Shown one piece after another: positions 1 through 61,140 of a stretch of DNA of 61,140 nucleotides. The stretch covers positions 1 through 61,140 of the forward strand of contig JAZNHE010000019.1 in the NCBI GenBank assembly GCA_045576795.1, in the 5' to 3' direction. The stretch is from Eubacteriales bacterium (GTDB lineage Bacteria > Bacillota > Clostridia > Oscillospirales > CAG-272). Positions within the stretch are counted from its first letter, which is position 1. Every line of letters starts with the position of its first letter. A program made the translations under genes and the position numbers. Under the pieces are notes generated by a model. That model saw nothing but the letters and a program-made list of their open reading frames with translations, ran no database searches and was not told the origin of the DNA.

Positions 1-216
1 ACCGTAGCCAACCATCTCGCAAGCTCTACCGGTAAGAGTGTTCTTCATAACGGAATACTCGATACCAGCCTTACGGAGAGCGTTTCTAAGCGCGGTGTCA
101 TCTGCAACTGTAATGCCCTCGTACTTAACAAGCACGCCTGACACAGCTGTCTGAAGCTTGCCGGCAAGCTCTTCTACGACCTGTTTCTTGGCTTCAAGAA
201 CCTTATTACTTGGCAT
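1..216 (-). CDS. rplJ: 50S ribosomal protein L10, N-terminal part (gene runs off the left edge)
   Basis: Hand translation of the reverse strand from ATG (216-214) gives MPSNKVLEAKKQVVEELAGKLQTAVSGVLVKYEGITVADDTALRNALRKAGIEYSVMKNTL..., a typical L10 N-terminus. SD GGAGGTGG lies at 221-230 (rc). Confidence 0.85.
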   Translation of the reverse strand, partial: MPSNKVLEAKKQVVEELAGKLQTAVSGVLVKYEGITVADDTALRNALRKAGIEYSVMKNTLTGRACEMVGYG

Positions 217-395
217 TTGTTTCCACCTCCATAAAAATTTCAAATAAAAAATCCTTTCCGGGAGAAACACACAGCTCACCGAGAAAGGACAACCAAACAG
301 GCATAGTGATAACACTACACCAAATTATTGAATTTGTCACACCTCGGCAGGAAAGCTCTATGCTTTTACCGGAACCTGCTGTCTTAGGATACCTT
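217..395 (-). promoter_or_regulatory. Ribosomal protein L10 leader-like 5' UTR with intrinsic attenuator hairpin
   Basis: A ~180-nt untranslated leader lies between a consensus promoter and rplJ. On the rc strand, hairpin TCCTTTC(289-283)...GAAAGGA(258-252) is followed by TTTTTTATTT just before the SD, as expected for L10-leader attenuation in Firmicutes. No covariance model was run. Confidence 0.5.
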
Positions 396-399
396 TGGT

Positions 400-428
400 A
401 TTATACACGAAGTATACACGTTTGTCAA
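400..428 (-). promoter_or_regulatory. sigma70-type promoter of the rplJ operon
   Basis: rc strand reads TTGACA (428-423), 17-nt spacer, TATAAT (405-400). Confidence 0.65.
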
Positions 429-465
429 TAGGTTTTGTAAAAAAAGTTGAAAAAGTTTATTAGAT

Positions 466-511
466 GAGAAAAACGGTAACGTCAAAACATCTGTCCGCAG
501 CCGTCACCGTT
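466..511 (-). terminator. Rho-independent terminator after rsgA
   Basis: rc strand has a 10-bp stem AACGGTGACG/CGTTACCGTT (511-502 / 481-472) followed by TTTTTCTC. Confidence 0.6.
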
Positions 512-524
512 TCTACATTATATA

Positions 525-1460
525 TTAATAGTCCGTTTTACTCTTCAATACCCTATATATTGATCGGTAGGACTCAAGACGGCTCTCGGGAATATCTCCG
601 TCAATTACCGCTCGCATCACCGCACATTCGCTCTCGCCCTCGCCTACGTGTACACAGTCGGCATATCTGCACTTGCCGACGTAGGGCAAGAGCTCCGGGA
701 ATGCAGGCACAAGATCATCCAGACGGAAGAAGTCAAACCTCTCAAAATCTATCAGAGAAAAGCCGGGGGTGTCTGCAAGAAATCCCGTATCCGACGTATC
801 ATCTATATCAAATATCTCGACGTGGCGCGTTGTGTGACGGCCGCGCTCTATCTTACGTGATATCTCCGCAGTGCTGAGCGCAAGATTCGGGAAAAGAGCG
901 TTCATAAGAGTAGATTTTCCAACGCCCGATGCACCTGCAAACGCCGCAGTAAGACCGCCTCTGACATGCTCACGTATGTATCCTGAAAGCAAATCCACCC
1001 CTTCACCGCTCGAGGATGATGTGATAAAGGTTGCAAATCCAACCTTGCGATATATATCGGCAAGCTCCTCTGCTACATCTTCACCAAGGTCGCTCTTGGT
1101 TATAATTATAACAGGGGTAATGCCGTTATGTACTGCTATGGCAGTGAGCTTGTCCACCGTTTCGATAACCGGCGCCGGCTTTTTTGCCGCGAAAACTATG
1201 AAGAGATAGTCAAGATTTGCCATAGGCGGTCTGATGAGGCTGTTTCTTCTCGGGAGAATTTCCGATATGACAATCCCGTCAGGTGTTGAGTCATCAATTA
1301 TTATGCTGACGTCATCGCCTACAAGGACCTTTTCCTCATCGCGCTTCAATACACCCTTGGCTCTTGAAGAATATCTTACCACGGTCCCGTCCTCAACGAC
1401 TCGCGTGTCGTAGAGTCCGCCGAGTCCTTTAACTACCTTTCCATTCTTTATACTAATCAA
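525..1460 (-). CDS. rsgA: Ribosome small-subunit-dependent GTPase A
   Basis: P-loop GASGVGKSTLMNAL, C-terminal zinc knuckle CRYADCVHVGEGESECAV, N-terminal OB-like region, TTG start. Confidence 0.9.
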   Translation of the reverse strand: MISIKNGKVVKGLGGLYDTRVVEDGTVVRYSSRAKGVLKRDEEKVLVGDDVSIIIDDSTPDGIVISEILPRRNSLIRPPMANLDYLFIVFAAKKPAPVIETVDKLTAIAVHNGITPVIIITKSDLGEDVAEELADIYRKVGFATFITSSSSGEGVDLLSGYIREHVRGGLTAAFAGASGVGKSTLMNALFPNLALSTAEISRKIERGRHTTRHVEIFDIDDTSDTGFLADTPGFSLIDFERFDFFRLDDLVPAFPELLPYVGKCRYADCVHVGEGESECAVMRAVIDGDIPESRLESYRSIYRVLKSKTDY

Positions 1461-1483
1461 GCGTACTTCTCACTTTCAATATT

Positions 1484-2545
1484 TCAGGTTGTCTTTTCAG
1501 TAGATGCTCCTGCGCGCCGCAGCTGTCCGCACGCCGCATTAACATCAGAGCCAAGTCTGCGTCTTACCGTAGCAACGACTCCGTATCTCTCAAGCATCTT
1601 TGCAAAATTGTTCGCACTCTCGGTGCTTCCCTGATGGAATCCCGTCTCCTTAACCTCGTTAACTCTTATCAGGTTAACGTGTATCGGAGCACCACACGGA
1701 CGGAAAGCAGAGGTGAGAAGCTGTGCCAGCTCACGTGCATCGTTCTCCGTATCATTCTTCCCACCGATAAGCGTGTATTCAAAGGAGATGCGCCTACCCG
1801 TGTGATTGTAATAGTATACACAGGCGTCGAGCAGCTCTTGAATTTTCCACTTGTTATTGACGGGCATTATAGCCGAGCGCTTCTCGTCGGTTGCGGCATG
1901 CAAGGAGATTGACAGCGTGATAGGTAGGTCGACCTCTGCAAGCTTACGTATGCCCGGCACTACTCCGCAGGTAGACAGGGAGATGTGCCTGTATCCGATA
2001 TTCAATCCGCCCGGCAGATTAACCAGGCGCAAGAATTTGATTACGTTATCATAGTTATCAAGAGGCTCGCCTATACCCATCATCACTATGTTGGAAACTC
2101 GCTCTCCCATATCCTTTGATGCGGCAACAACCTGTCCGAGAAGCTCGGACGGTAAAAGATTACGTACTCTGCCACCTATTGTAGATGCACAGAAGCGACA
2201 GCCCATACGGCAGCCGACCTGACTTGATATACATAGCGTATTGCCATGCTTATAGCGCATAAAGACGCTCTCAACACATTCACCGTCATAAAGGCGGAAA
2301 AGATATTTTACAGTGCCGTCTAATTTAGATACAAGCTTTGCCTCAACCTTTGGGAGAGTGTCAAGCACCTCCTCATTGAGTCTGTCGCGCAGCTTCTTCG
2401 GCAGATTGGTCATCTCGTCTATCGGAGTCCCCTCTGCGAGTCGCGGAAACACCTGCTTTGCGCGGAATTTCGGCTCGCCTAATGATAAAAAGTACTCCTC
2501 AAGCTCGACGTCTGTCATAGAATACAAATCTATTTTTTCAGTCAT
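1484..2545 (-). CDS. rlmN: 23S rRNA/tRNA (adenine-C2)-methyltransferase, radical SAM
   Basis: Radical-SAM motif CRMGCRFCAS and second conserved Cys region (LSTCG). 353 aa, and the conserved position after rsmB. Confidence 0.92.
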   Translation of the reverse strand: MTEKIDLYSMTDVELEEYFLSLGEPKFRAKQVFPRLAEGTPIDEMTNLPKKLRDRLNEEVLDTLPKVEAKLVSKLDGTVKYLFRLYDGECVESVFMRYKHGNTLCISSQVGCRMGCRFCASTIGGRVRNLLPSELLGQVVAASKDMGERVSNIVMMGIGEPLDNYDNVIKFLRLVNLPGGLNIGYRHISLSTCGVVPGIRKLAEVDLPITLSISLHAATDEKRSAIMPVNNKWKIQELLDACVYYYNHTGRRISFEYTLIGGKNDTENDARELAQLLTSAFRPCGAPIHVNLIRVNEVKETGFHQGSTESANNFAKMLERYGVVATVRRRLGSDVNAACGQLRRAGASTEKTT

Positions 2546-3858
2546 ATTTTCTTCCTAAGCTTTGCTATGAAAAATCCGTCGCACTCGTTTATATGAGGCA
2601 AGAGCGTCATCATTCCGTCAACAGATGCGTTCTCCCCGACCGTGAACTCCTCAGCAAAGAACTCGGGGTGTGATGAGAGAAATTTCTCGACAATTCCCTC
2701 GTTTTCACTCGGATTTAACGTACACGTTGAATAAAGAATGCATCCGCCATTCTTTAAGTACTGCGATGATTTTTCAAGTATATCATATTGCAAAATTGGT
2801 AGTTTTTGCAAACTTTCATTGTCTTTATGCCGTATATCAGGCTTTTTACCGAGGACTCCGAGTCCCGAGCATGGTACGTCGCATATCACCTTATCAAAGC
2901 TTCTGAACAGCTCCTCCCGAGGCTTTGTCGCATCAAGCACACCAACCCTTATACAATCAAGTCCAAGGCGAGATGCACCATCCTCTATCAGCGAAAGCTT
3001 ACTTTCGTGCAGGTCAAATGAATACACCTCGCAATCGCCCTGTGCGAGTATAGCCGCGGCAAAGCTCTTGCCTCCGGGACACGCACAGACGTCGATAATT
3101 CTGTCACCGGCCGCGGCGGAAAGCACCTCGGCACTGATTGCACAGGCTACGTCCTGAACGAAGAACAAGCCCTCGTCAAAGCCGTAAAGCCTCCTCGGAT
3201 TAACAGAGCCCGGAAGCCTTACTGTCATAGACGAGCTTGGGTGAGGATATGCTTCATATCCCTGTTTCTCAAGCTCACGTACGAGCTCCTCGCGCGTCGT
3301 TCTTGTAAGGTTAACTGTAATATCCGTATATCTCGCAGTATTGAGATGTCTCATCAGCTCCTCGGCTCCGTCCTCTCCGCAAAGCGATATAAAATGCTTT
3401 GCCATCCAGAGCGGATATGAGTAGCGTACCGAGAGATAACGCGCAACGTTCTTCTCCCTCTTTGGCAGCGTTAGACCGCCATCCGCCAAAAGACGTACCG
3501 CGCGTCGAAGAACACCGTTGACAAATCCGCGCTCACCGACGTTTCTTGCCAGCCGGACAGTATCATTTACTGCCGCGTGGTCTGGGACGGAGTCCATATC
3601 AGCAATCTGACACATTCCGATACGGAGTATGTTGAGAGTATATGGATCTATTTTGTCAATACTCCTCTCGGCTATTGAGGTTATGTAATAATCATAAGTA
3701 ATCTTTCTCTCGACGGTGGTATAAAGCAGGGCGGTAAGAAATCCGCGCTCCTCCCCCGTGAGCTTATCCGTCAAGTGAGAGGATAGCGATAGATTTACGT
3801 ATTTGCCATTAGCTTCATAATCGTTCAAAAGAGAAAGCGTAAGCTCTCTCACTGTCAT
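2542..3858 (-). CDS. rsmB: 16S rRNA (cytosine967-C5)-methyltransferase
   Basis: NusB-like N-terminus plus SAM-MTase motifs DVCACPGGKS, DVPCSGLG and YSTCT. Overlaps the rlmN start by 4 nt. Confidence 0.9.
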   Translation of the reverse strand: MTVRELTLSLLNDYEANGKYVNLSLSSHLTDKLTGEERGFLTALLYTTVERKITYDYYITSIAERSIDKIDPYTLNILRIGMCQIADMDSVPDHAAVNDTVRLARNVGERGFVNGVLRRAVRLLADGGLTLPKREKNVARYLSVRYSYPLWMAKHFISLCGEDGAEELMRHLNTARYTDITVNLTRTTREELVRELEKQGYEAYPHPSSSMTVRLPGSVNPRRLYGFDEGLFFVQDVACAISAEVLSAAAGDRIIDVCACPGGKSFAAAILAQGDCEVYSFDLHESKLSLIEDGASRLGLDCIRVGVLDATKPREELFRSFDKVICDVPCSGLGVLGKKPDIRHKDNESLQKLPILQYDILEKSSQYLKNGGCILYSTCTLNPSENEGIVEKFLSSHPEFFAEEFTVGENASVDGMMTLLPHINECDGFFIAKLRKKI

Positions 3859-3860
3859 AA

Positions 3861-4550
3861 TTAACGTCTTCTTTCAAAAATTCTAAGCAGGCGCAAAAGC
3901 TGTAGTATCGACATAGCAAGTGCCGCAACGTAGGTCATAGCCGCTGCAGAAAGCACCTTTTTGGATGCGGCAAGCTCCTCACCTGAATACCAACCGCACA
4001 GCTCAAGCTCGGTAAGTGCGCGCTTTGATGCATCGAGCTCACAAGGCAGGGTAACAAGATGAAAAAGTGTAGTTGCGGCAAAGAGAACAATGCCGAACAT
4101 TATAACGTAGTTACCGAGCACCAACGAGCTGTATGATATAAATAATCCGATGATTATTGCTATCCAGGAAAATCTCGATGCAAAATTAACCGCAGGCACA
4201 AGCTTGGTTCTGATTACGATAGGAGCGTAATTCTCCGCGTGCTGAATAGCGTGTCCGACCTCGTGTGCCGCGACACCAACCGCCGAGGCAGAGGATTTAT
4301 CGTGTACCGAGTCGGAAAGTCTTAAAACGTTATTGCGAGGATCGTAATGGTCGGTAAGATTACCGTGAACTCGCTCTATACGCACGTTGAACAATCCGTG
4401 CGCGTCAAGTATTCTTCTCGCTACCTGGCTACCCGTGTAGCCTACTCCCGAGCTTTTGCCCGAAAATTTATTAAACGTGGTCGAAACTCTGATCTGAACC
4501 ACGAGCGTAAGTAAAAATGTCAGAATAAAGAGAATATAGAAATAATCCAT
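3861..4550 (-). CDS. Membrane zinc metallopeptidase (YugP / PF04298-like)
   Basis: HEVGH zinc motif, N-terminal TM helix and C-terminal TM helices, 229 aa. Confidence 0.8.
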   Translation of the reverse strand: MDYFYILFILTFLLTLVVQIRVSTTFNKFSGKSSGVGYTGSQVARRILDAHGLFNVRIERVHGNLTDHYDPRNNVLRLSDSVHDKSSASAVGVAAHEVGHAIQHAENYAPIVIRTKLVPAVNFASRFSWIAIIIGLFISYSSLVLGNYVIMFGIVLFAATTLFHLVTLPCELDASKRALTELELCGWYSGEELAASKKVLSAAAMTYVAALAMSILQLLRLLRIFERRR

Positions 4551-5482
4551 TATTCAAGTACATCTCCTAACTGTATTTTTCTGCCGCGGATAAAATCTCC
4601 GGCACTCATTCTGCCTTTTCCCTCGGGTATAACTCCCGTTACGCGAAGAGCACCAACACCGCACGCGACGGTAAACGAGCCGCTGCCCTTTGCATCAAGC
4701 TCTATCACCTCGCCCGGATTACCTTTTCCATCCGTCGGAGTTGCCTTATATATTTTGAGCATTTTGCCATCGAGATATGCAAAGGCTCCGGGAATCGGTG
4801 TAACGCCTCTGATTATGCAATCGAGCCTTTCCGCACTCATGGAAAAATCTATTTTACAATCTGTTTTCTCAACCTTTTGCGCATAGGTTGCAAGCGAGTC
4901 GTCCTGCTTTTCTCTCCTCACACAGCCGCTATCAATATCGGCGATTGCCTTGACAAGCAGACTTCCTCCAACGTCGGCTGACCTATCATGAATAGCCTCG
5001 AAGTCATCCTCCGGACCTATCGGAAACTCCTCTTGCATGATTATATCGCCCGTGTCGAGTCCCTCTGCCATATACATTATGGTTACACCCGTGACCTTCT
5101 CACCCTCCATGATGGCGCGTTGCATCGGCGCGGCACCTCTGTATTTTGGAAGAAGGGATACGTGTACGTTTATACAGCCGTATTTCGGATAATCGAGCAC
5201 AGACTTAGGAAGAATTTTTCCATAAGCGACAACTGCGATTAAATCGGGATTAACCTCTTCAAGCACCGCCGCAAAATCATCGCCGCGAAGTGTATCGGGG
5301 GTATATACCGGTATGCTGTTAGCCACGGCAAGTGCTTTTGTGGCAGTGGGTGTCATAACGTTTCCGCGTCCGCGCGGCTTATCCTTGCCCGTAACGACCG
5401 CAACCACGTCAGCACCTGATTTCAGAAGCGTTTCAAGACATATAGCAGATATTTCGGGAGTTCCCATAAACATTATTCTCAT
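4550..5482 (-). CDS. fmt: Methionyl-tRNA formyltransferase
   Basis: MRIMFMGTPE N-terminus, HVSLLPKYRGAAP motif, 310 aa, directly downstream of def. Confidence 0.93.
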   Translation of the reverse strand: MRIMFMGTPEISAICLETLLKSGADVVAVVTGKDKPRGRGNVMTPTATKALAVANSIPVYTPDTLRGDDFAAVLEEVNPDLIAVVAYGKILPKSVLDYPKYGCINVHVSLLPKYRGAAPMQRAIMEGEKVTGVTIMYMAEGLDTGDIIMQEEFPIGPEDDFEAIHDRSADVGGSLLVKAIADIDSGCVRREKQDDSLATYAQKVEKTDCKIDFSMSAERLDCIIRGVTPIPGAFAYLDGKMLKIYKATPTDGKGNPGEVIELDAKGSGSFTVACGVGALRVTGVIPEGKGRMSAGDFIRGRKIQLGDVLE

Positions 5483-5499
5483 AACGCCACGCCCCCTTA

Positions 5500-5955
5500 T
5501 TAATCGGTAATAGGTCTTATCTGCACATCCGTATACAGCTTTCCGTCGAGGTGGTCACACTCATGACAGATAGCTCTGGCAAGAAGATCCGACCCCTGCA
5601 AATCGTACACCCTGCCGTTGCGGTCCATAGCTCTGACTGTAACGGTGGCAGGACGCTTTGTTATTCCGGCATATCCGGGGTTTGAAAGACAACCCTCGCG
5701 CTCCTGCTGTTCTCCGCTGAATGCGATTATCTTGGGATTGATGAGCTCGTATACCTGCCCCTCCTCAACCTCGATTACCGCAATCCTGCGCAAAACGCCA
5801 ACCTGAGGTGCTGCAAGTCCGCATCCCTCTGCATCTCGCATTGTTTCTATCATATCATCGAGAAGCTGCTTTATTCTGGGTGTTATTTCTTCAACCGGAC
5901 GACACACCTTGCGGAGCGTATCGTCACCGAATTTTACAATCTTAAGCTTTGCCAT
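5500..5955 (-). CDS. def: Peptide deformylase
   Basis: The three deformylase motifs GLAAPQ, EGCLS and HECDH. Confidence 0.93.
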   Translation of the reverse strand: MAKLKIVKFGDDTLRKVCRPVEEITPRIKQLLDDMIETMRDAEGCGLAAPQVGVLRRIAVIEVEEGQVYELINPKIIAFSGEQQEREGCLSNPGYAGITKRPATVTVRAMDRNGRVYDLQGSDLLARAICHECDHLDGKLYTDVQIRPITD

Positions 5956-5986
5956 TTTGTACTCCTATAGCATTTTATAGTATATT

Positions 5987-8242
5987 TTACACGGTGAGGG
6001 GGTTAAGGTCCACTGTGAGCGTGACCTTGCGCTCTTTTGCAAACTCTGTCAGCAGCTCGGAGAACATTCTCCTTGTCTGTGAATTAAGCTTGCATTTGAT
6101 TATCATCCTCATCCTGAATTTATCATTTAATTTATATATTTGCGCTTCAAACGGGCCGTATACGACAAAGGGCAACGAGGAATACTCTCCGCTGATTTTT
6201 TCCCTGATTGCCTCCGAAAGAGATCTTGCCGCACGGAAAAGCTCGGGCTCCTCATCCGCAGTGAGCGTGAGCTGTGCCATATCGCAAAACGGCGGATAAG
6301 ATAGCTCGCGTCTGATAGCTATCTCTCCCTCGTAAAACGTGTCGTAATCCTGACTGCATGCAAGATGTATTACCTCATTGGTGGGAGAAAACGTCTGAAT
6401 TACAGCGACTCCGTTATCGGTCGCTCTGCCTGCCCTGCCTATGACCTGTGTCAAGAGAGAAAACGTGCGCTCGGATGCTCTGAAATCACTTAAGTGCAGT
6501 GAGGTATCTGCCAGTGCAACGCCTACGAGAGTTACGTTTGGAAAATCGTGCCCCTTGGCAACCATCTGTGTGCCGAGAAGTATATCAGCCTTTCCCTCTC
6601 TGAAATCATCAAGCATCCTGTCATAAGCCATTTTGCCCGACGTGGTATCCGCATCCATACGCATTAACGTCATGTCAGGCAGATACTTGCTCATTTCCGC
6701 CTCAAGCTTCTGTGTGCCGAAGCCAAGGAATGACAAGTTATCCGATGAGCATGAAGGACAGGTGCGCGGTGTCTGCATTCTGTATCCGCAAAGGTGACAC
6801 AAAAGATGTCCTCCGTTCACGCTTGAGTGATACGTCATGGAAACCGAGCATCTCGGACACTCTATAACGCCTCCGCACTCCTTACAGCTTATCTGACTGC
6901 TGTATCCGCGTCTGTTGAGGAAAAGTATGGCCTGATTGCCATCCTCCTTTACGTCGGTGAGCATATTATATAACCGCTGACTTATCGGCGAGGGATTTCC
7001 AAGCTTCAATTCCTCTCGCATATCTACTATTACAGCCTTCGGTAATTTTGCTCCTCCGTAGCGTTCACGCAGTGGTATCAGCTTATACACGCCCGTCTTT
7101 GCCTTGTAAAAGCTCTCAATGGAGGGCGTGGCAGATGCGAGCAGCATAAGCGCGTTATGCTTACCGCAACGGAAGCTCGCAATATCTCTTGAATGATACT
7201 TAGGATCGCTCTCCGATTTGTACGTATGCTCGTGCTCCTCGTCGATAACTATCATACCGATATTATCAAGAGGCGCAAAGATTGCGGAGCGTGTGCCTAT
7301 AACAAGATCCACGTCTCCTCGGCGTATTCTGCGCCATGCATCCATTCGCTCTCCCTGTGAAAGTGATGAGTGTATAACCGCAACTCTTTCACCGTATCGC
7401 TTACAGAATATATTTACCGTTTGAGGTGTGAGCGATATTTCAGGTACAAGCATTATGACGGACTTACCGTCTGCTATTGTCTTGTCAATAGCCTTCATTA
7501 TAACCTTTGTTTTGCCGCTACCCGTGACTCCGTAAAGCAGAGCGGCTCTTGCACTCGGCTCTGAATAAAGAGCCTCTATGCTATCATATGCGGCAGTCTG
7601 CGCAGAGCTCAGAACGATTGGGGACGTGTCCCTCTCGCGAGCATAATCTCTATAAGGATTTCTTATATCCTCGCTCTCATCAACGCTTATAATTCCCTTT
7701 TCCTTAAGTGCTGAAATATGCGCCGACGTGACTCCCGGAAGCTGCTTGATGAGCTCCGCATCTGCCTCTCCTATATCCATAAGATAGCGCAGTACACTTC
7801 TCTGCCCCTCGCTTCTTATTCCACTCCTTCCGCTTGCGGAAAGAAGGGTTGCCGCGGCAGTCCTGTCAACGGTAAGTTTATATGTCCTGCGATAGCGTAT
7901 ATTCGGTACGTCATTGAATGCACCGGGCGGTAATATTGTCTTAACCGCCTCACCAAAGGTGGATAGCGTGTAGTCCTTAATGAACGCGGCAAGTCCGAGC
8001 ATCTCTGTATTAAGACGGAAGGTATGGCATATAACCGCACTTATCGGCTTTATGACAATATCCTCCGTTATGGAGTCATCTCGCCTGTCGGAAAGTCCGA
8101 CCACTACACCTATTCGGGTAGCTCTACCAAACGGAACACGTACAATATCGCCCATCGTTACGTCTTCCGTACAAGAATAGTCGAAGGGTCTGTCGATATG
8201 ATATGGCGTATCTATAAGATATACCCGACAAAACATCAACAT
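5987..8242 (-). CDS. priA: Primosomal protein N' (replication restart helicase)
   Basis: Walker A GVTGSGKT, DEEH box (VIDEEHE), Cys-rich zinc insert CKECGG..CPRCS...CHLCGY, 751 aa. Confidence 0.93.
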   Translation of the reverse strand: MLMFCRVYLIDTPYHIDRPFDYSCTEDVTMGDIVRVPFGRATRIGVVVGLSDRRDDSITEDIVIKPISAVICHTFRLNTEMLGLAAFIKDYTLSTFGEAVKTILPPGAFNDVPNIRYRRTYKLTVDRTAAATLLSASGRSGIRSEGQRSVLRYLMDIGEADAELIKQLPGVTSAHISALKEKGIISVDESEDIRNPYRDYARERDTSPIVLSSAQTAAYDSIEALYSEPSARAALLYGVTGSGKTKVIMKAIDKTIADGKSVIMLVPEISLTPQTVNIFCKRYGERVAVIHSSLSQGERMDAWRRIRRGDVDLVIGTRSAIFAPLDNIGMIVIDEEHEHTYKSESDPKYHSRDIASFRCGKHNALMLLASATPSIESFYKAKTGVYKLIPLRERYGGAKLPKAVIVDMREELKLGNPSPISQRLYNMLTDVKEDGNQAILFLNRRGYSSQISCKECGGVIECPRCSVSMTYHSSVNGGHLLCHLCGYRMQTPRTCPSCSSDNLSFLGFGTQKLEAEMSKYLPDMTLMRMDADTTSGKMAYDRMLDDFREGKADILLGTQMVAKGHDFPNVTLVGVALADTSLHLSDFRASERTFSLLTQVIGRAGRATDNGVAVIQTFSPTNEVIHLACSQDYDTFYEGEIAIRRELSYPPFCDMAQLTLTADEEPELFRAARSLSEAIREKISGEYSSLPFVVYGPFEAQIYKLNDKFRMRMIIKCKLNSQTRRMFSELLTEFAKERKVTLTVDLNPLTV

Positions 8243-8271
8243 CCCCTCCTCCGTGATAAATTTTCTTCTAA

Positions 8272-8535
8272 TTAGTCCTGTGTGCGAACCATTTTGAATT
8301 CGCCGTTTTCAATCTTTGCAATAGCGATCTTAACCGCCTTCTGATCCTTGTACTCGGGATCGATAAGAGCCGCAAGAGGCTTGTCGGTCTCATGGTTCTC
8401 GATCATCTTCTGCGCCTTTGCTCTCATATCAACGTACTTGTCGGTAACAAGACGTGCGCCCTTGGCTACACCGATAACGAGCTCGTAACGGTTGAATTCT
8501 CCTGCTGTGAGTTTGTCAATGGTAGGATAAATCAT
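8272..8535 (-). CDS. rpoZ: DNA-directed RNA polymerase subunit omega
   Basis: MIYPTIDKL...NRYELVIGVAKGARL omega signature. I prefer the internal ATG at 8535 (AAGGA 9 nt upstream) over the ORF-track start at 8553, which lacks an SD. Confidence 0.75.
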   Translation of the reverse strand: MIYPTIDKLTAGEFNRYELVIGVAKGARLVTDKYVDMRAKAQKMIENHETDKPLAALIDPEYKDQKAVKIAIAKIENGEFKMVRTQD

Positions 8536-8600
8536 TTCTTTGTTTCCTTTCATATATGGGGTTACGGCATAAGCCGTGCTTTAATAATGACTCTTGTATG

Positions 8601-8867
8601 TTACTCGTCAGAGGGATCCTCGTTGTCTGCCTCGTCACTGGACAGTCGGTTGGTGATCGTCTCCGTCTGTATTGCCGAGAGTATAACGTGGTCGGAGTCG
8701 GTAATGATAACCGCCCTCGTTCTTCTTCCGCAGGATACGTCTATAACTCTGCCGTCCTCACGTGCATCCTGTACAAGTCGCTTGATCGGTGCTGAATCGG
8801 GTGCCGCAATGGCAACGATACGTCCTGCCGACACCATATTTCCAAATCCTATGTTAATGAATTTCAC
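8601..8867 (-). CDS. remA: RemA/YlzA (DUF370) regulatory protein
   Basis: [26 protein letters not shown]....[21 protein letters not shown] is close to B. subtilis RemA. GTG start with SD AAGGAGGG. Confidence 0.85.
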
Positions 8868-8879
8868 ACCGTTCCCTCC

Positions 8880-9767
8880 TTACTCTATATTCTGAATCTG
8901 CTCGCGTATTTTTTCAAGCTCGCCCTTTATATTAACGACGATCCTTGCAATCTTAACGTTGTTTGCCTTGGAGCCTATTGTGTTTGTTTCTCTGTTCATT
9001 TCCTGCATAAGGAAATCAAGCTTTCTTCCCGACGGCTCGTTTGAGGTTGCGATATCGGCAAATGCACCGAAATGGCTGCGCAGTCTTACAAGCTCCTCGT
9101 CAATAGCGATTTTGTCCGCCCATATTGCGCACTCGGTAAGAAGTCTGTTCTCATCAACCGCCACGGAATTATCCGCGAGTATCTGGCGGAGTCTTGCCTC
9201 CAGCTTGTCACGGTATCCGACGGTGTCCTCCTTTGAGATTGCCTCGATTTCATCAACGAAGCCCTTTATCTGCTCAATCTTGGCATAGATGTCATTAATA
9301 GCCTTCTCGCCCTCTGCTGTGCGCATTGCGACGTAGTCCTTTATCGCATCGTCGATGACGGGTAAGAGCAACGACCACTCTGCCTCAATATCCGTGTCAG
9401 CACGTACCGTGCGGAATATATCCGAGTTTTTCGCTACGTTCATAACGGTTATATCATCGGCAAGAGCGTATTTGTCACGCAGCTCACGAAGTACGGCAAC
9501 GTAGCTCTCGGCATATGCCTCATCAATGTCTATTTTTTGCGCGGTGGTAGCATGATTGTCAACCGTAATATATACGTCAACCTTGGCTCTTGATACCGCG
9601 TTCTTCTGTACGTAATTCTTTATTCTCTCTTCAAGAGGAAGATACATTCTCGGCATCTTTACCGTACAGTCGAAATACCTCGAGTTTACGCTCTTAATTT
9701 CTACGGTAATGTCCTTTTCCACACCCTCGCGCTTCGATCTGCCGAAGGCAGTCATGCTCTTAATCAT
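8880..9767 (-). CDS. yicC: YicC/YloC family endoribonuclease
   Basis: MIKSMTAFGR N-terminus, C-terminal DUF1732-like LDFLMQEMNRETNTIGSKA motif, 295 aa. Confidence 0.85.
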   Translation of the reverse strand: MIKSMTAFGRSKREGVEKDITVEIKSVNSRYFDCTVKMPRMYLPLEERIKNYVQKNAVSRAKVDVYITVDNHATTAQKIDIDEAYAESYVAVLRELRDKYALADDITVMNVAKNSDIFRTVRADTDIEAEWSLLLPVIDDAIKDYVAMRTAEGEKAINDIYAKIEQIKGFVDEIEAISKEDTVGYRDKLEARLRQILADNSVAVDENRLLTECAIWADKIAIDEELVRLRSHFGAFADIATSNEPSGRKLDFLMQEMNRETNTIGSKANNVKIARIVVNIKGELEKIREQIQNIE

Positions 9768-10248
9768 TTTTTTCTACCTCAGCGGACTTCACCGCTTTCT
9801 TCCTTCCTCGCTTATTAAGGCTCTTTATCTCCTCCATAAAGGAGTCAATATCCCTGAATTCACGATATACCGATGCAAAGCGGATATATGAAACTATATC
9901 AATCTCCTTAAGCCTTGCCAATACCATTTCGCCTATATCCTGTGAGGTAATCTCGGACACGAGATCATTCTGCAATTCATTCTCAATATCCTTAGCTATT
10001 TCAAGCGGATCAACAGGACGCTTCTGGCACGCGCGCTCTATACCGAGCATAAGCTTATGCGCATCGAAGAATTCTCTCTTTCCGTTGCGCTTTACCACGG
10101 CGATAGTAACTGTTTCCACAACCTCGTAGGTAGTGAAACGCTTGCCGCACGAGGGACACTCGCGTCGGCGTCTTATGCTTGATCCATCCTCAACGGGACG
10201 TGAGTCAAGCACTCTGGAATCTGGGCTGTTACAAACGGGACATTTCAT
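9760..10248 (-). CDS. nrdR: Transcriptional repressor NrdR
   Basis: MKCPVCNSPDSRVLDSR...CPSCGKRFTTYE zinc ribbon followed by an ATP-cone. Confidence 0.93.
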   Translation of the reverse strand: MKCPVCNSPDSRVLDSRPVEDGSSIRRRRECPSCGKRFTTYEVVETVTIAVVKRNGKREFFDAHKLMLGIERACQKRPVDPLEIAKDIENELQNDLVSEITSQDIGEMVLARLKEIDIVSYIRFASVYREFRDIDSFMEEIKSLNKRGRKKAVKSAEVEKND

Positions 10249-10325
10249 AAAGAGGCCTCTCTATAATAATTAAAATAAAATAATTCATTATATTATAACA
10301 TATATTTTCGCAAAAGTAAATATTT

Positions 10326-10375
10326 TTTCAAAAATAAGTGCGTGGGCGGTCACGATATTACGGACACGCCCACGC
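10326..10375 (-). terminator. Rho-independent terminator after the PAP2 gene
   Basis: Stem GCGTGGGCG (10340-10348) / CGCCCACGC (10367-10375). The rc strand is followed by a T-run (ACTTATTTTTG). Confidence 0.6.
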
Positions 10376-10386
10376 GTATTATTAAT

Positions 10387-11376
10387 TTACTGCTCCTTAG
10401 CAGCTTTTTTCTTGAACAAACCGCATACCCACTCCGTAAACTTTTCCATAAACGGAATACGAAGCTTCTTGAAGAATTTGAAGGTAAGAGGCCAAACGGT
10501 GCCGGAGAATACTACGATAAGGAAGTATCTGACGGCGCGGGCAACGTATTCATTGCCAAAGAGTGATACAAGCGGTGTCTTTAACCCCTCCTTGATGAGA
10601 AGATCTATGCCGACTCCTATCACAAGCTTGATAACCTGAGAATACCATCTTGCATCCGTTTCAAAATTGATGCAGTACTTGTCAAGCGGATAAACAACCG
10701 CGAGTGCGAAAAGACATCCTGTCAGAGTAGCCGCATTCTTCTTTGCACTTGCGAGATTGGCGAGATCTGCCTCACTGACATACTTTGCCTCGGGCTGTAA
10801 GAAGGTGAAGAGAATGAAGGCTATGGAGAAGATAACCGAGCCGATGACAACCCAGTTCATATACTTTCTGCAGCTCTCTTCCGTACGGAAAACAAAGTGG
10901 AAGCCGAATACAAGCACCGACGCAACCACTAAAGAAACGCACACGTCCATAGGGGTATGGACTCCGAGATACATTCTCGAGAACGAAACGAGGAGTATAA
11001 TTACAATCGATAATATCTTAACCCATTTCTGCTTATTGTATCTGCCAATGCATCCAAAGGTGCCTGCTACGTTCTGGGTATGTCCCGAGGGGAATGAATA
11101 TCCCGTAGCATCCGGAACAGCACTCTCAACCGCAGTAAAGGTGGGATCCTTGATCCAGGGGCGCGGAACTCTGCACACGAGCTTGAGCCACTGATTTATT
11201 ACGGAGCCTACCACTCCGGTTACGAGGATATAATATCCCTGTCTTTTGTTAATGCACCAGAAGAAGAGTATTGCCAGAACCAGAAACGCTATCTCCGATC
11301 CAAGATGAGTGACAGCCGAGAAGAAGAAATCTCCAACACCTGTTCTGATCGCTTCAAGTAATCTTAAAAATGCCAT
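10387..11376 (-). CDS. PAP2-family membrane phosphatase
   Basis: Acid-phosphatase motifs KLVCRVPRP, PSGHT and SRMYLGVHTPMD. Multiple TM helices. Confidence 0.8.
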   Translation of the reverse strand: MAFLRLLEAIRTGVGDFFFSAVTHLGSEIAFLVLAILFFWCINKRQGYYILVTGVVGSVINQWLKLVCRVPRPWIKDPTFTAVESAVPDATGYSFPSGHTQNVAGTFGCIGRYNKQKWVKILSIVIILLVSFSRMYLGVHTPMDVCVSLVVASVLVFGFHFVFRTEESCRKYMNWVVIGSVIFSIAFILFTFLQPEAKYVSEADLANLASAKKNAATLTGCLFALAVVYPLDKYCINFETDARWYSQVIKLVIGVGIDLLIKEGLKTPLVSLFGNEYVARAVRYFLIVVFSGTVWPLTFKFFKKLRIPFMEKFTEWVCGLFKKKAAKEQ

Positions 11377-11389
11377 ATTGTGCCCTCAC

Positions 11390-12349
11390 TTATTCGTTAT
11401 TTTCATAAAGAGCCTTGGCTCTCTCAACAGCCGCGGTTCCTGCTTTGAGCTTATCTATGTTGGGTGACTCAACCGTCGTCCACGTTGTCTGTATGAATCC
11501 AAGCAAATGCTCTTTCGATATATGCTCCTTGCAGTATTTAACAAGCAGCTCCATATTTTCATCGTGATATTCTATGCTTCCGCACGGCATCTGATCAAAT
11601 CCGTTAGACTCAAGAATATCAAACGGTGCCACACGGATGCGCATCCGTTCACTTATTCCCTCTCCGTATTCGATAAAGTAGTACCAATTGACAGGCACTA
11701 CCGATTTAGGCAATCTTTCGACAAACTCATCGGGACGGTTGCGCGCATAATCTGACCAGACGAGCGCACGTGCGCCGTGTCTTTCAACACACTCCGAAAG
11801 ATATATGAGATCATGCCACCAAAGATCGTTCTGCCTGATAGCTACGTAATCGTACTTTGCTTGATGCTCTATTCCCTCCTCATCAAATCCGATGTGGAAA
11901 TAACGGGCATCAAACAGCTCGCACACTTCGCCTATCAGGTCACTGCAAACCTTGTAGTACGTATCGGTAGATAACATTCTCGAATATTCCTTGAGCCACA
12001 CGTCGTGAGTGGCGGAAAAATTCAGCTTGGGAATAACCTCAAAGCCAAGCTCGTTGAGTCTGTCAAGCTCTTGTCGCATCTCTTCCTTTGTGAATGAACC
12101 GTCAATCGCAAGCTCGGGATGCGTATCAAAAATCATAGCATCCGCAAGATCTATGATTATAGCGTTAAGCCCCGCCCTTTTCATATCGTCAACGTACATA
12201 TTCCAGGTATCTCTGTCAAAGCGCATCGAGAATGATGCCGGACTGTGATACAGAGTTGAAGAGTCGCACCTCGTATTCCCAAAATCATACCATAAATTAG
12301 TACCTATATGAACAAGAGTAGCCCATAAAAAATCGTTATGTAACCTCAT
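11390..12349 (-). CDS. Putative TIM-barrel glycoside-hydrolase-like protein (HIGFDE motif, hexosaminidase-like)
   Basis: 319 aa with no signal peptide. YFHIGFDEEG resembles the GH20-type H-x-G-x-DE catalytic motif, and the gene sits next to GH2. The family call is weak. Confidence 0.45.
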   Translation of the reverse strand: MRLHNDFLWATLVHIGTNLWYDFGNTRCDSSTLYHSPASFSMRFDRDTWNMYVDDMKRAGLNAIIIDLADAMIFDTHPELAIDGSFTKEEMRQELDRLNELGFEVIPKLNFSATHDVWLKEYSRMLSTDTYYKVCSDLIGEVCELFDARYFHIGFDEEGIEHQAKYDYVAIRQNDLWWHDLIYLSECVERHGARALVWSDYARNRPDEFVERLPKSVVPVNWYYFIEYGEGISERMRIRVAPFDILESNGFDQMPCGSIEYHDENMELLVKYCKEHISKEHLLGFIQTTWTTVESPNIDKLKAGTAAVERAKALYENNE

Positions 12350-12377
12350 TATATGACCACCTTTATTTACATTATGC

Positions 12378-14828
12378 TCATATCAGAGTATATGCTCTGA
12401 CATTTATACCGTTTGCTGACGATGAGAACTTTTCAAGTCCGACAGTAATCTTTTCACCCTTCAGCATTGTGAAATAGTTGTCTGTCAGATTGTAATCGCC
12501 TTCTATTTCAACAGCCTGTAAATAGTCAAGTGCCTCTATCGTAACAGAATTATCGGTCAGGGCGGAAACCTTGAATTTATCACTTCTTCCGATGTGGAGA
12601 GCTCCCGTCTTGTGATAAGATCTATAGGTGTATCCGTCAGAAATAACATCGGATACAAGGAGCGTATTCTCCGTAATCGGAATATCAATATTCAGCTTTG
12701 CGGTAGAATATCCGTCTATCTCAACGTGCTTCTCCACCTTATCAAGCAATGCATAGCCATTAGCCTTATCAAGAGCGCGGATTATGACCTTTACAGACTT
12801 GCTTTCAGTCGACGTGTTAGATACGGTAAACTGTTTTCCGTCAACCTCAAATGATCCTACAACCTTGCGACTCAATCGCTTGAATGAGTAATAAGACGGC
12901 TTTCTTCTTCCATAGTAGTCGATAAATGCCCAGCCGACAGATGCCGGCCAGCAATCATTGAACATCCAGTAGATTATACCGTTGCTATATCCGAGATTGC
13001 GGAGCACAAGCTCCTTGGTTACCCTTACCCACTCGCACTGGAGGTATTTCATCTTGAAATATCTGTCCTCGCCGTCTGTAAATTCACCGAGTATGTGCTC
13101 TGCCATTGCGCGGATAGAATCATATATATGAACGGGAAGTCCCGGGTTGGTCTTGGCGTGATGCTTGAGTATCTTCTCATCATCCCCAATCAAGTCCTCC
13201 TCATTCATAAATTCCAGCATCGTTTCTCGGCACACAGCACCAAAGGTCGGCTCCTCCGAAACAAAGCGCGACGTAAACTGCGCGAGGTATTCCTTGTAAT
13301 CCTCGCAGTCCGTGCTATAGAAATGGTCAAAGCTCTCGCCAATAAAGTTGGTGTTATGCGAGGTGCCTGCAGTTATGGATGAAAACATATTTCCACCCCA
13401 TGGGCTCGACGGAAGAAACGGTATTCCCTTTGAATACTTATATATGCTTGGGAAAATTCCGTCATACGCACTGCTTCTTCCTGTATAGTCCGTTGTCGTA
13501 TCGCTTCCGCTCACCGCATTCTCGTTGTCACCGTGAAACCATGCAAGGCACGGATGATTTCGCATAAGCTTAACTGCATATTCCGACTCTAAAAGCAATT
13601 CATCTATAAACCACTGTTGCTTTTCTGGATAGTCGGCACACGCCATAAGGAAGTCGTGGCAAATGAGAACACCCTGTCTGTCACATTCGTCATAGAATGA
13701 CGGCTTCTCAAAAAGACCGCCGCCCCATACTCTGAGCATATTTACACCCATTTCCCGAGCCTTAACGACAAGTGAACGAAGCTTTTCGTCGCTCTCTTCA
13801 GACGCAAAAGGATCACACGGTACCCAGTTTCCGCCCCGACAGAAGATTTTCACGCCGTTCACTATCAGCTTAAATCCGAAGAAATTATCATCGGCGGTGC
13901 GGCTCTTTCCCGGCAACGTATTCTTGCTCTCGGCAAGTGCCTTTTCGTAGTAATCACTTCCGGGCTTGTCCTGAATATTAAGTATCCTGAGAGTCCTTAT
14001 TCCAAAGTCGGTTTCATATACGGAGTCGCCAACAGTTGCCCTCAAGGTGTATATCGGCTGATCTCCGTATCCTGTCGGATACCAGAGCTTAGGCTCGGAA
14101 ATATCCATCTTGCGAACAACGAGCTCGTGATCTGCATAGAATGAATCCTTATAGACCGACGTTCCGTCGGGTGCGATGACCTCGGCGTTAACAATGCTCG
14201 GATTATCTATTCCCGAAAGCTCATATTCCGCCACAACGGATGCACCGAAGCTATCGACCGCATCGGTCCTTACGTACACGTCCTCTATCTCAATACCGTC
14301 ACGATATTCAAGATATACGGGGCGAAAAATCCCCATTGTAACAAATCTGTCAACCCAGTCCCAAGAATAAGTACACTGAATTCGACGTGCGTTAACTCTG
14401 TCAGAAGTAAAGGCATATCCGCCTGTTACCGGCATTCCCTCAACCGCCTTTACGGGTGAGGTAAACTCAACACGGAGTACGTTATCCTTCTCCTTAAGCA
14501 CGTCCGATACGTCAAAGGAGTGCGGAATAAACATATTATGCACCTCGGAAATCAGCTTGCCGTTGAGATAAATTTCAGCAAACGTATCGATGCCTTCAAA
14601 GGTAAGCCGTACGTTCTTCGCCGGCACAGCATCAAATCTCGTCGTGTACACGGGTGAGCAGTTCTCCACCCAGAGATATTTATCGTTATTGTCCCTAAAA
14701 TACAAGTCCTTGATAATTCCTGCATTTATGAGATCTGTATGTAGGCATCCCGGAACTTTAGCATCGAGCTCTTCGCCTATTTTCGGATCCGCTACGCGCC
14801 ATCCGTTATGTAAATATACTTTTCTCAT
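12378..14828 (-). CDS. Beta-mannosidase (GH2)
   Basis: 816 aa. N-terminus LHNGWRV...VPGCLHTDL...DLYFRDNN and WFHGDNEN catalytic region are typical of GH2 beta-mannosidases. Confidence 0.82.
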   Translation of the reverse strand: MRKVYLHNGWRVADPKIGEELDAKVPGCLHTDLINAGIIKDLYFRDNNDKYLWVENCSPVYTTRFDAVPAKNVRLTFEGIDTFAEIYLNGKLISEVHNMFIPHSFDVSDVLKEKDNVLRVEFTSPVKAVEGMPVTGGYAFTSDRVNARRIQCTYSWDWVDRFVTMGIFRPVYLEYRDGIEIEDVYVRTDAVDSFGASVVAEYELSGIDNPSIVNAEVIAPDGTSVYKDSFYADHELVVRKMDISEPKLWYPTGYGDQPIYTLRATVGDSVYETDFGIRTLRILNIQDKPGSDYYEKALAESKNTLPGKSRTADDNFFGFKLIVNGVKIFCRGGNWVPCDPFASEESDEKLRSLVVKAREMGVNMLRVWGGGLFEKPSFYDECDRQGVLICHDFLMACADYPEKQQWFIDELLLESEYAVKLMRNHPCLAWFHGDNENAVSGSDTTTDYTGRSSAYDGIFPSIYKYSKGIPFLPSSPWGGNMFSSITAGTSHNTNFIGESFDHFYSTDCEDYKEYLAQFTSRFVSEEPTFGAVCRETMLEFMNEEDLIGDDEKILKHHAKTNPGLPVHIYDSIRAMAEHILGEFTDGEDRYFKMKYLQCEWVRVTKELVLRNLGYSNGIIYWMFNDCWPASVGWAFIDYYGRRKPSYYSFKRLSRKVVGSFEVDGKQFTVSNTSTESKSVKVIIRALDKANGYALLDKVEKHVEIDGYSTAKLNIDIPITENTLLVSDVISDGYTYRSYHKTGALHIGRSDKFKVSALTDNSVTIEALDYLQAVEIEGDYNLTDNYFTMLKGEKITVGLEKFSSSANGINVRAYTLI

Positions 14829-16039
14829 TTTTCATTCTCCAAAAAGGTGTGTATCTTTACGCCCTGACCGACAAGATGCTCCTGTAATGCCTTGATATCA
14901 ATAGCAGAAAAATCATCACTCATAGCCGCAGCCGCACCTGCCGCCTCACCCGATACAGCGCACACGGGTATAACTCTCGTTACATCCCACATCTCCTCGT
15001 CAACAGATATGCACCTGCCTGCCGTGATAAGATTTTTAACCTCTTTTCCATAAAGTGCGGATAGCGGAAGCTCATACACGGGGCCCCTCTTCTTCCAGTT
15101 TGGGAAGATGCCGACGCTGTCGGAATAAGTTGTTCCAATCTCGTCAATCCCCTGCGTATATGCTCCTGAAATACGTCTTGTCATACGCAGCTCAGGAGTT
15201 GTGAACATTGACGTAGGGGCTAAATCCGGTATCGCTGATCTTCTGTCAAGCAAATTATTGACAATAACACCGTGAGCGGTGACAACCATATCGGACACCT
15301 CCTCGGTGTCAAGTCCCGAATATCTTGTTTTATCCTTAAGAGTGGTGGCATTTGCTTCCGCCTCATCACCGACTCCCAAATCATGCACACCGCACATATA
15401 CAGGTTAAGCTTACCGTCGCCAAGTCCGTAATACCAAGCCGCGAGCTTGTTGCCGGGTGCATAAACCTCAGTCCTTGCACCTGCGAGCTTACATACGTCA
15501 GCGTCACCGGTGGCATCAACGACGGAGCGTCGTACGGCTATAGCCTCTCTGCCGCCCTTTCCCTCTATAACGATATGGGTGACCCTGCCGTTTTCCGTCG
15601 GAGCAGCTACAACAGTAGCCCCGTATATTATTTTTACCCCTTCTCTTATGAGAAGCTGCTCTGCACTGATGGCGAAAAGCTGGGCGTTAAACTGCACCTC
15701 AAAGCGACTCTTTACTCTCTGCTCAAGAGTGCCTCCGTCAAGCCATGCGGTAGGGTATCTCGCCTCCGCGCCGTGTTCAATCGAGAGCATAAAGAGCTCT
15801 TCGGCAAGTCCGTAGCAGACCTGATGCCCCATGCCGTCGCAAAGCGGCAGATATATTGTCACAAGGCCCGCTGTCGCAAGACCGCCGAGCATAAATCCGC
15901 GCTCGAGCAAGATGACGTCCTTTGCTCCTGCACGCTTGGCAGAAATTGCGGCTGCTATTCCGGCAACTCCTCCTCCGGATACACAGACGTCGCACTCATA
16001 TTTCAGCGGAGTTTCCAATTTCTCGTTAATAATCGTCAT
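14825..16039 (-). CDS. FAD-dependent oxidoreductase (PF12831-like)
   Basis: Dinucleotide-binding motif VCVSGGGVAGIAAA...LLERG, 404 aa. Overlaps the GH2 start by 4 nt. Confidence 0.8.
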   Translation of the reverse strand: MTIINEKLETPLKYECDVCVSGGGVAGIAAAISAKRAGAKDVILLERGFMLGGLATAGLVTIYLPLCDGMGHQVCYGLAEELFMLSIEHGAEARYPTAWLDGGTLEQRVKSRFEVQFNAQLFAISAEQLLIREGVKIIYGATVVAAPTENGRVTHIVIEGKGGREAIAVRRSVVDATGDADVCKLAGARTEVYAPGNKLAAWYYGLGDGKLNLYMCGVHDLGVGDEAEANATTLKDKTRYSGLDTEEVSDMVVTAHGVIVNNLLDRRSAIPDLAPTSMFTTPELRMTRRISGAYTQGIDEIGTTYSDSVGIFPNWKKRGPVYELPLSALYGKEVKNLITAGRCISVDEEMWDVTRVIPVCAVSGEAAGAAAAMSDDFSAIDIKALQEHLVGQGVKIHTFLENEK

Positions 16040-16330
16040 AGGCTCACCTCGAATAACTTTTTATTAACACTTGAATTATACCACTGTGTCGGCTGAATTG
16101 CAATACTTTTCGCAAAATAAGAAGGATACGCCTGTGCGTGTTATACGTAGTGGAGGACACGATTATGCGTGTTGTACTTATTGGTGGACAGGCGGTTAAT
16201 TCCGTCTTTGACGGGCGAAATCAGGCATTAGCGGAGAAATCACGCTTCTTTTGGCTACCGTAGTTTTGATTTGATTTCATATAATGACTTGCCATTACAT
16301 TTCATCTATGCGAAGCGAGGATTTCATCAA

Positions 16331-16376
16331 ACAAAAAGAGCAAGAGTAAAAGGATAGCTTCCTTCTATTCTTGCTC
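16331..16376 (-). terminator. Rho-independent terminator after the rpiB-like gene
   Basis: Stem GAGCAAGA (16338-16345) / TCTTGCTC (16369-16376). The rc strand is followed by TTTTTGTTTG. Confidence 0.65.
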
Positions 16377-16393
16377 TGCTTGTTTTACGTAAA

Positions 16394-17032
16394 TCAGTTG
16401 AGAAGATTTCTTACACAGTTAGCAATCTTGTCATCCTTGCAGTTTGCAAAGAAGTATTCCTGGAACTTTGCACCTGCGATTGCGCCCTTAACAAGGTCGC
16501 GATCAAGATTTTCAAGAATGTAGATAATGTCGGTATGAGTAACCTTCTTTACCTCGTCGAGTATCTTCTTATTTCTCTGCTCGGGTACTGCTCTCTCACG
16601 AGGATAGCCGAGTCCCCACTCGGAAACAAAGAGCTTCTCGAAAACGTACTGAAGATTAAGCTCACAGCCCCAACCCCATCCCTTTGCAAAGGGCATTGCA
16701 ATAGCGTTACCGTTGTTTACCTGAGTAAACTGATAAGCGTCGGTAGGATCAACAACGTGACCGCAAAGAACGCCGGGGAATGAGTTACATGCAAGCATAG
16801 CGCCCTCGCCTGTTCCACATCCGGTAATAACAAGATCACACGCACCGGAGTTGAGGAGGATAGCAGAGAGAATACCTATCTGAACATAGGTGAGTTGCTC
16901 CTTGTCATCTGCGGAGTACATACCGTAATTGAACACCTCGTGTCCAAGAGGCTCAACAACCTTTTTAAGAGTATCGCAGATAAGAGCGTTTTTAGCCGCC
17001 TGGCTATTTTCGTTAATAAGTGCAATTTTCAT
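16394..17032 (-). CDS. RpiB/LacA/LacB-family sugar-phosphate isomerase
   Basis: 212 aa, GCGTGEGAMLACN motif and overall RpiB-like layout. Confidence 0.8.
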   Translation of the reverse strand: MKIALINENSQAAKNALICDTLKKVVEPLGHEVFNYGMYSADDKEQLTYVQIGILSAILLNSGACDLVITGCGTGEGAMLACNSFPGVLCGHVVDPTDAYQFTQVNNGNAIAMPFAKGWGWGCELNLQYVFEKLFVSEWGLGYPRERAVPEQRNKKILDEVKKVTHTDIIYILENLDRDLVKGAIAGAKFQEYFFANCKDDKIANCVRNLLN

Positions 17033-17090
17033 TTCAGGATATCCTTTTCAAATTAATATTATCAATTTTGCGAACAAATATTGTCAAAAA

Positions 17091-18377
17091 TTACGGTGTA
17101 AGACGGTTAGGGCCTCTGAACAGGAACTGTACCTCTTTGATAGAAAGTCCAAGAAACAGCATTGTAAGACGGTCGATACCAAGTCCAAATCCACCGTGAG
17201 GAGGACAGCCGTACTTGAAGAATTCGAGGTAGAACTTAACGTCATCTGCAAGTCCCTTCTCCTCTGCCTGCGCCTTGAGAACCTCGTATCTGTGCTCTCT
17301 CTGTGCGCCCGTTGTAATCTCAACTCCGCGCCAAATGAGGTCATAGCCCTGAGGAACACCGTTCTCATCTCTCATGTGGTAGAAGGCTCTTTCCTTTGCA
17401 TCATAATCCGTGATGAAGAGAAATTCATGTCCGAACATATCCTTGCAGAGCTGCTTGGTCATTCTCTCTGCTTCTGTTGTAAGATCACCGTGAAGCTCTT
17501 CGGGTACGGTATAGCCGTATCTTGCCTCAAGCTCCTTATATACGTCCTTAAGCTTCATTCTCGGGAAAGGAAGCGTAGGAACCTCAAGGTCCATACCGAA
17601 AAGCTCCTTTATCGCATCACCGTGAGCTGCCTTTACCTTTGCGATAGCGTAGGTAACAAGCTCCTCCTCCATCTTCATAACGTCCTCACAGCCGTTGATG
17701 TAGGAGAACTCAAGGTCAAAGCCTGTAAACTCGGTTGCATGCTTGTTGGTATAGGACTTCTCTGCTCTGAACACAGGGCCTGTCTCGAATATTCTCTCAA
17801 GTCCCGATGCCATAGCCATCTGCTTATAGAACTGAGGTGACTGTGCAAGATATGCCTTGCCGTCAAAGTACTTAACCTCAAATACGTCAGAGCCGGACTC
17901 TGAAGCGGCAGCTATAAGCTTGGGTGTATGAATTTCCACAAAGTCTCTCTCAACGAGGAACTCACGGAGTGCCGCGGTAAGAGTAGTCTGAAGTGAGAGC
18001 ATGAGATGGTTCTTCTCACGGCGGAGATCTATCCATCTGTAATCCATTCTTACGTCGATATCGGAATCGTCCTTGATAGGAAGCGCCTCTGCAACCGACT
18101 CAATTCTCATTGTGTCGGGATACATTTCCTTGCCGCCCATCTTTACATACTCGGATGCCACAACCTCACCCTCAAACGTAACTACCGAGTGGATAGTGAG
18201 CTGATCAAGCATTTCGAGCATTTCAGGATGCTTTTCCTTTTCAATAGTAACCTGAAGCTTGCCTGTAAAGTCCTTTACTACTATGAATGCCATAGTTCTC
18301 TTGTTACGGAAGTTTTCGACAAATCCCTGTACGCGGTGTACACCGGGCACTATGTCTTTAATATAGGTTCTTTCCAT
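17091..18377 (-). CDS. aspS: Aspartate--tRNA ligase, type 2 (archaeal-like, ~430 aa)
   Basis: Class II motifs QSPQFYKQ, FRAEKSYTNKHATEF and GGFGLGIDRL, with C-terminal ...NRLTP. QSPQ.YKQ favours AspRS over AsnRS. Confidence 0.8.
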   Translation of the reverse strand: MERTYIKDIVPGVHRVQGFVENFRNKRTMAFIVVKDFTGKLQVTIEKEKHPEMLEMLDQLTIHSVVTFEGEVVASEYVKMGGKEMYPDTMRIESVAEALPIKDDSDIDVRMDYRWIDLRREKNHLMLSLQTTLTAALREFLVERDFVEIHTPKLIAAASESGSDVFEVKYFDGKAYLAQSPQFYKQMAMASGLERIFETGPVFRAEKSYTNKHATEFTGFDLEFSYINGCEDVMKMEEELVTYAIAKVKAAHGDAIKELFGMDLEVPTLPFPRMKLKDVYKELEARYGYTVPEELHGDLTTEAERMTKQLCKDMFGHEFLFITDYDAKERAFYHMRDENGVPQGYDLIWRGVEITTGAQREHRYEVLKAQAEEKGLADDVKFYLEFFKYGCPPHGGFGLGIDRLTMLFLGLSIKEVQFLFRGPNRLTP

Positions 18378-18448
18378 TATAAACGTCCTTTCGCTTATAC
18401 ATTATTCATCTGTTGTATTATATAAAATTTTTCACTGATTGTCAAGTG

Positions 18449-19261
18449 CTATTTTACGGTTTTCATCCACTCAACAGAGGCTGAGAGCCATCCCTCTGCA
18501 AGAGGCTCTATAAATTCGGGGTTTCCCTCCGCCGTTATAGCGTTGGAAAGTGCCAATCCATGCACTCCGTAAGGATAAACGTGCAGGGATACGGGTGTGC
18601 CGACCTTATAGTACGCCTCGGTGAGTCTTAACGAGCCAAGAACAGGTACCAGCTGATCCCGTGAGGTGTGCCATATAAATGCGGGAGCAGAATCCTGCGA
18701 TACGTTCATCTCAAGCGAGAGCTTTTCTCTTTCCGCCTCGGATATTTCGGAGAACGGCTTTCCGGACAAATACTCAAAGGACTCTTGATGAGTATCACAC
18801 ATAGCAGAAACCACGGGATATGAAAGTATTGCTCCGCGAGGCTTATTATCGCCCCTACCAATGCCAAGCGATGCAAGAACGTCGGGATCATCGTGAAGTA
18901 TGGCAAGAGAGCCTGCAAGATGTCCGCCTGCAGAAAAGCCTACCGCGAAAATCCTATCCCTGTTTATCATAAATCGGTCAGCGTTGGATTTAATATAACA
19001 AATAGCAAAGGATGCATCTGTCAGCTGGCTGGGATACTTATACTCTTCTCCAACCGCATAAGTCAGGACAAAGGCGTTTATACCATGCTCGAGATATGCG
19101 AGAGCTATCGGCTCTCCCTCCCTATCGTAGCATACATTACAATATCCTCCGCCCGGGAAAATTAAAACGGCATCACGCCTCTCTTCGTCAGCTCCTGAAA
19201 GGTAGGCATCAAGGTATACGTCGTGTCCAAAAACATTAAAGGTAAAACGTTCGTGCAGCAT
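18449..19261 (-). CDS. Alpha/beta hydrolase (esterase/lipase-like)
   Basis: HGGG-like FPGGGY oxyanion motif and GFSAGGHLA nucleophile elbow. Confidence 0.8.
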   Translation of the reverse strand: MLHERFTFNVFGHDVYLDAYLSGADEERRDAVLIFPGGGYCNVCYDREGEPIALAYLEHGINAFVLTYAVGEEYKYPSQLTDASFAICYIKSNADRFMINRDRIFAVGFSAGGHLAGSLAILHDDPDVLASLGIGRGDNKPRGAILSYPVVSAMCDTHQESFEYLSGKPFSEISEAEREKLSLEMNVSQDSAPAFIWHTSRDQLVPVLGSLRLTEAYYKVGTPVSLHVYPYGVHGLALSNAITAEGNPEFIEPLAEGWLSASVEWMKTVK

Positions 19262-19387
19262 TGCAAACCTCCAGAATAAATCGCTTTTTCCTCATTTTAA
19301 CATATTTATTTAATTTTTACAAGTGCATCGTTGACATTTATTTTGACATGTGTTAATATAACAGTAACCTAAATAACGGAGGCATCT

Positions 19388-21595
19388 ATGCAAAATCCTA
19401 TTTTTTCAGCCAAATTTATAACCGCGGGGCTTACCCTTGGAGAGAAGTGCCCGATATTTATGAAAAAATTCAGTATTGACGGAGCTGTAAAGCGCGCCGT
19501 TATGCACGTAAGTGCGCTCGGCGTTTACGAAGCAAAAATCAATGGCAAGAGAATATGCAACGACTATATGCTCCCGGGCTGGACAGAGTACAAGAAAAGA
19601 CTGCAATATCAGTCCTATGACGTTACAAGTCTGCTCGCGGAGAATAACGAGATACGCATAGGTGCAGGTCACGGCTGGTGGGGACTCAAGATAAACGACG
19701 AAAGACGCGTGTTCGGCACACCGAAGGACTACCCCTCGGTAATAGCCGCCCTTGAGATAACGTTCAATGACGGTAAAAAGCTTGTTATCCCGACGGACGA
19801 GAGCTGGAAATACTGTGAGAGCGCAGTACAACGCTCGCATATATATCACGGCGAGGTCATAGATAACCGCATAGAAATACTGCCGTATGAAAAATGCTCT
19901 CCCGTTTCAATACTTGATACGGACAAATCCGTATTAATTCCACACGAGGGGCCGTATGTAAGGGAAATTGAACGCCTCGGTGTCAAGAAAATTATTCATT
20001 CACCTATGAACGAAACCATCCTTGACTTTGGTCAGGAAATCACCGGCACTGTGGAGTTTACGCTTGATGCCGAGGGCGGTGAGAGAATAAAGCTCTATCA
20101 CGGCGAGGTGCTTGACAAGGATGGAAACTTCTACAACGCAAACTACCGCGAGGCAGAAGCACTTATTGACTACACCGCATCATCGGGCAGACAAACGTAC
20201 AAGGCGTATTACACCTTCTTTGGCTTCAGATATATAAAGGTCGAGGGATGGCCGGGAGAGATCACCAAGGAGTCCTTCAGCGCAATAGTTCTTCATTCCG
20301 ATATGAAGCGTACGGGATATTTTAAGTGCGGTCACGCCAAGCTGAATAAGCTGTACGAAAACATTATATGGGGACAGAGAGATAACTATCTTGACATTCC
20401 CACAGACTGTCCGCAAAGAGATGAGCGACTCGGATGGACGGGCGACACACAGATGTTCGCAAGAACGGGTGCGATAAACTACGATACGGAGAAATTCTTC
20501 TTAAAATGGTTAAGAGACGCACAGGCATCTCAATTTGATAACGGCGGTATGCCACACACGGTGCCCCGTGTGGCACATTGGCCCGTAGGTCTTGACTCCT
20601 CTGCGGCATGGGGAGACGCGGCATGCATCGTACCGTGGGAAATCTATTTTGCATATAACAACAAGGCGTTGCTCAAGGAATGCTACCCCATGATGAAAAA
20701 ATGGGTGCACTATATCCTCAATATGCCGGGTAAAAAGTACCTGTGGCAAAACGGAAATCACTTCGGCGATTGGCTCGGACTCGACGCGCCTGCCGGATCA
20801 TATCTCGGCTCTACCAACTGCGAGCTGATAGCAACAGCATTCTTCTACCGTTCAACGTGCATACTAACAGAAGCGTCAAAGGTGCTCGGCTACAAGCACG
20901 AAAAATATGAGGAAATGGCGAAGAAAATCAAGAGCGCATTCCTCAGCGCATACGTGAAGCGAGGAAAATTAATTTCCGATACGCAGACCGCCCACGTGTT
21001 AACCTTGCATTTCGGACTTGTTGACGATATTCCCGAGTTAAAGTCAAAGCTCGCAGACAGACTTATCGAGCTTGTGGAGGCTGCAGGTGACGCATTGCAG
21101 ACCGGTTTTGTCGGAACTCCGTATCTTCTCGACGTTCTGACTGAAATAGGCAGACCTGACAAAGCATATAAGCTTCTCCTTCGGGAAGAATTCCCGTCGT
21201 GGCTATTCTCTGTCAATATGGGAGCAACAACCGTATGGGAGCATTGGGACAGTATGCGTGAGGACGGATCATTCTGGAGCACGGATATGAACTCGTTCAA
21301 TCACTACGCTTACGGAGCTTGTGCATCCTGGTTCTACCGTACAATATGCGGTATAAAGCCCCTCGATCCCGGTTACCGTGTGATAGAAATCGCGCCTATT
21401 CCCTCTCGCGAGCTTGGATTTGCAAAGGCAAGAATAGAAACGAGAAGCGGCACTGTTATGTCCGGTTGGACATACGAGACCGAGGGAGTAAGATATACCT
21501 TCACTGTTCCTGATGGCGTTGTGGCACACGTGAGAATAGACGGTAGCTGCTACGAGCTTGCAGGCGGCTCATACACTATGTGGGGAAAGGCTTAA
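19388..21595 (+). CDS. Alpha-L-rhamnosidase (GH78)
   Basis: 735 aa. DCPQRDERLGWTGD motif and bacterial rhamnosidase domain order. Confidence 0.87.
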   Translation: MQNPIFSAKFITAGLTLGEKCPIFMKKFSIDGAVKRAVMHVSALGVYEAKINGKRICNDYMLPGWTEYKKRLQYQSYDVTSLLAENNEIRIGAGHGWWGLKINDERRVFGTPKDYPSVIAALEITFNDGKKLVIPTDESWKYCESAVQRSHIYHGEVIDNRIEILPYEKCSPVSILDTDKSVLIPHEGPYVREIERLGVKKIIHSPMNETILDFGQEITGTVEFTLDAEGGERIKLYHGEVLDKDGNFYNANYREAEALIDYTASSGRQTYKAYYTFFGFRYIKVEGWPGEITKESFSAIVLHSDMKRTGYFKCGHAKLNKLYENIIWGQRDNYLDIPTDCPQRDERLGWTGDTQMFARTGAINYDTEKFFLKWLRDAQASQFDNGGMPHTVPRVAHWPVGLDSSAAWGDAACIVPWEIYFAYNNKALLKECYPMMKKWVHYILNMPGKKYLWQNGNHFGDWLGLDAPAGSYLGSTNCELIATAFFYRSTCILTEASKVLGYKHEKYEEMAKKIKSAFLSAYVKRGKLISDTQTAHVLTLHFGLVDDIPELKSKLADRLIELVEAAGDALQTGFVGTPYLLDVLTEIGRPDKAYKLLLREEFPSWLFSVNMGATTVWEHWDSMREDGSFWSTDMNSFNHYAYGACASWFYRTICGIKPLDPGYRVIEIAPIPSRELGFAKARIETRSGTVMSGWTYETEGVRYTFTVPDGVVAHVRIDGSCYELAGGSYTMWGKA

Positions 21596-21621
21596 CACAT
21601 CGTAGCATATTCAAGCATTAT

Positions 21622-21670
21622 AAAAAAGAGTGGACACTACAGCAAATGCCGTGTGCCCACTCTTTGTTTT
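21622..21670. terminator. Bidirectional intrinsic terminator
   Basis: Stem GAGTGG (21628-21633) / CCACTC (21657-21662) with inner ACAC/GTGT. An A-run precedes and TTTGTTTT follows, so it works on both strands. Confidence 0.6.
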
Positions 21671-21724
21671 GCACAATATCTATTTGTCGATTTTCTAAAA
21701 TCCGATCTGCTATTTTGATCAAGT

Positions 21725-22013
21725 GGCGTATCTTCATACGTCGAGAGGCGAAAACCGATGTTTCGAGCCGGGATTTTGTGGGAAAACGATGGTTCTTCGT
21801 ATCGATAGGCGTATCTTCATACGTCGAGATGCGAAAACCGATGTTTTCAGCCGGGATTTTGTGGGAAAACGATGGTTCTTCGTATCGATAGGCGTATCTT
21901 CATACGTCGAGAGGCGAAAGCCGATGCTTTCAACCGGGATTTTGTGGGAAAACGATGGTTCTTCGTATCGATAGGCGTATCTTCATACGTCGAGATACGA
22001 AAACCGATGTTTT
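21725..22013. repeat. 83-bp tandem repeat, 3.5 copies
   Basis: Units start at 21725, 21808, 21891 and 21974 (partial), with exact 83-nt spacing. Units are near-identical except for a ~10-nt variable patch inside a hairpin. Confidence 0.95.
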
Positions 22014-22021
22014 CACCAAAA

Positions 22022-22249
22022 TCAGAAAAGATTATCCCTGCCGAAGTAGAGGGAGCGGCGCTCTTCCTCGCTCAATTCTTCTATATCTTTACCTGCGCGC
22101 ATCGCTGTCCAGGCTCTGTTGGGAACAGGAGGATTGAATGCGGGCGGAGAAATCTCGGGTACGTTAATTCCGGGTACAGAATTGGTTTGTCCGGGCAAAT
22201 ACCTATCGTCACCGTCCGGGTTTATATCCTTATATTCTTTATCTTTCAT
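22022..22249 (-). CDS. Small hypothetical protein (75 aa, Pro-rich middle, acidic C-terminal helix)
   Basis: ATG at 22249 is preceded by AAGGTAGGTG. Product is MKDKEYKDINPDGDDRYLPGQTNSVPGINVPEISPPAFNPPVPNRAW...EELSEEERRSLYFGRDNLF. No family recognised. Confidence 0.45.
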   Translation of the reverse strand: MKDKEYKDINPDGDDRYLPGQTNSVPGINVPEISPPAFNPPVPNRAWTAMRAGKDIEELSEEERRSLYFGRDNLF

Positions 22250-22322
22250 AAAAACACCTACCTTTCTATGTGGTGTTTTTATTTTTCCGCACATGATGAG
22301 TTTTATGCTTACAATTTTTGCT

Positions 22323-22365
22323 TAAAAAAATCAAAACGGCACGCCACAAATCCATGGCATGCCGT
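22323..22365 (-). terminator. Rho-independent terminator after the 445-aa GH-like gene
   Basis: Stem ACGGCACGCC (22336-22345) / GGCATGCCGT (22356-22365, one mismatch). The rc strand is followed by TTTTGATTTTTTT. Confidence 0.6.
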
Positions 22366-22402
22366 TAAATTTTGCATAAAATCTATACACGGGTAGTATG
22401 TA

Positions 22403-23740
22403 TTATGAGAACGTTAGGAAATATACCTCGTTCTTACCGACTCTGAGGGTGATAGTGTTATCCCTCAGCGCAAGGTTCTTTTCCTCAGTAAAGAAGCCTG
22501 CTCCGCGATCGCCACCGCCTATTATTCCCTTGATACTGTACCTCTTGAACTCGGAATTTTCGAGATTGATCTCGATAACGCCGCTATAATTTTCCGTAGT
22601 GAAAACAAGCGCGCCCGTATCGTTATTAGACGTCGCCAAGGAGTAGAGCTCACGGCGGTAATCGGCGGTACTGTCAACAACACTGCCGAGAGATGCAAGA
22701 GAGCTGAATGCCGACATAACGTGGTATGATGCATACATTTTCTTGTTTCTGCCATCGTCGAGAGTATAAATCGGATTATACTCATAGTGCGGCTCGGGCT
22801 TGGTCAAAAACATCATATCTATATCGCTCTTTTGCGCCACGATAAGCGCACGTGCAAGGCGTGAGGGATAGTTTCTCTCAAGATATGAGCCGTCCTTTGT
22901 ATCCTTAAGGCAGAATTCCGTGACAATGCTCTGCGTTTTTCTGAAATACGGTTGATTCAAATATGACGTGGCATAATTGCCGTGCAGATCAAGCTCCTCC
23001 GGTGAATCCGCATAGCACTTCCACGATAGGAAGTCGAGCGGTGCCACCTTCTCCATAGCGACCATTCGCAAGAAGTCCTCAAGGAACGTGACGTATCCCT
23101 TCTCCTTTTCGGTGCTGTCGTAATGATTAAGTCCCGAGAAGCCTCCGGAGGAATATGCGCCTACTTTAAGCTTTGGAAATACCTCTTTGAGATAGGTTGA
23201 CACCTCTTTGTAAAAGAGATAGTATTCTTCCGCAGTGCCTCCCCATCCCTCGTAGGTGTCGGCATCGCACATTATCTCCACGTACTTAATTCCCCATTTA
23301 TATCCGTTAGCCCAGCCCTTGTTATAATGCTCGATGACTTTTGCGAATATACGTGCTATTTTTGCCGCATTATGTGGGGGGCGTGTGTATTTTTTAATCT
23401 CGTACGGCTCTCTTGATTCACCGAGTCTTAAAAATATCTCGGCGCCCACGTCCTTGATGGCTGCGAGATATTTATCGGTTGGAGCGAAATTATATGATGC
23501 CTCAAATCTCTCATCAAGTGACATGTCGGGAAATATACAGTGTAAATCAAGATATCTTGACGATGCATACGGAGCTTCCGGTGCGGAAACTCTTACGAGC
23601 GGAGGCTTCATCTCCTTATACTGTTCTGAAAAATCGTACTGCATATCAAGACCGAATTTCGGTCCGTTGTTAAGACAATTTATAGGCTTGATCTTTGCGG
23701 TTTTTCTCGAAAAGTCTACGTTTACCGATCTTTTGATCAT
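22403..23740 (-). CDS. Putative clan GH-A TIM-barrel glycoside hydrolase (GH39-like?)
   Basis: 445 aa, cytoplasmic. IVTEF looks like a candidate nucleophile segment. General resemblance only, so the family call is weak. Confidence 0.4.
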   Translation of the reverse strand: MIKRSVNVDFSRKTAKIKPINCLNNGPKFGLDMQYDFSEQYKEMKPPLVRVSAPEAPYASSRYLDLHCIFPDMSLDERFEASYNFAPTDKYLAAIKDVGAEIFLRLGESREPYEIKKYTRPPHNAAKIARIFAKVIEHYNKGWANGYKWGIKYVEIMCDADTYEGWGGTAEEYYLFYKEVSTYLKEVFPKLKVGAYSSGGFSGLNHYDSTEKEKGYVTFLEDFLRMVAMEKVAPLDFLSWKCYADSPEELDLHGNYATSYLNQPYFRKTQSIVTEFCLKDTKDGSYLERNYPSRLARALIVAQKSDIDMMFLTKPEPHYEYNPIYTLDDGRNKKMYASYHVMSAFSSLASLGSVVDSTADYRRELYSLATSNNDTGALVFTTENYSGVIEINLENSEFKRYSIKGIIGGGDRGAGFFTEEKNLALRDNTITLRVGKNEVYFLTFS

Positions 23741-23763
23741 CGCATCTTTTCCTTTCTTTTTAA

Positions 23764-24711
23764 CTATGCTTGGGAGTCCGACCTTTCATCAAAGGTCCAG
23801 CCCTCACCGTTTATCTCGTGTGCACGGTGCACCGTAACAAATGCGTTCTTGTCTATTGCGGCAATCATTGCGGTAAATTCCGCGTACTGACGCATCGCAA
23901 ATGTAACGATTACCATCTTTTTATTCTGTCCGGAATATCCTCCGACTGCATCAACTATCGTAGTTGTACGGTCAAGCTTATTGATAACCGCATCGTTAAT
24001 CTCTTCATATTTATCAGAAACTATGTGCGCGATAAATGCAGAGGACTCCCCAAGGAAAATTTTATCTATTGAAATTGCGCATATAAGAGCAGATGTAATA
24101 CCGAGCATTGTAAGAATCAGGTCGTCTATTGCAAACATACCGAGAATAATTATCGCCGCATCACATATAAAGAATGCCGTGGAGCTCTTAAGCCGTCTGA
24201 AGTACCTGGCCATTGCAAGTGCAATAACATCCATTCCTCCCGTAGATCCGCCACCGAGGAACGTAAGAGCGCATCCTGCGCCTATACACGCTCCACCGAA
24301 AACGGTAGCGATTACAATCACCACAGAGCTGTATTCACTGACGTAGGTGTTAAGATTAAGGAACGGATTATTCAAGAGATTGCGCATAAGCCAAAGTGCT
24401 ACGGGGTACACCGCAGTAGATATAAGAGTCTTGGCGGCAAACGACCTACCAAGAAGAAAATATCCGATAACGAACAGCACCCAGTTTGTTATTGATGCAT
24501 AGGTATCCGCTTGAACAGATGAAAGAGCATCAATATGCGACAAGAGGCTGTGAAGAATTATTCCTATACCGGACACTCCGCCCGTTACCAGATCAAACGG
24601 GAATATGAAAAGCTGTGAGCCGAAAGCAAGCACAACCGTTCCAACAATTATCAAGGACACGTTTTTAATAGTAATGAGTATTTCTTTTTTCGTTTTCGGT
24701 AATCGTTGCAT
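23764..24711 (-). CDS. YitT-family membrane protein (DUF161 repeats + DUF2179)
   Basis: Six or so TM helices with GG(V/S)(S/T)G(G)xD repeats and a C-terminal soluble DUF2179-like domain. Confidence 0.8.
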   Translation of the reverse strand: MQRLPKTKKEILITIKNVSLIIVGTVVLAFGSQLFIFPFDLVTGGVSGIGIILHSLLSHIDALSSVQADTYASITNWVLFVIGYFLLGRSFAAKTLISTAVYPVALWLMRNLLNNPFLNLNTYVSEYSSVVIVIATVFGGACIGAGCALTFLGGGSTGGMDVIALAMARYFRRLKSSTAFFICDAAIIILGMFAIDDLILTMLGITSALICAISIDKIFLGESSAFIAHIVSDKYEEINDAVINKLDRTTTIVDAVGGYSGQNKKMVIVTFAMRQYAEFTAMIAAIDKNAFVTVHRAHEINGEGWTFDERSDSQA

Positions 24712-24790
24712 CGTATTATCCCCTTAACGTAAATTATGCGAGCACTATGCCCATATTAGAGTAAAAATCGTGAAAAAACTTAACACGGTA

Positions 24791-26668
24791 CTAATCAAGC
24801 TCGATTATCTCGTGGTAAAGATCGGCGTATCTGCCACCGAGCTGTAGTAGCTCGTCGTGGTCGCCTCTCTCAACTATTCTTCCCTTTTCGAGAACCATTA
24901 TTGCATTTGATTTTCTTACAGTTGAGAGGCGGTGCGCAATAACGAAGGTCGTCTTATTTTCCATAAGCCGAGCCATTCCCTCCTCGATGTGCTTCTCCGT
25001 CCTCGTATCGACCGAGCTGGTAGCCTCATCAAGTATGAGGATAGGCGCACGGCTGATTGCCGCTCTTGCTATGTTGAGAAGCTGACGCTGTCCCTGTGAA
25101 AGATTTGCGCCGTCGTTCTCAAGGACTGTATCATATCCGTTCTCTAAGTTCATTATGAAGCTGTGCGCGGATGCCATCTTTGCCGCCGCGATTACTTCCT
25201 CGTCAGTAGCGTCAAGCCTGCCGTATCGGATATTTTCTCGCACGGTATCGGTAAAGAGGTGTGTATCCTGCAATACCATTGCCACGTTCTTTCTTAAAGT
25301 TGAACGACGTATCTTTTCAATGGGAATGCCGTCGATAGTGATAGTCCCCTCTTTAATATCATAGAACCTCGAGAGAAGATTGGTGACGGTGGTTTTACCT
25401 GCACCCGTAGAGCCTACGAACGCAATTTTCTGTCCCGGCTTTGCATACAGCGAAATGTTGTGAAGCACGGTTGTATCAGGAGTGTAACCAAACGACACGT
25501 TGTCAAGGACGATGTGTCCTACAAGCTTCTCGGGAGAAACCGCATCCTCGTCCTCCGTCTCACCCTGCTCGTCAAGCACGTCAAACACTCGCTCTGCACC
25601 TGCAAGGGCGGAGAGTATGACGTTGAGCTGCATGGATATTTCATTGATAGGTCTGTTGAATGAGCGCGTAAAATTGAGGGAAATAGCAAGTCCTCCGTAA
25701 TCAAATCCGCTAAGCGCAACAAGCACACCGCCAACACACGCGACTATGCCGTAAGAAACATTGCATAGCTGATGGGTAACAGGGCCCATAATTCCCGATC
25801 GGAACTGCGCCTTTATCTGCGATGAGGCAAGCTGCTCATTCAAGAATTCAAATTCATCGGTTGCCACCGCCTCGTGATTAAAGACCTTAACAACCTTCTG
25901 TCCCGATATGATTTCTTCGGAAAATCCATTCAGTATACCGAGAGATTTTTGTTGCTCTTTGTAAGCGGTTCTACCTTTTTTAAGTATCGCTCTGCTAACT
26001 ATTGTTAGCAAAGGCGTCATTATTAGCGTGATAAGTCCGAGTATCCAGTTGGTGTATATCATAAGCACAACAGTGCCTATAAGGGTTATAACTCCGGAGA
26101 TTATCTGTATCAGAGTTGTATTGAGCATCTCACCGACGGTATCCACGTCGTTAGTGAATCTACTCATAATATCGCCTGCACGATGCGTATCAAAATATCT
26201 TACCGGCAGGGTTTGTATTTTCCTGTAAAGCTCGCTCCTCATACGCTTGAGAGAGCGTTGCGAAACAGCCAGCATCAATCTCTGCTGTGCCCATTGTGAA
26301 ATTATGGATACGGCATAGACAAGTGCCATCACACCTATACCGACAGTAAGTCTTAAGAGTCGCTCCTTAGGAGTACGTGTGGCATCTGTCAGTGAGTTTA
26401 CAACAGGACGCAGCATATACGACGACACAAGTGACGCCGCGGTATAAAGCATGGAGAAAATCAGAGCCGTAATAAGCAGTCCCTTCTCATGCGCGAGATA
26501 TGAAAGCAATCTTCCGAGAGATTTGAGAGCATTTTTGGGTTTTCCGCCCATGCCGGCGTGACCACCGGGACCGCGTCTGCCCATAACGTTCATTTCTTTT
26601 TTGCCGCCCTCTGCAGTTTGCGAATACTTCGCGGCAAATCTTTCGCTTCTTGTTACGGAATTCATCAC
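24791..26668 (-). CDS. ABC exporter, fused permease/ATPase (heterodimer partner B)
   Basis: Six-TM domain plus Walker A GSTGAGKTT, signature LSQGQRQ and Walker B ILILDEATS. Confidence 0.88.
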   Translation of the reverse strand: MMNSVTRSERFAAKYSQTAEGGKKEMNVMGRRGPGGHAGMGGKPKNALKSLGRLLSYLAHEKGLLITALIFSMLYTAASLVSSYMLRPVVNSLTDATRTPKERLLRLTVGIGVMALVYAVSIISQWAQQRLMLAVSQRSLKRMRSELYRKIQTLPVRYFDTHRAGDIMSRFTNDVDTVGEMLNTTLIQIISGVITLIGTVVLMIYTNWILGLITLIMTPLLTIVSRAILKKGRTAYKEQQKSLGILNGFSEEIISGQKVVKVFNHEAVATDEFEFLNEQLASSQIKAQFRSGIMGPVTHQLCNVSYGIVACVGGVLVALSGFDYGGLAISLNFTRSFNRPINEISMQLNVILSALAGAERVFDVLDEQGETEDEDAVSPEKLVGHIVLDNVSFGYTPDTTVLHNISLYAKPGQKIAFVGSTGAGKTTVTNLLSRFYDIKEGTITIDGIPIEKIRRSTLRKNVAMVLQDTHLFTDTVRENIRYGRLDATDEEVIAAAKMASAHSFIMNLENGYDTVLENDGANLSQGQRQLLNIARAAISRAPILILDEATSSVDTRTEKHIEEGMARLMENKTTFVIAHRLSTVRKSNAIMVLEKGRIVERGDHDELLQLGGRYADLYHEIIELD

Positions 26669-28398
26669 TCATCGACCTCCTCATCCTTTTGCGAGAGGTA
26701 GATCTCACGGTATTCCTCGCAAGATTTCATAAGCTCGCGGTGCTTGCCTATGCCAACTACTCTGCCCTCGTCCATTACGATTATCTTATCGGCATCCATA
26801 ACGGACTGTATTCTCTGTGCTATAATTATCTTTGTTACACCGACAAGCTCCTCTCGGAATGCGCGTCTTATGGAGGCGTCGGTCGCGGTATCAACCGCGC
26901 TGGTGGAGTCATCAAGAATAATTATCGACGGACGCTTCAGCAGTGCTCTTGCAATACAGACCCTCTGCTTCTGACCTCCGGAAAGTCTTGATCCCTCTCT
27001 GCCTATTTCTGTATTATATCCGTCCTCAAACGAGGTGATAAAGTCGTGAGCCTGTGCTATTTTTGCTACACGGGTGAGGTCTTCATCCGTTGCATGCTCA
27101 TTTCCCCATCTCAAATTCTCGGCAATGGTTCCGGCAAAAAGCGTGTTCTTCTGAAGCACGCAGGAGATGCCCTCTCTGAGATTGTATAGCGAGTAATCCT
27201 TTACAGAAATACCGTCAACAAGCACCTCTCCCTCTGTAACATCGTAGAGTCTTGGTATCATTGAGATGAGCGTGGTTTTGCCCGATCCGGTAGAGCCTAT
27301 AATGCCAACAAGCTCTCCCGATTCTATCTTAAGATTTATATCACTTAACACGTTATCTGTATTATTCTCATAATAGCGGAACGATACGTTTCTGAACTCT
27401 ATTTCGCCACGGGTGACAAGCTTGTCCTTCTCCTTTGCGTCCTTGTCGTGCAGATTTATATCTGCCTCCATGACCTCTTTTATTCTTCTGTGCGATGCCG
27501 CAGCTCTCGTGCCCTGCAAAATGATATTTGCAAGGAACGTAAGTGCCATAAGTATCTGTGTAAGATAGGTGATAAAGGCGGTGAGAGTTCCGACGGTCAT
27601 ATCGCCAACCATTATCTGCTTGCCGGAAATCCAAACCACAAGCAAAGTGGTGATATTTATCGCAAGAGTGGAAACGGGCATCATAAACAGCATTATCTTC
27701 AGAGCCGACGTGCTCTTATTAACGAGGTCACCGTTTTTCTCCTCAAATCGCTCTATCTCGTAGTCCTCTCTTACAAAGGACTTAATGACTCGCTGATTTG
27801 TTACCGTTTCTCCTATATTGCTATTAAGACCGTCGAGTGCCGCTTGCATTTTAGTATAGCGCGGACTCGCTATCTTTATAATAATGAATATTCCGAGTGC
27901 CATAAACGGAATTATAGCAAATATAACCCACGCCAGCTCGCGCTTGAGGGTAAACGACATAATCAGTGCGCCTATAAGCATTATAGGACTGCGGAACATA
28001 CCGCGAAGGAGCGTTCCTGTAAAGTTCTGTATCTGTGTTACGTCGTTTGTTATACGGGTTATCAAGGAACCCGTGGTAAAATCATCTATGTTGGAAAATG
28101 AAAACTTCTGTATTCTCTTGAACACATCAAGCCTTACCCCTGCGGCAAGTCTTGCTGCACCACGGATAGCAAAATTTGCTCCGAGAATACCCGTAATCAT
28201 CATGAAAACAGCCAGCAAAACCATATACAGACCGTTTATCAGTATGTAATCAACATCTCCGTTTGCCGCGCCCTTATCTATGATATTGGCATTTATGTAC
28301 GGCAGTATAAATTCTCCGCATGCCTCCAAAATCATGAACAGAGGTCCGAGCAAAAAGCTATACCAGTATTTTCCGGCATATTTTGTATATTGCTTCAT
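26665..28398 (-). CDS. ABC exporter, fused permease/ATPase (heterodimer partner A)
   Basis: Walker A GSTGSGKTT, signature LSGGQKQR, Walker B IIILDDSTS. 4-nt overlap with the partner gene. Confidence 0.88.
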   Translation of the reverse strand: MKQYTKYAGKYWYSFLLGPLFMILEACGEFILPYINANIIDKGAANGDVDYILINGLYMVLLAVFMMITGILGANFAIRGAARLAAGVRLDVFKRIQKFSFSNIDDFTTGSLITRITNDVTQIQNFTGTLLRGMFRSPIMLIGALIMSFTLKRELAWVIFAIIPFMALGIFIIIKIASPRYTKMQAALDGLNSNIGETVTNQRVIKSFVREDYEIERFEEKNGDLVNKSTSALKIMLFMMPVSTLAINITTLLVVWISGKQIMVGDMTVGTLTAFITYLTQILMALTFLANIILQGTRAAASHRRIKEVMEADINLHDKDAKEKDKLVTRGEIEFRNVSFRYYENNTDNVLSDINLKIESGELVGIIGSTGSGKTTLISMIPRLYDVTEGEVLVDGISVKDYSLYNLREGISCVLQKNTLFAGTIAENLRWGNEHATDEDLTRVAKIAQAHDFITSFEDGYNTEIGREGSRLSGGQKQRVCIARALLKRPSIIILDDSTSAVDTATDASIRRAFREELVGVTKIIIAQRIQSVMDADKIIVMDEGRVVGIGKHRELMKSCEEYREIYLSQKDEEVDE

Positions 28399-28431
28399 CT
28401 TTTTAACTCCTTGGGACTATTCCATCTTATA

Positions 28432-28460
28432 ATTATAAAGCAAATTCAAGAATTTGTCAA
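28432..28460 (-). promoter_or_regulatory. sigma70-type promoter of the ABC exporter operon
   Basis: rc strand reads TTGACA (28460-28455), 17 nt, TATAAT (28437-28432). Confidence 0.6.
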
Positions 28461-28557
28461 TGATTTCAAAAGCATTTTCAAATCATAAAAGACCGATATT
28501 TCGTCTTTTTTCAACCCCCTTACAAATAGTTTTCTTACACATTTCTCTTCTAATATG

Positions 28558-28586
28558 TTGACATTTTCACAGCTATGTGATAGAAT
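28558..28586 (+). promoter_or_regulatory. sigma70-type promoter driving the tRNA-Arg transcription unit
   Basis: TTGACA (28558-28563), 17 nt, TAGAAT (28581-28586) with extended -10 TGa. Confidence 0.7.
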
Positions 28587-28645
28587 ATATGAGCGCAACG
28601 GCATAAATCTCGCAACCGCTCCAAAAAGTGCAAATCACAGCCGAG

Positions 28646-28668
28646 CATAACGCCTGCATAGTTAAATG
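28646..28668 (+). pseudogene. Truncated 5' copy of tRNA-Arg(CCT): leader + acceptor 5' strand + D-arm start
   Basis: CATAACGCCTGCATAGTTAAATG matches 28987-29009 at 22 of 23 positions. It diverges completely after the D-loop G. Confidence 0.85.
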
Positions 28669-28986
28669 TAGCAAGCTAAAAACAACTGAGTGTTGTTTTT
28701 GGCGTAGCGAAACCACCCAAAGCAAAGATCAGGCAAAGCTGAATTTGTTTTTATCCGACGCATACCGCTTGCGGTATATTGCGTTATTCGTCGTGTACGA
28801 CCGACGAATAGCAAACTATGCGACGGTGGCGTAATATAATAAGCCCCTCATAAATAATAGGTCTATTCTACAGGATAGCCCGAAACGCCATTGGGATAGG
28901 CTCAACACCACAAGGATTTTGTGTCCTAAATCTGCCAAACGAAGTTTTGTACGTCATTTCTACACCCGAGTGCCAATACAACTAAA
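28669..28986 (+). ncRNA. Candidate structured non-coding insert co-transcribed with tRNA-Arg (unclassified)
   Basis: No SD-preceded ORF. Stacked hairpins: 12-bp GCTAAAAACAAC/GTTGTTTTTGGC (28675-28703); ACGCA-TACCG-CTTG-CGGTA-TAT-TGCGT (28758-28784); ATTCGTCG/CGACGAAT (28786-28809); GGCGT/ACGCC (28828-28889). There is no terminator until after the tRNA. Confidence 0.4.
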
Positions 28987-28992
28987 CATCAC

Positions 28993-29067
28993 GCCTGCAT
29001 AGTTAAATGGATATAATAAACCCCTCCTAAGGGTTAGTTATGGGTTCGATTCCCGTTGCGGGTGCCA
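28993..29067 (+). tRNA. tRNA-Arg (anticodon CCT)
   Basis: Hand-folded cloverleaf: acceptor GCCTGCA/TGCGGGT (two G-U pairs), D-stem GTTA/TAAT, anticodon stem AACCC/GGGTT with loop C-T-CCT-A-A, T-arm ATGGG-TTCGATT-CCCGT, encoded GCCA 3' end. Confidence 0.85.
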
Positions 29068-29068
29068 T

Positions 29069-29103
29069 AAAAACAAGGTCTACCTCAAGTAGATCTTGTT
29101 TTA
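29069..29103 (+). terminator. Rho-independent terminator after tRNA-Arg
   Basis: Stem ACAAGGTCTAC (29073-29083) / GTAGATCTTGT (29089-29099), followed by TTTTAC. Confidence 0.7.
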
Positions 29104-29139
29104 CTTTATTTCACTTTTTCCACTCTTTCCTATCAAGGA

Positions 29140-29168
29140 TTGACACTGAGATCAAATTATGGTAGACT
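29140..29168 (+). promoter_or_regulatory. sigma70-type promoter of the 410-aa membrane protein gene
   Basis: TTGACA (29140-29145), 17 nt, TAGACT (29163-29168) with extended -10 TGg. Confidence 0.6.
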
Positions 29169-29220
29169 TTGAATATAACGATTATTAAGAAAGTTTACAA
29201 CCATTCGTTAAGGAGTAACT

Positions 29221-30453
29221 ATGATCGAGCAAATCAAAGCGAAAAATTCAAAGAGCTTCTATTGTATAAGAGGCTTTCTGATATTTGTTTCCTTTTTCGT
29301 AATATCAAAGCTGACAACACTCAGCACTACACTATTCTCCCTGCCATACGGTGGAGAAACTTCTCCTATATATGGAACACTCCCTAACCCCGTAGTATAT
29401 ATCATATGCTCCGTTGCTGCAATCTTTATATTCAATTCGGTTTCTCTCGCCTTTGCAACGTTTGACAGGAATGAAATGAAAAACTTCCTGGAAAGAGAAG
29501 AAACGCAAATCCACCTCACAAAAGAAATAGCAAACATTCTGAAAACGCCTCATCTGATTATTGAAATTGCAGTATCTCTCGTATTCACCGCTATCACGGC
29601 GCTTATTGGCGGTTTCTACGAAATCGGTGGAATTTTCTTTGATAGCACACACCGCGGTGGTTGGTTTCCGACGGTTATCCTGCTCCCGATTTGCTTTGCA
29701 ATCTCAATATTCGCAAAATATGAAGCAAGACGCTATTGGATAAAGTTAAATAGAGAAAATAACCTCGAAAAGGTTACACGCCCCTATGCTTTAGTATTAA
29801 GGATGATTATCATTCTCTTTATGTATCCTCTCCTATTCCCACTTGCGCCGATTATGGCAGCTGCAGTATACAGCGCTTTTGCTATCCTTTTCACCCTATT
29901 CAAAACACTGACGATTGTGGGAATAATAATCGTGCTTATACTTATACCGATAATTTTCGTTCTTATTCCATACTTAAAATTCATCAGCAGAAGAAGAAGA
30001 TTTTTCAAAAAGATGAAGAGGATAGCAAATACCGAGGGATACACGGTAAGCAACCTCAAAGACGCATACGCATACTTCAAGAAATCGGGCAGGACTTGTT
30101 CATTTGATCTTGCACTGGGAGATGCAACGTACAACTGTATAGTTATCAGTACGTCAAGGCGCGGTGTGCCTCTTGTATTTGAGTCACCGACAAACGCGCA
30201 TTTTGAACACAGGCTTGGTACAGACGGACACAACCTCTCAATGAAGCGTAACGTGGATCTGTTCCCCCGAGGCGATGGTAAGAAGATACTTATAGTACTT
30301 CCGAGTCCAAAGCACGTCTTTGTCACCGACGGAATAAAACGCAAAAGATTGTCTCAATCCGAAAAGCTATGGGAATATACCATCCACGACGATGCATCCT
30401 TCCTCGGCACAATGAGTAGGAAATCTCTCGATAAATCAGCGACCTACGATTAA
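29221..30453 (+). CDS. Hypothetical polytopic membrane protein with ~150-aa basic cytoplasmic C-terminal domain
   Basis: SD AAGGAG 7 nt upstream. About 8 hydrophobic helices, then an RRRRFFKKMKR stop-transfer segment and a soluble domain. No family recognised. Confidence 0.7.
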   Translation: MIEQIKAKNSKSFYCIRGFLIFVSFFVISKLTTLSTTLFSLPYGGETSPIYGTLPNPVVYIICSVAAIFIFNSVSLAFATFDRNEMKNFLEREETQIHLTKEIANILKTPHLIIEIAVSLVFTAITALIGGFYEIGGIFFDSTHRGGWFPTVILLPICFAISIFAKYEARRYWIKLNRENNLEKVTRPYALVLRMIIILFMYPLLFPLAPIMAAAVYSAFAILFTLFKTLTIVGIIIVLILIPIIFVLIPYLKFISRRRRFFKKMKRIANTEGYTVSNLKDAYAYFKKSGRTCSFDLALGDATYNCIVISTSRRGVPLVFESPTNAHFEHRLGTDGHNLSMKRNVDLFPRGDGKKILIVLPSPKHVFVTDGIKRKRLSQSEKLWEYTIHDDASFLGTMSRKSLDKSATYD

Positions 30454-30480
30454 TGACCTCTATAAATACCGTTATTTTTC

Positions 30481-30516
30481 AGCGTGTTTTCCACCAGTGG
30501 ATGACACGCTTTTTTA
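30481..30516 (+). terminator. Rho-independent terminator
   Basis: Stem AGCGTGT (30481-30487) / ACACGCT (30504-30510), followed by TTTTTT. Confidence 0.65.
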
Positions 30517-30772
30517 CTTTGCGATTTATCGAGCCCCCGAGTTCTATCCCGTAACGCTCGGGAAATTCGCTCATATTTTATGAAAAATGCCTGTTTTTAG
30601 TAAACTGTATTTTACATTTGTGGTGCTACGGGCTGTTTTTCTATCTTTTATATCATTTCCCGACTATCATCTTACAGATTATACCATAACTGTAAATTCG
30701 AGCCTTTCGCACTAAATAACTCAACACGGGTAAGACTTGCTAAATAATTATGAAATATTTTTAAATAATATG

Positions 30773-30801
30773 TTGACTTTGCGCGGATTTAGGTGTATAA
30801 T
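30773..30801 (+). promoter_or_regulatory. sigma70-type promoter of the Cys-rich repeat protein gene
   Basis: TTGACT, 17 nt (ttgcgcggatttaggtg), TATAAT. Confidence 0.6.
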
Positions 30802-30850
30802 ACTGAATAGATAATTTTATTAAATAATATAATCTTTTAGGAGGTTTCTC

Positions 30851-33466
30851 ATGATGAACAAGAGAATTATAGTACTTATGATTTCTCTTATGGTGATGCT
30901 CGTCGTTGCACTTGGTGTAACAAGCTGTAATCTCGTTGATGAATGCGAGCACGACTGGGCACCCGCCACCTGCACAGAACCCAAGACCTGTAAGCTTTGT
31001 CAAGCTACCGAGGGTACTCCCCTTACACATACCGGCGGCAAGGCAACTTGTAAGGGAAAGGCAGTATGTGTTTTATGTCAACAGCCGTATGGAGAGCTGG
31101 CTGACCACGTATGGGTAGAGGCTACCTGTACCGACGCGGCTTACTGCTCCGTATGTGATATGGAAAACGGATATAAGCTCGGTCATTACTCCGAGGTTAT
31201 CAAATCCTGTAACGAGTACACCAAGTGTGACCGTTGTAACAAGAACTACATACCCGGTCACATAATGGGTGAGGCTACTTGTACTGCTCCCAGCACGTGC
31301 ACACGCGTAGGCTGTGGTCATACTGTAGGTGATCCCCTTGGCCACAATATGAAGAATCCTACCTGTACGGAGCCTGCTACCTGTAGTCGCTGCGATCATA
31401 CAGAGGGCAATCCTCTCGGTCACGATTGGGCAGATGCTACTTGTACTACTCCCAAGACCTGTAATGTATGTCGCGCAACAGAGGGCGCAGCACTCGGTCA
31501 CGATTGGGCAGATGCTACTTGTACCGCTCCCAAGACCTGTAATACCTGTCATGCAACAGAGGGTGAGGCACTTAACCACTTCTGCGTAGACGTTAGCTCC
31601 GTTGCTCCTACATGTACCGAGGACGGTTACGTTGTAAGAGAATGTGTACGTTGCGACTTTGTAAGAGTGGATTACGGCATGGATAACAATACCAAGCTCG
31701 GTCACGAGCTTGTATCTCATCCATACAAGTATGCAACCTGTACCGAGGACGGCCACAACGCTTACGTTGAATGTACGCGCGATGACTGTGGTTACACCAC
31801 CTTTAAGGCTATCCCGGCATACGGTCACAATATGCTCCCTGCTACCTGTACGCTTCCCAGCACATGTAGCCGTTACGGTTGTGGTCACACCGAGGGCGAC
31901 GCGCTCGGACATACCGCCGGCGATGCAGCTACTTGTATCTCCGATCAGATCTGTACCGTATGTAACACAGTTCTCGTTCCAAAATTCGGACATGTGTGGA
32001 GCGCATGGACTCCCAACGATGATGGAACAACTCATACAAGAGTATGCTCAAATAACACCTGTGACGATTGTGTAGAAAACGCTGACTGTAACGGTCCTAC
32101 AGCTACATGTACTACCGATCAGGTATGCAATGCATGTGCAAGAGTTATGAATGTAGCTACCGGTCATACTCCCGGTGATGCTCCCACATGTACAGAGGAT
32201 CAGATCTGTCTCACCTGCGGTGAGGTTCTCGCTGACAGACTCGGCCACGCTCTCGTTGGCGCTACCTGCACAGAGCCTGTGAAGTGTACTCGCGAGGGCT
32301 GTGATTACACAGAGGGCAACGCTCTCGATCACGTATGGAGTGCTTGGGTAAGCAACAACAACGGAACTCATACAAAGACCTGTTCAAACGATCCTACTCA
32401 TGTAATCACTCTCCACTGCGCAAGCACCGAGACAGTTAAGTGCGGTGTTGACGTAGTATGTAACGATTGCGGATATGTAATTGAGGAAGCTCCCGATCAC
32501 GACTATCTCGTAGTAGTTACCGATCCCACCTGTCTTGTAGGCGGTTACACCACTTACACTTGTCAGCGTGAGGGCTGCGGTCACTCATACGTTGGTGATG
32601 AGGTTGATGCTCTTGGACACGACTATCTTACAACAGTTACCGATCCTACCTGTCTTGCAGGTGGATATACCACTCATACATGTCAGCGTGAGGATTGCGG
32701 TCACTCCTACGTATCCGATGAGGTTGATGCTCTCGGACACAACTATGGCGAATGGACAGTTGCAGACGGCACTCATACAAGAGTATGTCAGAATGACCAG
32801 ACTCACGTAGAGACCGGCAAGTGTGTATCCGACACCACTGCAGATTGTGAAAATGCCCAGATCTGTAGCGTATGTAACAATGTTATGACACCTGCTCTCG
32901 GTCACAACTGGAGCGAGTGGGAGGTTGTTAAGGGCACTCACACAAGAGTATGCCAGAATGATGAAACACACGTTGAGAGTGGCAGCTGCCACGGTGCACC
33001 CGCTACATGCGAGGATGCACAGGTTTGTGAAGTATGCTCTACCGTTATGACACGTGCGCTCGGTCACAGATGGGGCGACTGGACATCCAACGGCAACGGC
33101 ACTCACACAAGAATCTGCGCTAACAACGTTACTCACACCGAAACCGCTGATTGCGCCGGTGTAAAGGCTTCTTGTACTTCTCCTGCATTCTGCTCGAGCT
33201 GTAACACAAACTACGGCACAGCTCTCGGCCACAGCTACGACTATGCTTGTGATGATGCATGTAACATCTGCTCTGCTGTAAGAGCATCTGCTATCCACAT
33301 CGATGACAACACAGACGATATTTGTGACAACTGCAACCAGAAGATGCCTCGTGAGCCTCGCACACCCGGTCAGAAGATTGGTATCGTGCTTCTCTGCCTC
33401 GCAACTGCAGGCGGCGGCGGATTCCTTGTATACTGGTTTGTATTCAAGAAGAAGCTCATAAAGTAA
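30851..33466 (+). CDS. Cys/His-rich repeat surface protein (lipobox signal peptide + C-terminal TM anchor)
   Basis: SD AGGAGG. N-terminus ...VVALGVTSC is lipobox-like. More than 20 modules of the form C-T-x-P-x-x-C-x-x-C-...-G-x-x-L-G-H, with some adjacent modules near-identical at DNA level (31420-31580; 32500-32750). C-terminal IGIVLLCLATAGGGGFLVYWFVF-KKKLIK. Confidence 0.8.
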   Translation: MMNKRIIVLMISLMVMLVVALGVTSCNLVDECEHDWAPATCTEPKTCKLCQATEGTPLTHTGGKATCKGKAVCVLCQQPYGELADHVWVEATCTDAAYCSVCDMENGYKLGHYSEVIKSCNEYTKCDRCNKNYIPGHIMGEATCTAPSTCTRVGCGHTVGDPLGHNMKNPTCTEPATCSRCDHTEGNPLGHDWADATCTTPKTCNVCRATEGAALGHDWADATCTAPKTCNTCHATEGEALNHFCVDVSSVAPTCTEDGYVVRECVRCDFVRVDYGMDNNTKLGHELVSHPYKYATCTEDGHNAYVECTRDDCGYTTFKAIPAYGHNMLPATCTLPSTCSRYGCGHTEGDALGHTAGDAATCISDQICTVCNTVLVPKFGHVWSAWTPNDDGTTHTRVCSNNTCDDCVENADCNGPTATCTTDQVCNACARVMNVATGHTPGDAPTCTEDQICLTCGEVLADRLGHALVGATCTEPVKCTREGCDYTEGNALDHVWSAWVSNNNGTHTKTCSNDPTHVITLHCASTETVKCGVDVVCNDCGYVIEEAPDHDYLVVVTDPTCLVGGYTTYTCQREGCGHSYVGDEVDALGHDYLTTVTDPTCLAGGYTTHTCQREDCGHSYVSDEVDALGHNYGEWTVADGTHTRVCQNDQTHVETGKCVSDTTADCENAQICSVCNNVMTPALGHNWSEWEVVKGTHTRVCQNDETHVESGSCHGAPATCEDAQVCEVCSTVMTRALGHRWGDWTSNGNGTHTRICANNVTHTETADCAGVKASCTSPAFCSSCNTNYGTALGHSYDYACDDACNICSAVRASAIHIDDNTDDICDNCNQKMPREPRTPGQKIGIVLLCLATAGGGGFLVYWFVFKKKLIK

Positions 33467-33504
33467 TAGCGCGACGCTCAGCGTCAAGCTGATACAAATA
33501 TAAC

Positions 33505-33538
33505 AAAATGGGTACGGATCGCTCTGTACCCATTTTTA
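33505..33538 (+). terminator. Rho-independent terminator after the Cys-rich protein gene
   Basis: Stem AAAATGGGTAC / GTACCCATTTT followed by a T-run. Confidence 0.7.
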
Positions 33539-33729
33539 ATTGATGCAAAAACTACAATTAACAGATTAACACTATATTAATGCACAGACTAAAGCACAAT
33601 CAATGATCGGTCAAAACATGGTTAATGCATAGACTAATATAATCAATGCATAGGCTAAATATAATCAATGCACATGCTAAATGTAATTGATGCACAGCTA
33701 AAATATAATCAATGAATAAGCAAAAATCA
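33537..33729. repeat. Array of about 9 degenerate ~22-bp direct repeats (core AATCAATGCAyAGrCTAAATAT)
   Basis: The best four copies are contiguous with exact 22-bp spacing at 33642, 33664, 33686 and 33708. Weaker copies extend upstream to 33537. Confidence 0.85.
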
Positions 33730-33767
33730 AAAAAAGGAAGATGCACGGAATAAACCGAGCATCTTCC
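33729..33767 (-). terminator. Rho-independent terminator after pnp
   Basis: Stem GGAAGATGC (33736-33744) / GCATCTTCC (33759-33767). The rc strand is followed by TTTTTTT. Confidence 0.7.
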
Positions 33768-33790
33768 TTTTAATATATATAAGAACGAAA

Positions 33791-35893
33791 TTAGTCAGCA
33801 TCCTTCATAGAAAGGTTTTCTCTGCCCTTCTCGTCCTTGCCGAGATACTTAACGCGAACAGTGTCGCCAAGAGCAACAACGTCCTCTACGTTCTCTGTTC
33901 TCTGCTTCTGAAGCTTGGAAATGTGTACCATACCTTCCTTGCCGGGAGCATATTCTACAAATGCGCCGATAGGAATAATTCTTGTAACAGTGCCCTCATA
34001 GGTCTCGCCTACAACAGGCTCGAATACGATAGCGTCGATAATTGCCTTTGCAGCCTCTGCGCTTGCCTTATCAACAGCGGCGATAAATACAGAACCGTCA
34101 TCCTGGATATCAATCTTCGCGCCGGTATCTGCAACGATCTTCTGGATAACCTTTCCGCCCGTACCGATAACTTCACGAATCTTGTCGGGGTTAATCTTCA
34201 TGGAAATCATCTTGGGAGCATACTCGGAAACGTCAGCTCTGGGAGCGGGGATTGCCGCAAGGAGAATCTTGTCAATAATCTCATCTCTGCCCTGGTGAGT
34301 GGTCTCAAGAGCTCTCTTTATAATCTCGGGGGTAAGTCCGTCAACCTTAAGGTCCATCTGAATAGATGTGATACCCTTGTGTGTACCTGCAACCTTGAAG
34401 TCCATGTCGCCATAGAAGTCCTCAAGTCCCTGAATATCTATCATTGTATCCCAAGAGCCGTCCTCTGCAGTGATAAGACCGCAAGATATACCTGCAACGG
34501 GAGCCTTAATCGGAACACCCGCATCCATAAGAGCAAGAGTAGATCCGCATACAGATCCCTGTGATGTAGAACCGTTAGAGCTTACAACCTCGGATACAAG
34601 ACGGATAGCGTAGGGGAATTCCTCCTCACTGGGAAGAACGGGAACGAGTGAACGCTCTGCAAGAGCACCGTGGCCTATCTCACGACGTCCGGGAGAACGA
34701 AGTGCCTTTGCCTCACCGGTGGAATAGCCGGGCATATTGTAGTGATGCATATATCTCTTGCCTGTCTCATCATCAAGTCCCTCAAGCTTCTGTCCCTCGG
34801 AAAGAGTGCCGAGAGTAGCAATAGTAAGAACCTGAGTCTGACCTCTGGTGAAAAGACCTGATCCGTGAACTCTCGGAATAACACCAACCTCTGCTGCAAG
34901 AGGTCTGATCTCATCCATTCTTCTTCCGTCAACACGCTTCTTATCAACGAGAAGCCAACGGCGAACTATCTTCTTCTGTATCTTGTAGATAAGCTCGGGG
35001 AGAATAGTCTTGATATCCTCGTACTTCTCCTCAAAGGTTGCTACGATATCATCCATAATGGGCTGCATCTTGGCATCGCGCACGTTCTTGTCATCGGTGT
35101 CGAGTGCCTCCATAACAGCAGCCTCACAGTATGCGAAGATCTCGTCAAACATATCGTGATCAAGCTCTCCGGATGCATACTCAAACTTGGGCTTACCAAT
35201 CTCGCTAACTATACCGTTAATGAAGTCTACAAGGCCCTTGATCTCCTCGTGAGCCTTCATGATAGCGACATACATCACGTCATCGGCAACCTCATTAGCT
35301 CCGGCCTCGATCATAACTACCTTCTCCTTGGAAGCAGCTACTGTAAGCTCAAGATCAGAAACCTTTCTCTGCTCGTAGGTGGGGTTAACAACGATCTCGC
35401 CGTCAACAAGTCCCATAAATACGCCACCGATAGGTCCATTCCACGGAATATCCGAAATAGAGAGCGCGATGGACGCACCGATCATAGCGGTTATTTCGGG
35501 TGAGCAATCAGGATCAACCGACATAATAGTGAGAAGAAGTGAGATGTCATTGCGAAGATCCTTCGGGAAGAGGGGTCTTACGGGACGGTCTATAACACGT
35601 CCTGCGAGTACAGCCTTCTCGGAGGGCTTACCCTCTCTCTTGAGGAAGCCGCCGGGGATCTTGCCCACAGCGTACATCTTCTCATCGTAATCAACCGAAA
35701 GGGGCAAGAAATCAATGCCCTCACGGGGTGCTGCGGATGCAGTAGCGGTTGCAAGCACGGTTGTCTCACCGTACTGAACAAGAGCCGCACCGTTAGCAAG
35801 GCCTGCAATCTTACCTGTCTTTACGACGAGGGGGCGGCCTGCAAGGTCATAAGTAAAGACCTTTTCATCAAATGTTTTGAAGTTTTCTACCAT
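33791..35893 (-). CDS. pnp: Polyribonucleotide nucleotidyltransferase (PNPase)
   Basis: 700 aa with two RNase-PH domains, KH and C-terminal S1 (GETYEGTVTRIIPIGAFVE). Lies directly downstream of rpsO. Confidence 0.93.
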   Translation of the reverse strand: MVENFKTFDEKVFTYDLAGRPLVVKTGKIAGLANGAALVQYGETTVLATATASAAPREGIDFLPLSVDYDEKMYAVGKIPGGFLKREGKPSEKAVLAGRVIDRPVRPLFPKDLRNDISLLLTIMSVDPDCSPEITAMIGASIALSISDIPWNGPIGGVFMGLVDGEIVVNPTYEQRKVSDLELTVAASKEKVVMIEAGANEVADDVMYVAIMKAHEEIKGLVDFINGIVSEIGKPKFEYASGELDHDMFDEIFAYCEAAVMEALDTDDKNVRDAKMQPIMDDIVATFEEKYEDIKTILPELIYKIQKKIVRRWLLVDKKRVDGRRMDEIRPLAAEVGVIPRVHGSGLFTRGQTQVLTIATLGTLSEGQKLEGLDDETGKRYMHHYNMPGYSTGEAKALRSPGRREIGHGALAERSLVPVLPSEEEFPYAIRLVSEVVSSNGSTSQGSVCGSTLALMDAGVPIKAPVAGISCGLITAEDGSWDTMIDIQGLEDFYGDMDFKVAGTHKGITSIQMDLKVDGLTPEIIKRALETTHQGRDEIIDKILLAAIPAPRADVSEYAPKMISMKINPDKIREVIGTGGKVIQKIVADTGAKIDIQDDGSVFIAAVDKASAEAAKAIIDAIVFEPVVGETYEGTVTRIIPIGAFVEYAPGKEGMVHISKLQKQRTENVEDVVALGDTVRVKYLGKDEKGRENLSMKDAD

Positions 35894-35935
35894 TTTGTTT
35901 TCCTCCTTGTTTTTTCAACACGAGGGCGAACATAA

Positions 35936-35980
35936 CACTTAAATATGTGCTTAAGCACGTCTTAAACACATATTTAAATG
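35936..35980 (-). promoter_or_regulatory. Long near-perfect hairpin in the rpsO-pnp intergenic leader (candidate RNase III processing/autoregulation site)
   Basis: 14-nt arms CACTTAAATATGTG / CACATATTTAAATG (one mismatch) enclose the GCTTAAGC palindrome. Its position is analogous to the E. coli pnp leader hairpin. Confidence 0.5.
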
Positions 35981-36014
35981 CTACTTCCGCACCTCGGCCG
36001 ATGTGTTTTAATTC

Positions 36015-36058
36015 TTAAAAAACGGGAACGAAAAAGCAAATAGCGCATTCGTCCCCGT
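36015..36058 (-). terminator. Rho-independent terminator/attenuator after rpsO
   Basis: rc strand has an 11-bp stem ACGGGGACGAA / TTCGTTCCCGT (one G-U), followed by TTTTTT. Confidence 0.65.
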
Positions 36059-36084
36059 CTTGTGTCCCGGCGGGAAAGTAACGA

Positions 36085-36351
36085 TTACTTTCTGAGACCG
36101 AGTCTCTTGATAACTTCTCTGTATCTTTCGATGTCCTTCTTCATAAGGTAGCTGAGAAGCTGCTTTCTGTGTCCAACCATCTTAGAAAGACCTCTCTGAG
36201 AGTGGAAATCCTTAGGATTCTTCTTCATATGCTCAGTAAGCTCCTTGATTCTTGCAGTAAGAATAGCGATCTGAACCTCGGGAGAACCGGTATCTCTCTC
36301 ATTGATCTTGAACTCTTCGATAAGAGCAGTCTTTGTTTCCTTTGCGATCAT
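36085..36351 (-). CDS. rpsO: 30S ribosomal protein S15
   Basis: 88 aa. Contains ...[17 protein letters not shown]...NPKD.HS.RGL..MVG.R..LL.YL signature. Confidence 0.93.
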
Positions 36352-36481
36352 GATACTTCACCTTTCATAATATTTTTCTCCGTAAAACCGAGCTATGCGC
36401 GGGTGAAATGCAAAAGCTACGCAAGAGTATTTCTCAAACGGAGCAGTGCCATACGCAACACTCAGCATTAGGCCAACAAGT

Positions 36482-36510
36482 AGTATAACATATTTTTTTA
36501 TATTTGTAAA
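36482..36510 (-). promoter_or_regulatory. sigma70-type promoter of rpsO (leaves a ~115-nt leader)
   Basis: rc strand reads TTTACA (36510-36505), 17 nt, TATACT (36487-36482). Confidence 0.5.
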
Positions 36511-36624
36511 GTCTTTTTTTATATTTAATATTATTTGAGTTAAATTTATTGATTTTTTACTCATTTTTGTGTTATTGTTTGTATTTTTTATTGATATTAA
36601 CGATAAAAATGAAGACTTCCTTGC

Positions 36625-37191
36625 TTAAAGCTTTTCAAGCAGAGCCAGAAGTGCCCTGCCCCTGTGACTTATCTCGTTTTTCTCTTTGTCGGTCAATTCT
36701 GCAACTGTGCGGAAATCTCCCTCCGGAACAAAAATAGGGTCATAACCAAAACCGCCCTCGCCTCGCGCGTCATCTATGATAGTGCCGTACATATATCCCT
36801 CCGCAGTGACGAGGCTTCCGTCAGGAAAGGCAACCGCCATAGCACAGGTATAGTGCGCACCCCTGTCGTCCTTGTCCTTAAGCTTATCAAGCAGCAGAGC
36901 GTTGTTATCCTTATCCGTACCACCTGAAAATCTGGCACTGAAAATACCGGGTGCTCCGTTAAGTGCGTGAGCGCATATTCCGCTATCGTCGGCAAGTGCC
37001 GCGCATCCCGATATATCCGATATTTCCCGTGCTTTCTTGACAGCATTCTCCATAAAGGTTGAGCCGTCCTCAACAGTCTCGTGAGATATGCCTGCCTCAC
37101 CTAATGAGAGTACCTCTTCAAACTTACCTGAAAGGATTTGCTTAATCTCGTAAATTTTATGCTTGTTATTTGATGCTATTATCAGCTTCAT
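36625..37191 (-). CDS. rdgB: Non-canonical purine NTP pyrophosphatase (RdgB/HAM1)
   Basis: MKLIIASNNKHK N-terminus, FGYDPIF motif, SHRG near the C-terminus. Confidence 0.88.
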   Translation of the reverse strand: MKLIIASNNKHKIYEIKQILSGKFEEVLSLGEAGISHETVEDGSTFMENAVKKAREISDISGCAALADDSGICAHALNGAPGIFSARFSGGTDKDNNALLLDKLKDKDDRGAHYTCAMAVAFPDGSLVTAEGYMYGTIIDDARGEGGFGYDPIFVPEGDFRTVAELTDKEKNEISHRGRALLALLEKL

Positions 37192-37238
37192 AACGTCCTC
37201 TTACGTGGTTTTTGTAAACTTTTGTTTGATTTATGGTC

Positions 37239-37267
37239 AAAAAGCGTGGCAGATGCCACGCCTTTTT
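37239..37267 (-). terminator. Rho-independent terminator after fhs
   Basis: Stem GCGTGGC (37244-37250) / GCCACGC (37255-37261), flanked by A- and T-runs. Confidence 0.6.
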
Positions 37268-37278
37268 ACAAAGTGCCG

Positions 37279-38952
37279 TCAGAATAATCCGGTTATTCTG
37301 CCGTTATCATCAACGTCAATCTTCTCTGCCGCAGGCACCTTTGGAAGTCCGGGCATCGTCATAATATCACCCGTCAGAACAACTATAAATCCTGCTCCGC
37401 TGGATATCTTAACTGACTTTACCGTTACCGTAAAATCCTCGGGCGCGCCGAGCTTGGTTGCATCATCCGAGAAGGAATACTGCGTCTTTGCAATACATAT
37501 CGGGAGTCTGTCATATCCGAGTGACGTGAGTGCATCAATCTGCTTCTTCGCTTGGGGAAGAACGGTTATTCCGTTTCCTCCGTACACCTTCTTAACCACA
37601 GAGGATATTTTATCCTCGATTGTACCGTCAAGCTCATATGAGAAGGTGAAATCTCCCTTCTCCTCATTGCAGAGCCTTACTACTTCGCGTGCCAGCTCCT
37701 CACCGCCACGTCCACCGTCCGCCCATACGGTAGAGAGTACAACGTTAACTCCGAGAGCGCGGCATTTTTTAATAATGAAATCAATCTCGGCATCGGTATC
37801 CGTCGGGAATCTGTTAATCGCAACAACAGCGGGAAGCTTGTATACATTCTTAATGTTCGATAAGTGGCGCAGTAAGTTAGGTATACCGCCCTCAAGTGCA
37901 TCAAGGTTTTCTTCACCGAGAGCAGTCTTTGGCAATCCTCCGTGCATCTTTAACGCTCTAACGGTAGCCACTATAACAACCGCAGATGGTACAAGTCCTG
38001 CAATGCGGCACTTAATATCAAGAAACTTTTCAGCACCCAGATCCGCTCCGAAGCCTGCCTCCGTTACAGCGTAATCAGCCATCTTCATAGCGGTACGTGT
38101 AGCGATAACAGAGTTACAGCCGTGGGCAATATTGGCAAATGGGCCGCCGTGTACAAACGCGGGTGTGCCCTCAAGAGTCTGAACGAGATTAGGCTTCAAG
38201 GCATCCTTGAGCAATGCCGTCATCGCGCCTTCTGCCTTAAGATCTCCGGCAGTAACGGGGCGGTCGTCATAGGTATATCCGACCGTGATCCGTGCAAGTC
38301 TTGCCTTAAGGTCACTTATGCAGCTTGCAAGACACAGCACCGCCATAATTTCCGATGCTACGGTGATGTCATACCCATCCTCACGCGGCACACCGTTAAC
38401 CTTGCCGCCAAGACCGTCTGTAACAAATCTGAGCTGACGGTCGTTCATATCAACGCATCTCTTCCAGGTTATCTTACGCGGATCAATACCGAGCGCGTTA
38501 CCCTGGTATATATGGTTATCAAGCATAGCCGCGAGCAAATTGTTGGCAGCTCCTATTGCGTGAAAATCGCCTGTGAAGTGCAGATTTATATCCTCCATGG
38601 GAATAACCTGCGCCCAGCCGCCTCCTGCCGCGCCGCCTTTAACACCGAATACAGGGCCAAGCGATGGCTCTCTCAGTGCAACTGCAACACTCTCACCTAT
38701 TCTGCGGAGTCCGTCTGCGAGTCCTATCGTCGTCGTGGTTTTCCCCTCACCTGCGGGAGTTGGCGTAATTGCCGTGACGAGTATCAGCTTACCGTCCGAG
38801 TCATTTGCCTTGTCCTTAAGAAGAGATAAATCAATTTTAGCCTTATCGTTACCGTAAAGCTCTATATACTTTTCGTCAATTCCAACCGCTTTTGCAACAT
38901 CGAGAATGTGCCTCGGCTTTACTGACTGAGCAATTTCAATATCGGTCATCAT
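37279..38952 (-). CDS. fhs: Formate--tetrahydrofolate ligase
   Basis: [15 protein letters not shown]-loop, 557 aa from ATG at 38952 (SD GGAGGTG). The ORF-track start at 39030 adds 26 implausible residues. Confidence 0.92.
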
Positions 38953-39001
38953 CACATAACACCTCCATTTTAGCTTTAATATATCTTTCACTGTAACATA
39001 A

Positions 39002-39030
39002 ATTATATAACATATTGCATAAAAAGTCAA
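39002..39030 (-). promoter_or_regulatory. sigma70-type promoter of fhs
   Basis: rc strand reads TTGACT (39030-39025), 17 nt, TATAAT (39007-39002). This leaves only a ~45-nt leader, so there is no room for a riboswitch. Confidence 0.6.
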
Positions 39031-39142
39031 TCAAATTAACAAAAAAAGGACTCGGTGTAAGCAGTGGCAACCGCCCCTCTTAAAACAGCACATAAACTTT
39101 TCAAAAACGCCAAAAAAGTTTATAAAAAAACACAAAAAAGAC

Positions 39143-39171
39143 TTGACAAAAAACTAAAAAGGTTATATAAT
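39143..39171 (+). promoter_or_regulatory. sigma70-type promoter of yceD-rpmF
   Basis: TTGACA (39143-39148), 17 nt, TATAAT (39166-39171). Confidence 0.65.
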
Positions 39172-39241
39172 ATGGTGTACGACTATGGGACAAAGTAGCC
39201 TAAACTACCCCCATTTGTCAAAAACACACAGGGAGGATACG

Positions 39242-39793
39242 GTGAAGCTTGACTTAAGACCTTTGTTGGCAGGCAATGAACTGCTGACATTTGATTACGA
39301 GTTACCACTTGATATTGATCCCGAAGATACCTCAAGCTTTCTTTACGGCGTTAGTTTTCCTTCTCCCATGAAGGTTAAGGGGGAGATTACCAACACCTCG
39401 GGTTATATGACCATGACAATCAACGTATCGGTCGACTACCAAGCCGCATGCGCCAGATGTCTTGATGAAGTTACCGGGTGCTTTTCCTTAGACCTTGAGA
39501 AAACCGTCGCAACAAAAAAGCAAGCAGAGAATCTTGAAGAAAAGATAGTAGACGACTACTGCATAATCACTGACGGATTTCTCGATATAGACGAGCCCCT
39601 CAGAGAGCAGATAGAGATCGAATTCCCGTTCAGAATACTTTGCAAGGAAGATTGCAAGGGCCTGTGCGGAAAATGCGGCAAGAATCTTAACCACGGTGAT
39701 TGCAACTGTGTCAAGAAAGAAATTGACCCACGCTTAGCACCACTGCAGAAGATACTTGAGCAGATGAAAAAAGAAGAAAATAATAATAAATAA
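39242..39793 (+). CDS. yceD: YceD/DUF177 family protein (large-subunit rRNA accumulation protein)
   Basis: Conserved position upstream of rpmF. C-terminal CKEDCKGLCGKCGKNLNHGDCNC cluster. A GTG start at 39242 after GGGAGGA is preferred over the SD-less ATG at 39185. Confidence 0.8.
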   Translation: MKLDLRPLLAGNELLTFDYELPLDIDPEDTSSFLYGVSFPSPMKVKGEITNTSGYMTMTINVSVDYQAACARCLDEVTGCFSLDLEKTVATKKQAENLEEKIVDDYCIITDGFLDIDEPLREQIEIEFPFRILCKEDCKGLCGKCGKNLNHGDCNCVKKEIDPRLAPLQKILEQMKKEENNNK

Positions 39794-39841
39794 TATACCG
39801 AGAATGCGTGTGTCGCATACTCATACAGGAGGTAATCAACA

Positions 39842-40036
39842 ATGGCAGTTCCTAAAAGAAAAACTTCTCATGCAAGAAAGATGAAGAGAAGATCCAGCGT
39901 TTGGAAGCTTGACACTCCTACCAACCTTGTTAAGTGCCCCAACTGCGGCGAGTACAATCTTGCTTATCGCGTATGCAAGGCTTGCGGTCAGTACAAGGGT
40001 GAGCAGGTTGTAATCAAGGAAGAAGCTGCAAACTAA
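39842..40036 (+). CDS. rpmF: 50S ribosomal protein L32
   Basis: [19 protein letters not shown]-terminus and zinc ribbon CPNCGE...CKACG. Confidence 0.93.
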
Positions 40037-40061
40037 TTAAAATAGCCGATATCGGCATACA

Positions 40062-40101
40062 AAAGAGAGCTAACCGACAGTGTTAGCTCTCTTTTGTTTT
40101 T
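40062..40101 (+). terminator. Rho-independent terminator after rpmF
   Basis: 13-bp stem AAAGAGAGCTAAC / GTTAGCTCTCTTT, followed by TGTTTTT. Confidence 0.75.
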
Positions 40102-40108
40102 GTATTTA

Positions 40109-40243
40109 ATTAAAGTGGGATTAATCTTTAAGTTAAAATCCGATTAATTCTTGTATCAAACTAAAATCTGATTAATCCTTGTATAAAACCAAAATAGGAT
40201 TAACTTTTCTATTAAGCAAAACTAAAAATTAATCTTTGGATTT
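40109..40243. repeat. 4-5 degenerate ~28-bp direct repeats with core AAAATnnGATTAAT(C/T)
   Basis: Cores GGGATTAATC, CCGATTAATT, CTGATTAATC, AGGATTAACT and AAATTAATC at roughly 28-nt spacing. The last copy overlaps the serC stop. Confidence 0.7.
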
Positions 40244-41322
40244 GCGCTCTCAAATTTATCCATAAAGCTTACAAGCTCCTCTACACCCTCATACGGCATA
40301 GAGTTGTATAACGATGCAAGCATTCCTCCTGCATTACTCTCTCCGCGAAGATTTATAAGACCTGCCTCCTCTGCTTCCCTGAGGAACTTTTCATCAAGTT
40401 CGGAGTCACCAATGAAGAACTTGATATTGGTAATTGAACGGCAGTGGCTATCTACGGGTGTCGTATAATACGACGTTCCGTCAAGGAAGTCATAGAGTCT
40501 GCTTGCCTTGCGCTCATTTCTTCTCTTCAATTCATCAAGACCGCCGATAGACTCTATCCAATCCAGCATAAGCTTTGTCATATAAATACTGAACACGGGT
40601 GGCGTGTTAAGTCTGGATACATTGTCCACGAGCAGCTTGTAGTTAAGCAGTGAGGGTGTCGAGGGATCCACTCTGCGCAGCAAGTCATCACGCACTATTA
40701 CAACCGTAAGACCTGCTATACCAAAGTTGGTCTGCGCGGACGCAAAAATAAGACCGAACTTTGACACGTTGACGGGCTCCGAGAGGAGAAATCCTGTCAT
40801 ATCCGCAACAAGCGGAATATTACCTGTATCGGGCACGTAATTAAACTTTGTTCCGCACACGGGGTTGGTGTAGCACATATAAACGTAATCGGCATCGGGA
40901 CGGAAGCTATTCTTTGCCGTTTCCGGAATTGTGTGATAAACAGGGCCTGCGCCTCCTGATGATGCGGCAACAACTATATCTCCGTACTTCTTTGCCTCAA
41001 AATATGCGTTACGGGAGCGTGGTCCGGTAATGATATAATCCGCACACTTTCTGTCAGATAGCAGGTTCAAGGGCACTGCGGAATACTGCATCGTAGAGCC
41101 ACCCTGCAAGAATAATACCTTATAGTTGTTTGGTATTTCAAGGAGCTTGCGGAGTGTCTTCTCACAAGAGGTGATAAGCTCGTCAAGCTCAGGGGCATCC
41201 TTTGGCAGCTCCATAACCGACATTCCGGTGCCATTGTAGTCAAGAAGCTCTGCCTTCGCCTTATTAAGCACCTCAATTGGCAGCATAGACGGTCCCGAAG
41301 CGAAATTATATACTCTTTTCAT
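40222..41322 (-). CDS. serC: Phosphoserine aminotransferase
   Basis: MKRVYNFASGPSMLP N-terminus, class-V aminotransferase layout. ATG at 41322 has SD AAAGGA. Confidence 0.88.
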   Translation of the reverse strand: MKRVYNFASGPSMLPIEVLNKAKAELLDYNGTGMSVMELPKDAPELDELITSCEKTLRKLLEIPNNYKVLFLQGGSTMQYSAVPLNLLSDRKCADYIITGPRSRNAYFEAKKYGDIVVAASSGGAGPVYHTIPETAKNSFRPDADYVYMCYTNPVCGTKFNYVPDTGNIPLVADMTGFLLSEPVNVSKFGLIFASAQTNFGIAGLTVVIVRDDLLRRVDPSTPSLLNYKLLVDNVSRLNTPPVFSIYMTKLMLDWIESIGGLDELKRRNERKASRLYDFLDGTSYYTTPVDSHCRSITNIKFFIGDSELDEKFLREAEEAGLINLRGESNAGGMLASLYNSMPYEGVEELVSFMDKFESANPKINF

Positions 41323-41421
41323 ATAATATCCTTTCATCACGGAATAAAAACATTTTATAGAGGATGTTACTTACATTATTTTATCATATTTTATATAATA
41401 ATGCAACCGTTTTTTTGAGTT

Positions 41422-42165
41422 TTATATCTCGAGCATAACGGGACAGTGGTCGCTCCCCATGATATCCGTCAGAATGTCAGCTGACTTAACTCTTCCCACA
41501 ATATCATCAGATACAAGAAAATAGTCTATGCGCCAGCCCGTGTTGTTTTCTCGAGCCTTAAACCTATAAGACCACCAGGAATATTTAACGAGGTCGGGGT
41601 GCATATATCTGAACGTATCGGTAAAGCCGGCGCCGAACAATTCGCCAAGCTTGCCTCTCTCCTCGTATGAATAACCCGGATTGCCTATATTACTCTTTGC
41701 ATTCTTAATGTCTATTTCGCAAAATGCGACGTTGAGGTCTCCGCAGTACACAACGCTCTTGCTCTTGGCAAGGGCGGTGAGATACTCTCTCATATCATCC
41801 TCGAATTGCATACGGTAGTCTATCCTTTTGAGGCCGTCCTGCGCATTCGGTACGTAGGCGGCTACCAAATAAAAATCACCGTATTCAAGAGTTATTACTC
41901 TACCCTCGTCAATATGCTTGCCATCTATACCGTAGGCTACGGATAACGGCTCGTGCTTTGTAAATACAGCCGTGCCGGAATATCCCTTCTTATCTGCGCT
42001 GAACCAATAGGAATAATACCCCTCGGGAGCAAAGTCAGCCTGTCCCGGCTGCATTTTAGTTTCCTGCAAGCAGAAAAAGTCCGCATCAAGCTCATCAAAA
42101 ACATCGGCAAAGCCCTTTCCGAGCACCGCTCTGAAGCCGTTTACATTCCAGGATATGAATTTCAT
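41422..42165 (-). CDS. xth: Exodeoxyribonuclease III
   Basis: Motifs SWNVNG, LQETK, GSDHCPV. ATG at 42165 has SD GAGGTG. Confidence 0.9.
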   Translation of the reverse strand: MKFISWNVNGFRAVLGKGFADVFDELDADFFCLQETKMQPGQADFAPEGYYSYWFSADKKGYSGTAVFTKHEPLSVAYGIDGKHIDEGRVITLEYGDFYLVAAYVPNAQDGLKRIDYRMQFEDDMREYLTALAKSKSVVYCGDLNVAFCEIDIKNAKSNIGNPGYSYEERGKLGELFGAGFTDTFRYMHPDLVKYSWWSYRFKARENNTGWRIDYFLVSDDIVGRVKSADILTDIMGSDHCPVMLEI

Positions 42166-42290
42166 AAACACCTCATATACATATAGTTTTATATTATTTT
42201 AGCATATTTCTCGACATTTTTCAATAGATGCTGGACTTTTGCGGCATAATGTGATAAAATAAATTCAAATAATTTTATCCGGAGATAAGT

Positions 42291-42974
42291 GTGAAAATAA
42301 TTGCTAAAATATATACCGAATTTGACGAGAAATTCGGTATTCCGCGACAGAGCGGAATAGTTAATGAAACGATAGGCAGGATAGTCTTTGAGCCGGAATA
42401 CAGAAATCCCGAGGCATTGCGCGGAATTGACGGATACTCACATCTGTGGCTGATATGGCAATTCTCCGAGAGCGTGCGCGAGGACTGGTCACCTACGGTA
42501 AGACCTCCAAGACTCGGAGGCAACAAGAGAATGGGAGTTTTTGCCACCCGCTCACCTTATAGACCTAACCCCATAGCACTCTCCTCCGTACGTCTGCTTG
42601 AAGTCAGAAAAACGGATAACGAGGGCACGTGCCTCATAGTATGCGGCGCTGATATTCTTTCGGGAACACCGATATACGACATCAAGCCATATCTCCCCTA
42701 CACCGACAGTCACCCCGAGGCAAAGGGCGGATTTTCCGACGAGGTGCTTGATTACAGTATTGAGGTTGAATATGCCGACGGAGTAAGAGAGAAGCTCACT
42801 GAAGATGAGATGAATAAGCTCACCAAGGTCCTAGCCCACGACCCAAGACCGTCGTATAAGAGTGAGGATTGCCGCTCGTACGGAATGAGATTTAACGGCA
42901 AGGAAGTGAGCTTTAAGTATGAAAATTGTAAACTTATAGTTACAAATATCGAACAACTCTCCCTCGCAACCTAA
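42291..42974 (+). CDS. trmO: tRNA (t6A37-N6)-methyltransferase TrmO (TsaA/YaeB family)
   Basis: GIPRQSG, FATRSPYRPNPI and DGTPIYDIKPY motifs. GTG start after GGAGA. Confidence 0.85.
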   Translation: MKIIAKIYTEFDEKFGIPRQSGIVNETIGRIVFEPEYRNPEALRGIDGYSHLWLIWQFSESVREDWSPTVRPPRLGGNKRMGVFATRSPYRPNPIALSSVRLLEVRKTDNEGTCLIVCGADILSGTPIYDIKPYLPYTDSHPEAKGGFSDEVLDYSIEVEYADGVREKLTEDEMNKLTKVLAHDPRPSYKSEDCRSYGMRFNGKEVSFKYENCKLIVTNIEQLSLAT

Positions 42975-43066
42975 AGTTGCACGGAAAATGTGAAAAATGT
43001 AAACGTAAATGTATAGACTTTACTACGCTTTAATAGTAATATATCCTTACAGAAAGGCGGTATATC

Positions 43067-43795
43067 ATGCAAAAGAATAATTTGAAGGATAATTTATACA
43101 AATTAAGACAGCAGCACGGTCTGTCACAAGAAGAATTTGCAGAGAAGATAGGTGTGTCCCGTCAGGCGGTATCAAAGTGGGAACGCGGTGAAGCTTATCC
43201 CGATACGGAAAATCTGATAGTAATTGCCGAGACCTACAACGTATCCGTGGATGAGCTCATTGATTTGAAAAAAGATCGAGGCATTGACACGGATACCGAC
43301 AAGGATAAATCAGACGATCTCGAAAATAGCTCTCGGTCGCCTACATCCGTCAACATCTCATTCGGTTTTGGCTGTGATGACGATGATGACGATGACGATG
43401 ACGACGATGATGACGATGATGATGACAACGGCGGCACCTCGCAAGGCAATCGCCGTACATATCGCATCTTTGCATCTCTGCCTTACCCCATAGTGATAAC
43501 GCTTGTATATCTCCTCATCGGATTTTTGCACGGCGGTTGGGCCTGGGGCTGGACTCTCTACGTAACAGTCCCCGTATATTACTCACTTATAAGAGCGATA
43601 CGCAAGAGAAGACTCTCCTCGTTTGACGTTTCAAGTCTGTGCGCATTTGTTTTTTTACTCCTTGGTATGCTGAGGGGATATTGGCACCCCGGTTGGCTTA
43701 TTTTCCTGTTTATTCCGATATATTATTCAATTGCCGATGCGATCGATAAGTTGAAAAAGAAAAAAACGACAACGCTGATAGTTGATGACGACTAA
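43067..43795 (+). CDS. Membrane-anchored XRE-family HTH regulator with poly-Asp linker
   Basis: N-terminal LSQEEFAEKIGVSRQAVSKWERGEAYPD HTH. A run of 17 consecutive Asp codons (43376-43426, hand-counted), then four Trp/Gly-rich TM helices. Confidence 0.82.
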   Translation: MQKNNLKDNLYKLRQQHGLSQEEFAEKIGVSRQAVSKWERGEAYPDTENLIVIAETYNVSVDELIDLKKDRGIDTDTDKDKSDDLENSSRSPTSVNISFGFGCDDDDDDDDDDDDDDDDDNGGTSQGNRRTYRIFASLPYPIVITLVYLLIGFLHGGWAWGWTLYVTVPVYYSLIRAIRKRRLSSFDVSSLCAFVFLLLGMLRGYWHPGWLIFLFIPIYYSIADAIDKLKKKKTTTLIVDDD

Positions 43796-43802
43796 CCATT
43801 TA

Positions 43803-43891
43803 GGCATAACCGAATAAAGATTAACTATAAAACCGAATACAAAAATAAAAATACCGAGGTATTGCTTTTACAGTACCTCGGTTATTTTTTT
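43803..43891 (+). terminator. Intrinsic terminator embedded in a repeated intergenic element (copy A)
   Basis: Stem ACCGAGGTA / TACCTCGGT followed by TATTTTTTT. The flanking GGCATAACCGAATAAA is shared with the copy at 48214-48270 on the opposite strand. Confidence 0.7.
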
Positions 43892-43990
43892 AATATATGT
43901 AAGGAGCATTAAGTCATTTAAGAAGCATATGGCGAAAAACTGTGAATTCTTCATTCGTGCATTGCTTCTCAATAATGAAGCTCCTTGTAT

Positions 43991-44590
43991 TTAATTATTT
44001 GTATCTATATGGGGCATATAAGCCTTAAGATAGTCGAGTCCGGAAAACAGAGTCGTAAACGCCATGATAGCCATAGCCACGTATGAGAGAATGTGATTCT
44101 CCGAGAAATACGGAATCATAGGCTCGAGCAATATAATAATTGTGCCTGCCATCTGAGAAACCGTCTTAATCTTTCCAAGCATGCTTGCAGCAACTACAAT
44201 TCCGCTCTTGCCCGCCACAACGAGTCTTAACGACGTGACACCAAGCTCGCGCAAAAGGATGATAAGCACAAGCCAAACAAAGACGAGCGCAAGTGTAACC
44301 TCTCCGCGCAAAAGCATCCAAACAAGTATAGCTATCATAGAACCTATGACCATAAACTTATCAGCCAAAGGATCTATAAACTTACCAAAATCCGTAACGA
44401 GATTATACTTTCTTGCTATTTTACCGTCGAGCATATCTGTAAATCCGGTTACAGCATATATGATTGCAGGGACTATACATCCCCATATCGGCATATCCCT
44501 CATAAAGAGGAGCGCAACTACAAACACCGGTACAAGTATCGCCCTTATCAGCGATAGAGTGTTTGGTAAATTCATTGTTTTTTTCTTCAT
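43991..44590 (-). CDS. pgsA: CDP-diacylglycerol--glycerol-3-phosphate 3-phosphatidyltransferase
   Basis: CDP-alcohol phosphatidyltransferase motif DGKIARKYNLVTDFGKFIDPLADK. Confidence 0.88.
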   Translation of the reverse strand: MKKKTMNLPNTLSLIRAILVPVFVVALLFMRDMPIWGCIVPAIIYAVTGFTDMLDGKIARKYNLVTDFGKFIDPLADKFMVIGSMIAILVWMLLRGEVTLALVFVWLVLIILLRELGVTSLRLVVAGKSGIVVAASMLGKIKTVSQMAGTIIILLEPMIPYFSENHILSYVAMAIMAFTTLFSGLDYLKAYMPHIDTNN

Positions 44591-44622
44591 AAAGCCTCCT
44601 TTTTCTACACGGGTATAGGCAA

Positions 44623-45951
44623 TCAGACAACCTCTTCACCTATAAGATCGTAGTCAAGAGATTCCGTTATGTGTATCTTGACAAAATCTCCGAAGGTGTA
44701 TTTACCCTTAGGAGCATTGAAATATACACTGCCGTCAACATCCGGTGCATCTGCCTCGGAGCGACCGTAGTATATTTCCGCCACCGTATCGTAGCCGTCT
44801 GTTATAACAGTGAGCTCCTGTCCTATCTTGGCGCTGTTAAGCTCCTCCGCCACAGTGAGCTGTGTCTGCATAAGAATATCATATCTGTCCTGCTTCACCT
44901 GCTCGTCTATCTGATCGGGCATAAGTGCCGCCTCTGTGTCCTCCTCGGGAGAAAACGTGAATGCACCAAAGCGGTCAAACCTCGTCTGCTTTACAAATTC
45001 GCACAGCTCTACGAAGTCCTCCTCGCTCTCACCGGGAAATCCTACCATCGCGGTCGTGCGCAGGGTGATGTCGTGGACACTCGCCCTCAATCTTCTTATG
45101 GCGTCAATTATGAGCTCCTTGCCGCCGTGTCTGTTCATACGCTTGAGAACGGTATCGGAAATGTGCTGAACAGGGATGTCCATATACTTAACAAGTCTTG
45201 GATTGGTTCGGAATTCCTCTATCAGCTCATCGGTAATCTTGTCGGGATAGCAGTAAAGGAGTCTTATCCACGGAATACTCGTCTTTGCCGTTATTTCCTT
45301 TACCAGCCTTGTAAGGCTGTACTCTCCGTAGATGTCAAGTCCATATCTTGTAGTATCCTGTGCTATGAGGTTAAGCTCCTTGACACCCGCTCTGTCAAGC
45401 TCCTGTGCCTCAAATACTATATCCTCTATTGTACGGCTCCTTAATTTACCACGGATAAGGGGTATCGCGCAATATGTACAGCGGTTGTCACAGCCCTCAG
45501 CTATCTTTAAGTACGCTGTATGCGGTGCGGTAGTAAGTATTCTTCCTCCCCCGAGAGGCGAGGTGTTCTTGTCACCGAATGACGTATATTTTTCACCGCG
45601 CATAACCGCACGACACGCCTCCGCTATATCCGCGAGGCTACCGACTCCTACGAGCGCCTCTACCTCGGGCATCTCGTTCATAACCTCCTCGCGATATCTT
45701 TCTACAAGACATCCCGTGGCAATTATATGCTTGCACTTGCCCCATTTTTTAAGCTCTGCGGCATCAAGAATATTGTCAATCGCCTCACGCTTTGCACTCT
45801 CTATAAATCCGCATGTATTGATTATTACAATCTCCGCCTCCTCGGGCTGAAAAGTAACCTCAAATCCCGCCTTGTGCAAATTATGAAGCATTACCTCGGT
45901 ATCTACCAAATTTTTAGAGCATCCGAGGGAGATAAAAGCAACCTTTGTCAT
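44623..45951 (-). CDS. rimO: Ribosomal protein S12 methylthiotransferase
   Basis: N-terminal SLGCSKN, radical-SAM CDNRCTYC, C-terminal TRAM domain. 442 aa. Confidence 0.9.
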   Translation of the reverse strand: MTKVAFISLGCSKNLVDTEVMLHNLHKAGFEVTFQPEEAEIVIINTCGFIESAKREAIDNILDAAELKKWGKCKHIIATGCLVERYREEVMNEMPEVEALVGVGSLADIAEACRAVMRGEKYTSFGDKNTSPLGGGRILTTAPHTAYLKIAEGCDNRCTYCAIPLIRGKLRSRTIEDIVFEAQELDRAGVKELNLIAQDTTRYGLDIYGEYSLTRLVKEITAKTSIPWIRLLYCYPDKITDELIEEFRTNPRLVKYMDIPVQHISDTVLKRMNRHGGKELIIDAIRRLRASVHDITLRTTAMVGFPGESEEDFVELCEFVKQTRFDRFGAFTFSPEEDTEAALMPDQIDEQVKQDRYDILMQTQLTVAEELNSAKIGQELTVITDGYDTVAEIYYGRSEADAPDVDGSVYFNAPKGKYTFGDFVKIHITESLDYDLIGEEVV

Positions 45952-45960
45952 AATTATCCT

Positions 45961-46506
45961 TTATTTCAGTAGTTTTTTAATTTTCGGGCGGATGCGCTCC
46001 TGATAAAACCTTATCATAACGAGAAGGAAGAAGTCATAAGCCACAAATGCAAGATTGAACAGCGCCCACGTGAGAAAATACATTGCCTTGCCCGTAACTC
46101 CGAAGAAGCTCTCGCTTGTGTCTATAAACGGCATACCCGTGATAAGACTTACACCGAGAAGCATAAGGAAAAAGGACAGATTGGCAAATAGAATTTTCAT
46201 AACCCACCAGATGCCTCTCGGCAATCTCTCGAAATACCCCTTGAGTATCGGGTATATTCCGAATAAAACGAGGTATATAAACCACATCGGGCTGTGTTGA
46301 TACAAAAGAAAGGTACAGAGTGTTGTGCAAATCCATACAAGCCAGGTGTACGGTGAGCCAAGCTCAATATACACAAACGCTATGAGTACCGATGCAAGTG
46401 CAACAGCTGTAATATCAAGCATCTCAATAAACGCTCCCAGCACCATAAATACTGTGCCAAGCGCGACTATCATTGCACTCATCGTAATCTTTTTGGTCTG
46501 CTTCAT
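45961..46506 (-). CDS. Small polytopic membrane protein, function unknown
   Basis: 181 aa with about 5 TM helices. Tightly packed after the J-domain gene (1-nt gap). Confidence 0.65.
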   Translation of the reverse strand: MKQTKKITMSAMIVALGTVFMVLGAFIEMLDITAVALASVLIAFVYIELGSPYTWLVWICTTLCTFLLYQHSPMWFIYLVLFGIYPILKGYFERLPRGIWWVMKILFANLSFFLMLLGVSLITGMPFIDTSESFFGVTGKAMYFLTWALFNLAFVAYDFFLLVMIRFYQERIRPKIKKLLK

Positions 46507-46507
46507 A

Positions 46508-47137
46508 TCAGATGCACCTTATACAGTCGCCGCCCATACACTCGCAAAGGCAGTCAAGACAAATCAGCTTTGTACAGCAATCACAAGCATCTACGGTTGA
46601 TGAGCGACGGTATTGGCGTGAGCCGTCACCGTAATAAGTGCTGCCATATCTTGAGCCCGCAGTGTTGAACATCTCCTTTGCTCTCTGATATTCAAGATTT
46701 GACGGATCCATCGTGCAGGCAAGCTCAAGCTCTCGCATAGCATCTGCGCTCTTGCCTCTCTGCATAAGACAGATTGAGTTAAGGAAATGCCAGTCAGCGG
46801 TGCGGTCGTAAGTTGATACGGTTTCAAGCAGCTTTTCCGCCTCGTGATATTTTCTCTCGTTTATCTTTTGACGTATAGTAACGTAAATGCCCTTTGCAGA
46901 CGAGGAATACTTGTACGAGTCACCCCCTGAGGAATGTCCCGATGAGGTGCGTCCCCTCTGTATCTCATCGTATGCGGCATTTATTTCCTGCATTTTCTCT
47001 TTAGCAAGATCCTTGAGCGGATTGTTATCATCAAAGTTGTCGGGATGATATTTTCTTGCAAGATTTCTGTATGCGTTCTTTACTTCTTCATCAGTCGCAT
47101 CTCGCGATACGCCGAGTATTGAATAAGGATCCTTCAT
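46508..47137 (-). CDS. J-domain protein with TPR-like middle and Cys-rich C-terminal tail
   Basis: DPYSILGV...KYHPD J-domain. The C-terminus CDCCTKLICLDCLCECMGGDCIRCI has 10 Cys in 25 aa. Confidence 0.85.
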   Translation of the reverse strand: MKDPYSILGVSRDATDEEVKNAYRNLARKYHPDNFDDNNPLKDLAKEKMQEINAAYDEIQRGRTSSGHSSGGDSYKYSSSAKGIYVTIRQKINERKYHEAEKLLETVSTYDRTADWHFLNSICLMQRGKSADAMRELELACTMDPSNLEYQRAKEMFNTAGSRYGSTYYGDGSRQYRRSSTVDACDCCTKLICLDCLCECMGGDCIRCI

Positions 47138-48003
47138 TTCTTCTCCTCCTCTTCATCCTTCTTATCAAGGAACTCTATTCTCTTGACAAGTCCGAGATAT
47201 ATAATATTTCTCACAATGTTCTCTATCGTTATCTTGTTTTCAAACGGAATAAGATTAATTGCGCTTTCAAGCTTTTTACACTCAATAAGTAAAGCAGACT
47301 TTACAATTTGCTTATTCTCATAAGTCAATTTTGCCCCATTATATGCTATAACATACGGATTGTATTTCCCATCCTTTAAGTCCTTGTCATAGTCATCAAT
47401 GGCATCCACAAGATATACAAACTTGCCGAGTCTGTATCCGCACTCATAGGTGACGAGTCTGTCCGCGCCGTCAAATCCGTATGCGAATATCTCCCCGAGC
47501 AATTCTCCAAAAAGTCCTGCCGGCTCATCAATTCCCTGCCGTCTTTCCCTCTCAATCTCGGTTATTTTATCAAGCCTATCCTTGACAATCACGGCAAGGT
47601 CGGAGAGTCCGGCGCGACGCTTTGCCCCTGAAAATACAGGGCGTGTCAGATTGACAAGCATCCGCTTTGCAAGTTTCTCGTCGGTAAGGTCATCGTGCAT
47701 CTTATAATATGACAGAATGGCAAATGCACGTGCCGTATACTCAATCGCGGAGTTGTCGTTAAGCATACACCGTTTTTTAAGTGGATGCGCAATACATCTT
47801 CGCATTGATGACCCGAGCTCCTCGTCGGGAATATATGCCATTCGCACAAGTGCAAGAAAGACGCTGTCGTAAGTAATGGTTGCTATGGACAACCCTCCGG
47901 TATGCTCCTTCATAGAGCGGCAAATGCCACAGTATGTAGCCTTATAAAACTCGTGCTCTTTAACAAGCAGCTCTTCGCCTACAGGCTTTACGTAACCGAA
48001 CAT
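47134..48003 (-). CDS. DUF5685-like protein
   Basis: MFGYVKP....L...E...YKA.YCGIC N-terminus. 4-nt overlap with the J-domain gene. Confidence 0.7.
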   Translation of the reverse strand: MFGYVKPVGEELLVKEHEFYKATYCGICRSMKEHTGGLSIATITYDSVFLALVRMAYIPDEELGSSMRRCIAHPLKKRCMLNDNSAIEYTARAFAILSYYKMHDDLTDEKLAKRMLVNLTRPVFSGAKRRAGLSDLAVIVKDRLDKITEIERERRQGIDEPAGLFGELLGEIFAYGFDGADRLVTYECGYRLGKFVYLVDAIDDYDKDLKDGKYNPYVIAYNGAKLTYENKQIVKSALLIECKKLESAINLIPFENKITIENIVRNIIYLGLVKRIEFLDKKDEEEEKK

Positions 48004-48213
48004 TTCCCTCTCCTTTCAAAATGGCATAGTTATACATTTTAATTTATACATAGACAGTATAACATATTTTTCCCCGTTTGTGTTAACTTTTATAAAATTT
48101 TTCATAAATATTTTGTTTTACCAGTAAAAACATAAAAATGTCGCGCAATTAAAAGCCCCCGAGTGATGATATAAAACCGCAGTTTTTCAAGCTTAATACT
48201 CACTAAACATATC

Positions 48214-48270
48214 AAAAAATAACCGAGGTACTGAAAAAACAATACCTCGGTGTTTTTATTCGGTTGTGCC
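48214..48270 (-). terminator. Intrinsic terminator embedded in a repeated intergenic element (copy B, inverted relative to copy A)
   Basis: rc strand reads GGCACAACCGAATAAAAACACCGAGGTATTGTTTTTTCAGTACCTCGGTTATTTTTTG, about 90 percent identical to 43803-43891 apart from a ~30-nt indel. Confidence 0.7.
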
Positions 48271-48275
48271 CAAAT

Positions 48276-50465
48276 TTATTTATTCATACCTTTTCTTGTC
48301 AGTGCGATACGGTTCTTCTTAAGATCAACATCCTTGATAAGCACCTCGATAACGTCACCTACGGAGAAGAGCTCCGAGGGATGCTTGATATACTTATCCG
48401 ACATTTCCGAAATGTGAAGAAGTCCGTCGTGATGAACTCCGATATCTACAAAGCAACCGAAGTCGATAACGTTACGCACGGTACCGTTGAGCTTCATACC
48501 GGGCTTGAGATCTGTAATCTCGAGAACCTCTGTGGATAGGATAGGAGCAGGAGCATCCTCACGGATGTCACGTCCGGGCTTTTCAAGCTCGCCGATTATG
48601 TCAAGAAGAGTGGGCTCACCGCAGCCAAGCTCCTTAGCAAGCTTCGCGGTGCCGTACTGCTCTGCCTTGAACTTCAGCAGGGAGAGATTGGATGTTCCTA
48701 CATCCTGTGTTGAGAAGCCGAATCTCTTGAGCAGATCCTCTGCAATAGCGTAGGACTCGGGATGCACACCCGTATTATCAAGAACCTCTGTACCACCGGG
48801 TATACGAAGGAAGCCTGCGCACTGCAGGAACGCCTTGTCACCGATCTTGGGAACCTTGAGCAGCTGCTTTCTATTCTTGAACTCGCCGTTCTCTTCTCTA
48901 TACTTAACAATATTCTTTGCCGCGGTAGCGTTGATACCGGAAACGTAGGAAAGAAGAGAATGAGATGCGGTGTTGATGTCTACACCTACTCCGTTTACAC
49001 AGTCCTCAACTACGCCGCCGAGCATCTCGGTAAGTCTGTTCTGCTTCATATCGTGCTGATACTGACCTACACCGATAGCCTTGGGCTCGATCTTAACAAG
49101 CTCTGCAAGGGGATCCTGAAGTCTGCGCGCTATAGAAACAGCAGATCTCTGCATTACGTCAAACTCGGGGAATTCCTCTGCCGCAAGCTTGGATGCGGAA
49201 TATACAGATGCACCCGCCTCGGATACGATAGTATACTTTACGCCCTTGGGACATACGGGATCGCGGAGAACTCTCTCTGCAATAAATCTCTCGGACTCTC
49301 TGGAAGCAGTACCGTTACCGATTGAGATAATATCGACGTTGTGTCTTTTTACAAGGCGGAGAACTACAGTCTTTGATCTCTCGAGATCATCCTCGTTATC
49401 TCTGCCCTTGGAGCGGAAGGGATATATAACAGCGGTATCAAGAACCTTTCCGGTCTTGTCTACTACTGCAAGCTTACATCCGTGACCGTAGCCGGGATCA
49501 TATCCGAGAACTACCTTACCCTTGATAGGAGAAACAAGAAGAAGGTTACGAAGGTTCTCGGAGAACACCTTGAGCGCACCCTCGCAGGCGTCGTCAAAGA
49601 GTGCTGTACGAACCTCACGCTCTATTGCGGGGAACAGGAGTCTGTCATAGGCATCCTGAAGAGTTGCCATAAGATAAGGAAGCGCGGGGGACTGCTTATT
49701 GGTGACAACTCTTGATACAAGCTGTGCCATTCCCTCGTCCTCGGCAAGTGTAACCGCTACCTTGAGGAATTCCTCTTTCTCACCGCGGTTAATAGCAAGA
49801 ACTCTGTGGCCCTTGAGCTTCTTGATAGGCTCGGAGAACGCATAATAGTTATCATAAACGGACGACTCCTCGGTAGTACCCTTTGTTGTGATAGAACCGT
49901 GATCCATTGTGAAGGATCTGAGCATCTTACGAATCTCCGCATCGTTGGAAACGTCCTCTGCAATAATGTCGGATGCTCCCTGTAATGCCGCCTGAGCGTC
50001 GGGCACCTCTTTGCCCTCCTCTGTGGAAATAAACTCCTCGGCATATACGTCAATCGCGGGATCATAGCTGTCCCTCTGCTCCATAATGTACTGTGCGAGA
50101 GGCTCAAGTCCCTTGGCTCTTGCAACAGAGCCACGTGTAGATCTCTTGGGCTTGAAGGGTCTGTATATATCCTCGAGTTCTACAAGAGTCTTGGCATTGT
50201 TAAGTGCAAACGTGATCTCGGGAGTAAGCTTTTCCTGTGCCTCGATAAGCGCGGAGATAGTCGCTCTTCTCTCCTCAAGGTTGCGAAGGTATGAGAGTCT
50301 GTCGTTAAGCTCACGAAGAGTAGTATCGTCAAGACCGCCCGTAACCTCCTTACGGTATCTGGAAATAAAGGGGATTGTATTACCCTCGTCAATAAGCGCA
50401 ACGGTAGCCTCAACCTGTTCTTCCTTAACGCTGAACTCCTGCGCCAATGTCTTTAAAATGTCCAT
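48276..50465 (-). CDS. tex: Tex-like transcription accessory protein (S1 RNA-binding)
   Basis: 729 aa. N-terminal Tex HTH, YqgF/RuvC-like and HhH regions, C-terminal S1 (GMKLNGTVRNVIDFGCFVDIG). Confidence 0.9.
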   Translation of the reverse strand: MDILKTLAQEFSVKEEQVEATVALIDEGNTIPFISRYRKEVTGGLDDTTLRELNDRLSYLRNLEERRATISALIEAQEKLTPEITFALNNAKTLVELEDIYRPFKPKRSTRGSVARAKGLEPLAQYIMEQRDSYDPAIDVYAEEFISTEEGKEVPDAQAALQGASDIIAEDVSNDAEIRKMLRSFTMDHGSITTKGTTEESSVYDNYYAFSEPIKKLKGHRVLAINRGEKEEFLKVAVTLAEDEGMAQLVSRVVTNKQSPALPYLMATLQDAYDRLLFPAIEREVRTALFDDACEGALKVFSENLRNLLLVSPIKGKVVLGYDPGYGHGCKLAVVDKTGKVLDTAVIYPFRSKGRDNEDDLERSKTVVLRLVKRHNVDIISIGNGTASRESERFIAERVLRDPVCPKGVKYTIVSEAGASVYSASKLAAEEFPEFDVMQRSAVSIARRLQDPLAELVKIEPKAIGVGQYQHDMKQNRLTEMLGGVVEDCVNGVGVDINTASHSLLSYVSGINATAAKNIVKYREENGEFKNRKQLLKVPKIGDKAFLQCAGFLRIPGGTEVLDNTGVHPESYAIAEDLLKRFGFSTQDVGTSNLSLLKFKAEQYGTAKLAKELGCGEPTLLDIIGELEKPGRDIREDAPAPILSTEVLEITDLKPGMKLNGTVRNVIDFGCFVDIGVHHDGLLHISEMSDKYIKHPSELFSVGDVIEVLIKDVDLKKNRIALTRKGMNK

Positions 50466-50495
50466 TTATATTCTCCTTAATAAAATTAATCTGTA

Positions 50496-51203
50496 TTATT
50501 CCGCTGACTCAAGCAGTTGGATCTCGTTGTCTGCGAGAAGCCTGTATTCCGACCGTGCAAGTGCCGGGTCAAGAGTAATTCCGCCAAAACTTACTCGCTC
50601 AAGAGTGACTACTCTGTTTGATACGGATGCCACCATACGCTTTATCTGATGGTATTTCCCCTCGGTGAGTGTGATAAGTCCGCCCATTCTGTCCTCGTCG
50701 AGAACAATCTCGGCACTCTTGCACTCATAGCCGTCAGCAAGCGTAACTCCGTCCTTAAAATACTCCTCTACGCCCTCGCGCATAGGCTCTGCCGCGGTAA
50801 AGCGATAGATCTTCTTAACGTGGTGACGCGGAGATAAAACCCTGTGTGCCAATGGCCCGTTATTAGTCAGTATCATAAGGCCTGTCGTATCCTTATCGAG
50901 TCTGCCCACCGGAAAAAGATCGAGCCGTCTGAGCTCGTCCGAGAGCAGCTCCGTAACGACGGGAAATCTCGAATCCTCTGTCGCGCTTACGTACCCCTCG
51001 GGCTTATTAAGCATGACGTATGTATATTTGCGATATGCGATCTCTTTGGCGCGGAAGATGATACTTTGCCGCGTGGGATCAACGTGGCAAGACGAGTCCT
51101 TGATTGCAACACCGTCAACGATAAGCTGCCCTGCCTTACATGCCGCTCTTGCCTCGCTTCTAGTCGCAAGGCCCATATCCGATAAAAGCTTGTCTATACG
51201 CAT
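50496..51203 (-). CDS. rsuA: Pseudouridine synthase, RsuA/RluB family
   Basis: S4 domain (MRIDKLLSDMGLATRSEA) and catalytic GRLDKDTTGL. ATG at 51203 has SD GGAGG. Confidence 0.85.
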   Translation of the reverse strand: MRIDKLLSDMGLATRSEARAACKAGQLIVDGVAIKDSSCHVDPTRQSIIFRAKEIAYRKYTYVMLNKPEGYVSATEDSRFPVVTELLSDELRRLDLFPVGRLDKDTTGLMILTNNGPLAHRVLSPRHHVKKIYRFTAAEPMREGVEEYFKDGVTLADGYECKSAEIVLDEDRMGGLITLTEGKYHQIKRMVASVSNRVVTLERVSFGGITLDPALARSEYRLLADNEIQLLESAE

Positions 51204-51319
51204 ATTAACCTCCGACCGATTTATCGCCATCATATATTTTAGCACATATTTATTGATTTGTAAAGAGATATAGAAAAAGTTAACACATAAATATTTTAAA
51301 ATATGCTTCGATTATCAGC

Positions 51320-51358
51320 AAAAAAATAAAGAAGGCACACGGACGATCGTGTGCCTTC
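51320..51358 (-). terminator. Rho-independent terminator after the ABC pair
   Basis: 11-bp stem GAAGGCACACG / CGTGTGCCTTC. The rc strand is followed by TTTATTTTTTT. Confidence 0.7.
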
Positions 51359-51370
51359 AAAGCATATAAA

Positions 51371-53257
51371 TTATTTGGCTTCAAGCTGCTGCTTCTTAAA
51401 CTGAAGCATATAAAGACCGTAATATCTTCCCTTCTTCGCAAGGAGCTCAAAGTGATTGCCCGACTCAACTATCTCACCGTGAGAAAGCACGATAATCTTG
51501 TCCGCGTGCTGAATGGTGGAAAGCCTGTGAGCAACTATGAGCATAGTGCCTATGCTCTTGATCTTTTCAAGCGAATCCTGGATGAGCAGCTCGGTTTCCG
51601 TATCGATATTTGCGGTAGCCTCATCAAGAATTATTACGGACGGCTTATGAACTATGGTTCTCGCAAACGAGAGCAGCTGACGCTGTCCTGCAGAGAAGTT
51701 GTTTCCTCTCTCACGGACCTCCTCGTCAAGTCCTCCGCTGAGCTTGTTTATGAAGTGATCCGCATTTACGTACTTGCAGGTCTCATTGACCTCCTCATCC
51801 GTTATGGTATCCTCTCTGAGAATAATATTCGAGCGGATAGTACCGGAGAACAGGAATACATCCTGAAGCATCTGACCAAAGTGACGTCGGAGTGAGGAAA
51901 GCTTGATCTTTCTTACGTCTACGCCATCTATAAGTATCTCGCCCTTCTGTATATCGTAGTTTCTGCAGATAAGAGAAAGAATGGTTGTTTTTCCCGAGCC
52001 GGTAGAACCGACAAAGGCAACTGTCTGGCGAGCATCTATCTTGAAGGATACGTCCTTGAGTACCCACTCACCCTCGTTATAAGCGAACCAAACGTTCTTA
52101 AATTCTATATTTCCCTCTACACGGTCCAGCTCTATGGCATCCGGAGCATCAACTATCTCGGGCGCCATATCAAGAATGGTGAATATCTTCTCCGCAGATG
52201 CAAAGGCTGACTGAAGTCTGTTGAACTGCTCTGCAAGGTTCTGTATCGGGTTGTAGAATTTAGACGTGTACATATAGAATGAAACAAGCACGTCTGCGGT
52301 AATCCTCTGACCGAGGAAGGTCGTATCATTGATTACTCCCTTACCGGAAAAATAGAGGAGCGCGATAACCGATGAAACGTAAAGCATATATACCATAGGT
52401 CTGAATATACCGAACACGAGTATCTGCTGATGCTTTGACGTTCCAAGACGCTTGTTCTTCTCTGCAAACTCCTCTCTCTTGCGATTCTCTCTGTTAAAAA
52501 TCTGCGTGATCTTAATTCCCGAGAGATTCTCCGAGAGGAATGTATTTATGTCTGTTGTACCGTCCTTTACCTTACGGAAGGCACGGCGTGAGAATTTTCT
52601 GAAAATTATAGTAAACAGAGCGATGAACGGCACGAAGCAAAGCACCATAAGCGTGAGCTGATAGTTCAGGCACAGCATCGCCACAAGAACACCGACGATA
52701 ATAAAGCAATTCTTGATGAGGTTTACAAGCAGATTGGTAAACATCATAGATATAGCGTTGGTATCGTTGGCAACTCTCGTTACAAGCTTACCTACGGGCA
52801 TCTTATGCAGCTGAGCGTGTGAAAGGCTCTCAATATGCATAAAGGTGTCCTCGCGCAGCTTGGAAAGTATTCTCTGTCCTATTTTCTGAAGAAGTATTGA
52901 CTGAACGTAGGTTGAAACGAGTGAAACGATAAGAATACCCGCATACACTGCCACGTATGCAAGCAGCTCGCTCATTTCAAATCTGCGGCTCAAGACTCTC
53001 TCAATCTTACCTATAAGCAACGGAGAGATGATGTCGTAGGATATAGAGATAAGCATTATAAGTCCTACGAGAATGAAGCTCTTGACGTGCGGCTTTGCAT
53101 AGACTAAAAGGCGGCGTATAATTTCGCTGTCCTTTACGTTTCTGTCAAATCCGATAGCCTCCTTCTTATTCTTCATAGCAGCATACGCAATTATGAAGAT
53201 AAGCGAGAACACACCAATTATAGCACCAAGAATTAAAAGAGGATAATACTCATGCAT
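51371..53257 (-). CDS. ABC exporter, fused permease/ATPase
   Basis: Walker A GSTGSGKTT, signature FSAGQRQL, Walker B VIILDEATA. Start trimmed to ATG at 53257 (MHEYYPLL...), just after the partner's stop. Confidence 0.85.
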   Translation of the reverse strand: MHEYYPLLILGAIIGVFSLIFIIAYAAMKNKKEAIGFDRNVKDSEIIRRLLVYAKPHVKSFILVGLIMLISISYDIISPLLIGKIERVLSRRFEMSELLAYVAVYAGILIVSLVSTYVQSILLQKIGQRILSKLREDTFMHIESLSHAQLHKMPVGKLVTRVANDTNAISMMFTNLLVNLIKNCFIIVGVLVAMLCLNYQLTLMVLCFVPFIALFTIIFRKFSRRAFRKVKDGTTDINTFLSENLSGIKITQIFNRENRKREEFAEKNKRLGTSKHQQILVFGIFRPMVYMLYVSSVIALLYFSGKGVINDTTFLGQRITADVLVSFYMYTSKFYNPIQNLAEQFNRLQSAFASAEKIFTILDMAPEIVDAPDAIELDRVEGNIEFKNVWFAYNEGEWVLKDVSFKIDARQTVAFVGSTGSGKTTILSLICRNYDIQKGEILIDGVDVRKIKLSSLRRHFGQMLQDVFLFSGTIRSNIILREDTITDEEVNETCKYVNADHFINKLSGGLDEEVRERGNNFSAGQRQLLSFARTIVHKPSVIILDEATANIDTETELLIQDSLEKIKSIGTMLIVAHRLSTIQHADKIIVLSHGEIVESGNHFELLAKKGRYYGLYMLQFKKQQLEAK

Positions 53258-53258
53258 T

Positions 53259-55037
53259 TTACACGCCCTCCTTCTCTTCTTCAAGCTTTTGGAGCTCAAC
53301 CATTGTTCTGTACTCCCGGCAGCGACCGACGAGCTCGTCGTGAGAGCCGACGTCCACAATCCTGCCGTCATCGATAAATACTATCTTGTCCATCTTCTCA
53401 ACGGTTGATATACGGTGAGCAATAAGAATGGTTGTCTTGCCGTATCTGTTCTTACGGAGATTGGAGATTATTATTCTCTCGGTTTCGGTGTCAACGGCAG
53501 ACACAGAATCGTCAAGCACGAGTATAGACGCATCCTTCATAAGAGCTCTCGCGATTGATATTCTCTGCTTTTGTCCGCCGGAAACGGTAACACCGCGCTC
53601 ACCGAGAACGGTATTGTATCCTTCCGTGAAATCTACTATGTTATCGTGCACGCCTGAAAGCTCGGCGGCGGTTATTACGTCATCACGGTTACCGCCATCG
53701 GTCGCAAAGGCAATGTTGTTCTCAATGGTGTCGCTGAAGAGGAAATTGTCCTGCGGCACGTATGCCGAAAACTTGCGCACGGTATGTATCGGAATAGAAT
53801 TTACGTCATATCCGTCGACAAAGAGCGTTCCGTCGGGAACGTTGTAGGTCCTGAGTATAAGATCGACAATAGTGGTCTTGCCCGATCCCGTCTTTCCTAT
53901 AATTCCAACGTTCTCACCGGCGTTGATTTTGAACGACACGTCCACAAGAGCATCATAATCCGCCTCGGGATATCTGAATGTGAGATTTTTGAATTCTATA
54001 TCTCCGCGGATGTTATCGACCTCGGTGACGTCATTTCTGTCAATCACGTCGGGCGTGGCATCAAGAAGCTCGCTTACTCTCTTAAGAGAAGCCTTGCCCC
54101 TGGAGGACATATCTATAAGCTGAGATACAGCCATTATCGGCCATACGATTGAGCTGAAATAGCTTATAAACTCTATCAGCTGAGCCGCAGAAAAGCGGCC
54201 TATGTTTACAAGATATCCACCGTATCCAAGAATAATGCATATTACGGACTCAACGAAAAGTGTTACGAATATATGCAGAAGAACAGAGCTTCTCGTAAAG
54301 GCGATATTGGCCTCCTCATTCTGCTTGTTGAGCTTGCGGAATGCCCACAGCTCCTTAAACTCCTTGACAAACGCCTTGATTACTGCAATGCCGGAGAAAT
54401 TCTCCTGTGCAAAGTCGGAAAGTGCGGAAAACGCCTCTTGCCGTGCCTCCCACTTCTTCATCATATACTTTCCTACTATGGTGCTCACCGCAAGCAGAAG
54501 AATCATAGGTATGAGAGTAAAGAGAGTGAGTAGCCAGTTCATTCTCGCCATCTTTACAAGAGCAAGAACACCGAGAAGAACCGCATCGGCAAACATAAGT
54601 ATACCGTCGCCAAAACACTCCTGTATGGTCTCAAGGTCATTGGTGAAGAGCGACATCATATTTCCGACCTTGTTCTTGTGGTAGTACTGCTGTGAAAGAT
54701 TCTTCGCTCGGTCAAACATCCTGTAACGAAGATCGGTCTCTACCTTGATTCCGGCACCGAAAAGGCAAACTCGCCATAAAAATCTTCCAAACACAAGTGC
54801 CAACACTATCCAGAGCATAGGGGCGCATATCTCATCAAGGAGGAAGTCAAGATCAAAAGGCTTAAAGACGCCTGCCGATACCTCCACCTGTCCCCGCTCT
54901 ATTCCCTCTAATACCATACGATACAGCTCGGGAATTTCAAGCTGGAAGAAATCTACCAGCAACAACGCCAATACGCCGAATATAATCAAGTGTGCATATT
55001 TGAAATAATAGCGATTGACGTGCTTACCAAATATCAT
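53259..55037 (-). CDS. ABC exporter, fused permease/ATPase
   Basis: Walker A GKTGSGKTT, signature VSGGQKQR, Walker B ILVLDDSVS. Start trimmed to ATG at 55037 (SD AAAGGAG). The 122-aa upstream extension in the ORF track is AT-rich promoter sequence. Confidence 0.85.
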   Translation of the reverse strand: MIFGKHVNRYYFKYAHLIIFGVLALLLVDFFQLEIPELYRMVLEGIERGQVEVSAGVFKPFDLDFLLDEICAPMLWIVLALVFGRFLWRVCLFGAGIKVETDLRYRMFDRAKNLSQQYYHKNKVGNMMSLFTNDLETIQECFGDGILMFADAVLLGVLALVKMARMNWLLTLFTLIPMILLLAVSTIVGKYMMKKWEARQEAFSALSDFAQENFSGIAVIKAFVKEFKELWAFRKLNKQNEEANIAFTRSSVLLHIFVTLFVESVICIILGYGGYLVNIGRFSAAQLIEFISYFSSIVWPIMAVSQLIDMSSRGKASLKRVSELLDATPDVIDRNDVTEVDNIRGDIEFKNLTFRYPEADYDALVDVSFKINAGENVGIIGKTGSGKTTIVDLILRTYNVPDGTLFVDGYDVNSIPIHTVRKFSAYVPQDNFLFSDTIENNIAFATDGGNRDDVITAAELSGVHDNIVDFTEGYNTVLGERGVTVSGGQKQRISIARALMKDASILVLDDSVSAVDTETERIIISNLRKNRYGKTTILIAHRISTVEKMDKIVFIDDGRIVDVGSHDELVGRCREYRTMVELQKLEEEKEGV

Positions 55038-55224
55038 ATCGTTCTCCTTTCCGCTCGTGCGAGCGCGCAAACAATTACTACATATAATATCACAACATAT
55101 TACATTTTTCAAGTATAATATTGGAAAATATTTTAGAATATTTGGAAAAGTTGTGAAATATCTATACTTTATAGTTGTAAGAGCGTAGACGAGGAATGAA
55201 TAAAGACACACATCGCATTTGATA

Positions 55225-55253
55225 TTGACATCAGATTTTACGTATGGTAGAAT
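55225..55253 (+). promoter_or_regulatory. sigma70-type promoter of the GH130-phosphomutase operon
   Basis: TTGACA (55225-55230), 17 nt, TAGAAT (55248-55253) with extended -10 TGg. Confidence 0.65.
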
Positions 55254-55283
55254 TATAAAAGAATCTCGAAAGGAGGTAAAAAC

Positions 55284-56462
55284 ATGAGAAATATCATACT
55301 TAACAGGAAATGCATACTCAAGCCCGTCAAAGACTGTACTTGGGCAAGCGAAATGGTTCTGAACCCCGCAATAATAGATGACCGAAAGACGGGCAGAATC
55401 CATATGCTTGTGCGCACATCGGGCCCATATCCCGAAAAAAAGCAGGACGGTATGCCTATGCCGTTTCCTATCTTTATGGCTTATGCATACTCTGATGACG
55501 GTGGAGAAACCTTTAACTTTGATTTTTCAAGGCCAGCCATAGCACCGACTCTCGAATATGACCCCGATAAAATATGGTGTATAGACGATAGAGGAGAAAA
55601 AGTGCCTGCATATTACAACGGCTGTCTTGAGGACCCGAGATTTTTCTATATCGGCGATGAGTGCTTCCTGACTCTTGCATGTCGTATGTTCCCTCCCGGA
55701 CCTTATTGGGAGCATGATGATCCTGTGCAATGTATGCCGGAGTGGGCTCTTGAGGATTCCTCGCCCTTTGTCACGCAGAAAAATCCCACGGTCAGCCTGA
55801 TCTACCGAGTAGACCTCGATGCTCTCGGGATGATGGACTATGATCGCGCCTTCAGATACGTTACCAATCTTACAGACCCGATATATGGCGAAGACCGTGA
55901 CGTAATACTTTTCCCGAAGAAGATGATGATAGACGGCGATCTGCAATACGTTATGATACACCGCCCCGTAACTCCCGATAAATACGATGAGTTCAGCATT
56001 AAGCGTCCCTCGATTGTAATATCTACCGCAAAGGACCTGTATTCATTCGCAAAATGCGCAACACGCCGTGAATTATTTTACACGCCCACCCTCGATTGGC
56101 AAGGAAATCGCGTAGGTGCGAGCACACAACTTGTAGATATGGGTGACGGTGAATGGCTAATGAGCTTCCACGGTAAGAAGGATGACTTAACAGGATACAC
56201 TCAGTCCTTCATGGTACTGAAGGAGCAGGAAAATGACCTCCCGATTATAACTCATCTCTGCCCCGAGAGAATGATCACTGCAGAGGCTGACTTTGAGAAA
56301 CCACGCAAATTCGGCATCCCCTGCGTATTCTTCACCGGAATGATAAAGCTTGACAACCGACTGCTGATAAGCTACGGTGCAGCCGACGAATTTGCCGCAG
56401 TTATGGAGCTTGATTACAACAATCTTGTAAACAAAGTAAAAGAGTACCCATATGGAAAATAA
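55284..56462 (+). CDS. GH130-family beta-mannoside phosphorylase/hydrolase
   Basis: 392 aa. VLNPA..., EDPRFFY and a five-bladed-propeller-like pattern typical of GH130. SD AAAGGAGG. Confidence 0.75.
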   Translation: MRNIILNRKCILKPVKDCTWASEMVLNPAIIDDRKTGRIHMLVRTSGPYPEKKQDGMPMPFPIFMAYAYSDDGGETFNFDFSRPAIAPTLEYDPDKIWCIDDRGEKVPAYYNGCLEDPRFFYIGDECFLTLACRMFPPGPYWEHDDPVQCMPEWALEDSSPFVTQKNPTVSLIYRVDLDALGMMDYDRAFRYVTNLTDPIYGEDRDVILFPKKMMIDGDLQYVMIHRPVTPDKYDEFSIKRPSIVISTAKDLYSFAKCATRRELFYTPTLDWQGNRVGASTQLVDMGDGEWLMSFHGKKDDLTGYTQSFMVLKEQENDLPIITHLCPERMITAEADFEKPRKFGIPCVFFTGMIKLDNRLLISYGAADEFAAVMELDYNNLVNKVKEYPYGK

Positions 56463-58116
56463 ACGTATGAATTACAAACAAGAATTTAACCGTTGGCTGT
56501 CCGAGCCGGTTGTAGATGAAAGCACTAAAGATGAGCTTATGAATCTTACCGACGGTGAGATTGAGGACAGATTTTACCGTGACCTTGAATTCGGCACCGG
56601 TGGCCTGCGTGGAATTATGGGCGCAGGCACAAACAGAATGAACGTATATACAGTCCGCCGCGCAACGCAGGGGCTTTCGGAATACGTAAGGAGCAATGGC
56701 GACACTGCGATCAACGCAGGCGTTGTGATAGCATATGATTCTCGCAACAACTCAAGCAAATTTGCCAAGGAGTGCGCCTCGGTTTTAAGCGCAAACAAGA
56801 TCAAAAGCTATATGTTTGATTCGCTCTCTCCGACTCCCGAGTTATCATTCGCTGTCAGAGAGCTTGGCTGCTTTGCGGGCATAGTAATCACGGCAAGTCA
56901 CAACCCAAAGGAATATAACGGATATAAGGTATACGGCAAGGACGGTGGTCAGCTCCCACCCTTTGATGCCAAACAAGTGCTCGACTTCATCCTTGCAACC
57001 GATATTTTTGAGGACGTTAAGGTTTGTGAAAATCCCGACACGGTACTGCTTGGCAAGGAGCTCGAGGACAAGTATATCGCTGCCGTATTAGCGCAATCTC
57101 TCGGTATTCCTATCGAAAAAGACCTCAAAATAGTTTACACGCCCCTCCACGGAACAGGAAATTTACCCGTAAGACGGGTGCTTGGTGAAATCGGAGTCAA
57201 GGAACTGTACATAGTAAAGGAGCAAGAGGCTCCCGATGGCAACTTCCCCACCGTGATAAGCCCCAACCCCGAAAACATCTCGGCGTTTGATATAGCAAAG
57301 CGACAAGCAGAAATGCTCGGCGCTGACCTTATAATAGCAACCGATCCCGATTCCGACAGGGTTGGAATTATGGCTCGGGATAGTGACGGCAGTTACATCG
57401 CTCTTAACGGAAATCAGACAGGCGCTCTGCTTGCGGATCTCATATTTGAGAAAATGGAAAAGGCAGGAATGCCCGAAAATCCAAGGCTCATAAAAACCAT
57501 CGTAACGACGGAGCTCGCACGCAAAATTGCAGAGTCATACGGTGTCACTTGCATAGACGTGCTCACAGGCTTCAAATATATCGGAGATAAGATCAAGGAA
57601 TATGAAACAAGTGGCGAGCACTTTATTTTCGGTCTTGAAGAGAGCTACGGATATCTGAAAGGCACGTATGCAAGGGATAAGGATGCCGTAGTTGCATCTA
57701 TGCTCATCGCAGAGCTGGCATCGGAATGCAAACGTCTTGGCACAACTATCCCCGAGCGTCTTTGCTCACTTTATGAAAAGCACGGATACCACAAAGAAAA
57801 GCTACTGAGCTACACGCTCAAGGGAATAGACGGCACAATAAAAATCGATAAAATCATGGCGCAGATTCGTGCGCTTCCCCCTCTCGCAGGCGAAGTGAAA
57901 AGAGTCGATTATTCACAAGGAATTGACGGCTTGCCTCCGTCAAACGTAGTGAAGATATTCTTTAACAACGGCTGGCTTTGCGCCCGTCCCTCCGGAACAG
58001 AGCCAAAGATAAAATTCTACACCTCTGCATCCTGCCCGTCATCTGCCGAAAGTGACGCTGCGCTTAACGCTCTTTCCTCATTTATAGAGGGAATTGTCGG
58101 AAAATTTATCGATTAA
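56452..58116 (+). CDS. Phosphomannomutase/phosphoglucomutase (alpha-D-phosphohexomutase family)
   Basis: Active-site loop TASHNPKEYNGYK, Mg loop ATDPDSDR, sugar loop GLEESYG. Start uncertain (56452 or 56467). Confidence 0.88.
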   Translation: MENKRMNYKQEFNRWLSEPVVDESTKDELMNLTDGEIEDRFYRDLEFGTGGLRGIMGAGTNRMNVYTVRRATQGLSEYVRSNGDTAINAGVVIAYDSRNNSSKFAKECASVLSANKIKSYMFDSLSPTPELSFAVRELGCFAGIVITASHNPKEYNGYKVYGKDGGQLPPFDAKQVLDFILATDIFEDVKVCENPDTVLLGKELEDKYIAAVLAQSLGIPIEKDLKIVYTPLHGTGNLPVRRVLGEIGVKELYIVKEQEAPDGNFPTVISPNPENISAFDIAKRQAEMLGADLIIATDPDSDRVGIMARDSDGSYIALNGNQTGALLADLIFEKMEKAGMPENPRLIKTIVTTELARKIAESYGVTCIDVLTGFKYIGDKIKEYETSGEHFIFGLEESYGYLKGTYARDKDAVVASMLIAELASECKRLGTTIPERLCSLYEKHGYHKEKLLSYTLKGIDGTIKIDKIMAQIRALPPLAGEVKRVDYSQGIDGLPPSNVVKIFFNNGWLCARPSGTEPKIKFYTSASCPSSAESDAALNALSSFIEGIVGKFID

Positions 58117-58144
58117 CATAGTCCGAGAAAAGACTATTATCACG

Positions 58145-58193
58145 AAAAAGGGTTCTTACCCCATGCATAAACTTTGTGGTAAGAACCCTTTTA
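58145..58193. terminator. Bidirectional intrinsic terminator (phosphomutase / AraC convergent)
   Basis: 13-bp stem AAGGGTTCTTACC / GGTAAGAACCCTT, flanked by A- and T-runs. Confidence 0.75.
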
Positions 58194-58286
58194 ATATTGC
58201 TTTTTCATATGTTAAAAAACTATTATTTTCCGCCATTTTGCACACTTTTATGTACAAAAAGCATACACGCCCTCGCACTTCCATGA

Positions 58287-59129
58287 TTAGTGTCTTTTAT
58301 TTTCCTCTCGCCAAGTTCCGGGCGGCAGTCCGAACTTGTGCTTAAATGTGCGTGAGAAATACTCAACGTCGGGATAGCCGAGCATAGAAGCGATTACACG
58401 CAGTGGCTCATTGGTAGATAGGAGCAGCTTTTTGGCAAGCTCCATACGCTTGTGCGTTACGTACTCCATTATTGTATAGCCGAATTCAGCCTTGAAATGC
58501 TCGGTAAGAGTAACTGTGCTGCAATGAAGATTGAGCGCAATATCGGAGAGCGTTATCTTCTTATCTAAATTATCCTTAACGTATCGCTTAATAAGCACAC
58601 CTATGCTGTCATCGTTATATCCCGGTGTCATATTAGCTGAGATATGCTTTGCAATCACTCCGAGAATATTGAAATATGACTGCTTTTCCTTATCACTCAC
58701 GCGCCTCATCAAGGAATATGCCTCGGACACTCTACGTATGTCCTGCTCATTACCCAAGGCAGCGCATACACGCTCGAAGTCATAGTCCCCGTCGGATATA
58801 CCGAGCGTAGTTATGAGATATGAGGCTATCCTATCATCCTTGAATATCGGCACTATTGCCTCGGTTATTCCAAACGGACAGGTGTATAACTCCCCTTCCC
58901 CACTCTCCGATACACTGTTCAGATGCTCTATATCCGATGCCTTGCACACCTCAAGCAGACGCTGTGACGAATGAATCAAGGAGCATATATTTTCGTGAGG
59001 GCATCTGGATGATGCTACAGTATGGAAATTCTCGTTAAGCAGGGATATTTCCATACCCGACACGTTATAAAAATCACATAAAAGCTGACTTATGTTCTCG
59101 TTGTCCATACCGACCTCCTTGGTATTCAT
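58287..59129 (-). CDS. AraC-family transcriptional regulator
   Basis: C-terminal double HTH (...ITLSDIALNLHCS...; ...RVIASMLGYPDVEYFSRTFKHKFGLPPGTWR). Confidence 0.85.
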   Translation of the reverse strand: MNTKEVGMDNENISQLLCDFYNVSGMEISLLNENFHTVASSRCPHENICSLIHSSQRLLEVCKASDIEHLNSVSESGEGELYTCPFGITEAIVPIFKDDRIASYLITTLGISDGDYDFERVCAALGNEQDIRRVSEAYSLMRRVSDKEKQSYFNILGVIAKHISANMTPGYNDDSIGVLIKRYVKDNLDKKITLSDIALNLHCSTVTLTEHFKAEFGYTIMEYVTHKRMELAKKLLLSTNEPLRVIASMLGYPDVEYFSRTFKHKFGLPPGTWREENKRH

Positions 59130-59314
59130 AACAAGATTATAGCATAGTACAATGGATATGACAAGCTATTTTATGAAAAATTCAAAAAAAAATCCTTTGT
59201 TTTGTCGTTTTTTTATCGATTTTTCATTATATTGTTATCAATTACTCATTTGAAAAAGCGTTTGAATTTGTTATAATACCATTGTAAAATACAAATAAAG
59301 GAAGGTATTTCAAA

Positions 59315-60346
59315 ATGAAAGTTGAAAAGTTAGTTGTCGGCGTTATCGGCCTTGGAATGGGCGCACATCACCTCAAGGGTGCCATAGAATATGGCGCCGA
59401 GATCGGTATGATCTGTGACACCAACCCAGAGCAGCTTGCAAAGATTGGTGATGAAAACAACATACCCGAGGAAAAGCGCACTACAGATTATCACGATATA
59501 GTCAATAATAAGGACATAAACGTTGTTCTTATTGCTACCCCCGACCAGCAGCATAGAACTCAGGTTGAGGAGTGCCTTGCTGCAGGCAAGCACATCATGT
59601 GCGAGAAGCCCCTTGCGCTTACAAGAGATGATCTCGTTACTATGGTTAACGCAGTTAATGCACATCCCGAGTGCAAGTTTATGATCGGTCAGATCTGCCG
59701 TTTCACCCCCTCTTTCGTTAAGGCTAAGGAGATGATTGATAACGGTGATCTCGGTGAGCTTTATTTTGTAGAATCCGAGTATGCTCACGACTATATGCAT
59801 ATGTTTGAGGCTAATCCCACCAATTGGCGTAGCGATCCTCAGCGTAACGGCGTTGTAGGCGGCGGATGCCACGCAGTTGACCTTCTCAGATGGCTTGTTG
59901 GCGCAGATCCCTGTGAGGTATATGCTCACGGAACACACAAGCTCCTTCCCGCAGTTTCCTACGACGATGCAAATCTTGCAATTTTGAAGTTCCCCGGCAA
60001 CGTTATGGGTAAGGTATTCGTATCAACCGGATGCAAGCGCAACTACACCATGCGTACATGCATCTACGGTACCAAGGGTACTCTTATCTTCGACAACACC
60101 TCTCCTTCTATCACAGCTTTCCTTGCTGATGAGAACGGACACGGCGCAGACGTAGCTAAGGAAATTCCTATCCAGGTTAACAACCACAACGCGGCAGCTG
60201 AATTCAAGGATTTCGCAGACCGTCTTACAGGCGACATTGCTATTGAGACAACTGTTCTTGAGGGTGCTAAGACCGTTGCGGCTTGCCTTGCTATCATCGA
60301 GTCTTCAAAGACCGGTAAGGTAGTAAACCCCAACTACAATTTCTGA
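59315..60346 (+). CDS. Gfo/Idh/MocA-family NAD(P)-dependent oxidoreductase
   Basis: Rossmann N-terminus VGVIGLGMGAHH and the CEKPLA motif. Confidence 0.85.
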   Translation: MKVEKLVVGVIGLGMGAHHLKGAIEYGAEIGMICDTNPEQLAKIGDENNIPEEKRTTDYHDIVNNKDINVVLIATPDQQHRTQVEECLAAGKHIMCEKPLALTRDDLVTMVNAVNAHPECKFMIGQICRFTPSFVKAKEMIDNGDLGELYFVESEYAHDYMHMFEANPTNWRSDPQRNGVVGGGCHAVDLLRWLVGADPCEVYAHGTHKLLPAVSYDDANLAILKFPGNVMGKVFVSTGCKRNYTMRTCIYGTKGTLIFDNTSPSITAFLADENGHGADVAKEIPIQVNNHNAAAEFKDFADRLTGDIAIETTVLEGAKTVAACLAIIESSKTGKVVNPNYNF

Positions 60347-60504
60347 TTTAACGTAATTAAAAGATAATAATTTCGGCAGGATAAGCGTGTTCTCCTTAAC
60401 GGAAGGCACACAAATCCTGCCGACATTATTCGTCAAGTAAATACAGTAGACTTCCCTACGGTTACAACTTTTTATCTCAATGGAAAATCCTTCTTTAAAA
60501 CGTC

Positions 60505-60533
60505 TTGACAAAACGTCTTAAGTGTGTTATTAT
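60505..60533 (+). promoter_or_regulatory. sigma70-type promoter driving the tRNA-Leu transcription unit
   Basis: TTGACA (60505-60510), 17 nt, TATTAT (60528-60533) with extended -10 TGt. Confidence 0.65.
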
Positions 60534-60561
60534 TATTTAGCGTGAAAAACGCAACTAATAT

Positions 60562-60598
60562 GCGGACGTGGCGGAATTGGCAGACGCGCTGGTTTCAG
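60562..60598 (+). pseudogene. Truncated 5' half of tRNA-Leu(CAG): acceptor strand through anticodon
   Basis: 37 of 37 nt identical to 61047-61083. It ends exactly after the anticodon CAG and is followed by an unrelated CUUG-loop hairpin (60599-60622). Confidence 0.9.
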
Positions 60599-60625
60599 CT
60601 TTCGACACCTTGGTGACGAAAGCAA

Positions 60626-60653
60626 TTGAAAGTTGAAAATGGAAAATTGAAAA
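60626..60653 (+). repeat. Left arm of heptad-built inverted repeat (TTGAAAG TTGAAAA TGGAAAA TTGAAAA)
   Basis: Complementary at 24 of 28 positions to 61011-61038. All four non-Watson-Crick positions fall at heptad position 7. Confidence 0.85.
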
Positions 60654-60668
60654 TGAGGAGAAACGGAT

Positions 60669-61010
60669 ATGGCAAACATAATCGAAGAAAAATCTTTTGC
60701 GTTTGCTATAAGGATCGTCAATCTTTATAAGCATTTAAATGAAGTAAAAAAAGAATTCGTTTTGTCCAAGCAACTTTTAAGAAGTGGAACAAGCATCGGT
60801 GCAAACGTGGCAGAAGCAGAACAGGCTCAAAGCACTCCGGACTTTGTATCCAAAATGAGCATTGCCTTAAAAGAGGCATCAGAAACAAAATATTGGATCA
60901 GACTTTTGGCTTCAACGAGTTACCTGACAGAAGCCGAGACTGTTTCTATATTAAACGATTGTGTTGAGATTGAAAAGATTTTAGTGAGTATTATAAAATC
61001 TTCTAAATAA
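60669..61010 (+). CDS. Four-helix-bundle protein (23S rRNA intervening-sequence protein / TIGR02436, Avd-like fold)
   Basis: 113 aa. SD GAGGAG 8 nt upstream. Signature ...SKQLLRSGTSIGANVAEAEQAQSTPDFVSKMSIALKEASETKYWIRLL... is typical of this family. Confidence 0.8.
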   Translation: MANIIEEKSFAFAIRIVNLYKHLNEVKKEFVLSKQLLRSGTSIGANVAEAEQAQSTPDFVSKMSIALKEASETKYWIRLLASTSYLTEAETVSILNDCVEIEKILVSIIKSSK

Positions 61011-61038
61011 CTTTCAACTTTCCACTTTCAATTTTCAA
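61011..61038 (+). repeat. Right arm of heptad-built inverted repeat (CTTTCAA CTTTCCA CTTTCAA TTTTCAA)
   Basis: Starts immediately after the ORF stop codon. It pairs with 60626-60653. Confidence 0.85.
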
Positions 61039-61046
61039 CTGAATAA

Positions 61047-61131
61047 GCGGACGTGGCGGAATTGGCAGACGCGCTGGTTTCAGGTTCCAGTGAAGCAATT
61101 CATGTGGGTTCAAGTCCCGTCGTCCGCACCA
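61047..61131 (+). tRNA. tRNA-Leu (anticodon CAG), class II with long variable arm
   Basis: Acceptor GCGGACG/CGTCCGC, D-arm GCG-GAATTGGCAGA-CGC, anticodon loop TT-CAG-GT, variable arm TGAAGCAATTCATGT, T-loop TTCAAGT, encoded ACCA. Confidence 0.85.
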
Positions 61132-61140
61132 ATCAAAGAG

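Follow-up and report, generated by a model that had tools for sequence, protein, structure and literature searches.

A decaying tRNA-Arg copy with nested structured inserts upstream of tRNA-Arg(CCT) in a Clostridia contig

The approximately 400 nt located 5' of the tRNA-Arg(CCT) gene in a contig of an Eubacteriales bacterium (JAZNHE010000019.1, 61,140 nt, referred to here as the window) are a decaying partial tRNA copy with nested hairpin-rich insert elements. The 318-nt insert in this copy is composite: it is made up of no fewer than three distinct modules (A, B and C), each of them recurrent, and does not form a single unit. The anatomy of the region, the recurrence of its elements across species, their nesting and the existence of near-identical copies in unrelated contexts were all observed, as were a clean insertion without target duplication and the absence of a neighbouring recombinase. 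The explanation that we prefer, and to which we give roughly an even chance, is that the modules are small non-autonomous, strand-specific structured mobile inserts that are tolerated in a redundant tRNA copy, co-transcribed with the tRNA and removed as a leader by RNase P.

Organization of the tRNA-Arg(CCT) unit

The unit comprises the following features:

28558..28586, + strand: sigma-70-type promoter TTGACA-17-TAGAAT with TG-extended -10 (11/12 matches)
28600..28651, + strand: leader with decayed similarity to the module B 3' end and the tRNA leader (repeats D5 and D1)
28652..28668, + strand: first 17 positions of tRNA-Arg repeated with 17/17 identity (acceptor 5' strand, D-stem 5' strand and beginning of the D-loop)
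28669..28833, + strand: module A, a two-hairpin structured element enlarged by a nested insert (covariance model R1)
28675..28703, + strand: module A helix P2, A/U-tract stem with pentaloop UGAGU (covariation)
28713..28725, + strand: P4 5' strand CCACC and invariant CAAAGCAA (partner GGTGG, 28825-28829)
28761..28814, + strand: compact module C variant nested in module A, CATACCGC-TTG-GCGGTATATTGC ... hairpin ... AGCAA
28815..28833, + strand: module A 3' part with invariant (AC)TATGCGAC, P4 3' strand GGTGG and tail
28834..28853, + strand: tRNA-Arg remnant, positions about 19-38 (repeat D2, 18/20 versus 29011-29030)
28854..28992, + strand: module B and tRNA leader, conserved, replacing the T arm of the pseudo-copy (9 loci, 76% mean column identity)
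28993..29067, + strand: intact tRNA-Arg(CCT), CCA encoded (ARAGORN; Rfam tRNA, 57.9 bits)
29070..29102, + strand: intrinsic terminator, 14-bp stem and T run

A first-pass annotation of the window had described a promoter at 28558-28586, a tRNA-Arg(CCT) cloverleaf at 28993-29067 and a 23-nt sequence that recurs upstream of it. The promoter was found again, with an additional TG before the -10 hexamer, and both ARAGORN and Rfam recovered the tRNA. The 23-mer proved to be the core (22/23) of a 32-nt direct repeat with 84% identity (D1, 28637-28668 and 28978-29009). A further repeat, D5, relates 28604-18 to 28927-41, and these two leader repeats point to a history of tandem duplication. The recurrence of the tRNA 5' end stands, but the length of 23 nt assigned to the first copy does not: because a collinear second piece is located at 28834-28853, the first tRNA copy is an interrupted fragment of more than 23 nt. 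In the second piece the anticodon CCT is mutated to CAT, and a tRNA-Arg remnant 3' of module A is also present in relatives. The segment 28849-28865 resembles 29066-82. The break in the pseudo-copy falls into the D-loop, and the same break occurs in 12 other tRNA-Arg loci.

No further promoter-like site was found on the + strand between the 28558 promoter and tRNA-Arg, and 29070-29102 is the sole terminator-like site on this strand from the promoter to the next gene. As proposed earlier, the terminator after the tRNA is the only one, and the layout of promoter and terminator fits one unit. The flanking ORFs in the window encode ABC transporters, and two further ORFs lack a Pfam match.

Structure and conservation of module A

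The limits of module A were set from a case of insertion into an ORF. Its canonical form has a length of about 115 nt and consists of a 5' hairpin with an A/U tract, followed by a long irregular hairpin whose internal loops contain the invariant CAAAGCAA and UAUGCGAC. Covariance model R1 scored 133.9 bits (E 4e-31) on 28652-28859 and gave about 80 matches in 68 fetched loci and the window, among the matches listed. In the R1 alignment 94.9% of the cells are paired, versus 73.8% after shuffling and 35-52% with slid partners. Double-change cells numbered 315 versus 75.6 in shuffles, and the observed value was reached in 0/500 shuffles. Helices P2, P3 and P4 were recovered by an independent mutual-information scan, and a mutual-information search for a pseudoknot in module A found none. 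The 12-bp helix of the earlier description, at 28675-28703, corresponds to the covarying P2, in which 97.5% of the cells are paired and compensatory changes occur in 11/11 pairs. G-U pairs outnumber A-C pairs in the true module A helices by 61 to 6, an excess of about 10:1. The pairing of module A is conserved and strand-specific.

The window copy of module A deviates from the canonical form, as its P3 region has been replaced by another element. Two helices that had been listed at 28758-28784 and 28786-28809 (8 bp) are present and together form this nested second element. A GGCGT/ACGCC helix at 28828-28889, taken before as closing the structured stretch, is not kept in L064 and L099, which share both modules.

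The stretch had also been regarded as non-coding, structured and unclassified, and both the covariation of its main helices and the searches for known families agree with this. Rfam 15 returned no match in 28590-28992 even at E<=10, and the region of the window matched tRNA alone; searches of canonical module A copies from 38 loci yielded nothing at the gathering score, and positions 1700-2250 of L089 gave none at E<=10. Hammerhead, hairpin, twister and HDV-like ribozymes, T-box and K-turn were rejected on comparison by eye with their consensus sequences, and Rfam lent them no support. A T-box or other riboswitch does not fit either, as the stretch from the module to the tRNA contains no terminator and no Rfam T-box match was obtained; the contexts of module A, moreover, include gene interiors and antisense positions. 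No guide-like complementarity between module and target was detected beyond a constant ACTATGC.

Modules B and C

Module C is inserted in module A between CGACG and ACTATGCG, and in L393 it is nested in module A at the same site as in the window. The site of full-length module C is CG/A, in tRNA T-loops and anticodon loops. Module B was found only in the context of the tRNA-Arg pseudo-copy, and its covariation is weak, its sequences being few and highly similar.

Recurrence and genomic contexts

The loci were gathered with exact sequence patterns, so that the proportions given here are biased. Of the 119 loci that share the tRNA-Arg 5' 26-mer, 23 carry the tRNA 5' end twice, with the extra copy upstream (among the matches listed), and in all 23 of these duplicated loci the inserts are modular and do not exceed 350 nt. 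The module A family is large and adjoins tRNA genes across gut and rumen Clostridia. All 40 module A copies with a tRNA within 600 nt lie on the same strand as that tRNA, 24 of 81 copies are located within 600 nt of a contig end, and about 32-40 of the 57 testable copies possess a direct repeat (in each case among the matches listed). The first copy of these repeats stops exactly at the 5' edge of module A, and the second runs into the intact target downstream. Wherever the downstream sequence was open to inspection, an intact tRNA copy accompanies the interrupted one. Insertion sites in tRNA comprise the D-loop, the anticodon loop and the T-loop. The architecture had been argued to be more than coincidence; its occurrence in many relatives and at tRNA-Leu in the window bears this out.

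Since no locus syntenic with the window was present among the fetched loci, the empty-site comparison is confined to relatives, in which L089 is filled and loci that share its upstream flank are empty (L111), contain a remnant (L001) or contain the 23-nt repeats alone (L012). The first tRNA copy is variably truncated or lost in L001, L012, L337 and L340. A synteny search for relatives of the flanking 410-aa protein in the genome collection found none, exact look-up of both flanking proteins gave no record, and a JGI metagenome scan with the 23-mer produced 4 matches.

Module A also occurs outside tRNA genes. An ORF family of 88 aa, represented by 359 loci, is interrupted in one of the 80 loci kept and in L186. 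The insertion consists of module A of about 114 nt, and neither a target duplication, a terminal inverted repeat nor a direct repeat is present. The ends in the ORF case, TAGCAAG... and ...GGTGGAGAG, do not form an inverted repeat, and the insertion duplicated no base of the target, which does not correspond to a classical MITE. The length of the ORF insertion in L255 is a multiple of 3 (378 versus 264 nt), and the interrupted ORF of L146 also contains a stop at codon 2. In three species module A is located at the 3' end of lysS; these copies are antisense to lysS and belong to an operon on the other strand, and the helix sequences of the copy in L207 differ from the near-identical copies in L221 and L177. 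A module copy in L343 is antisense and downstream of tRNA-Leu. Copies with at least 90% identity in differing contexts were found in L064 and L134 and in L132 and L164, the latter two from one MAG. Within a single genome the copies have mostly diverged from one another, with a median pairwise identity of 0.70. Tandem arrays are present in L105, L087 and L221, and stand-alone versions, each with a closing stem and a terminator of its own, in L163, L149, L195 and L208.

A parallel unit at tRNA-Leu(CAG)

Both tRNA genes in the 61-kb window carry such units. The second unit parallels the layout of the tRNA-Arg unit:

60505..61131, + strand: tRNA-Leu(CAG) unit
60505-33, + strand: promoter
60562-98, + strand: 5' tRNA part
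60598-623, + strand: hairpin
60624-55/61009-40, + strand: stem around the ORF
60672-61010, + strand: PF05635 ORF, SD-preceded (Pfam E 2e-28)
61047-131, + strand: intact tRNA-Leu(CAG)

The same architecture had been assigned to both units. It does recur, but at tRNA-Leu it encloses an SD-preceded PF05635 ORF and is a protein-coding cassette. Among the matches listed, about 38 of 56 loci of relatives have kept this cassette intact beside tRNA-Leu. The long stem and PF05635 ORF that characterize intervening sequences of the 23S rRNA type are found in the tRNA-Leu unit only; the tRNA-Arg insert lacks both an ORF and a long closing stem. A diversity-generating retroelement (DGR) reading of the tRNA-Leu unit, based on an Avd-like protein and two repeats, was rejected, as no reverse transcriptase was found and the repeats differ at two positions that do not show the adenine-specific pattern expected.

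Interpretation of the inserts

Under the preferred explanation by mobile inserts, the region would form a single tRNA-Arg(CCT) transcription unit, and its leader of about 400 nt would be a redundant, decaying tRNA duplicate that was colonised by structured inserts, with module A placed in the D-loop of the pseudo-copy. The whole leader would be transcribed from the 28558 promoter, and a cut by RNase P at 28992/28993 would free the tRNA and release the leader RNA. Modules A and C appear to land after a G in tRNA-gene loops, mostly in sense orientation. The inserts would inactivate the copy that is hit and would therefore persist only beside an intact tRNA copy. An enzyme whose gene lies elsewhere, either a transposase acting on single-strand DNA or a reverse transcriptase, may mobilise them in trans; neither an autonomous copy nor a mobilising enzyme was found in the window or the loci examined. 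The conserved fold might be a recognition feature for the mobilising machinery or for RNA processing. In a bolder version, which we put forward tentatively, modules A and C would be an undescribed class of strand-specific, fold-dependent mobile elements that home to exposed tRNA-gene loops, either at the RNA level (e.g. by self-processing) or as single-stranded DNA. Together with the PF05635 cassettes, the tRNA leaders would then represent promoter-driven arrays of partial tRNA and cargo, loosely integron-like and with no visible integrase. A literature search retrieved no description of such elements.

Alternatively, module A and perhaps modules B and C could be functional small RNA domains of tRNA operons that are driven by the strong tRNA promoter and cut out by RNase P, RNase Z or RNase III; the tRNA fragments would then be by-products of local duplication or handles for processing or stability. 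We rate this as a possible though rather unlikely origin. Diverged copies combine invariant internal loops with compensatory stem changes, a pattern that resembles an RNA under selection for its function more than a recent burst of transposition, and the G-U excess lies on the transcribed strand. The co-orientation of 40/40 copies with adjacent tRNAs, among the matches listed, is likewise compatible with an RNA that depends on the promoter and the processing of the tRNA. The stand-alone versions in L163, L149, L195 and L208 and the PF05635 cassette at tRNA-Leu, which indicates that tRNA leaders host expressed cargo, argue in the same direction. However, copies at lysS and in L343 are antisense, one copy disrupts an ORF, and the elements are nested in one another. 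Their presence at orthologous loci is sporadic, no partner gene is conserved (no recurrent neighbour protein family was found within 3 kb of the 68 loci), and in the window copy the P3 region itself has been replaced by another element.

It is improbable that the direct repeats are attL/attR scars of integrase islands in the tRNA gene that were deleted to a few hundred bases, i.e. remnants of cis-mobilisable elements. The targets here include tRNA genes as well as the lysS 3' end, both of them classical integrase sites; direct repeats of 17-45 nt surround the inserts with an intact gene at one end, and tandem arrays occur in L105, L087 and L221. An att-like insertion had been considered from the outset, and the repeats at about 32-40 of 57 modules support that part of the idea. 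An integrase or island is, however, missing between the repeats of all 23 tRNA-Arg loci among the matches listed, with inserts of 350 nt or less, and no integrase-bearing island was seen at any locus. Likewise, no recurrent protein accompanies the 68 loci within 3 kb, and none of the 26 window ORFs tested contains an integrase or transposase domain, Y1 type included. BLAST against phage and plasmid collections gave no match, and 20 pattern matches in viral contigs included 0 true modules. Integrative elements are known to carry the 3' part of the tRNA, whereas here the 5' end is duplicated and the break lies in the D-loop. Flanking direct repeats accompany many of the insertions, but at the ORF there is no repeat of any kind and no target duplication. 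Finally, double-stranded att sites do not predict covariation with a G-U excess.

Intron-like inserts that are removed by self-cleavage and ligation or by a host enzyme, or a tmRNA-like or permuted topology, are very improbable. The sites do coincide with the D-loop, anticodon loop and T-loop of the folded tRNA, the structure is strand-specific, as expected of RNA, and the length of the ORF insertion in L255 (378 versus 264 nt) is a multiple of 3. Nevertheless, removal of module A never restored an ARAGORN-callable tRNA in 58,905 boundary combinations, and the host copies lack 3' parts, with an intact tRNA copy present wherever the downstream sequence could be inspected. The interrupted ORF of L146 has its stop at codon 2, and no group I intron, group II intron or ribozyme family matched in Rfam at E<=10. 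Pairing of the first acceptor strand to the 3' end of the tRNA in a tmRNA-like manner, as had been suggested, found no support: ARAGORN called no tmRNA in the window, the minimum-energy fold omits this pairing and the first copy is dispensable in relatives, where it is lost or truncated. A mere tandem duplication of the tRNA that has decayed, in which the hairpins arose by chance and nothing is conserved, named before as the refuting case, agrees with the collinear remnants at 28652-68 and 28834-53 and is right about a decaying tRNA host, but is hardly credible as a whole, because the insert is conserved far beyond this locus: module A, which scores E 4e-31 in the window, covaries and is conserved across dozens of contexts that are unrelated, and modules B and C recur too.

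Comparison with known elements

Among known systems, the layout of the modules is compatible with that of miniature non-autonomous elements with structured ends, such as the palindrome-associated elements derived from IS200/IS605 and REP/REPIN sequences. The modules are small (about 100-115 nt), hairpin-based and strand-specific in their fold; they lie directly 3' of a short target (..G for module A, CG for module C), in the ORF case without target duplication; and they are multi-copy, have no gene of their own and can be nested. On the other side, no Y1/HUH transposase was found near the modules or in the window within the MAG fragments available, the two hairpins of module A are dissimilar, and no guide-to-target relation was seen. 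In contrast to REP/IS200-type elements, module copies in the same genome are not near-identical but have diverged while keeping their internal loops invariant, and the modules are strongly tied to tRNA genes and partial tRNA duplications. Remnants of att sites and cis-mobilisable elements resemble the units in their partial-tRNA repeats, short insert, intact gene at one end and tandem accretion, but differ in that here the duplication involves the 5' part and breaks off in the D-loop, no integrase or island was seen in the relatives examined and the fold is conserved like that of an RNA. Group I introns of bacterial tRNA genes likewise have a structure of their own, occupy tRNA loops and are part of the tRNA transcript; module A, at about 115 nt, is too small for this class, has no Rfam match, resides in a host tRNA that is not restorable and, wherever the downstream sequence was open to inspection, is backed up by an intact gene. 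Spacer-derived small RNAs are produced from tRNA operons, e.g. 3'ETS-leuZ of E. coli. Like these, the leader is non-coding, derived from a tRNA precursor and predicted to be freed by tRNA processing, but module A is multi-copy and occurs in many contexts, including antisense to genes.

If the interpretation as mobile inserts is correct, the tRNA genes of many gut and rumen Clostridia would be landing pads for tiny elements that are missed by standard annotation. The modules would constitute a new, well-supported family of structured RNA (or single-strand DNA) with strong covariation and dozens of copies, and would offer a concrete system for studying the movement of small gene-less elements. 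They would also be a source of partial tRNA duplications and possibly of some MAG contig breaks.

The intervening sequences of 23S rRNA are also structured inserts in loops of stable-RNA genes that are co-transcribed with the host RNA, and their hallmark, a PF05635 ORF in a long stem, is common to the tRNA-Leu unit of the window. Modules A, B and C differ from them in having no ORF, and their host is an inactivated tRNA copy instead of an rRNA helix that tolerates fragmentation. Through the tRNA-Leu cassettes, the '23S rRNA intervening sequence protein' family, which has long lacked an explanation, gains tRNA genes as a second host context.

Structure of the tRNA-Arg(CCT) unit

The tRNA-Arg(CCT) unit of the first-pass annotation is real, as its tRNA, promoter, terminator, direct repeat (28637-28668 versus 28978-29009; 32 nt, 84%, core 22/23) and 12-bp helix (28675-28703) were recovered computationally, the last two by a repeat finder. 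Apart from tRNA, none of 4227 Rfam models matched 28450-29150, even at E<=10, and the observation therefore stands. No terminator-like site was found on the + strand between the promoter and 29070 by consensus scan. The repeat finder also located a second tRNA piece that had been overlooked: 28834-28853 corresponds to 29011-29030 of the tRNA at 18/20 positions, is collinear with it and is followed by a fainter resemblance to the tRNA trailer. The order of the pieces is as follows.

Features of the tRNA-Arg(CCT) unit
28558-28586, +, promoter TTGACA-17-TAGAAT (consensus scan)
28652-28668, +, 5' fragment of the tRNA
28669-28833, +, module A, a two-hairpin structured insert
28834-28853, +, tRNA remnant
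28854-28992, +, module B (a further recurrent insert piece) plus leader
28993-29067, +, intact tRNA-Arg(CCT) (ARAGORN and Rfam)
29070-29102, +, first terminator-like site after the promoter (consensus scan)

The CUUG-tetraloop and 8-bp helices that had been listed separately are present, but they are parts of a compact variant of module C, another recurrent piece, which is nested within module A (28761-28814) between CGACG and ACTATGCG, exactly the site used in locus L393. Divergent from the tRNA promoter, a 12/12 perfect consensus promoter (28432-28460, - strand) points toward an ABC-transporter operon. Two long ORFs lie just 3' of the tRNA, 29221-30453 (410 aa) and 30851-33466 (871 aa). Neither has a Pfam match, and for the 410-aa ORF the collection of species-representative genomes contains no relative. 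A ribosomal protein L10 leader (RF00557, 47.7 bits) was found at 237-406 on the - strand.

Family and predicted fold of module A

An alignment of 13 copies of module A showed compensatory changes in both hairpin P2 and a long-range helix. The covariance model built from them (R1) identified a single copy in the window (133.9 bits, E 4e-31; the model contains tRNA-Arg flanks, which inflates scores for copies in tRNA-Arg context) and approximately 80 copies in 68 loci among the matches listed. Searches with the pattern CCAAAGCAA-N30-60-TATGCGACG revealed many true copies elsewhere in similar genomes, frequently several per MAG and at times in tandem. In 83 distinct aligned sequences, 94.9% of the cells in the helices were paired, compared with 73.8% for shuffled and 35-52% for slid partners. 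Cells changed on both sides numbered 315, compared with 75.6 and 25-58, respectively, and none of 500 shuffles reached the observed value. Because this alignment had been fitted to the model, the test was repeated with a plain mutual-information scan, which recovered P2 and P4 together with the base of P3 and gave no pseudoknot. The invariant stretches CAAAGCAA and UAUGCGAC lie in internal loops of the long hairpin. G-U exceeded A-C in the true helices by 61 to 6, so the fold belongs to one strand, either of RNA or of the corresponding single-stranded DNA. For a canonical copy the computed fold agrees with the prediction (z-score -3.4), and neither canonical nor stand-alone copies match an Rfam family.

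Positions of module A

Of the 81 matches listed by nhmmer, 40 are no more than 600 nt away from a tRNA (for Arg, Pro, Ser, Lys, Met, Cys or Asn), all 40 on the strand of that tRNA, and another 24 lie at contig edges. A direct repeat accompanies approximately 32-40 of 57 testable copies. Its first copy stops at the 5' edge of the module, usually in the D-loop after GG(TAG), and the second, 14-300 nt downstream, continues into the intact target. One intact tRNA-Ser gene (locus L163; L numbers denote related loci from other genomes) is preceded by a promoter-bearing pseudo-copy with module A at the T stem/loop and followed by a partial copy, from T-loop to terminator, again with module A. At L343 one module A lies antisense downstream of tRNA-Leu. 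At L104 (6596-6779) a Gut-1 RNA (RF01706, 68.8 bits) is positioned directly 3' of a tRNA and 5' of a module A unit.

Outside tRNAs, module A occurs at the 3' end of lysS on the opposite strand in three species, each time with a duplicate of the gene's final ~24 nt (last codons) ahead of it. These antisense copies, single or in tandem, lie directly beyond the stop codon (L207 6390-6620; L221 1960-2330; L177 3755-4010). The L207 helices differ from those of the near-identical L221 and L177 copies.

The limits of the element are visible in a family of 88-aa ORFs with multiple copies in these genomes (at least 359 loci). Module A interrupts this ORF at the same site in two MAGs, L255 1501-1878 (= L146 6383-6760; the only such contig among 80 loci kept) and L186 3630-3915. 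Alignment with uninterrupted genes places an insert of ~114 nt, beginning TAGC.. and ending ..GGTGGAGAG, between ..TTCCACG and ACTGCTGGAG.., with no duplicated target bases; it has no terminal inverted repeats. The L146 ORF carries an additional stop at codon 2, which suggests that the insertion inactivates the gene and is not spliced out.

Occupancy of tRNA leaders

Scanning one genome per species with the first 26 tRNA bases yielded at least 119 tRNA-Arg loci. The named records shown are all gut or rumen Clostridia MAGs (Oscillospiraceae, Acutalibacteraceae, Lachnospiraceae and 'Eubacteriales'), and all module carriers are MAG fragments. In 23 of the 119 loci listed, the first 17 bases occur once more (<=2 mismatches) 38-350 nt ahead of the real tRNA; as locus sets were retrieved with exact patterns and all counts are among the matches listed, such frequencies are indicative only. 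The 23 leaders are mosaics of recurrent pieces, with module A in the D-loop after ..AAATG and module B after approximately position 45, where it replaces the T arm. A fourth type, module D, was observed upstream of tRNA-Arg in L027, L076 and L092, after approximately position 24; its features are a hairpin at the centre and the conserved motif GAGAACCTTGTTA.TCGCT. Another recurrent leader motif (L089 1750-1800, also L224, L194 and L161) comprises the hairpins CCTTCCCCACGGGGAAGG and GGCACGGCTTTGCCGTGACGGATGAGG.

Among relatives sharing the upstream flank of L089, the site is filled in L089 (modules A and C), empty in L111 (promoter immediately before the tRNA), reduced in L001 to a remnant of the module A 3' end plus tRNA 18-47, and represented in L012 by two 23-nt stubs. 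The bare L012 repeats (1897-1965: three tandem 23-nt copies of the first 16 nt of tRNA-Arg plus a TAAATAC leader, without insert) are possibly a deletion product between TTAAAT microhomologies of D-loop and leader. No close relative of the window's own genome was present among the fetched loci. The median identity of module A copies is 0.70, and pairs at least 90% identical occur in different contexts, namely L064 (tRNA-Arg D-loop) versus L134 (after tRNA-Pro), and L132 versus L164 within one MAG. The ends of module C, CATACCGC..GCGGTATATTGC and CCCCGAGCGGCAA, are conserved, and the module is always preceded by CG and followed by A. It occupies T-loops between TTCG and A (L089, L091), anticodon loops after CTCCG (L145, L154) and module A between CGACG and ACTATGCG (L393). 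The uneven filling of sites that share the L089 flank, the near-identical pairs in different contexts and the settings of module C all point to mobility.

Nature of the inserts

The insert is hosted by a redundant, decaying tRNA fragment. What lies within this host is conserved, multi-copy and nested, has a strand-specific fold, occurs sporadically and can disrupt genes. These properties favour the reading, to which we assign an even chance, that the inserts are small non-autonomous mobile elements whose presence is tolerated only where an intact gene copy adjoins. Partial tRNA duplications accompany the elements. The elements may move by way of an IS200/IS605-type single-strand DNA transposase, by reverse transcription, or by host recombination through tRNA homology. 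No recurrent protein family was found within 3 kb of the modules, no integrase or transposase among the 26 window ORFs tested (all housekeeping or unknowns), no true module copy in viral contigs, plasmids or phages, no guide-like match of a module to its targets, and no description of such elements in the literature searched.

Judging by the layout of promoter and terminator, one promoter would drive the whole leader, which RNase P would then cut away. The main alternative, a working small RNA exploiting tRNA transcription, is compatible with mobile inserts and appears rather unlikely. An intron is contradicted by specific tests: ARAGORN detected no tRNA spanning the junction after module deletion in 58,905 boundary combinations, the distal parts are missing from the interrupted copies, and an intact copy adjoins wherever downstream sequence could be inspected. 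A tmRNA-like RNA, an integrase scar and pure chance are likewise contradicted by specific tests.

A parallel unit at tRNA-Leu and PF05635 cassettes

The claim that the same architecture recurs at tRNA-Leu holds for the layout, in which an ORF had been missed.

Features of the tRNA-Leu(CAG) unit
60505-61131, whole unit
60505-60533, promoter
60562-60598, tRNA-Leu 5' part up to the anticodon

These are followed by a hairpin, which resembles a degraded remnant of the anticodon stem and variable arm (compare locus L347), by a long stem of short A/T-rich repeats around an SD-preceded ORF, and by the intact tRNA. The ORF belongs to PF05635, the '23S rRNA intervening sequence protein' family. In ~38 of 56 loci listed, homologues that share the stem precede tRNA-Leu(CAG/TAG) by ~40 nt, and at other loci they lie upstream of tRNA-Pro and tRNA-Arg(CCG); the 5' partial tRNA copy is kept in some and lost in others. 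Such cassettes at these three tRNAs were observed in dozens of related MAGs. L335, whose protein is identical to that of the window, contains three successive cassettes (1092-2445), each beginning with the tRNA-Leu 5' half plus hairpin, followed by an ORF. This layout is integron-like, with no integrase in view. The recurrence of these cassettes, L335 included, shows that the architecture of partial tRNA plus insert is general and that its cargo can be coding. The L335 cargo consists of the PF05635 ORF, a 176-aa membrane-like ORF and a second ORF beginning MNDNVVENKSFN, whose first residues resemble PF05635 proteins by eye.

Follow-up and report, generated by a model that had tools for sequence, protein, structure and literature searches.

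A four-helix-bundle gene cassette between a tRNA-Leu(CAG) gene and a copy of its 5' half in animal-gut Clostridia

Intervening sequence (IVS) elements and their S23p/four-helix-bundle ORFs have been known for decades, and TIGR02436, the family of 23S rRNA intervening-sequence proteins, is classically found in stem-loop IVSs that are excised by RNase III. In Coxiella the IVS ORF looks dispensable, and to our knowledge no mechanism of IVS spread has been demonstrated so far. The Coxiella ORF has been described as decaying and probably untranslated (PMC4990558), while the Avd protein of DGRs, a homologue of the four-helix-bundle family, works with a reverse transcriptase (PMC10053308). Tycheposons and other tRNA-targeting elements, by successive insertions, give rise to tandem arrays and scattered partial tRNAs (bioRxiv 10.1101/2020.12.28.424599).

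What is new here is an IVS-type cassette outside rRNA, bound to one tRNA gene across lineages of saturated synonymous divergence, together with evidence, drawn directly from comparing loci, that it is gained, lost, duplicated and exchanged between species at the limits of a tRNA half-copy. A preliminary description of the locus had known of no tRNA-linked version, and our literature search agrees with it, having returned neither a published account of one nor any paper tying the four-helix-bundle family to tRNA genes.

Anatomy of the tRNA-Leu(CAG) locus

The window, the whole stretch of DNA analysed, comprises positions 1-61,140 of the forward strand of contig JAZNHE010000019.1 from a Eubacteriales bacterium (CAG-272; assembly GCA_045576795.1), and every feature given below lies on its + strand. 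Read 5' to 3', the locus consists of a promoter, a tRNA half-copy, a hairpin, an arm, a 113-aa ORF, a second arm, a spacer and an intact tRNA-Leu(CAG) gene; all of the parts listed in the preliminary description (promoter, half-copy, hairpin, arms, ORF and tRNA) were found where it had placed them. Its view that the cassette occupies a tRNA precursor rather than an rRNA also holds, as the cassette lies between promoter and tRNA, and an Rfam scan found no rRNA in the window. The window neighbours of the cassette are housekeeping genes.

The probable driver of the whole unit is a sigma-70-type promoter (60505-60533) with TTGACA, a 17-nt spacer and a TG-extended TATTAT (11 of 12 matches), and promoters of the form CTTGACA...TATG(T/G)TAT(C/T)AT align upstream in the related loci L001, L002, L006, L007, L018, L112 and L126. 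A short leader (60534-60561), whose final 5 nt are AATAT (compare AATAA before the real tRNA), separates it from the half-copy (60562-60598). Base for base it repeats tRNA-Leu(CAG) nt 1-37 (37/37 identical), stopping directly after the anticodon CAG, and it forms the left direct repeat of a 485-bp unit; the right direct repeat is the first 37 nt of the intact tRNA-Leu(CAG) gene itself (61047-61131; called by ARAGORN and by Rfam at 48 bits). At lower identity the repeat is longer, with 60557-60601 and 61042-61086 matching over 45 nt at 96%. Chance alone falls far short of explaining an exact 37-nt repeat inside 841 nt, and the arrangement is seen again in independent assemblies; an assembly artefact was ruled out, the same architecture being present in ENA, NCBI, JGI and Logan assemblies. 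Neither ARAGORN nor Rfam calls a tRNA in the half-copy at 60562-60598.

Abutting both the half-copy and the 5' arm is a hairpin, G-CUUUCG-A-CAC-CUUG-GUG-A-CGAAAG-C (60598-60623), the core of which (60599-60622) is lengthened by a G60598-C60623 pair and has a predicted folding energy of -12.5 kcal/mol (z = -4.5). Over 13 contexts its columns stay the same while the half-copy differs, and the variants in L119 and L123 keep or better the pairing. In L136 the equivalent place is taken by a hairpin unrelated in sequence.

The cassette proper is bounded by inverted arms of heptamer repeats, an anatomy that, as the preliminary description had it, is IVS-like (compare the Coxiella IVS, PMC4990558). 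The 5' arm (60624-60654) holds 4.4 tandem heptamers of consensus AATTGAA and the 3' arm (61009-61040) holds 4.6 of consensus AACTTTC, complementary to the 5' arm. The complementary arms are present as claimed but are not exact 28-mers: they are 84-86% complementary over 22-25 nt, with 60624-60648 pairing to 61009-61033 (25 nt, 84%) and 60631-60652 to 61019-61040 (22 nt, 86%). The predicted arm duplex has an energy of -27.3 kcal/mol, and in the minimum-free-energy structure predicted for the entire precursor the arms are paired too. The ORF is likewise enclosed by inverted arms in cassettes of a second type (B; the window's is type A), in L102 and in a Monoglobus relative, and across the A, B, L102 and Monoglobus cassettes the arms differ in sequence yet are predicted to pair at -19 to -36 kcal/mol. 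The heptamer arrays of L122 run to 4.9 and 8.1 copies. Between the 3' arm and the tRNA there are 6-13 nt, depending on the choice of arm end, including a GAATAA spacer (61041-61046) that is the same in the window, L001, L002, L006, L007 and L009 and moves together with cassette A.

Just within the arm stem, 8 nt 5' of the ATG, lies a Shine-Dalgarno sequence, GAGGAG (60655-60660), which is conserved in the alignment. It precedes the 113-aa gene (60669-61010), the sole ORF in the 485-bp unit, whose assignment to the 23S-IVS/four-helix-bundle family was borne out by profile HMM scores above both cut-offs: 99.2 bits against PF05635 (cut-off 33.8; profile positions 4-105 of 106) and 112.1 bits against TIGR02436 (cut-off 24). 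Matches in the PDB to 2RLD (E = 5e-40, residues 3-113) and 2GSC (E = 6e-5) point, by homology, to a four-helix-bundle fold. The ORF has a dN/dS of 0.02-0.07, with dS reaching saturation; on sequence evidence this shows the protein to be functional and strongly constrained by purifying selection. A real function for the protein, connected with the heptamer arms or with transcripts of stable RNAs, is suggested as well.

Related loci, exchange and arrays

Some 60 related loci, taken from metagenomes of animal-gut Clostridia, show that this is a recurrent cassette system and no one-off. All nine of the A-type and B-type four-helix-bundle proteins that were looked up are encoded just upstream of a tRNA-Leu gene, either 36-62 nt away or with further units intervening, in more than 12 flanking contexts. 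Wherever the downstream sequence reaches far enough, A and B cassettes adjoin a tRNA-Leu gene without exception, and at no locus compared did we see two complete tandem tRNAs. The linkage of four-helix-bundle gene and tRNA-Leu is thereby shown to be old and general in one animal-gut Clostridia clade. The arm-ORF-arm module as such is not tRNA-specific, because the Monoglobus relative sits inside a type I R-M operon.

A scan of 185,579 species genomes for the hairpin motif returned 11 matches, of which six were chance occurrences in high-GC genomes and five lay in Clostridia/Eubacteriales MAGs. In four of those five a tRNA-Leu(CAG) half-copy adjoins the motif; in the fifth, L018, CTTTCAG alone is left, and a tRNA-Leu(CAG) follows downstream.

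The cassette and the tRNA beside it do not share one history. Between the window and L006, the only locus with which it has its flank in common, the neighbouring gene has a dS of 1.47 and the cassette a dS of 0.014. The window cassette is 99.5-99.8% identical to those of L001, L006 and L007, with tRNAs that are 85.9% identical, while L018 has a tRNA identical to the window's and a cassette that is just 92.5% identical. Judged from these divergences, the cassette is shown to move among genomes independently of the adjoining tRNA.

Copy number varies too. A 492-bp unit, placed exactly at the CAG|G junction and with the 37-nt repeat as its boundaries, is absent from L009, single in L002 and double in L004, contigs that are 96-100% identical to one another. 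The unit of gain, loss and duplication is thus shown to be [hairpin, arm, ORF, arm, spacer, 37-nt half], with the tRNA-5'-half direct repeat as its limits. For the window's own locus an uninterrupted promoter-to-tRNA-Leu(CAG) allele was sought, and none was found: the window's neighbouring protein is not on record, and none of 15 metagenome loci with relatives of the neighbour gene (the closest matches, at 44-80% identity, included; drawn from a set of 80 such loci) had an adjacent tRNA.

Different cassettes are also shown to stack in arrays before one intact tRNA, in the orders A-YcxB-B-B (L004), A(truncated)-B-E (L014) and A-A' (L119). The repertoire consists of the two four-helix-bundle types, YcxB and element E, a conserved non-coding element that follows half 2 of L014 and occurs also in L135. 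Some half-copies in these arrays are foreign: halves 1 and 2 of L004 are of GCAGGTG type alongside a GCGGATG tRNA, L014, L119 and L127 show the converse mismatch, and in L127 and L129 a foreign upstream half-copy precedes a wholly resident tRNA. The CAG|CTTTCG junction is common to most loci, and overall the tRNA 5' half is joined near positions 36-38 to three sequences, namely the CTTTCG hairpin, the L136 hairpin and element E.

The half-copy itself has fared very differently from the parts around it. It equals its own tRNA allele in L004, L006, L136 and L135, and perfect half-copies track their own tRNA in at least five lineages with differing tRNAs. In most lineages, among them L001, L018, L013, L017, L112, L123, L126, L007, L102 and L122, it is decayed, truncated or absent (internally interrupted, reduced to 15-23 nt or gone), with ORF, arms, hairpin and tRNA intact. 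The half-copy is dispensable, whereas the hairpin is conserved.

Several familiar kinds of element were considered and rejected. Reverse transcriptase genes are absent from the window locus and from the Pfam gene tables of the related loci, and DGR template/variable repeats are absent from both, which argues against a DGR/Avd context. Rfam finds the tRNA alone, at gathering and at permissive thresholds (E up to 5), leaving no group I intron or other known RNA in the insert. A phage or plasmid origin was rejected, blastn having matched only the tRNA and tblastn having given two distant (41-45%) matches in unannotated faecal phage contigs. A role as a defence-system component was set aside, the A, B and YcxB proteins having no match in PADLOC. 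An IS200/IS605-type (PATE) hairpin does not fit, given that the right end meets tRNA +1 rather than the rest of a target and that 37 nt are duplicated. Separately, ordinary 3'-end att scars occur at the same tRNA in L001 and L126.

Origin and movement of the cassette

We consider it modestly probable that the locus is an rRNA-IVS-type cassette in the leader of tRNA-Leu(CAG), in which the tRNA 5' half serves both as recombination repeat and as portable homology. In this model the cassette would be co-transcribed with the tRNA from the tRNA promoter; the arms of the transcript would close into a stem some 28 bp long, which RNase III may cut as in rRNA IVSs, releasing an ORF mRNA that still bears its Shine-Dalgarno sequence, and RNase P would presumably free the tRNA. 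As for the hairpin, each cassette would have it at its 5' edge as a structural element of the RNA, maybe a 5' stabiliser or a processing signal. The half-copy, by contrast with a functional RNA, would be a recombination repeat or built-in homology arm, usable across species because tRNA sequence is conserved between them. Homologous recombination through it could excise units, duplicate them by unequal crossing-over, integrate them and exchange them, and half-copies past recombining would merely decay. The preliminary description had suggested a tRNA half travelling along with the cassette as its targeting or homology segment, a view favoured by the incongruence, the foreign half-copies and the 0/1/2-copy alleles. 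Its alternative, that the cassette entered the anticodon loop and the gene was then restored, amounts formally to just another permutation of the repeat, and on these data it is indistinguishable from recombination between half-copies.

That neither a recombinase nor a reverse transcriptase is found near the loci counts toward the homology-arm model. Against it, 37 nt of homology is close to the lower limit for RecA-dependent recombination, and no wholly empty promoter-to-tRNA allele turned up for the window's own locus. Moreover, three unrelated junction partners and a pseudo-half at a tRNA-Arg gene in the window amount to a recurrence that would not be expected had the arrangement arisen once by pure accident and been spread by homologous recombination from then on. 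The tRNA-Arg case had been put forward as a sign of a recurrent half-duplicating mechanism; a pseudo-5'-half ending just past the anticodon loop does stand there, but it is decayed and interrupted and lacks the four-helix-bundle gene, the arms and the hairpin.

It is this recurrence that gives some weight to site-specific recombination, a reading we hold to be possible but doubtful. Here TTTCAG and the palindrome would be att-like, and a recombinase encoded elsewhere (a tyrosine integrase, Xer-type or integron-like) would place circular cassettes carrying the 5'-half att site into the anticodon loop, producing integron-like arrays under the tRNA promoter. The grouping of junctions at tRNA positions 36-38, shared by three right-hand partners unrelated to one another and seen at tRNA-Arg as well, is consistent with such an enzyme, as are the near-perfect 11-2-11 palindrome of the hairpin, its single inverted occurrence (L004 half 2) and the promoterless cassettes arrayed behind one promoter. 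So too is the persistence of TTTCAG in L018 and TCAG in L126 beside the hairpin after the rest of the half-copy has been lost, which would fit the core site of a recombination reaction. Tandem integration of tRNA-targeting elements is also known to leave partial tRNAs (bioRxiv 10.1101/2020.12.28.424599). However, no recombinase gene lies within or beside the loci, save ordinary integrases that lie downstream of the tRNA in L102-L104 (in L102, past its 3' end), and no array has an integrase upstream. The foreign half with resident tRNA in L127 and L129 is the opposite of what simple loop insertion would leave, the L136 hairpin is unrelated in sequence, cassette diversity is very low, and among 185,579 species genomes the non-chance matches to the hairpin motif are confined to tRNA-Leu.

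Less probable still is that the half-copy and hairpin act as RNA, either as a decoy that pairs with the tRNA 3' half and tunes maturation of tRNA-Leu(CAG), or as a tRNA-like processing signal punctuating a polycistronic transcript. The minimum-free-energy fold of the precursor does pair the upstream half, by its acceptor strand, to the 3' strand of the real tRNA's acceptor stem, and perfect own-allele copies in at least five lineages of differing tRNAs would suit such a role; but the alternative pairing equals the native one in energy by construction, the half-copy is degraded or missing in most lineages that keep the other parts, and foreign half-copies mismatched to the resident tRNA persist in arrays.

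The predominance of the CAG|CTTTCG junction, which fits a single origin, and decay series resembling pseudogene erosion could be read as a static relic, in which one ancient tandem duplication of tRNA-Leu lost one copy to an insertion and was then inherited vertically, with no mobility now. This is largely refuted by the strong incongruence of the cassette with the tRNA and neighbouring gene and by 0/1/2-copy alleles on near-identical backgrounds; variable cassette orders, foreign half-copies and perfect half-copies that equal divergent resident tRNAs add to the case, and we regard it as very improbable. Hardly credible is an RNA-mediated origin, in which an anticodon nuclease cuts after the anticodon, an RNA ligase attaches the cassette RNA to the 5' half, and reverse transcription followed by recombination carries the product into the locus: junctions at anticodon-nuclease cut sites (positions 36-38) and homology to DGR Avd, partner of a reverse transcriptase (PMC10053308), are outweighed by the absence of a reverse transcriptase near all loci, the tendency of the repeat to take in a few leader bases 5' of tRNA +1, and the absence of a poly-A or CCA footprint.

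Returning to the leader cassette with its portable tRNA half, a broader proposal may be advanced tentatively. Loci of this kind could be a cassette platform, by which small genes, mostly of IVS-type four-helix-bundle kind, spread between species, stack in integron-like fashion before tRNA-Leu and are expressed from the tRNA promoter, with the tRNA 5' half and hairpin serving either as a homology arm of universal use or as an att site for an anticodon-loop-specific recombinase. If this were true, it would be the first concrete mechanism for the movement of an IVS-type element, and it offers a model for IVS mobility in general, through recombination via conserved stable-RNA sequence or through a loop-specific recombinase. 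Standard mobile-element finders would miss an array-forming cassette system of this kind because it encodes no recombinase.

Comparison with known systems

The closest known system is the 23S rRNA IVS with an S23p ORF, found in helix 45 of Coxiella burnetii, in Leptospira and in others (PMC4990558), which belongs to the same family (PF05635/TIGR02436). The two share an ORF within inverted arms that make a long stem, tandem heptamers of variable copy number by the start codon (PMC4990558), a position in a stable-RNA transcription unit and a patchy distribution that implies horizontal transfer. Unlike those elements, the present cassette lies in a tRNA 5' leader, outside any mature rRNA helix (25 or 45), and its position means that the RNA works without excision. 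Its ORF has a strong Shine-Dalgarno sequence in the stem and the low dN/dS given above, it is flanked by the tRNA 5'-half direct repeat and a conserved hairpin, and it builds multi-cassette arrays.

With tRNA-targeting elements (phage, ICE, genomic islands and tycheposons) the locus has in common an insert between a full tRNA and a partial copy, and tandem arrays with partial tRNAs scattered through them. For such elements the anticodon loop is reportedly a known crossover sublocation, a point ascribed to Williams (2002). The present locus differs in that the duplicated portion is the 5' half of the tRNA in place of its 3' part, and in that an insert of 485-492 bp without an integrase gene lies between promoter and tRNA, where read-through transcription is needed. 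The likeness to integrons lies in small promoterless cassettes that follow one another behind a single strong promoter, are each delimited by a repeated site able to form a hairpin, and vary in number and order among close relatives; in contrast, neither IntI nor attI was found at any of these arrays, the site that recurs combines a tRNA fragment with a hairpin, and the repertoire is tiny, with two four-helix-bundle types, YcxB and one non-coding element. DGR Avd has a homologous four-helix-bundle fold (PMC10053308; PDB relatives 2RLD and 2GSC), whereas the reverse transcriptase and template/variable repeats of a DGR are absent at this and related loci. Finally, the group I introns of bacterial tRNA anticodon loops and the archaeal and eukaryal tRNA introns at 37/38 share the anticodon-loop breakpoint (positions 36-38), but here the tRNA gene is intact, Rfam detects no ribozyme, and the insert is protein-coding with a duplicated 5' exon-like segment.

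Organization of the locus and selection on its protein

The final 640 bases of the window hold, in order, a promoter, a leader, a copy of the tRNA-Leu 5′ half (half-copy), a hairpin, an arm, a Shine-Dalgarno sequence, an ORF, a second arm, a spacer and an intact tRNA gene. The sigma-70-type promoter (60505-60533) reads TTGACA-17-TATTAT with a TG extension and 11 of 12 matches, and its 28-nt leader runs into a 37-nt half-copy (60562-60598) that is identical to nt 1-37 of tRNA-Leu(CAG) and ends directly after the anticodon; at reduced identity, the repeat extends to 45 nt. Next come the predicted hairpin (60598-60623; -12.5 kcal/mol, z = -4.5), a 5′ arm of 4.4 tandem heptamers (60624-60654), the Shine-Dalgarno sequence GAGGAG, a 113-aa ORF (60669-61010), a complementary 3′ arm of 4.6 heptamers (61009-61040), six bases of spacer and the tRNA-Leu(CAG) gene (61047-61131). 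The preliminary description identified these parts accurately, but the arms it had paired with one another are complementary inexactly, at 84-86%.

The cassette is flanked by housekeeping genes, among which there is neither a reverse transcriptase nor a recombinase, and no rRNA, intron family or second four-helix-bundle gene was found in the window. At its other end, on the minus strand, lies an ordinary ribosomal protein L10 leader (237-406; RF00557, 47.7 bits). In the MFE fold of 60541-61131, the 3′ acceptor strand of the tRNA is predicted to pair with the acceptor strand of the half-copy and not with its own 5′ strand, enclosing the cassette in a manner that resembles a giant anticodon-loop insertion. 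The anticodon-loop segment GTTTCAG and first hairpin strand CTTTCGA (60592-60605) resemble the 3′-arm heptamers CTTTCAA and CTTTCCA (61009-61040), as the second hairpin strand ACGAAAG resembles the 5′-arm heptamers TTGAAAG, a likeness that may be AT-rich chance or a clue to the origin of the junction.

Profile searches with the 113-aa ORF gave 99 bits for PF05635 and 112 bits for TIGR02436, and a four-helix-bundle protein of solved structure, 2RLD, is a match at E = 5e-40. The arrangement recurs as a family and is no isolated accident: the exact protein is recorded on contigs with at least five unrelated flanks, always just upstream of tRNA-Leu(CAG). We looked up eight further proteins, five of the window type (A; 85-95% identity) and three of a second four-helix-bundle type (B; 74-95% identity to the B protein of L004, one of the related loci, which are designated by L numbers). 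At every locus with sufficient downstream sequence, a tRNA-Leu gene follows the cassette either directly or after further units. By record title, the carriers are uncultured gut bacteria of goat, sheep and roe deer, assigned to Clostridia and Eubacteriales. In one lineage (L123 and L124) the linked gene is tRNA-Leu(TAG); there an A-type cassette (2400-2961; 85% amino-acid identity) lies upstream of tRNA-Leu(TAG) instead of tRNA-Leu(CAG), with a hairpin variant and a 15-nt remnant that agrees with the 5′ end of this tRNA. Purifying selection on the ORF is strong (dN/dS 0.02-0.07, at dS from 0.3 to saturation), from which we conclude that the protein functions and has long been linked to tRNA-Leu.

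Gain, loss and exchange of units

Three contigs that are 96-100% identical, L009, L002 and L004, carry zero, one and two copies, respectively, of a 492-bp unit comprising hairpin, B cassette, spacer and 37-nt half, which sits exactly at the CAG|G junction. As aligned, they represent empty and occupied alleles for cassette B. In arrays, differing units stand in differing orders ahead of one intact tRNA and a terminator: A-YcxB-B-B in L004, a truncated A, B and a conserved element (E) in L014, A-A′ in L119, and, in L127 and L129, B behind a B remnant. The YcxB-like ORF of L004 (171 aa, PF14317), which fills one array unit (3379-3993), is preceded by a half-copy that has diverged, an inverted hairpin (CTTTCGTCACCAAGGTGTCAAATG) and a 5′ arm of the B type, and is the only protein cassette seen outside the four-helix-bundle type.

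Half-copies within arrays are often foreign to the resident tRNA. Halves 1 and 2 of L004 belong to the GCAGGTG type found in the resident tRNA of L014; L014 itself has a GCGGATG half-copy after its B cassette, and L119 and L127 have AATTGG-type half-copies next to AACGG-type tRNAs. The GCGGATG half-copy regularly follows cassette B, and the half-copy therefore tends to travel at the 3′ end of the unit. The tRNA-Leu(CAG) of L009 (2501-2585) combines a window-like 5′ half with an L004-like 3′ half and has an acceptor-stem mismatch, C6 opposite A67; it could be a chimera from recombination in the 5′ half or reflect a single point change.

Exchange also reaches across genomes. Between the window and L006, dS is 1.47 for the shared neighbouring gene (82.7% nucleotide identity) but 0.014 for the cassette ORF, in which a single synonymous change is the only difference. 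Measured from arm to spacer, the cassettes of L001, L006 and L007 share 99.5-99.8% identity with that of the window, although the tRNAs at these loci match that of the window at only 85.9%, and L018 has a tRNA 100% identical to that of the window, yet a cassette identical at only 92.5%. The block of near-identity begins within the half-copy or hairpin and stops at tRNA +1. These alignments indicate that the cassette moves independently of its surroundings.

Half-copy decay, hairpin conservation and the route of recombination

Half-copies are perfect in the window, L004, L006, L135 and L136 (38/38 in the last two), matching their own, mutually different tRNA alleles. Others are point-mutated or interrupted (L001, L013, L017, L018), shortened to 23 nt (L112-L118), 15 nt (L123), GCGGACG (L007) or TCAG (L126), or absent (the L102 and L122 groups). 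When 13 contexts are aligned, the hairpin does not vary in any column, but the 5′ two-thirds of the half-copy does; hairpin variants retain or improve predicted pairing (L119, -17.9 kcal/mol; L123 also folds), and in L136 and L137 the corresponding position, between a perfect half-copy and the arm, is taken by a 9-bp hairpin unrelated in sequence. The half-copy is thus dispensable and the hairpin is not. Such a bimodal pattern, perfect or decaying, is that expected of a recombination repeat, not of a functional RNA, since exchange or gene conversion would renew the repeat and too low an identity would leave erosion free.

We propose that the promoter would give a single precursor spanning half-copy, hairpin, cassette and tRNA, in which the arms would pair as in the MFE fold and RNase III would cut the stem. 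The resulting mRNA would keep its Shine-Dalgarno sequence since this sequence is located on the loop side of the stem. RNase P would free the tRNA, and the hairpin may give each cassette RNA a structural element at its 5′ side. In the DNA, tRNA 5′-half repeats, which span 37 nt when shared with the tRNA and 61 nt when shared by two half-plus-hairpin blocks, could support unequal crossing-over, excision, integration and cassette swaps by homologous recombination, also between species, because the tRNA sequence is conserved. Homologous recombination with inherited junctions is the reading to which we lean, with modest confidence.

The alternative, recombination specific for the anticodon loop by a dedicated recombinase encoded elsewhere, seems unlikely to us. 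At positions 36-38, the tRNA 5′ half is joined to one of three unrelated sequences (the CTTTCG hairpin, the hairpin of L136 or the roughly 149-nt E), TTTCAG in L018 and TCAG in L126 are kept beside the hairpin where the rest of the half-copy is lost, and a pseudo-5′-half upstream of tRNA-Arg(CCT) in the window likewise stops matching just past the anticodon loop; recombination at the loop therefore retains some probability. However, no such gene lies near any locus, the half-versus-tRNA pattern in L127 and L129 is opposite to that predicted by simple loop insertion, and the hairpin sequence is not universal.

Element E is a conserved, non-coding stretch of about 110-149 nt in tRNA-Leu(CAG) leaders (L135 2927-3075 and 3114-3262; L014 3530-3678, minus strand; L004 3975-4108; L006 2780-2850; L009 2367-2500; also L017 and L133), and is not present in the window. 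Where it comes after a tRNA half-copy, the junction reads CAG(G)|(A)TAACG; it is duplicated in tandem along with a half-copy in L135, and directly follows the promoter in L006. Its consensus fold is predicted to include a helix in which three pairs covary and a hairpin capped by a GNRA loop (AAAACCGCAGAAATGCGTTTTT); E has no Rfam match. The tRNA-Arg(CCT) locus (28637-29067; tRNA at 28993-29067) had been put forward as a parallel case, but the parallel is weak and does not count as a second instance of this system: its pseudo-half is decayed, with leader and nt 1-17 (28637-28668) separated by a 165-nt insert with a terminator-like hairpin from nt 18-37 (28834-28853; 18/20 identical, anticodon CCT changed to CAT), and no four-helix-bundle gene, arms, hairpin or Rfam family was found there.

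Relation to rRNA intervening sequences and tRNA-associated elements

Partial tRNAs flanking tandem integrations of integrase-bearing elements are well known (bioRxiv 10.1101/2020.12.28.424599), but those elements, unlike the tRNA-Leu cassettes, encode an integrase of their own and duplicate the tRNA's 3′ part. Some tRNA-Leu genes have 3′-end copies of about 19-22 nt some 130-150 nt downstream (L001 3596-3631; L126, about 150 nt; L127), which are classical 3′-end att scars; beyond that of L001 lies an N-terminally truncated PF05635 ORF (3987-4244). Also downstream of the tRNA are an integrase gene in L102-L104, a MobL relaxase in L135 and, a few hundred bases away in two contexts, genes for barnase-type ribonucleases (PF00545), each followed by a small ORF (L112 3795-4655; L114 1531-2311).

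We found no paper tying PF05635/TIGR02436 proteins or cassettes of this kind to tRNA genes. The closest likeness is to the 23S rRNA intervening sequence (IVS) of Coxiella, a 428-nt insert in helix 45 that is excised by RNase III, encodes an S23p ORF of the PF05635/TIGR02436-type family and has tandem heptamers ahead of the start codon whose number differs between strains (PMC4990558). The tRNA-Leu cassettes resemble it in ORF family, in the stem that encloses the ORF and in their heptamer arms, also of variable number (8.1 copies in L122, for example), but lie outside the 23S helix that defines an IVS, and we therefore call them IVS-type. Arm sequences vary among the A, B, L102 and Monoglobus cassettes, yet all the arms are predicted to pair. 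In Monoglobus pectinilyticus (NZ_OY725736.1; L121 2418-2853) a more distant arm-ORF-arm cassette, with 24-nt arms that are 92% complementary and a four-helix-bundle pseudogene (in-frame stop), separates hsdS from hsdR in a type I restriction-modification operon, with no tRNA involved; the module is therefore a general cassette able to occupy other operons. Specific to this Clostridia clade are the tie to tRNA-Leu, the half-copy and the hairpin, and we classify the locus as an IVS-type four-helix-bundle cassette adapted to a tRNA leader and building recombination-driven arrays.
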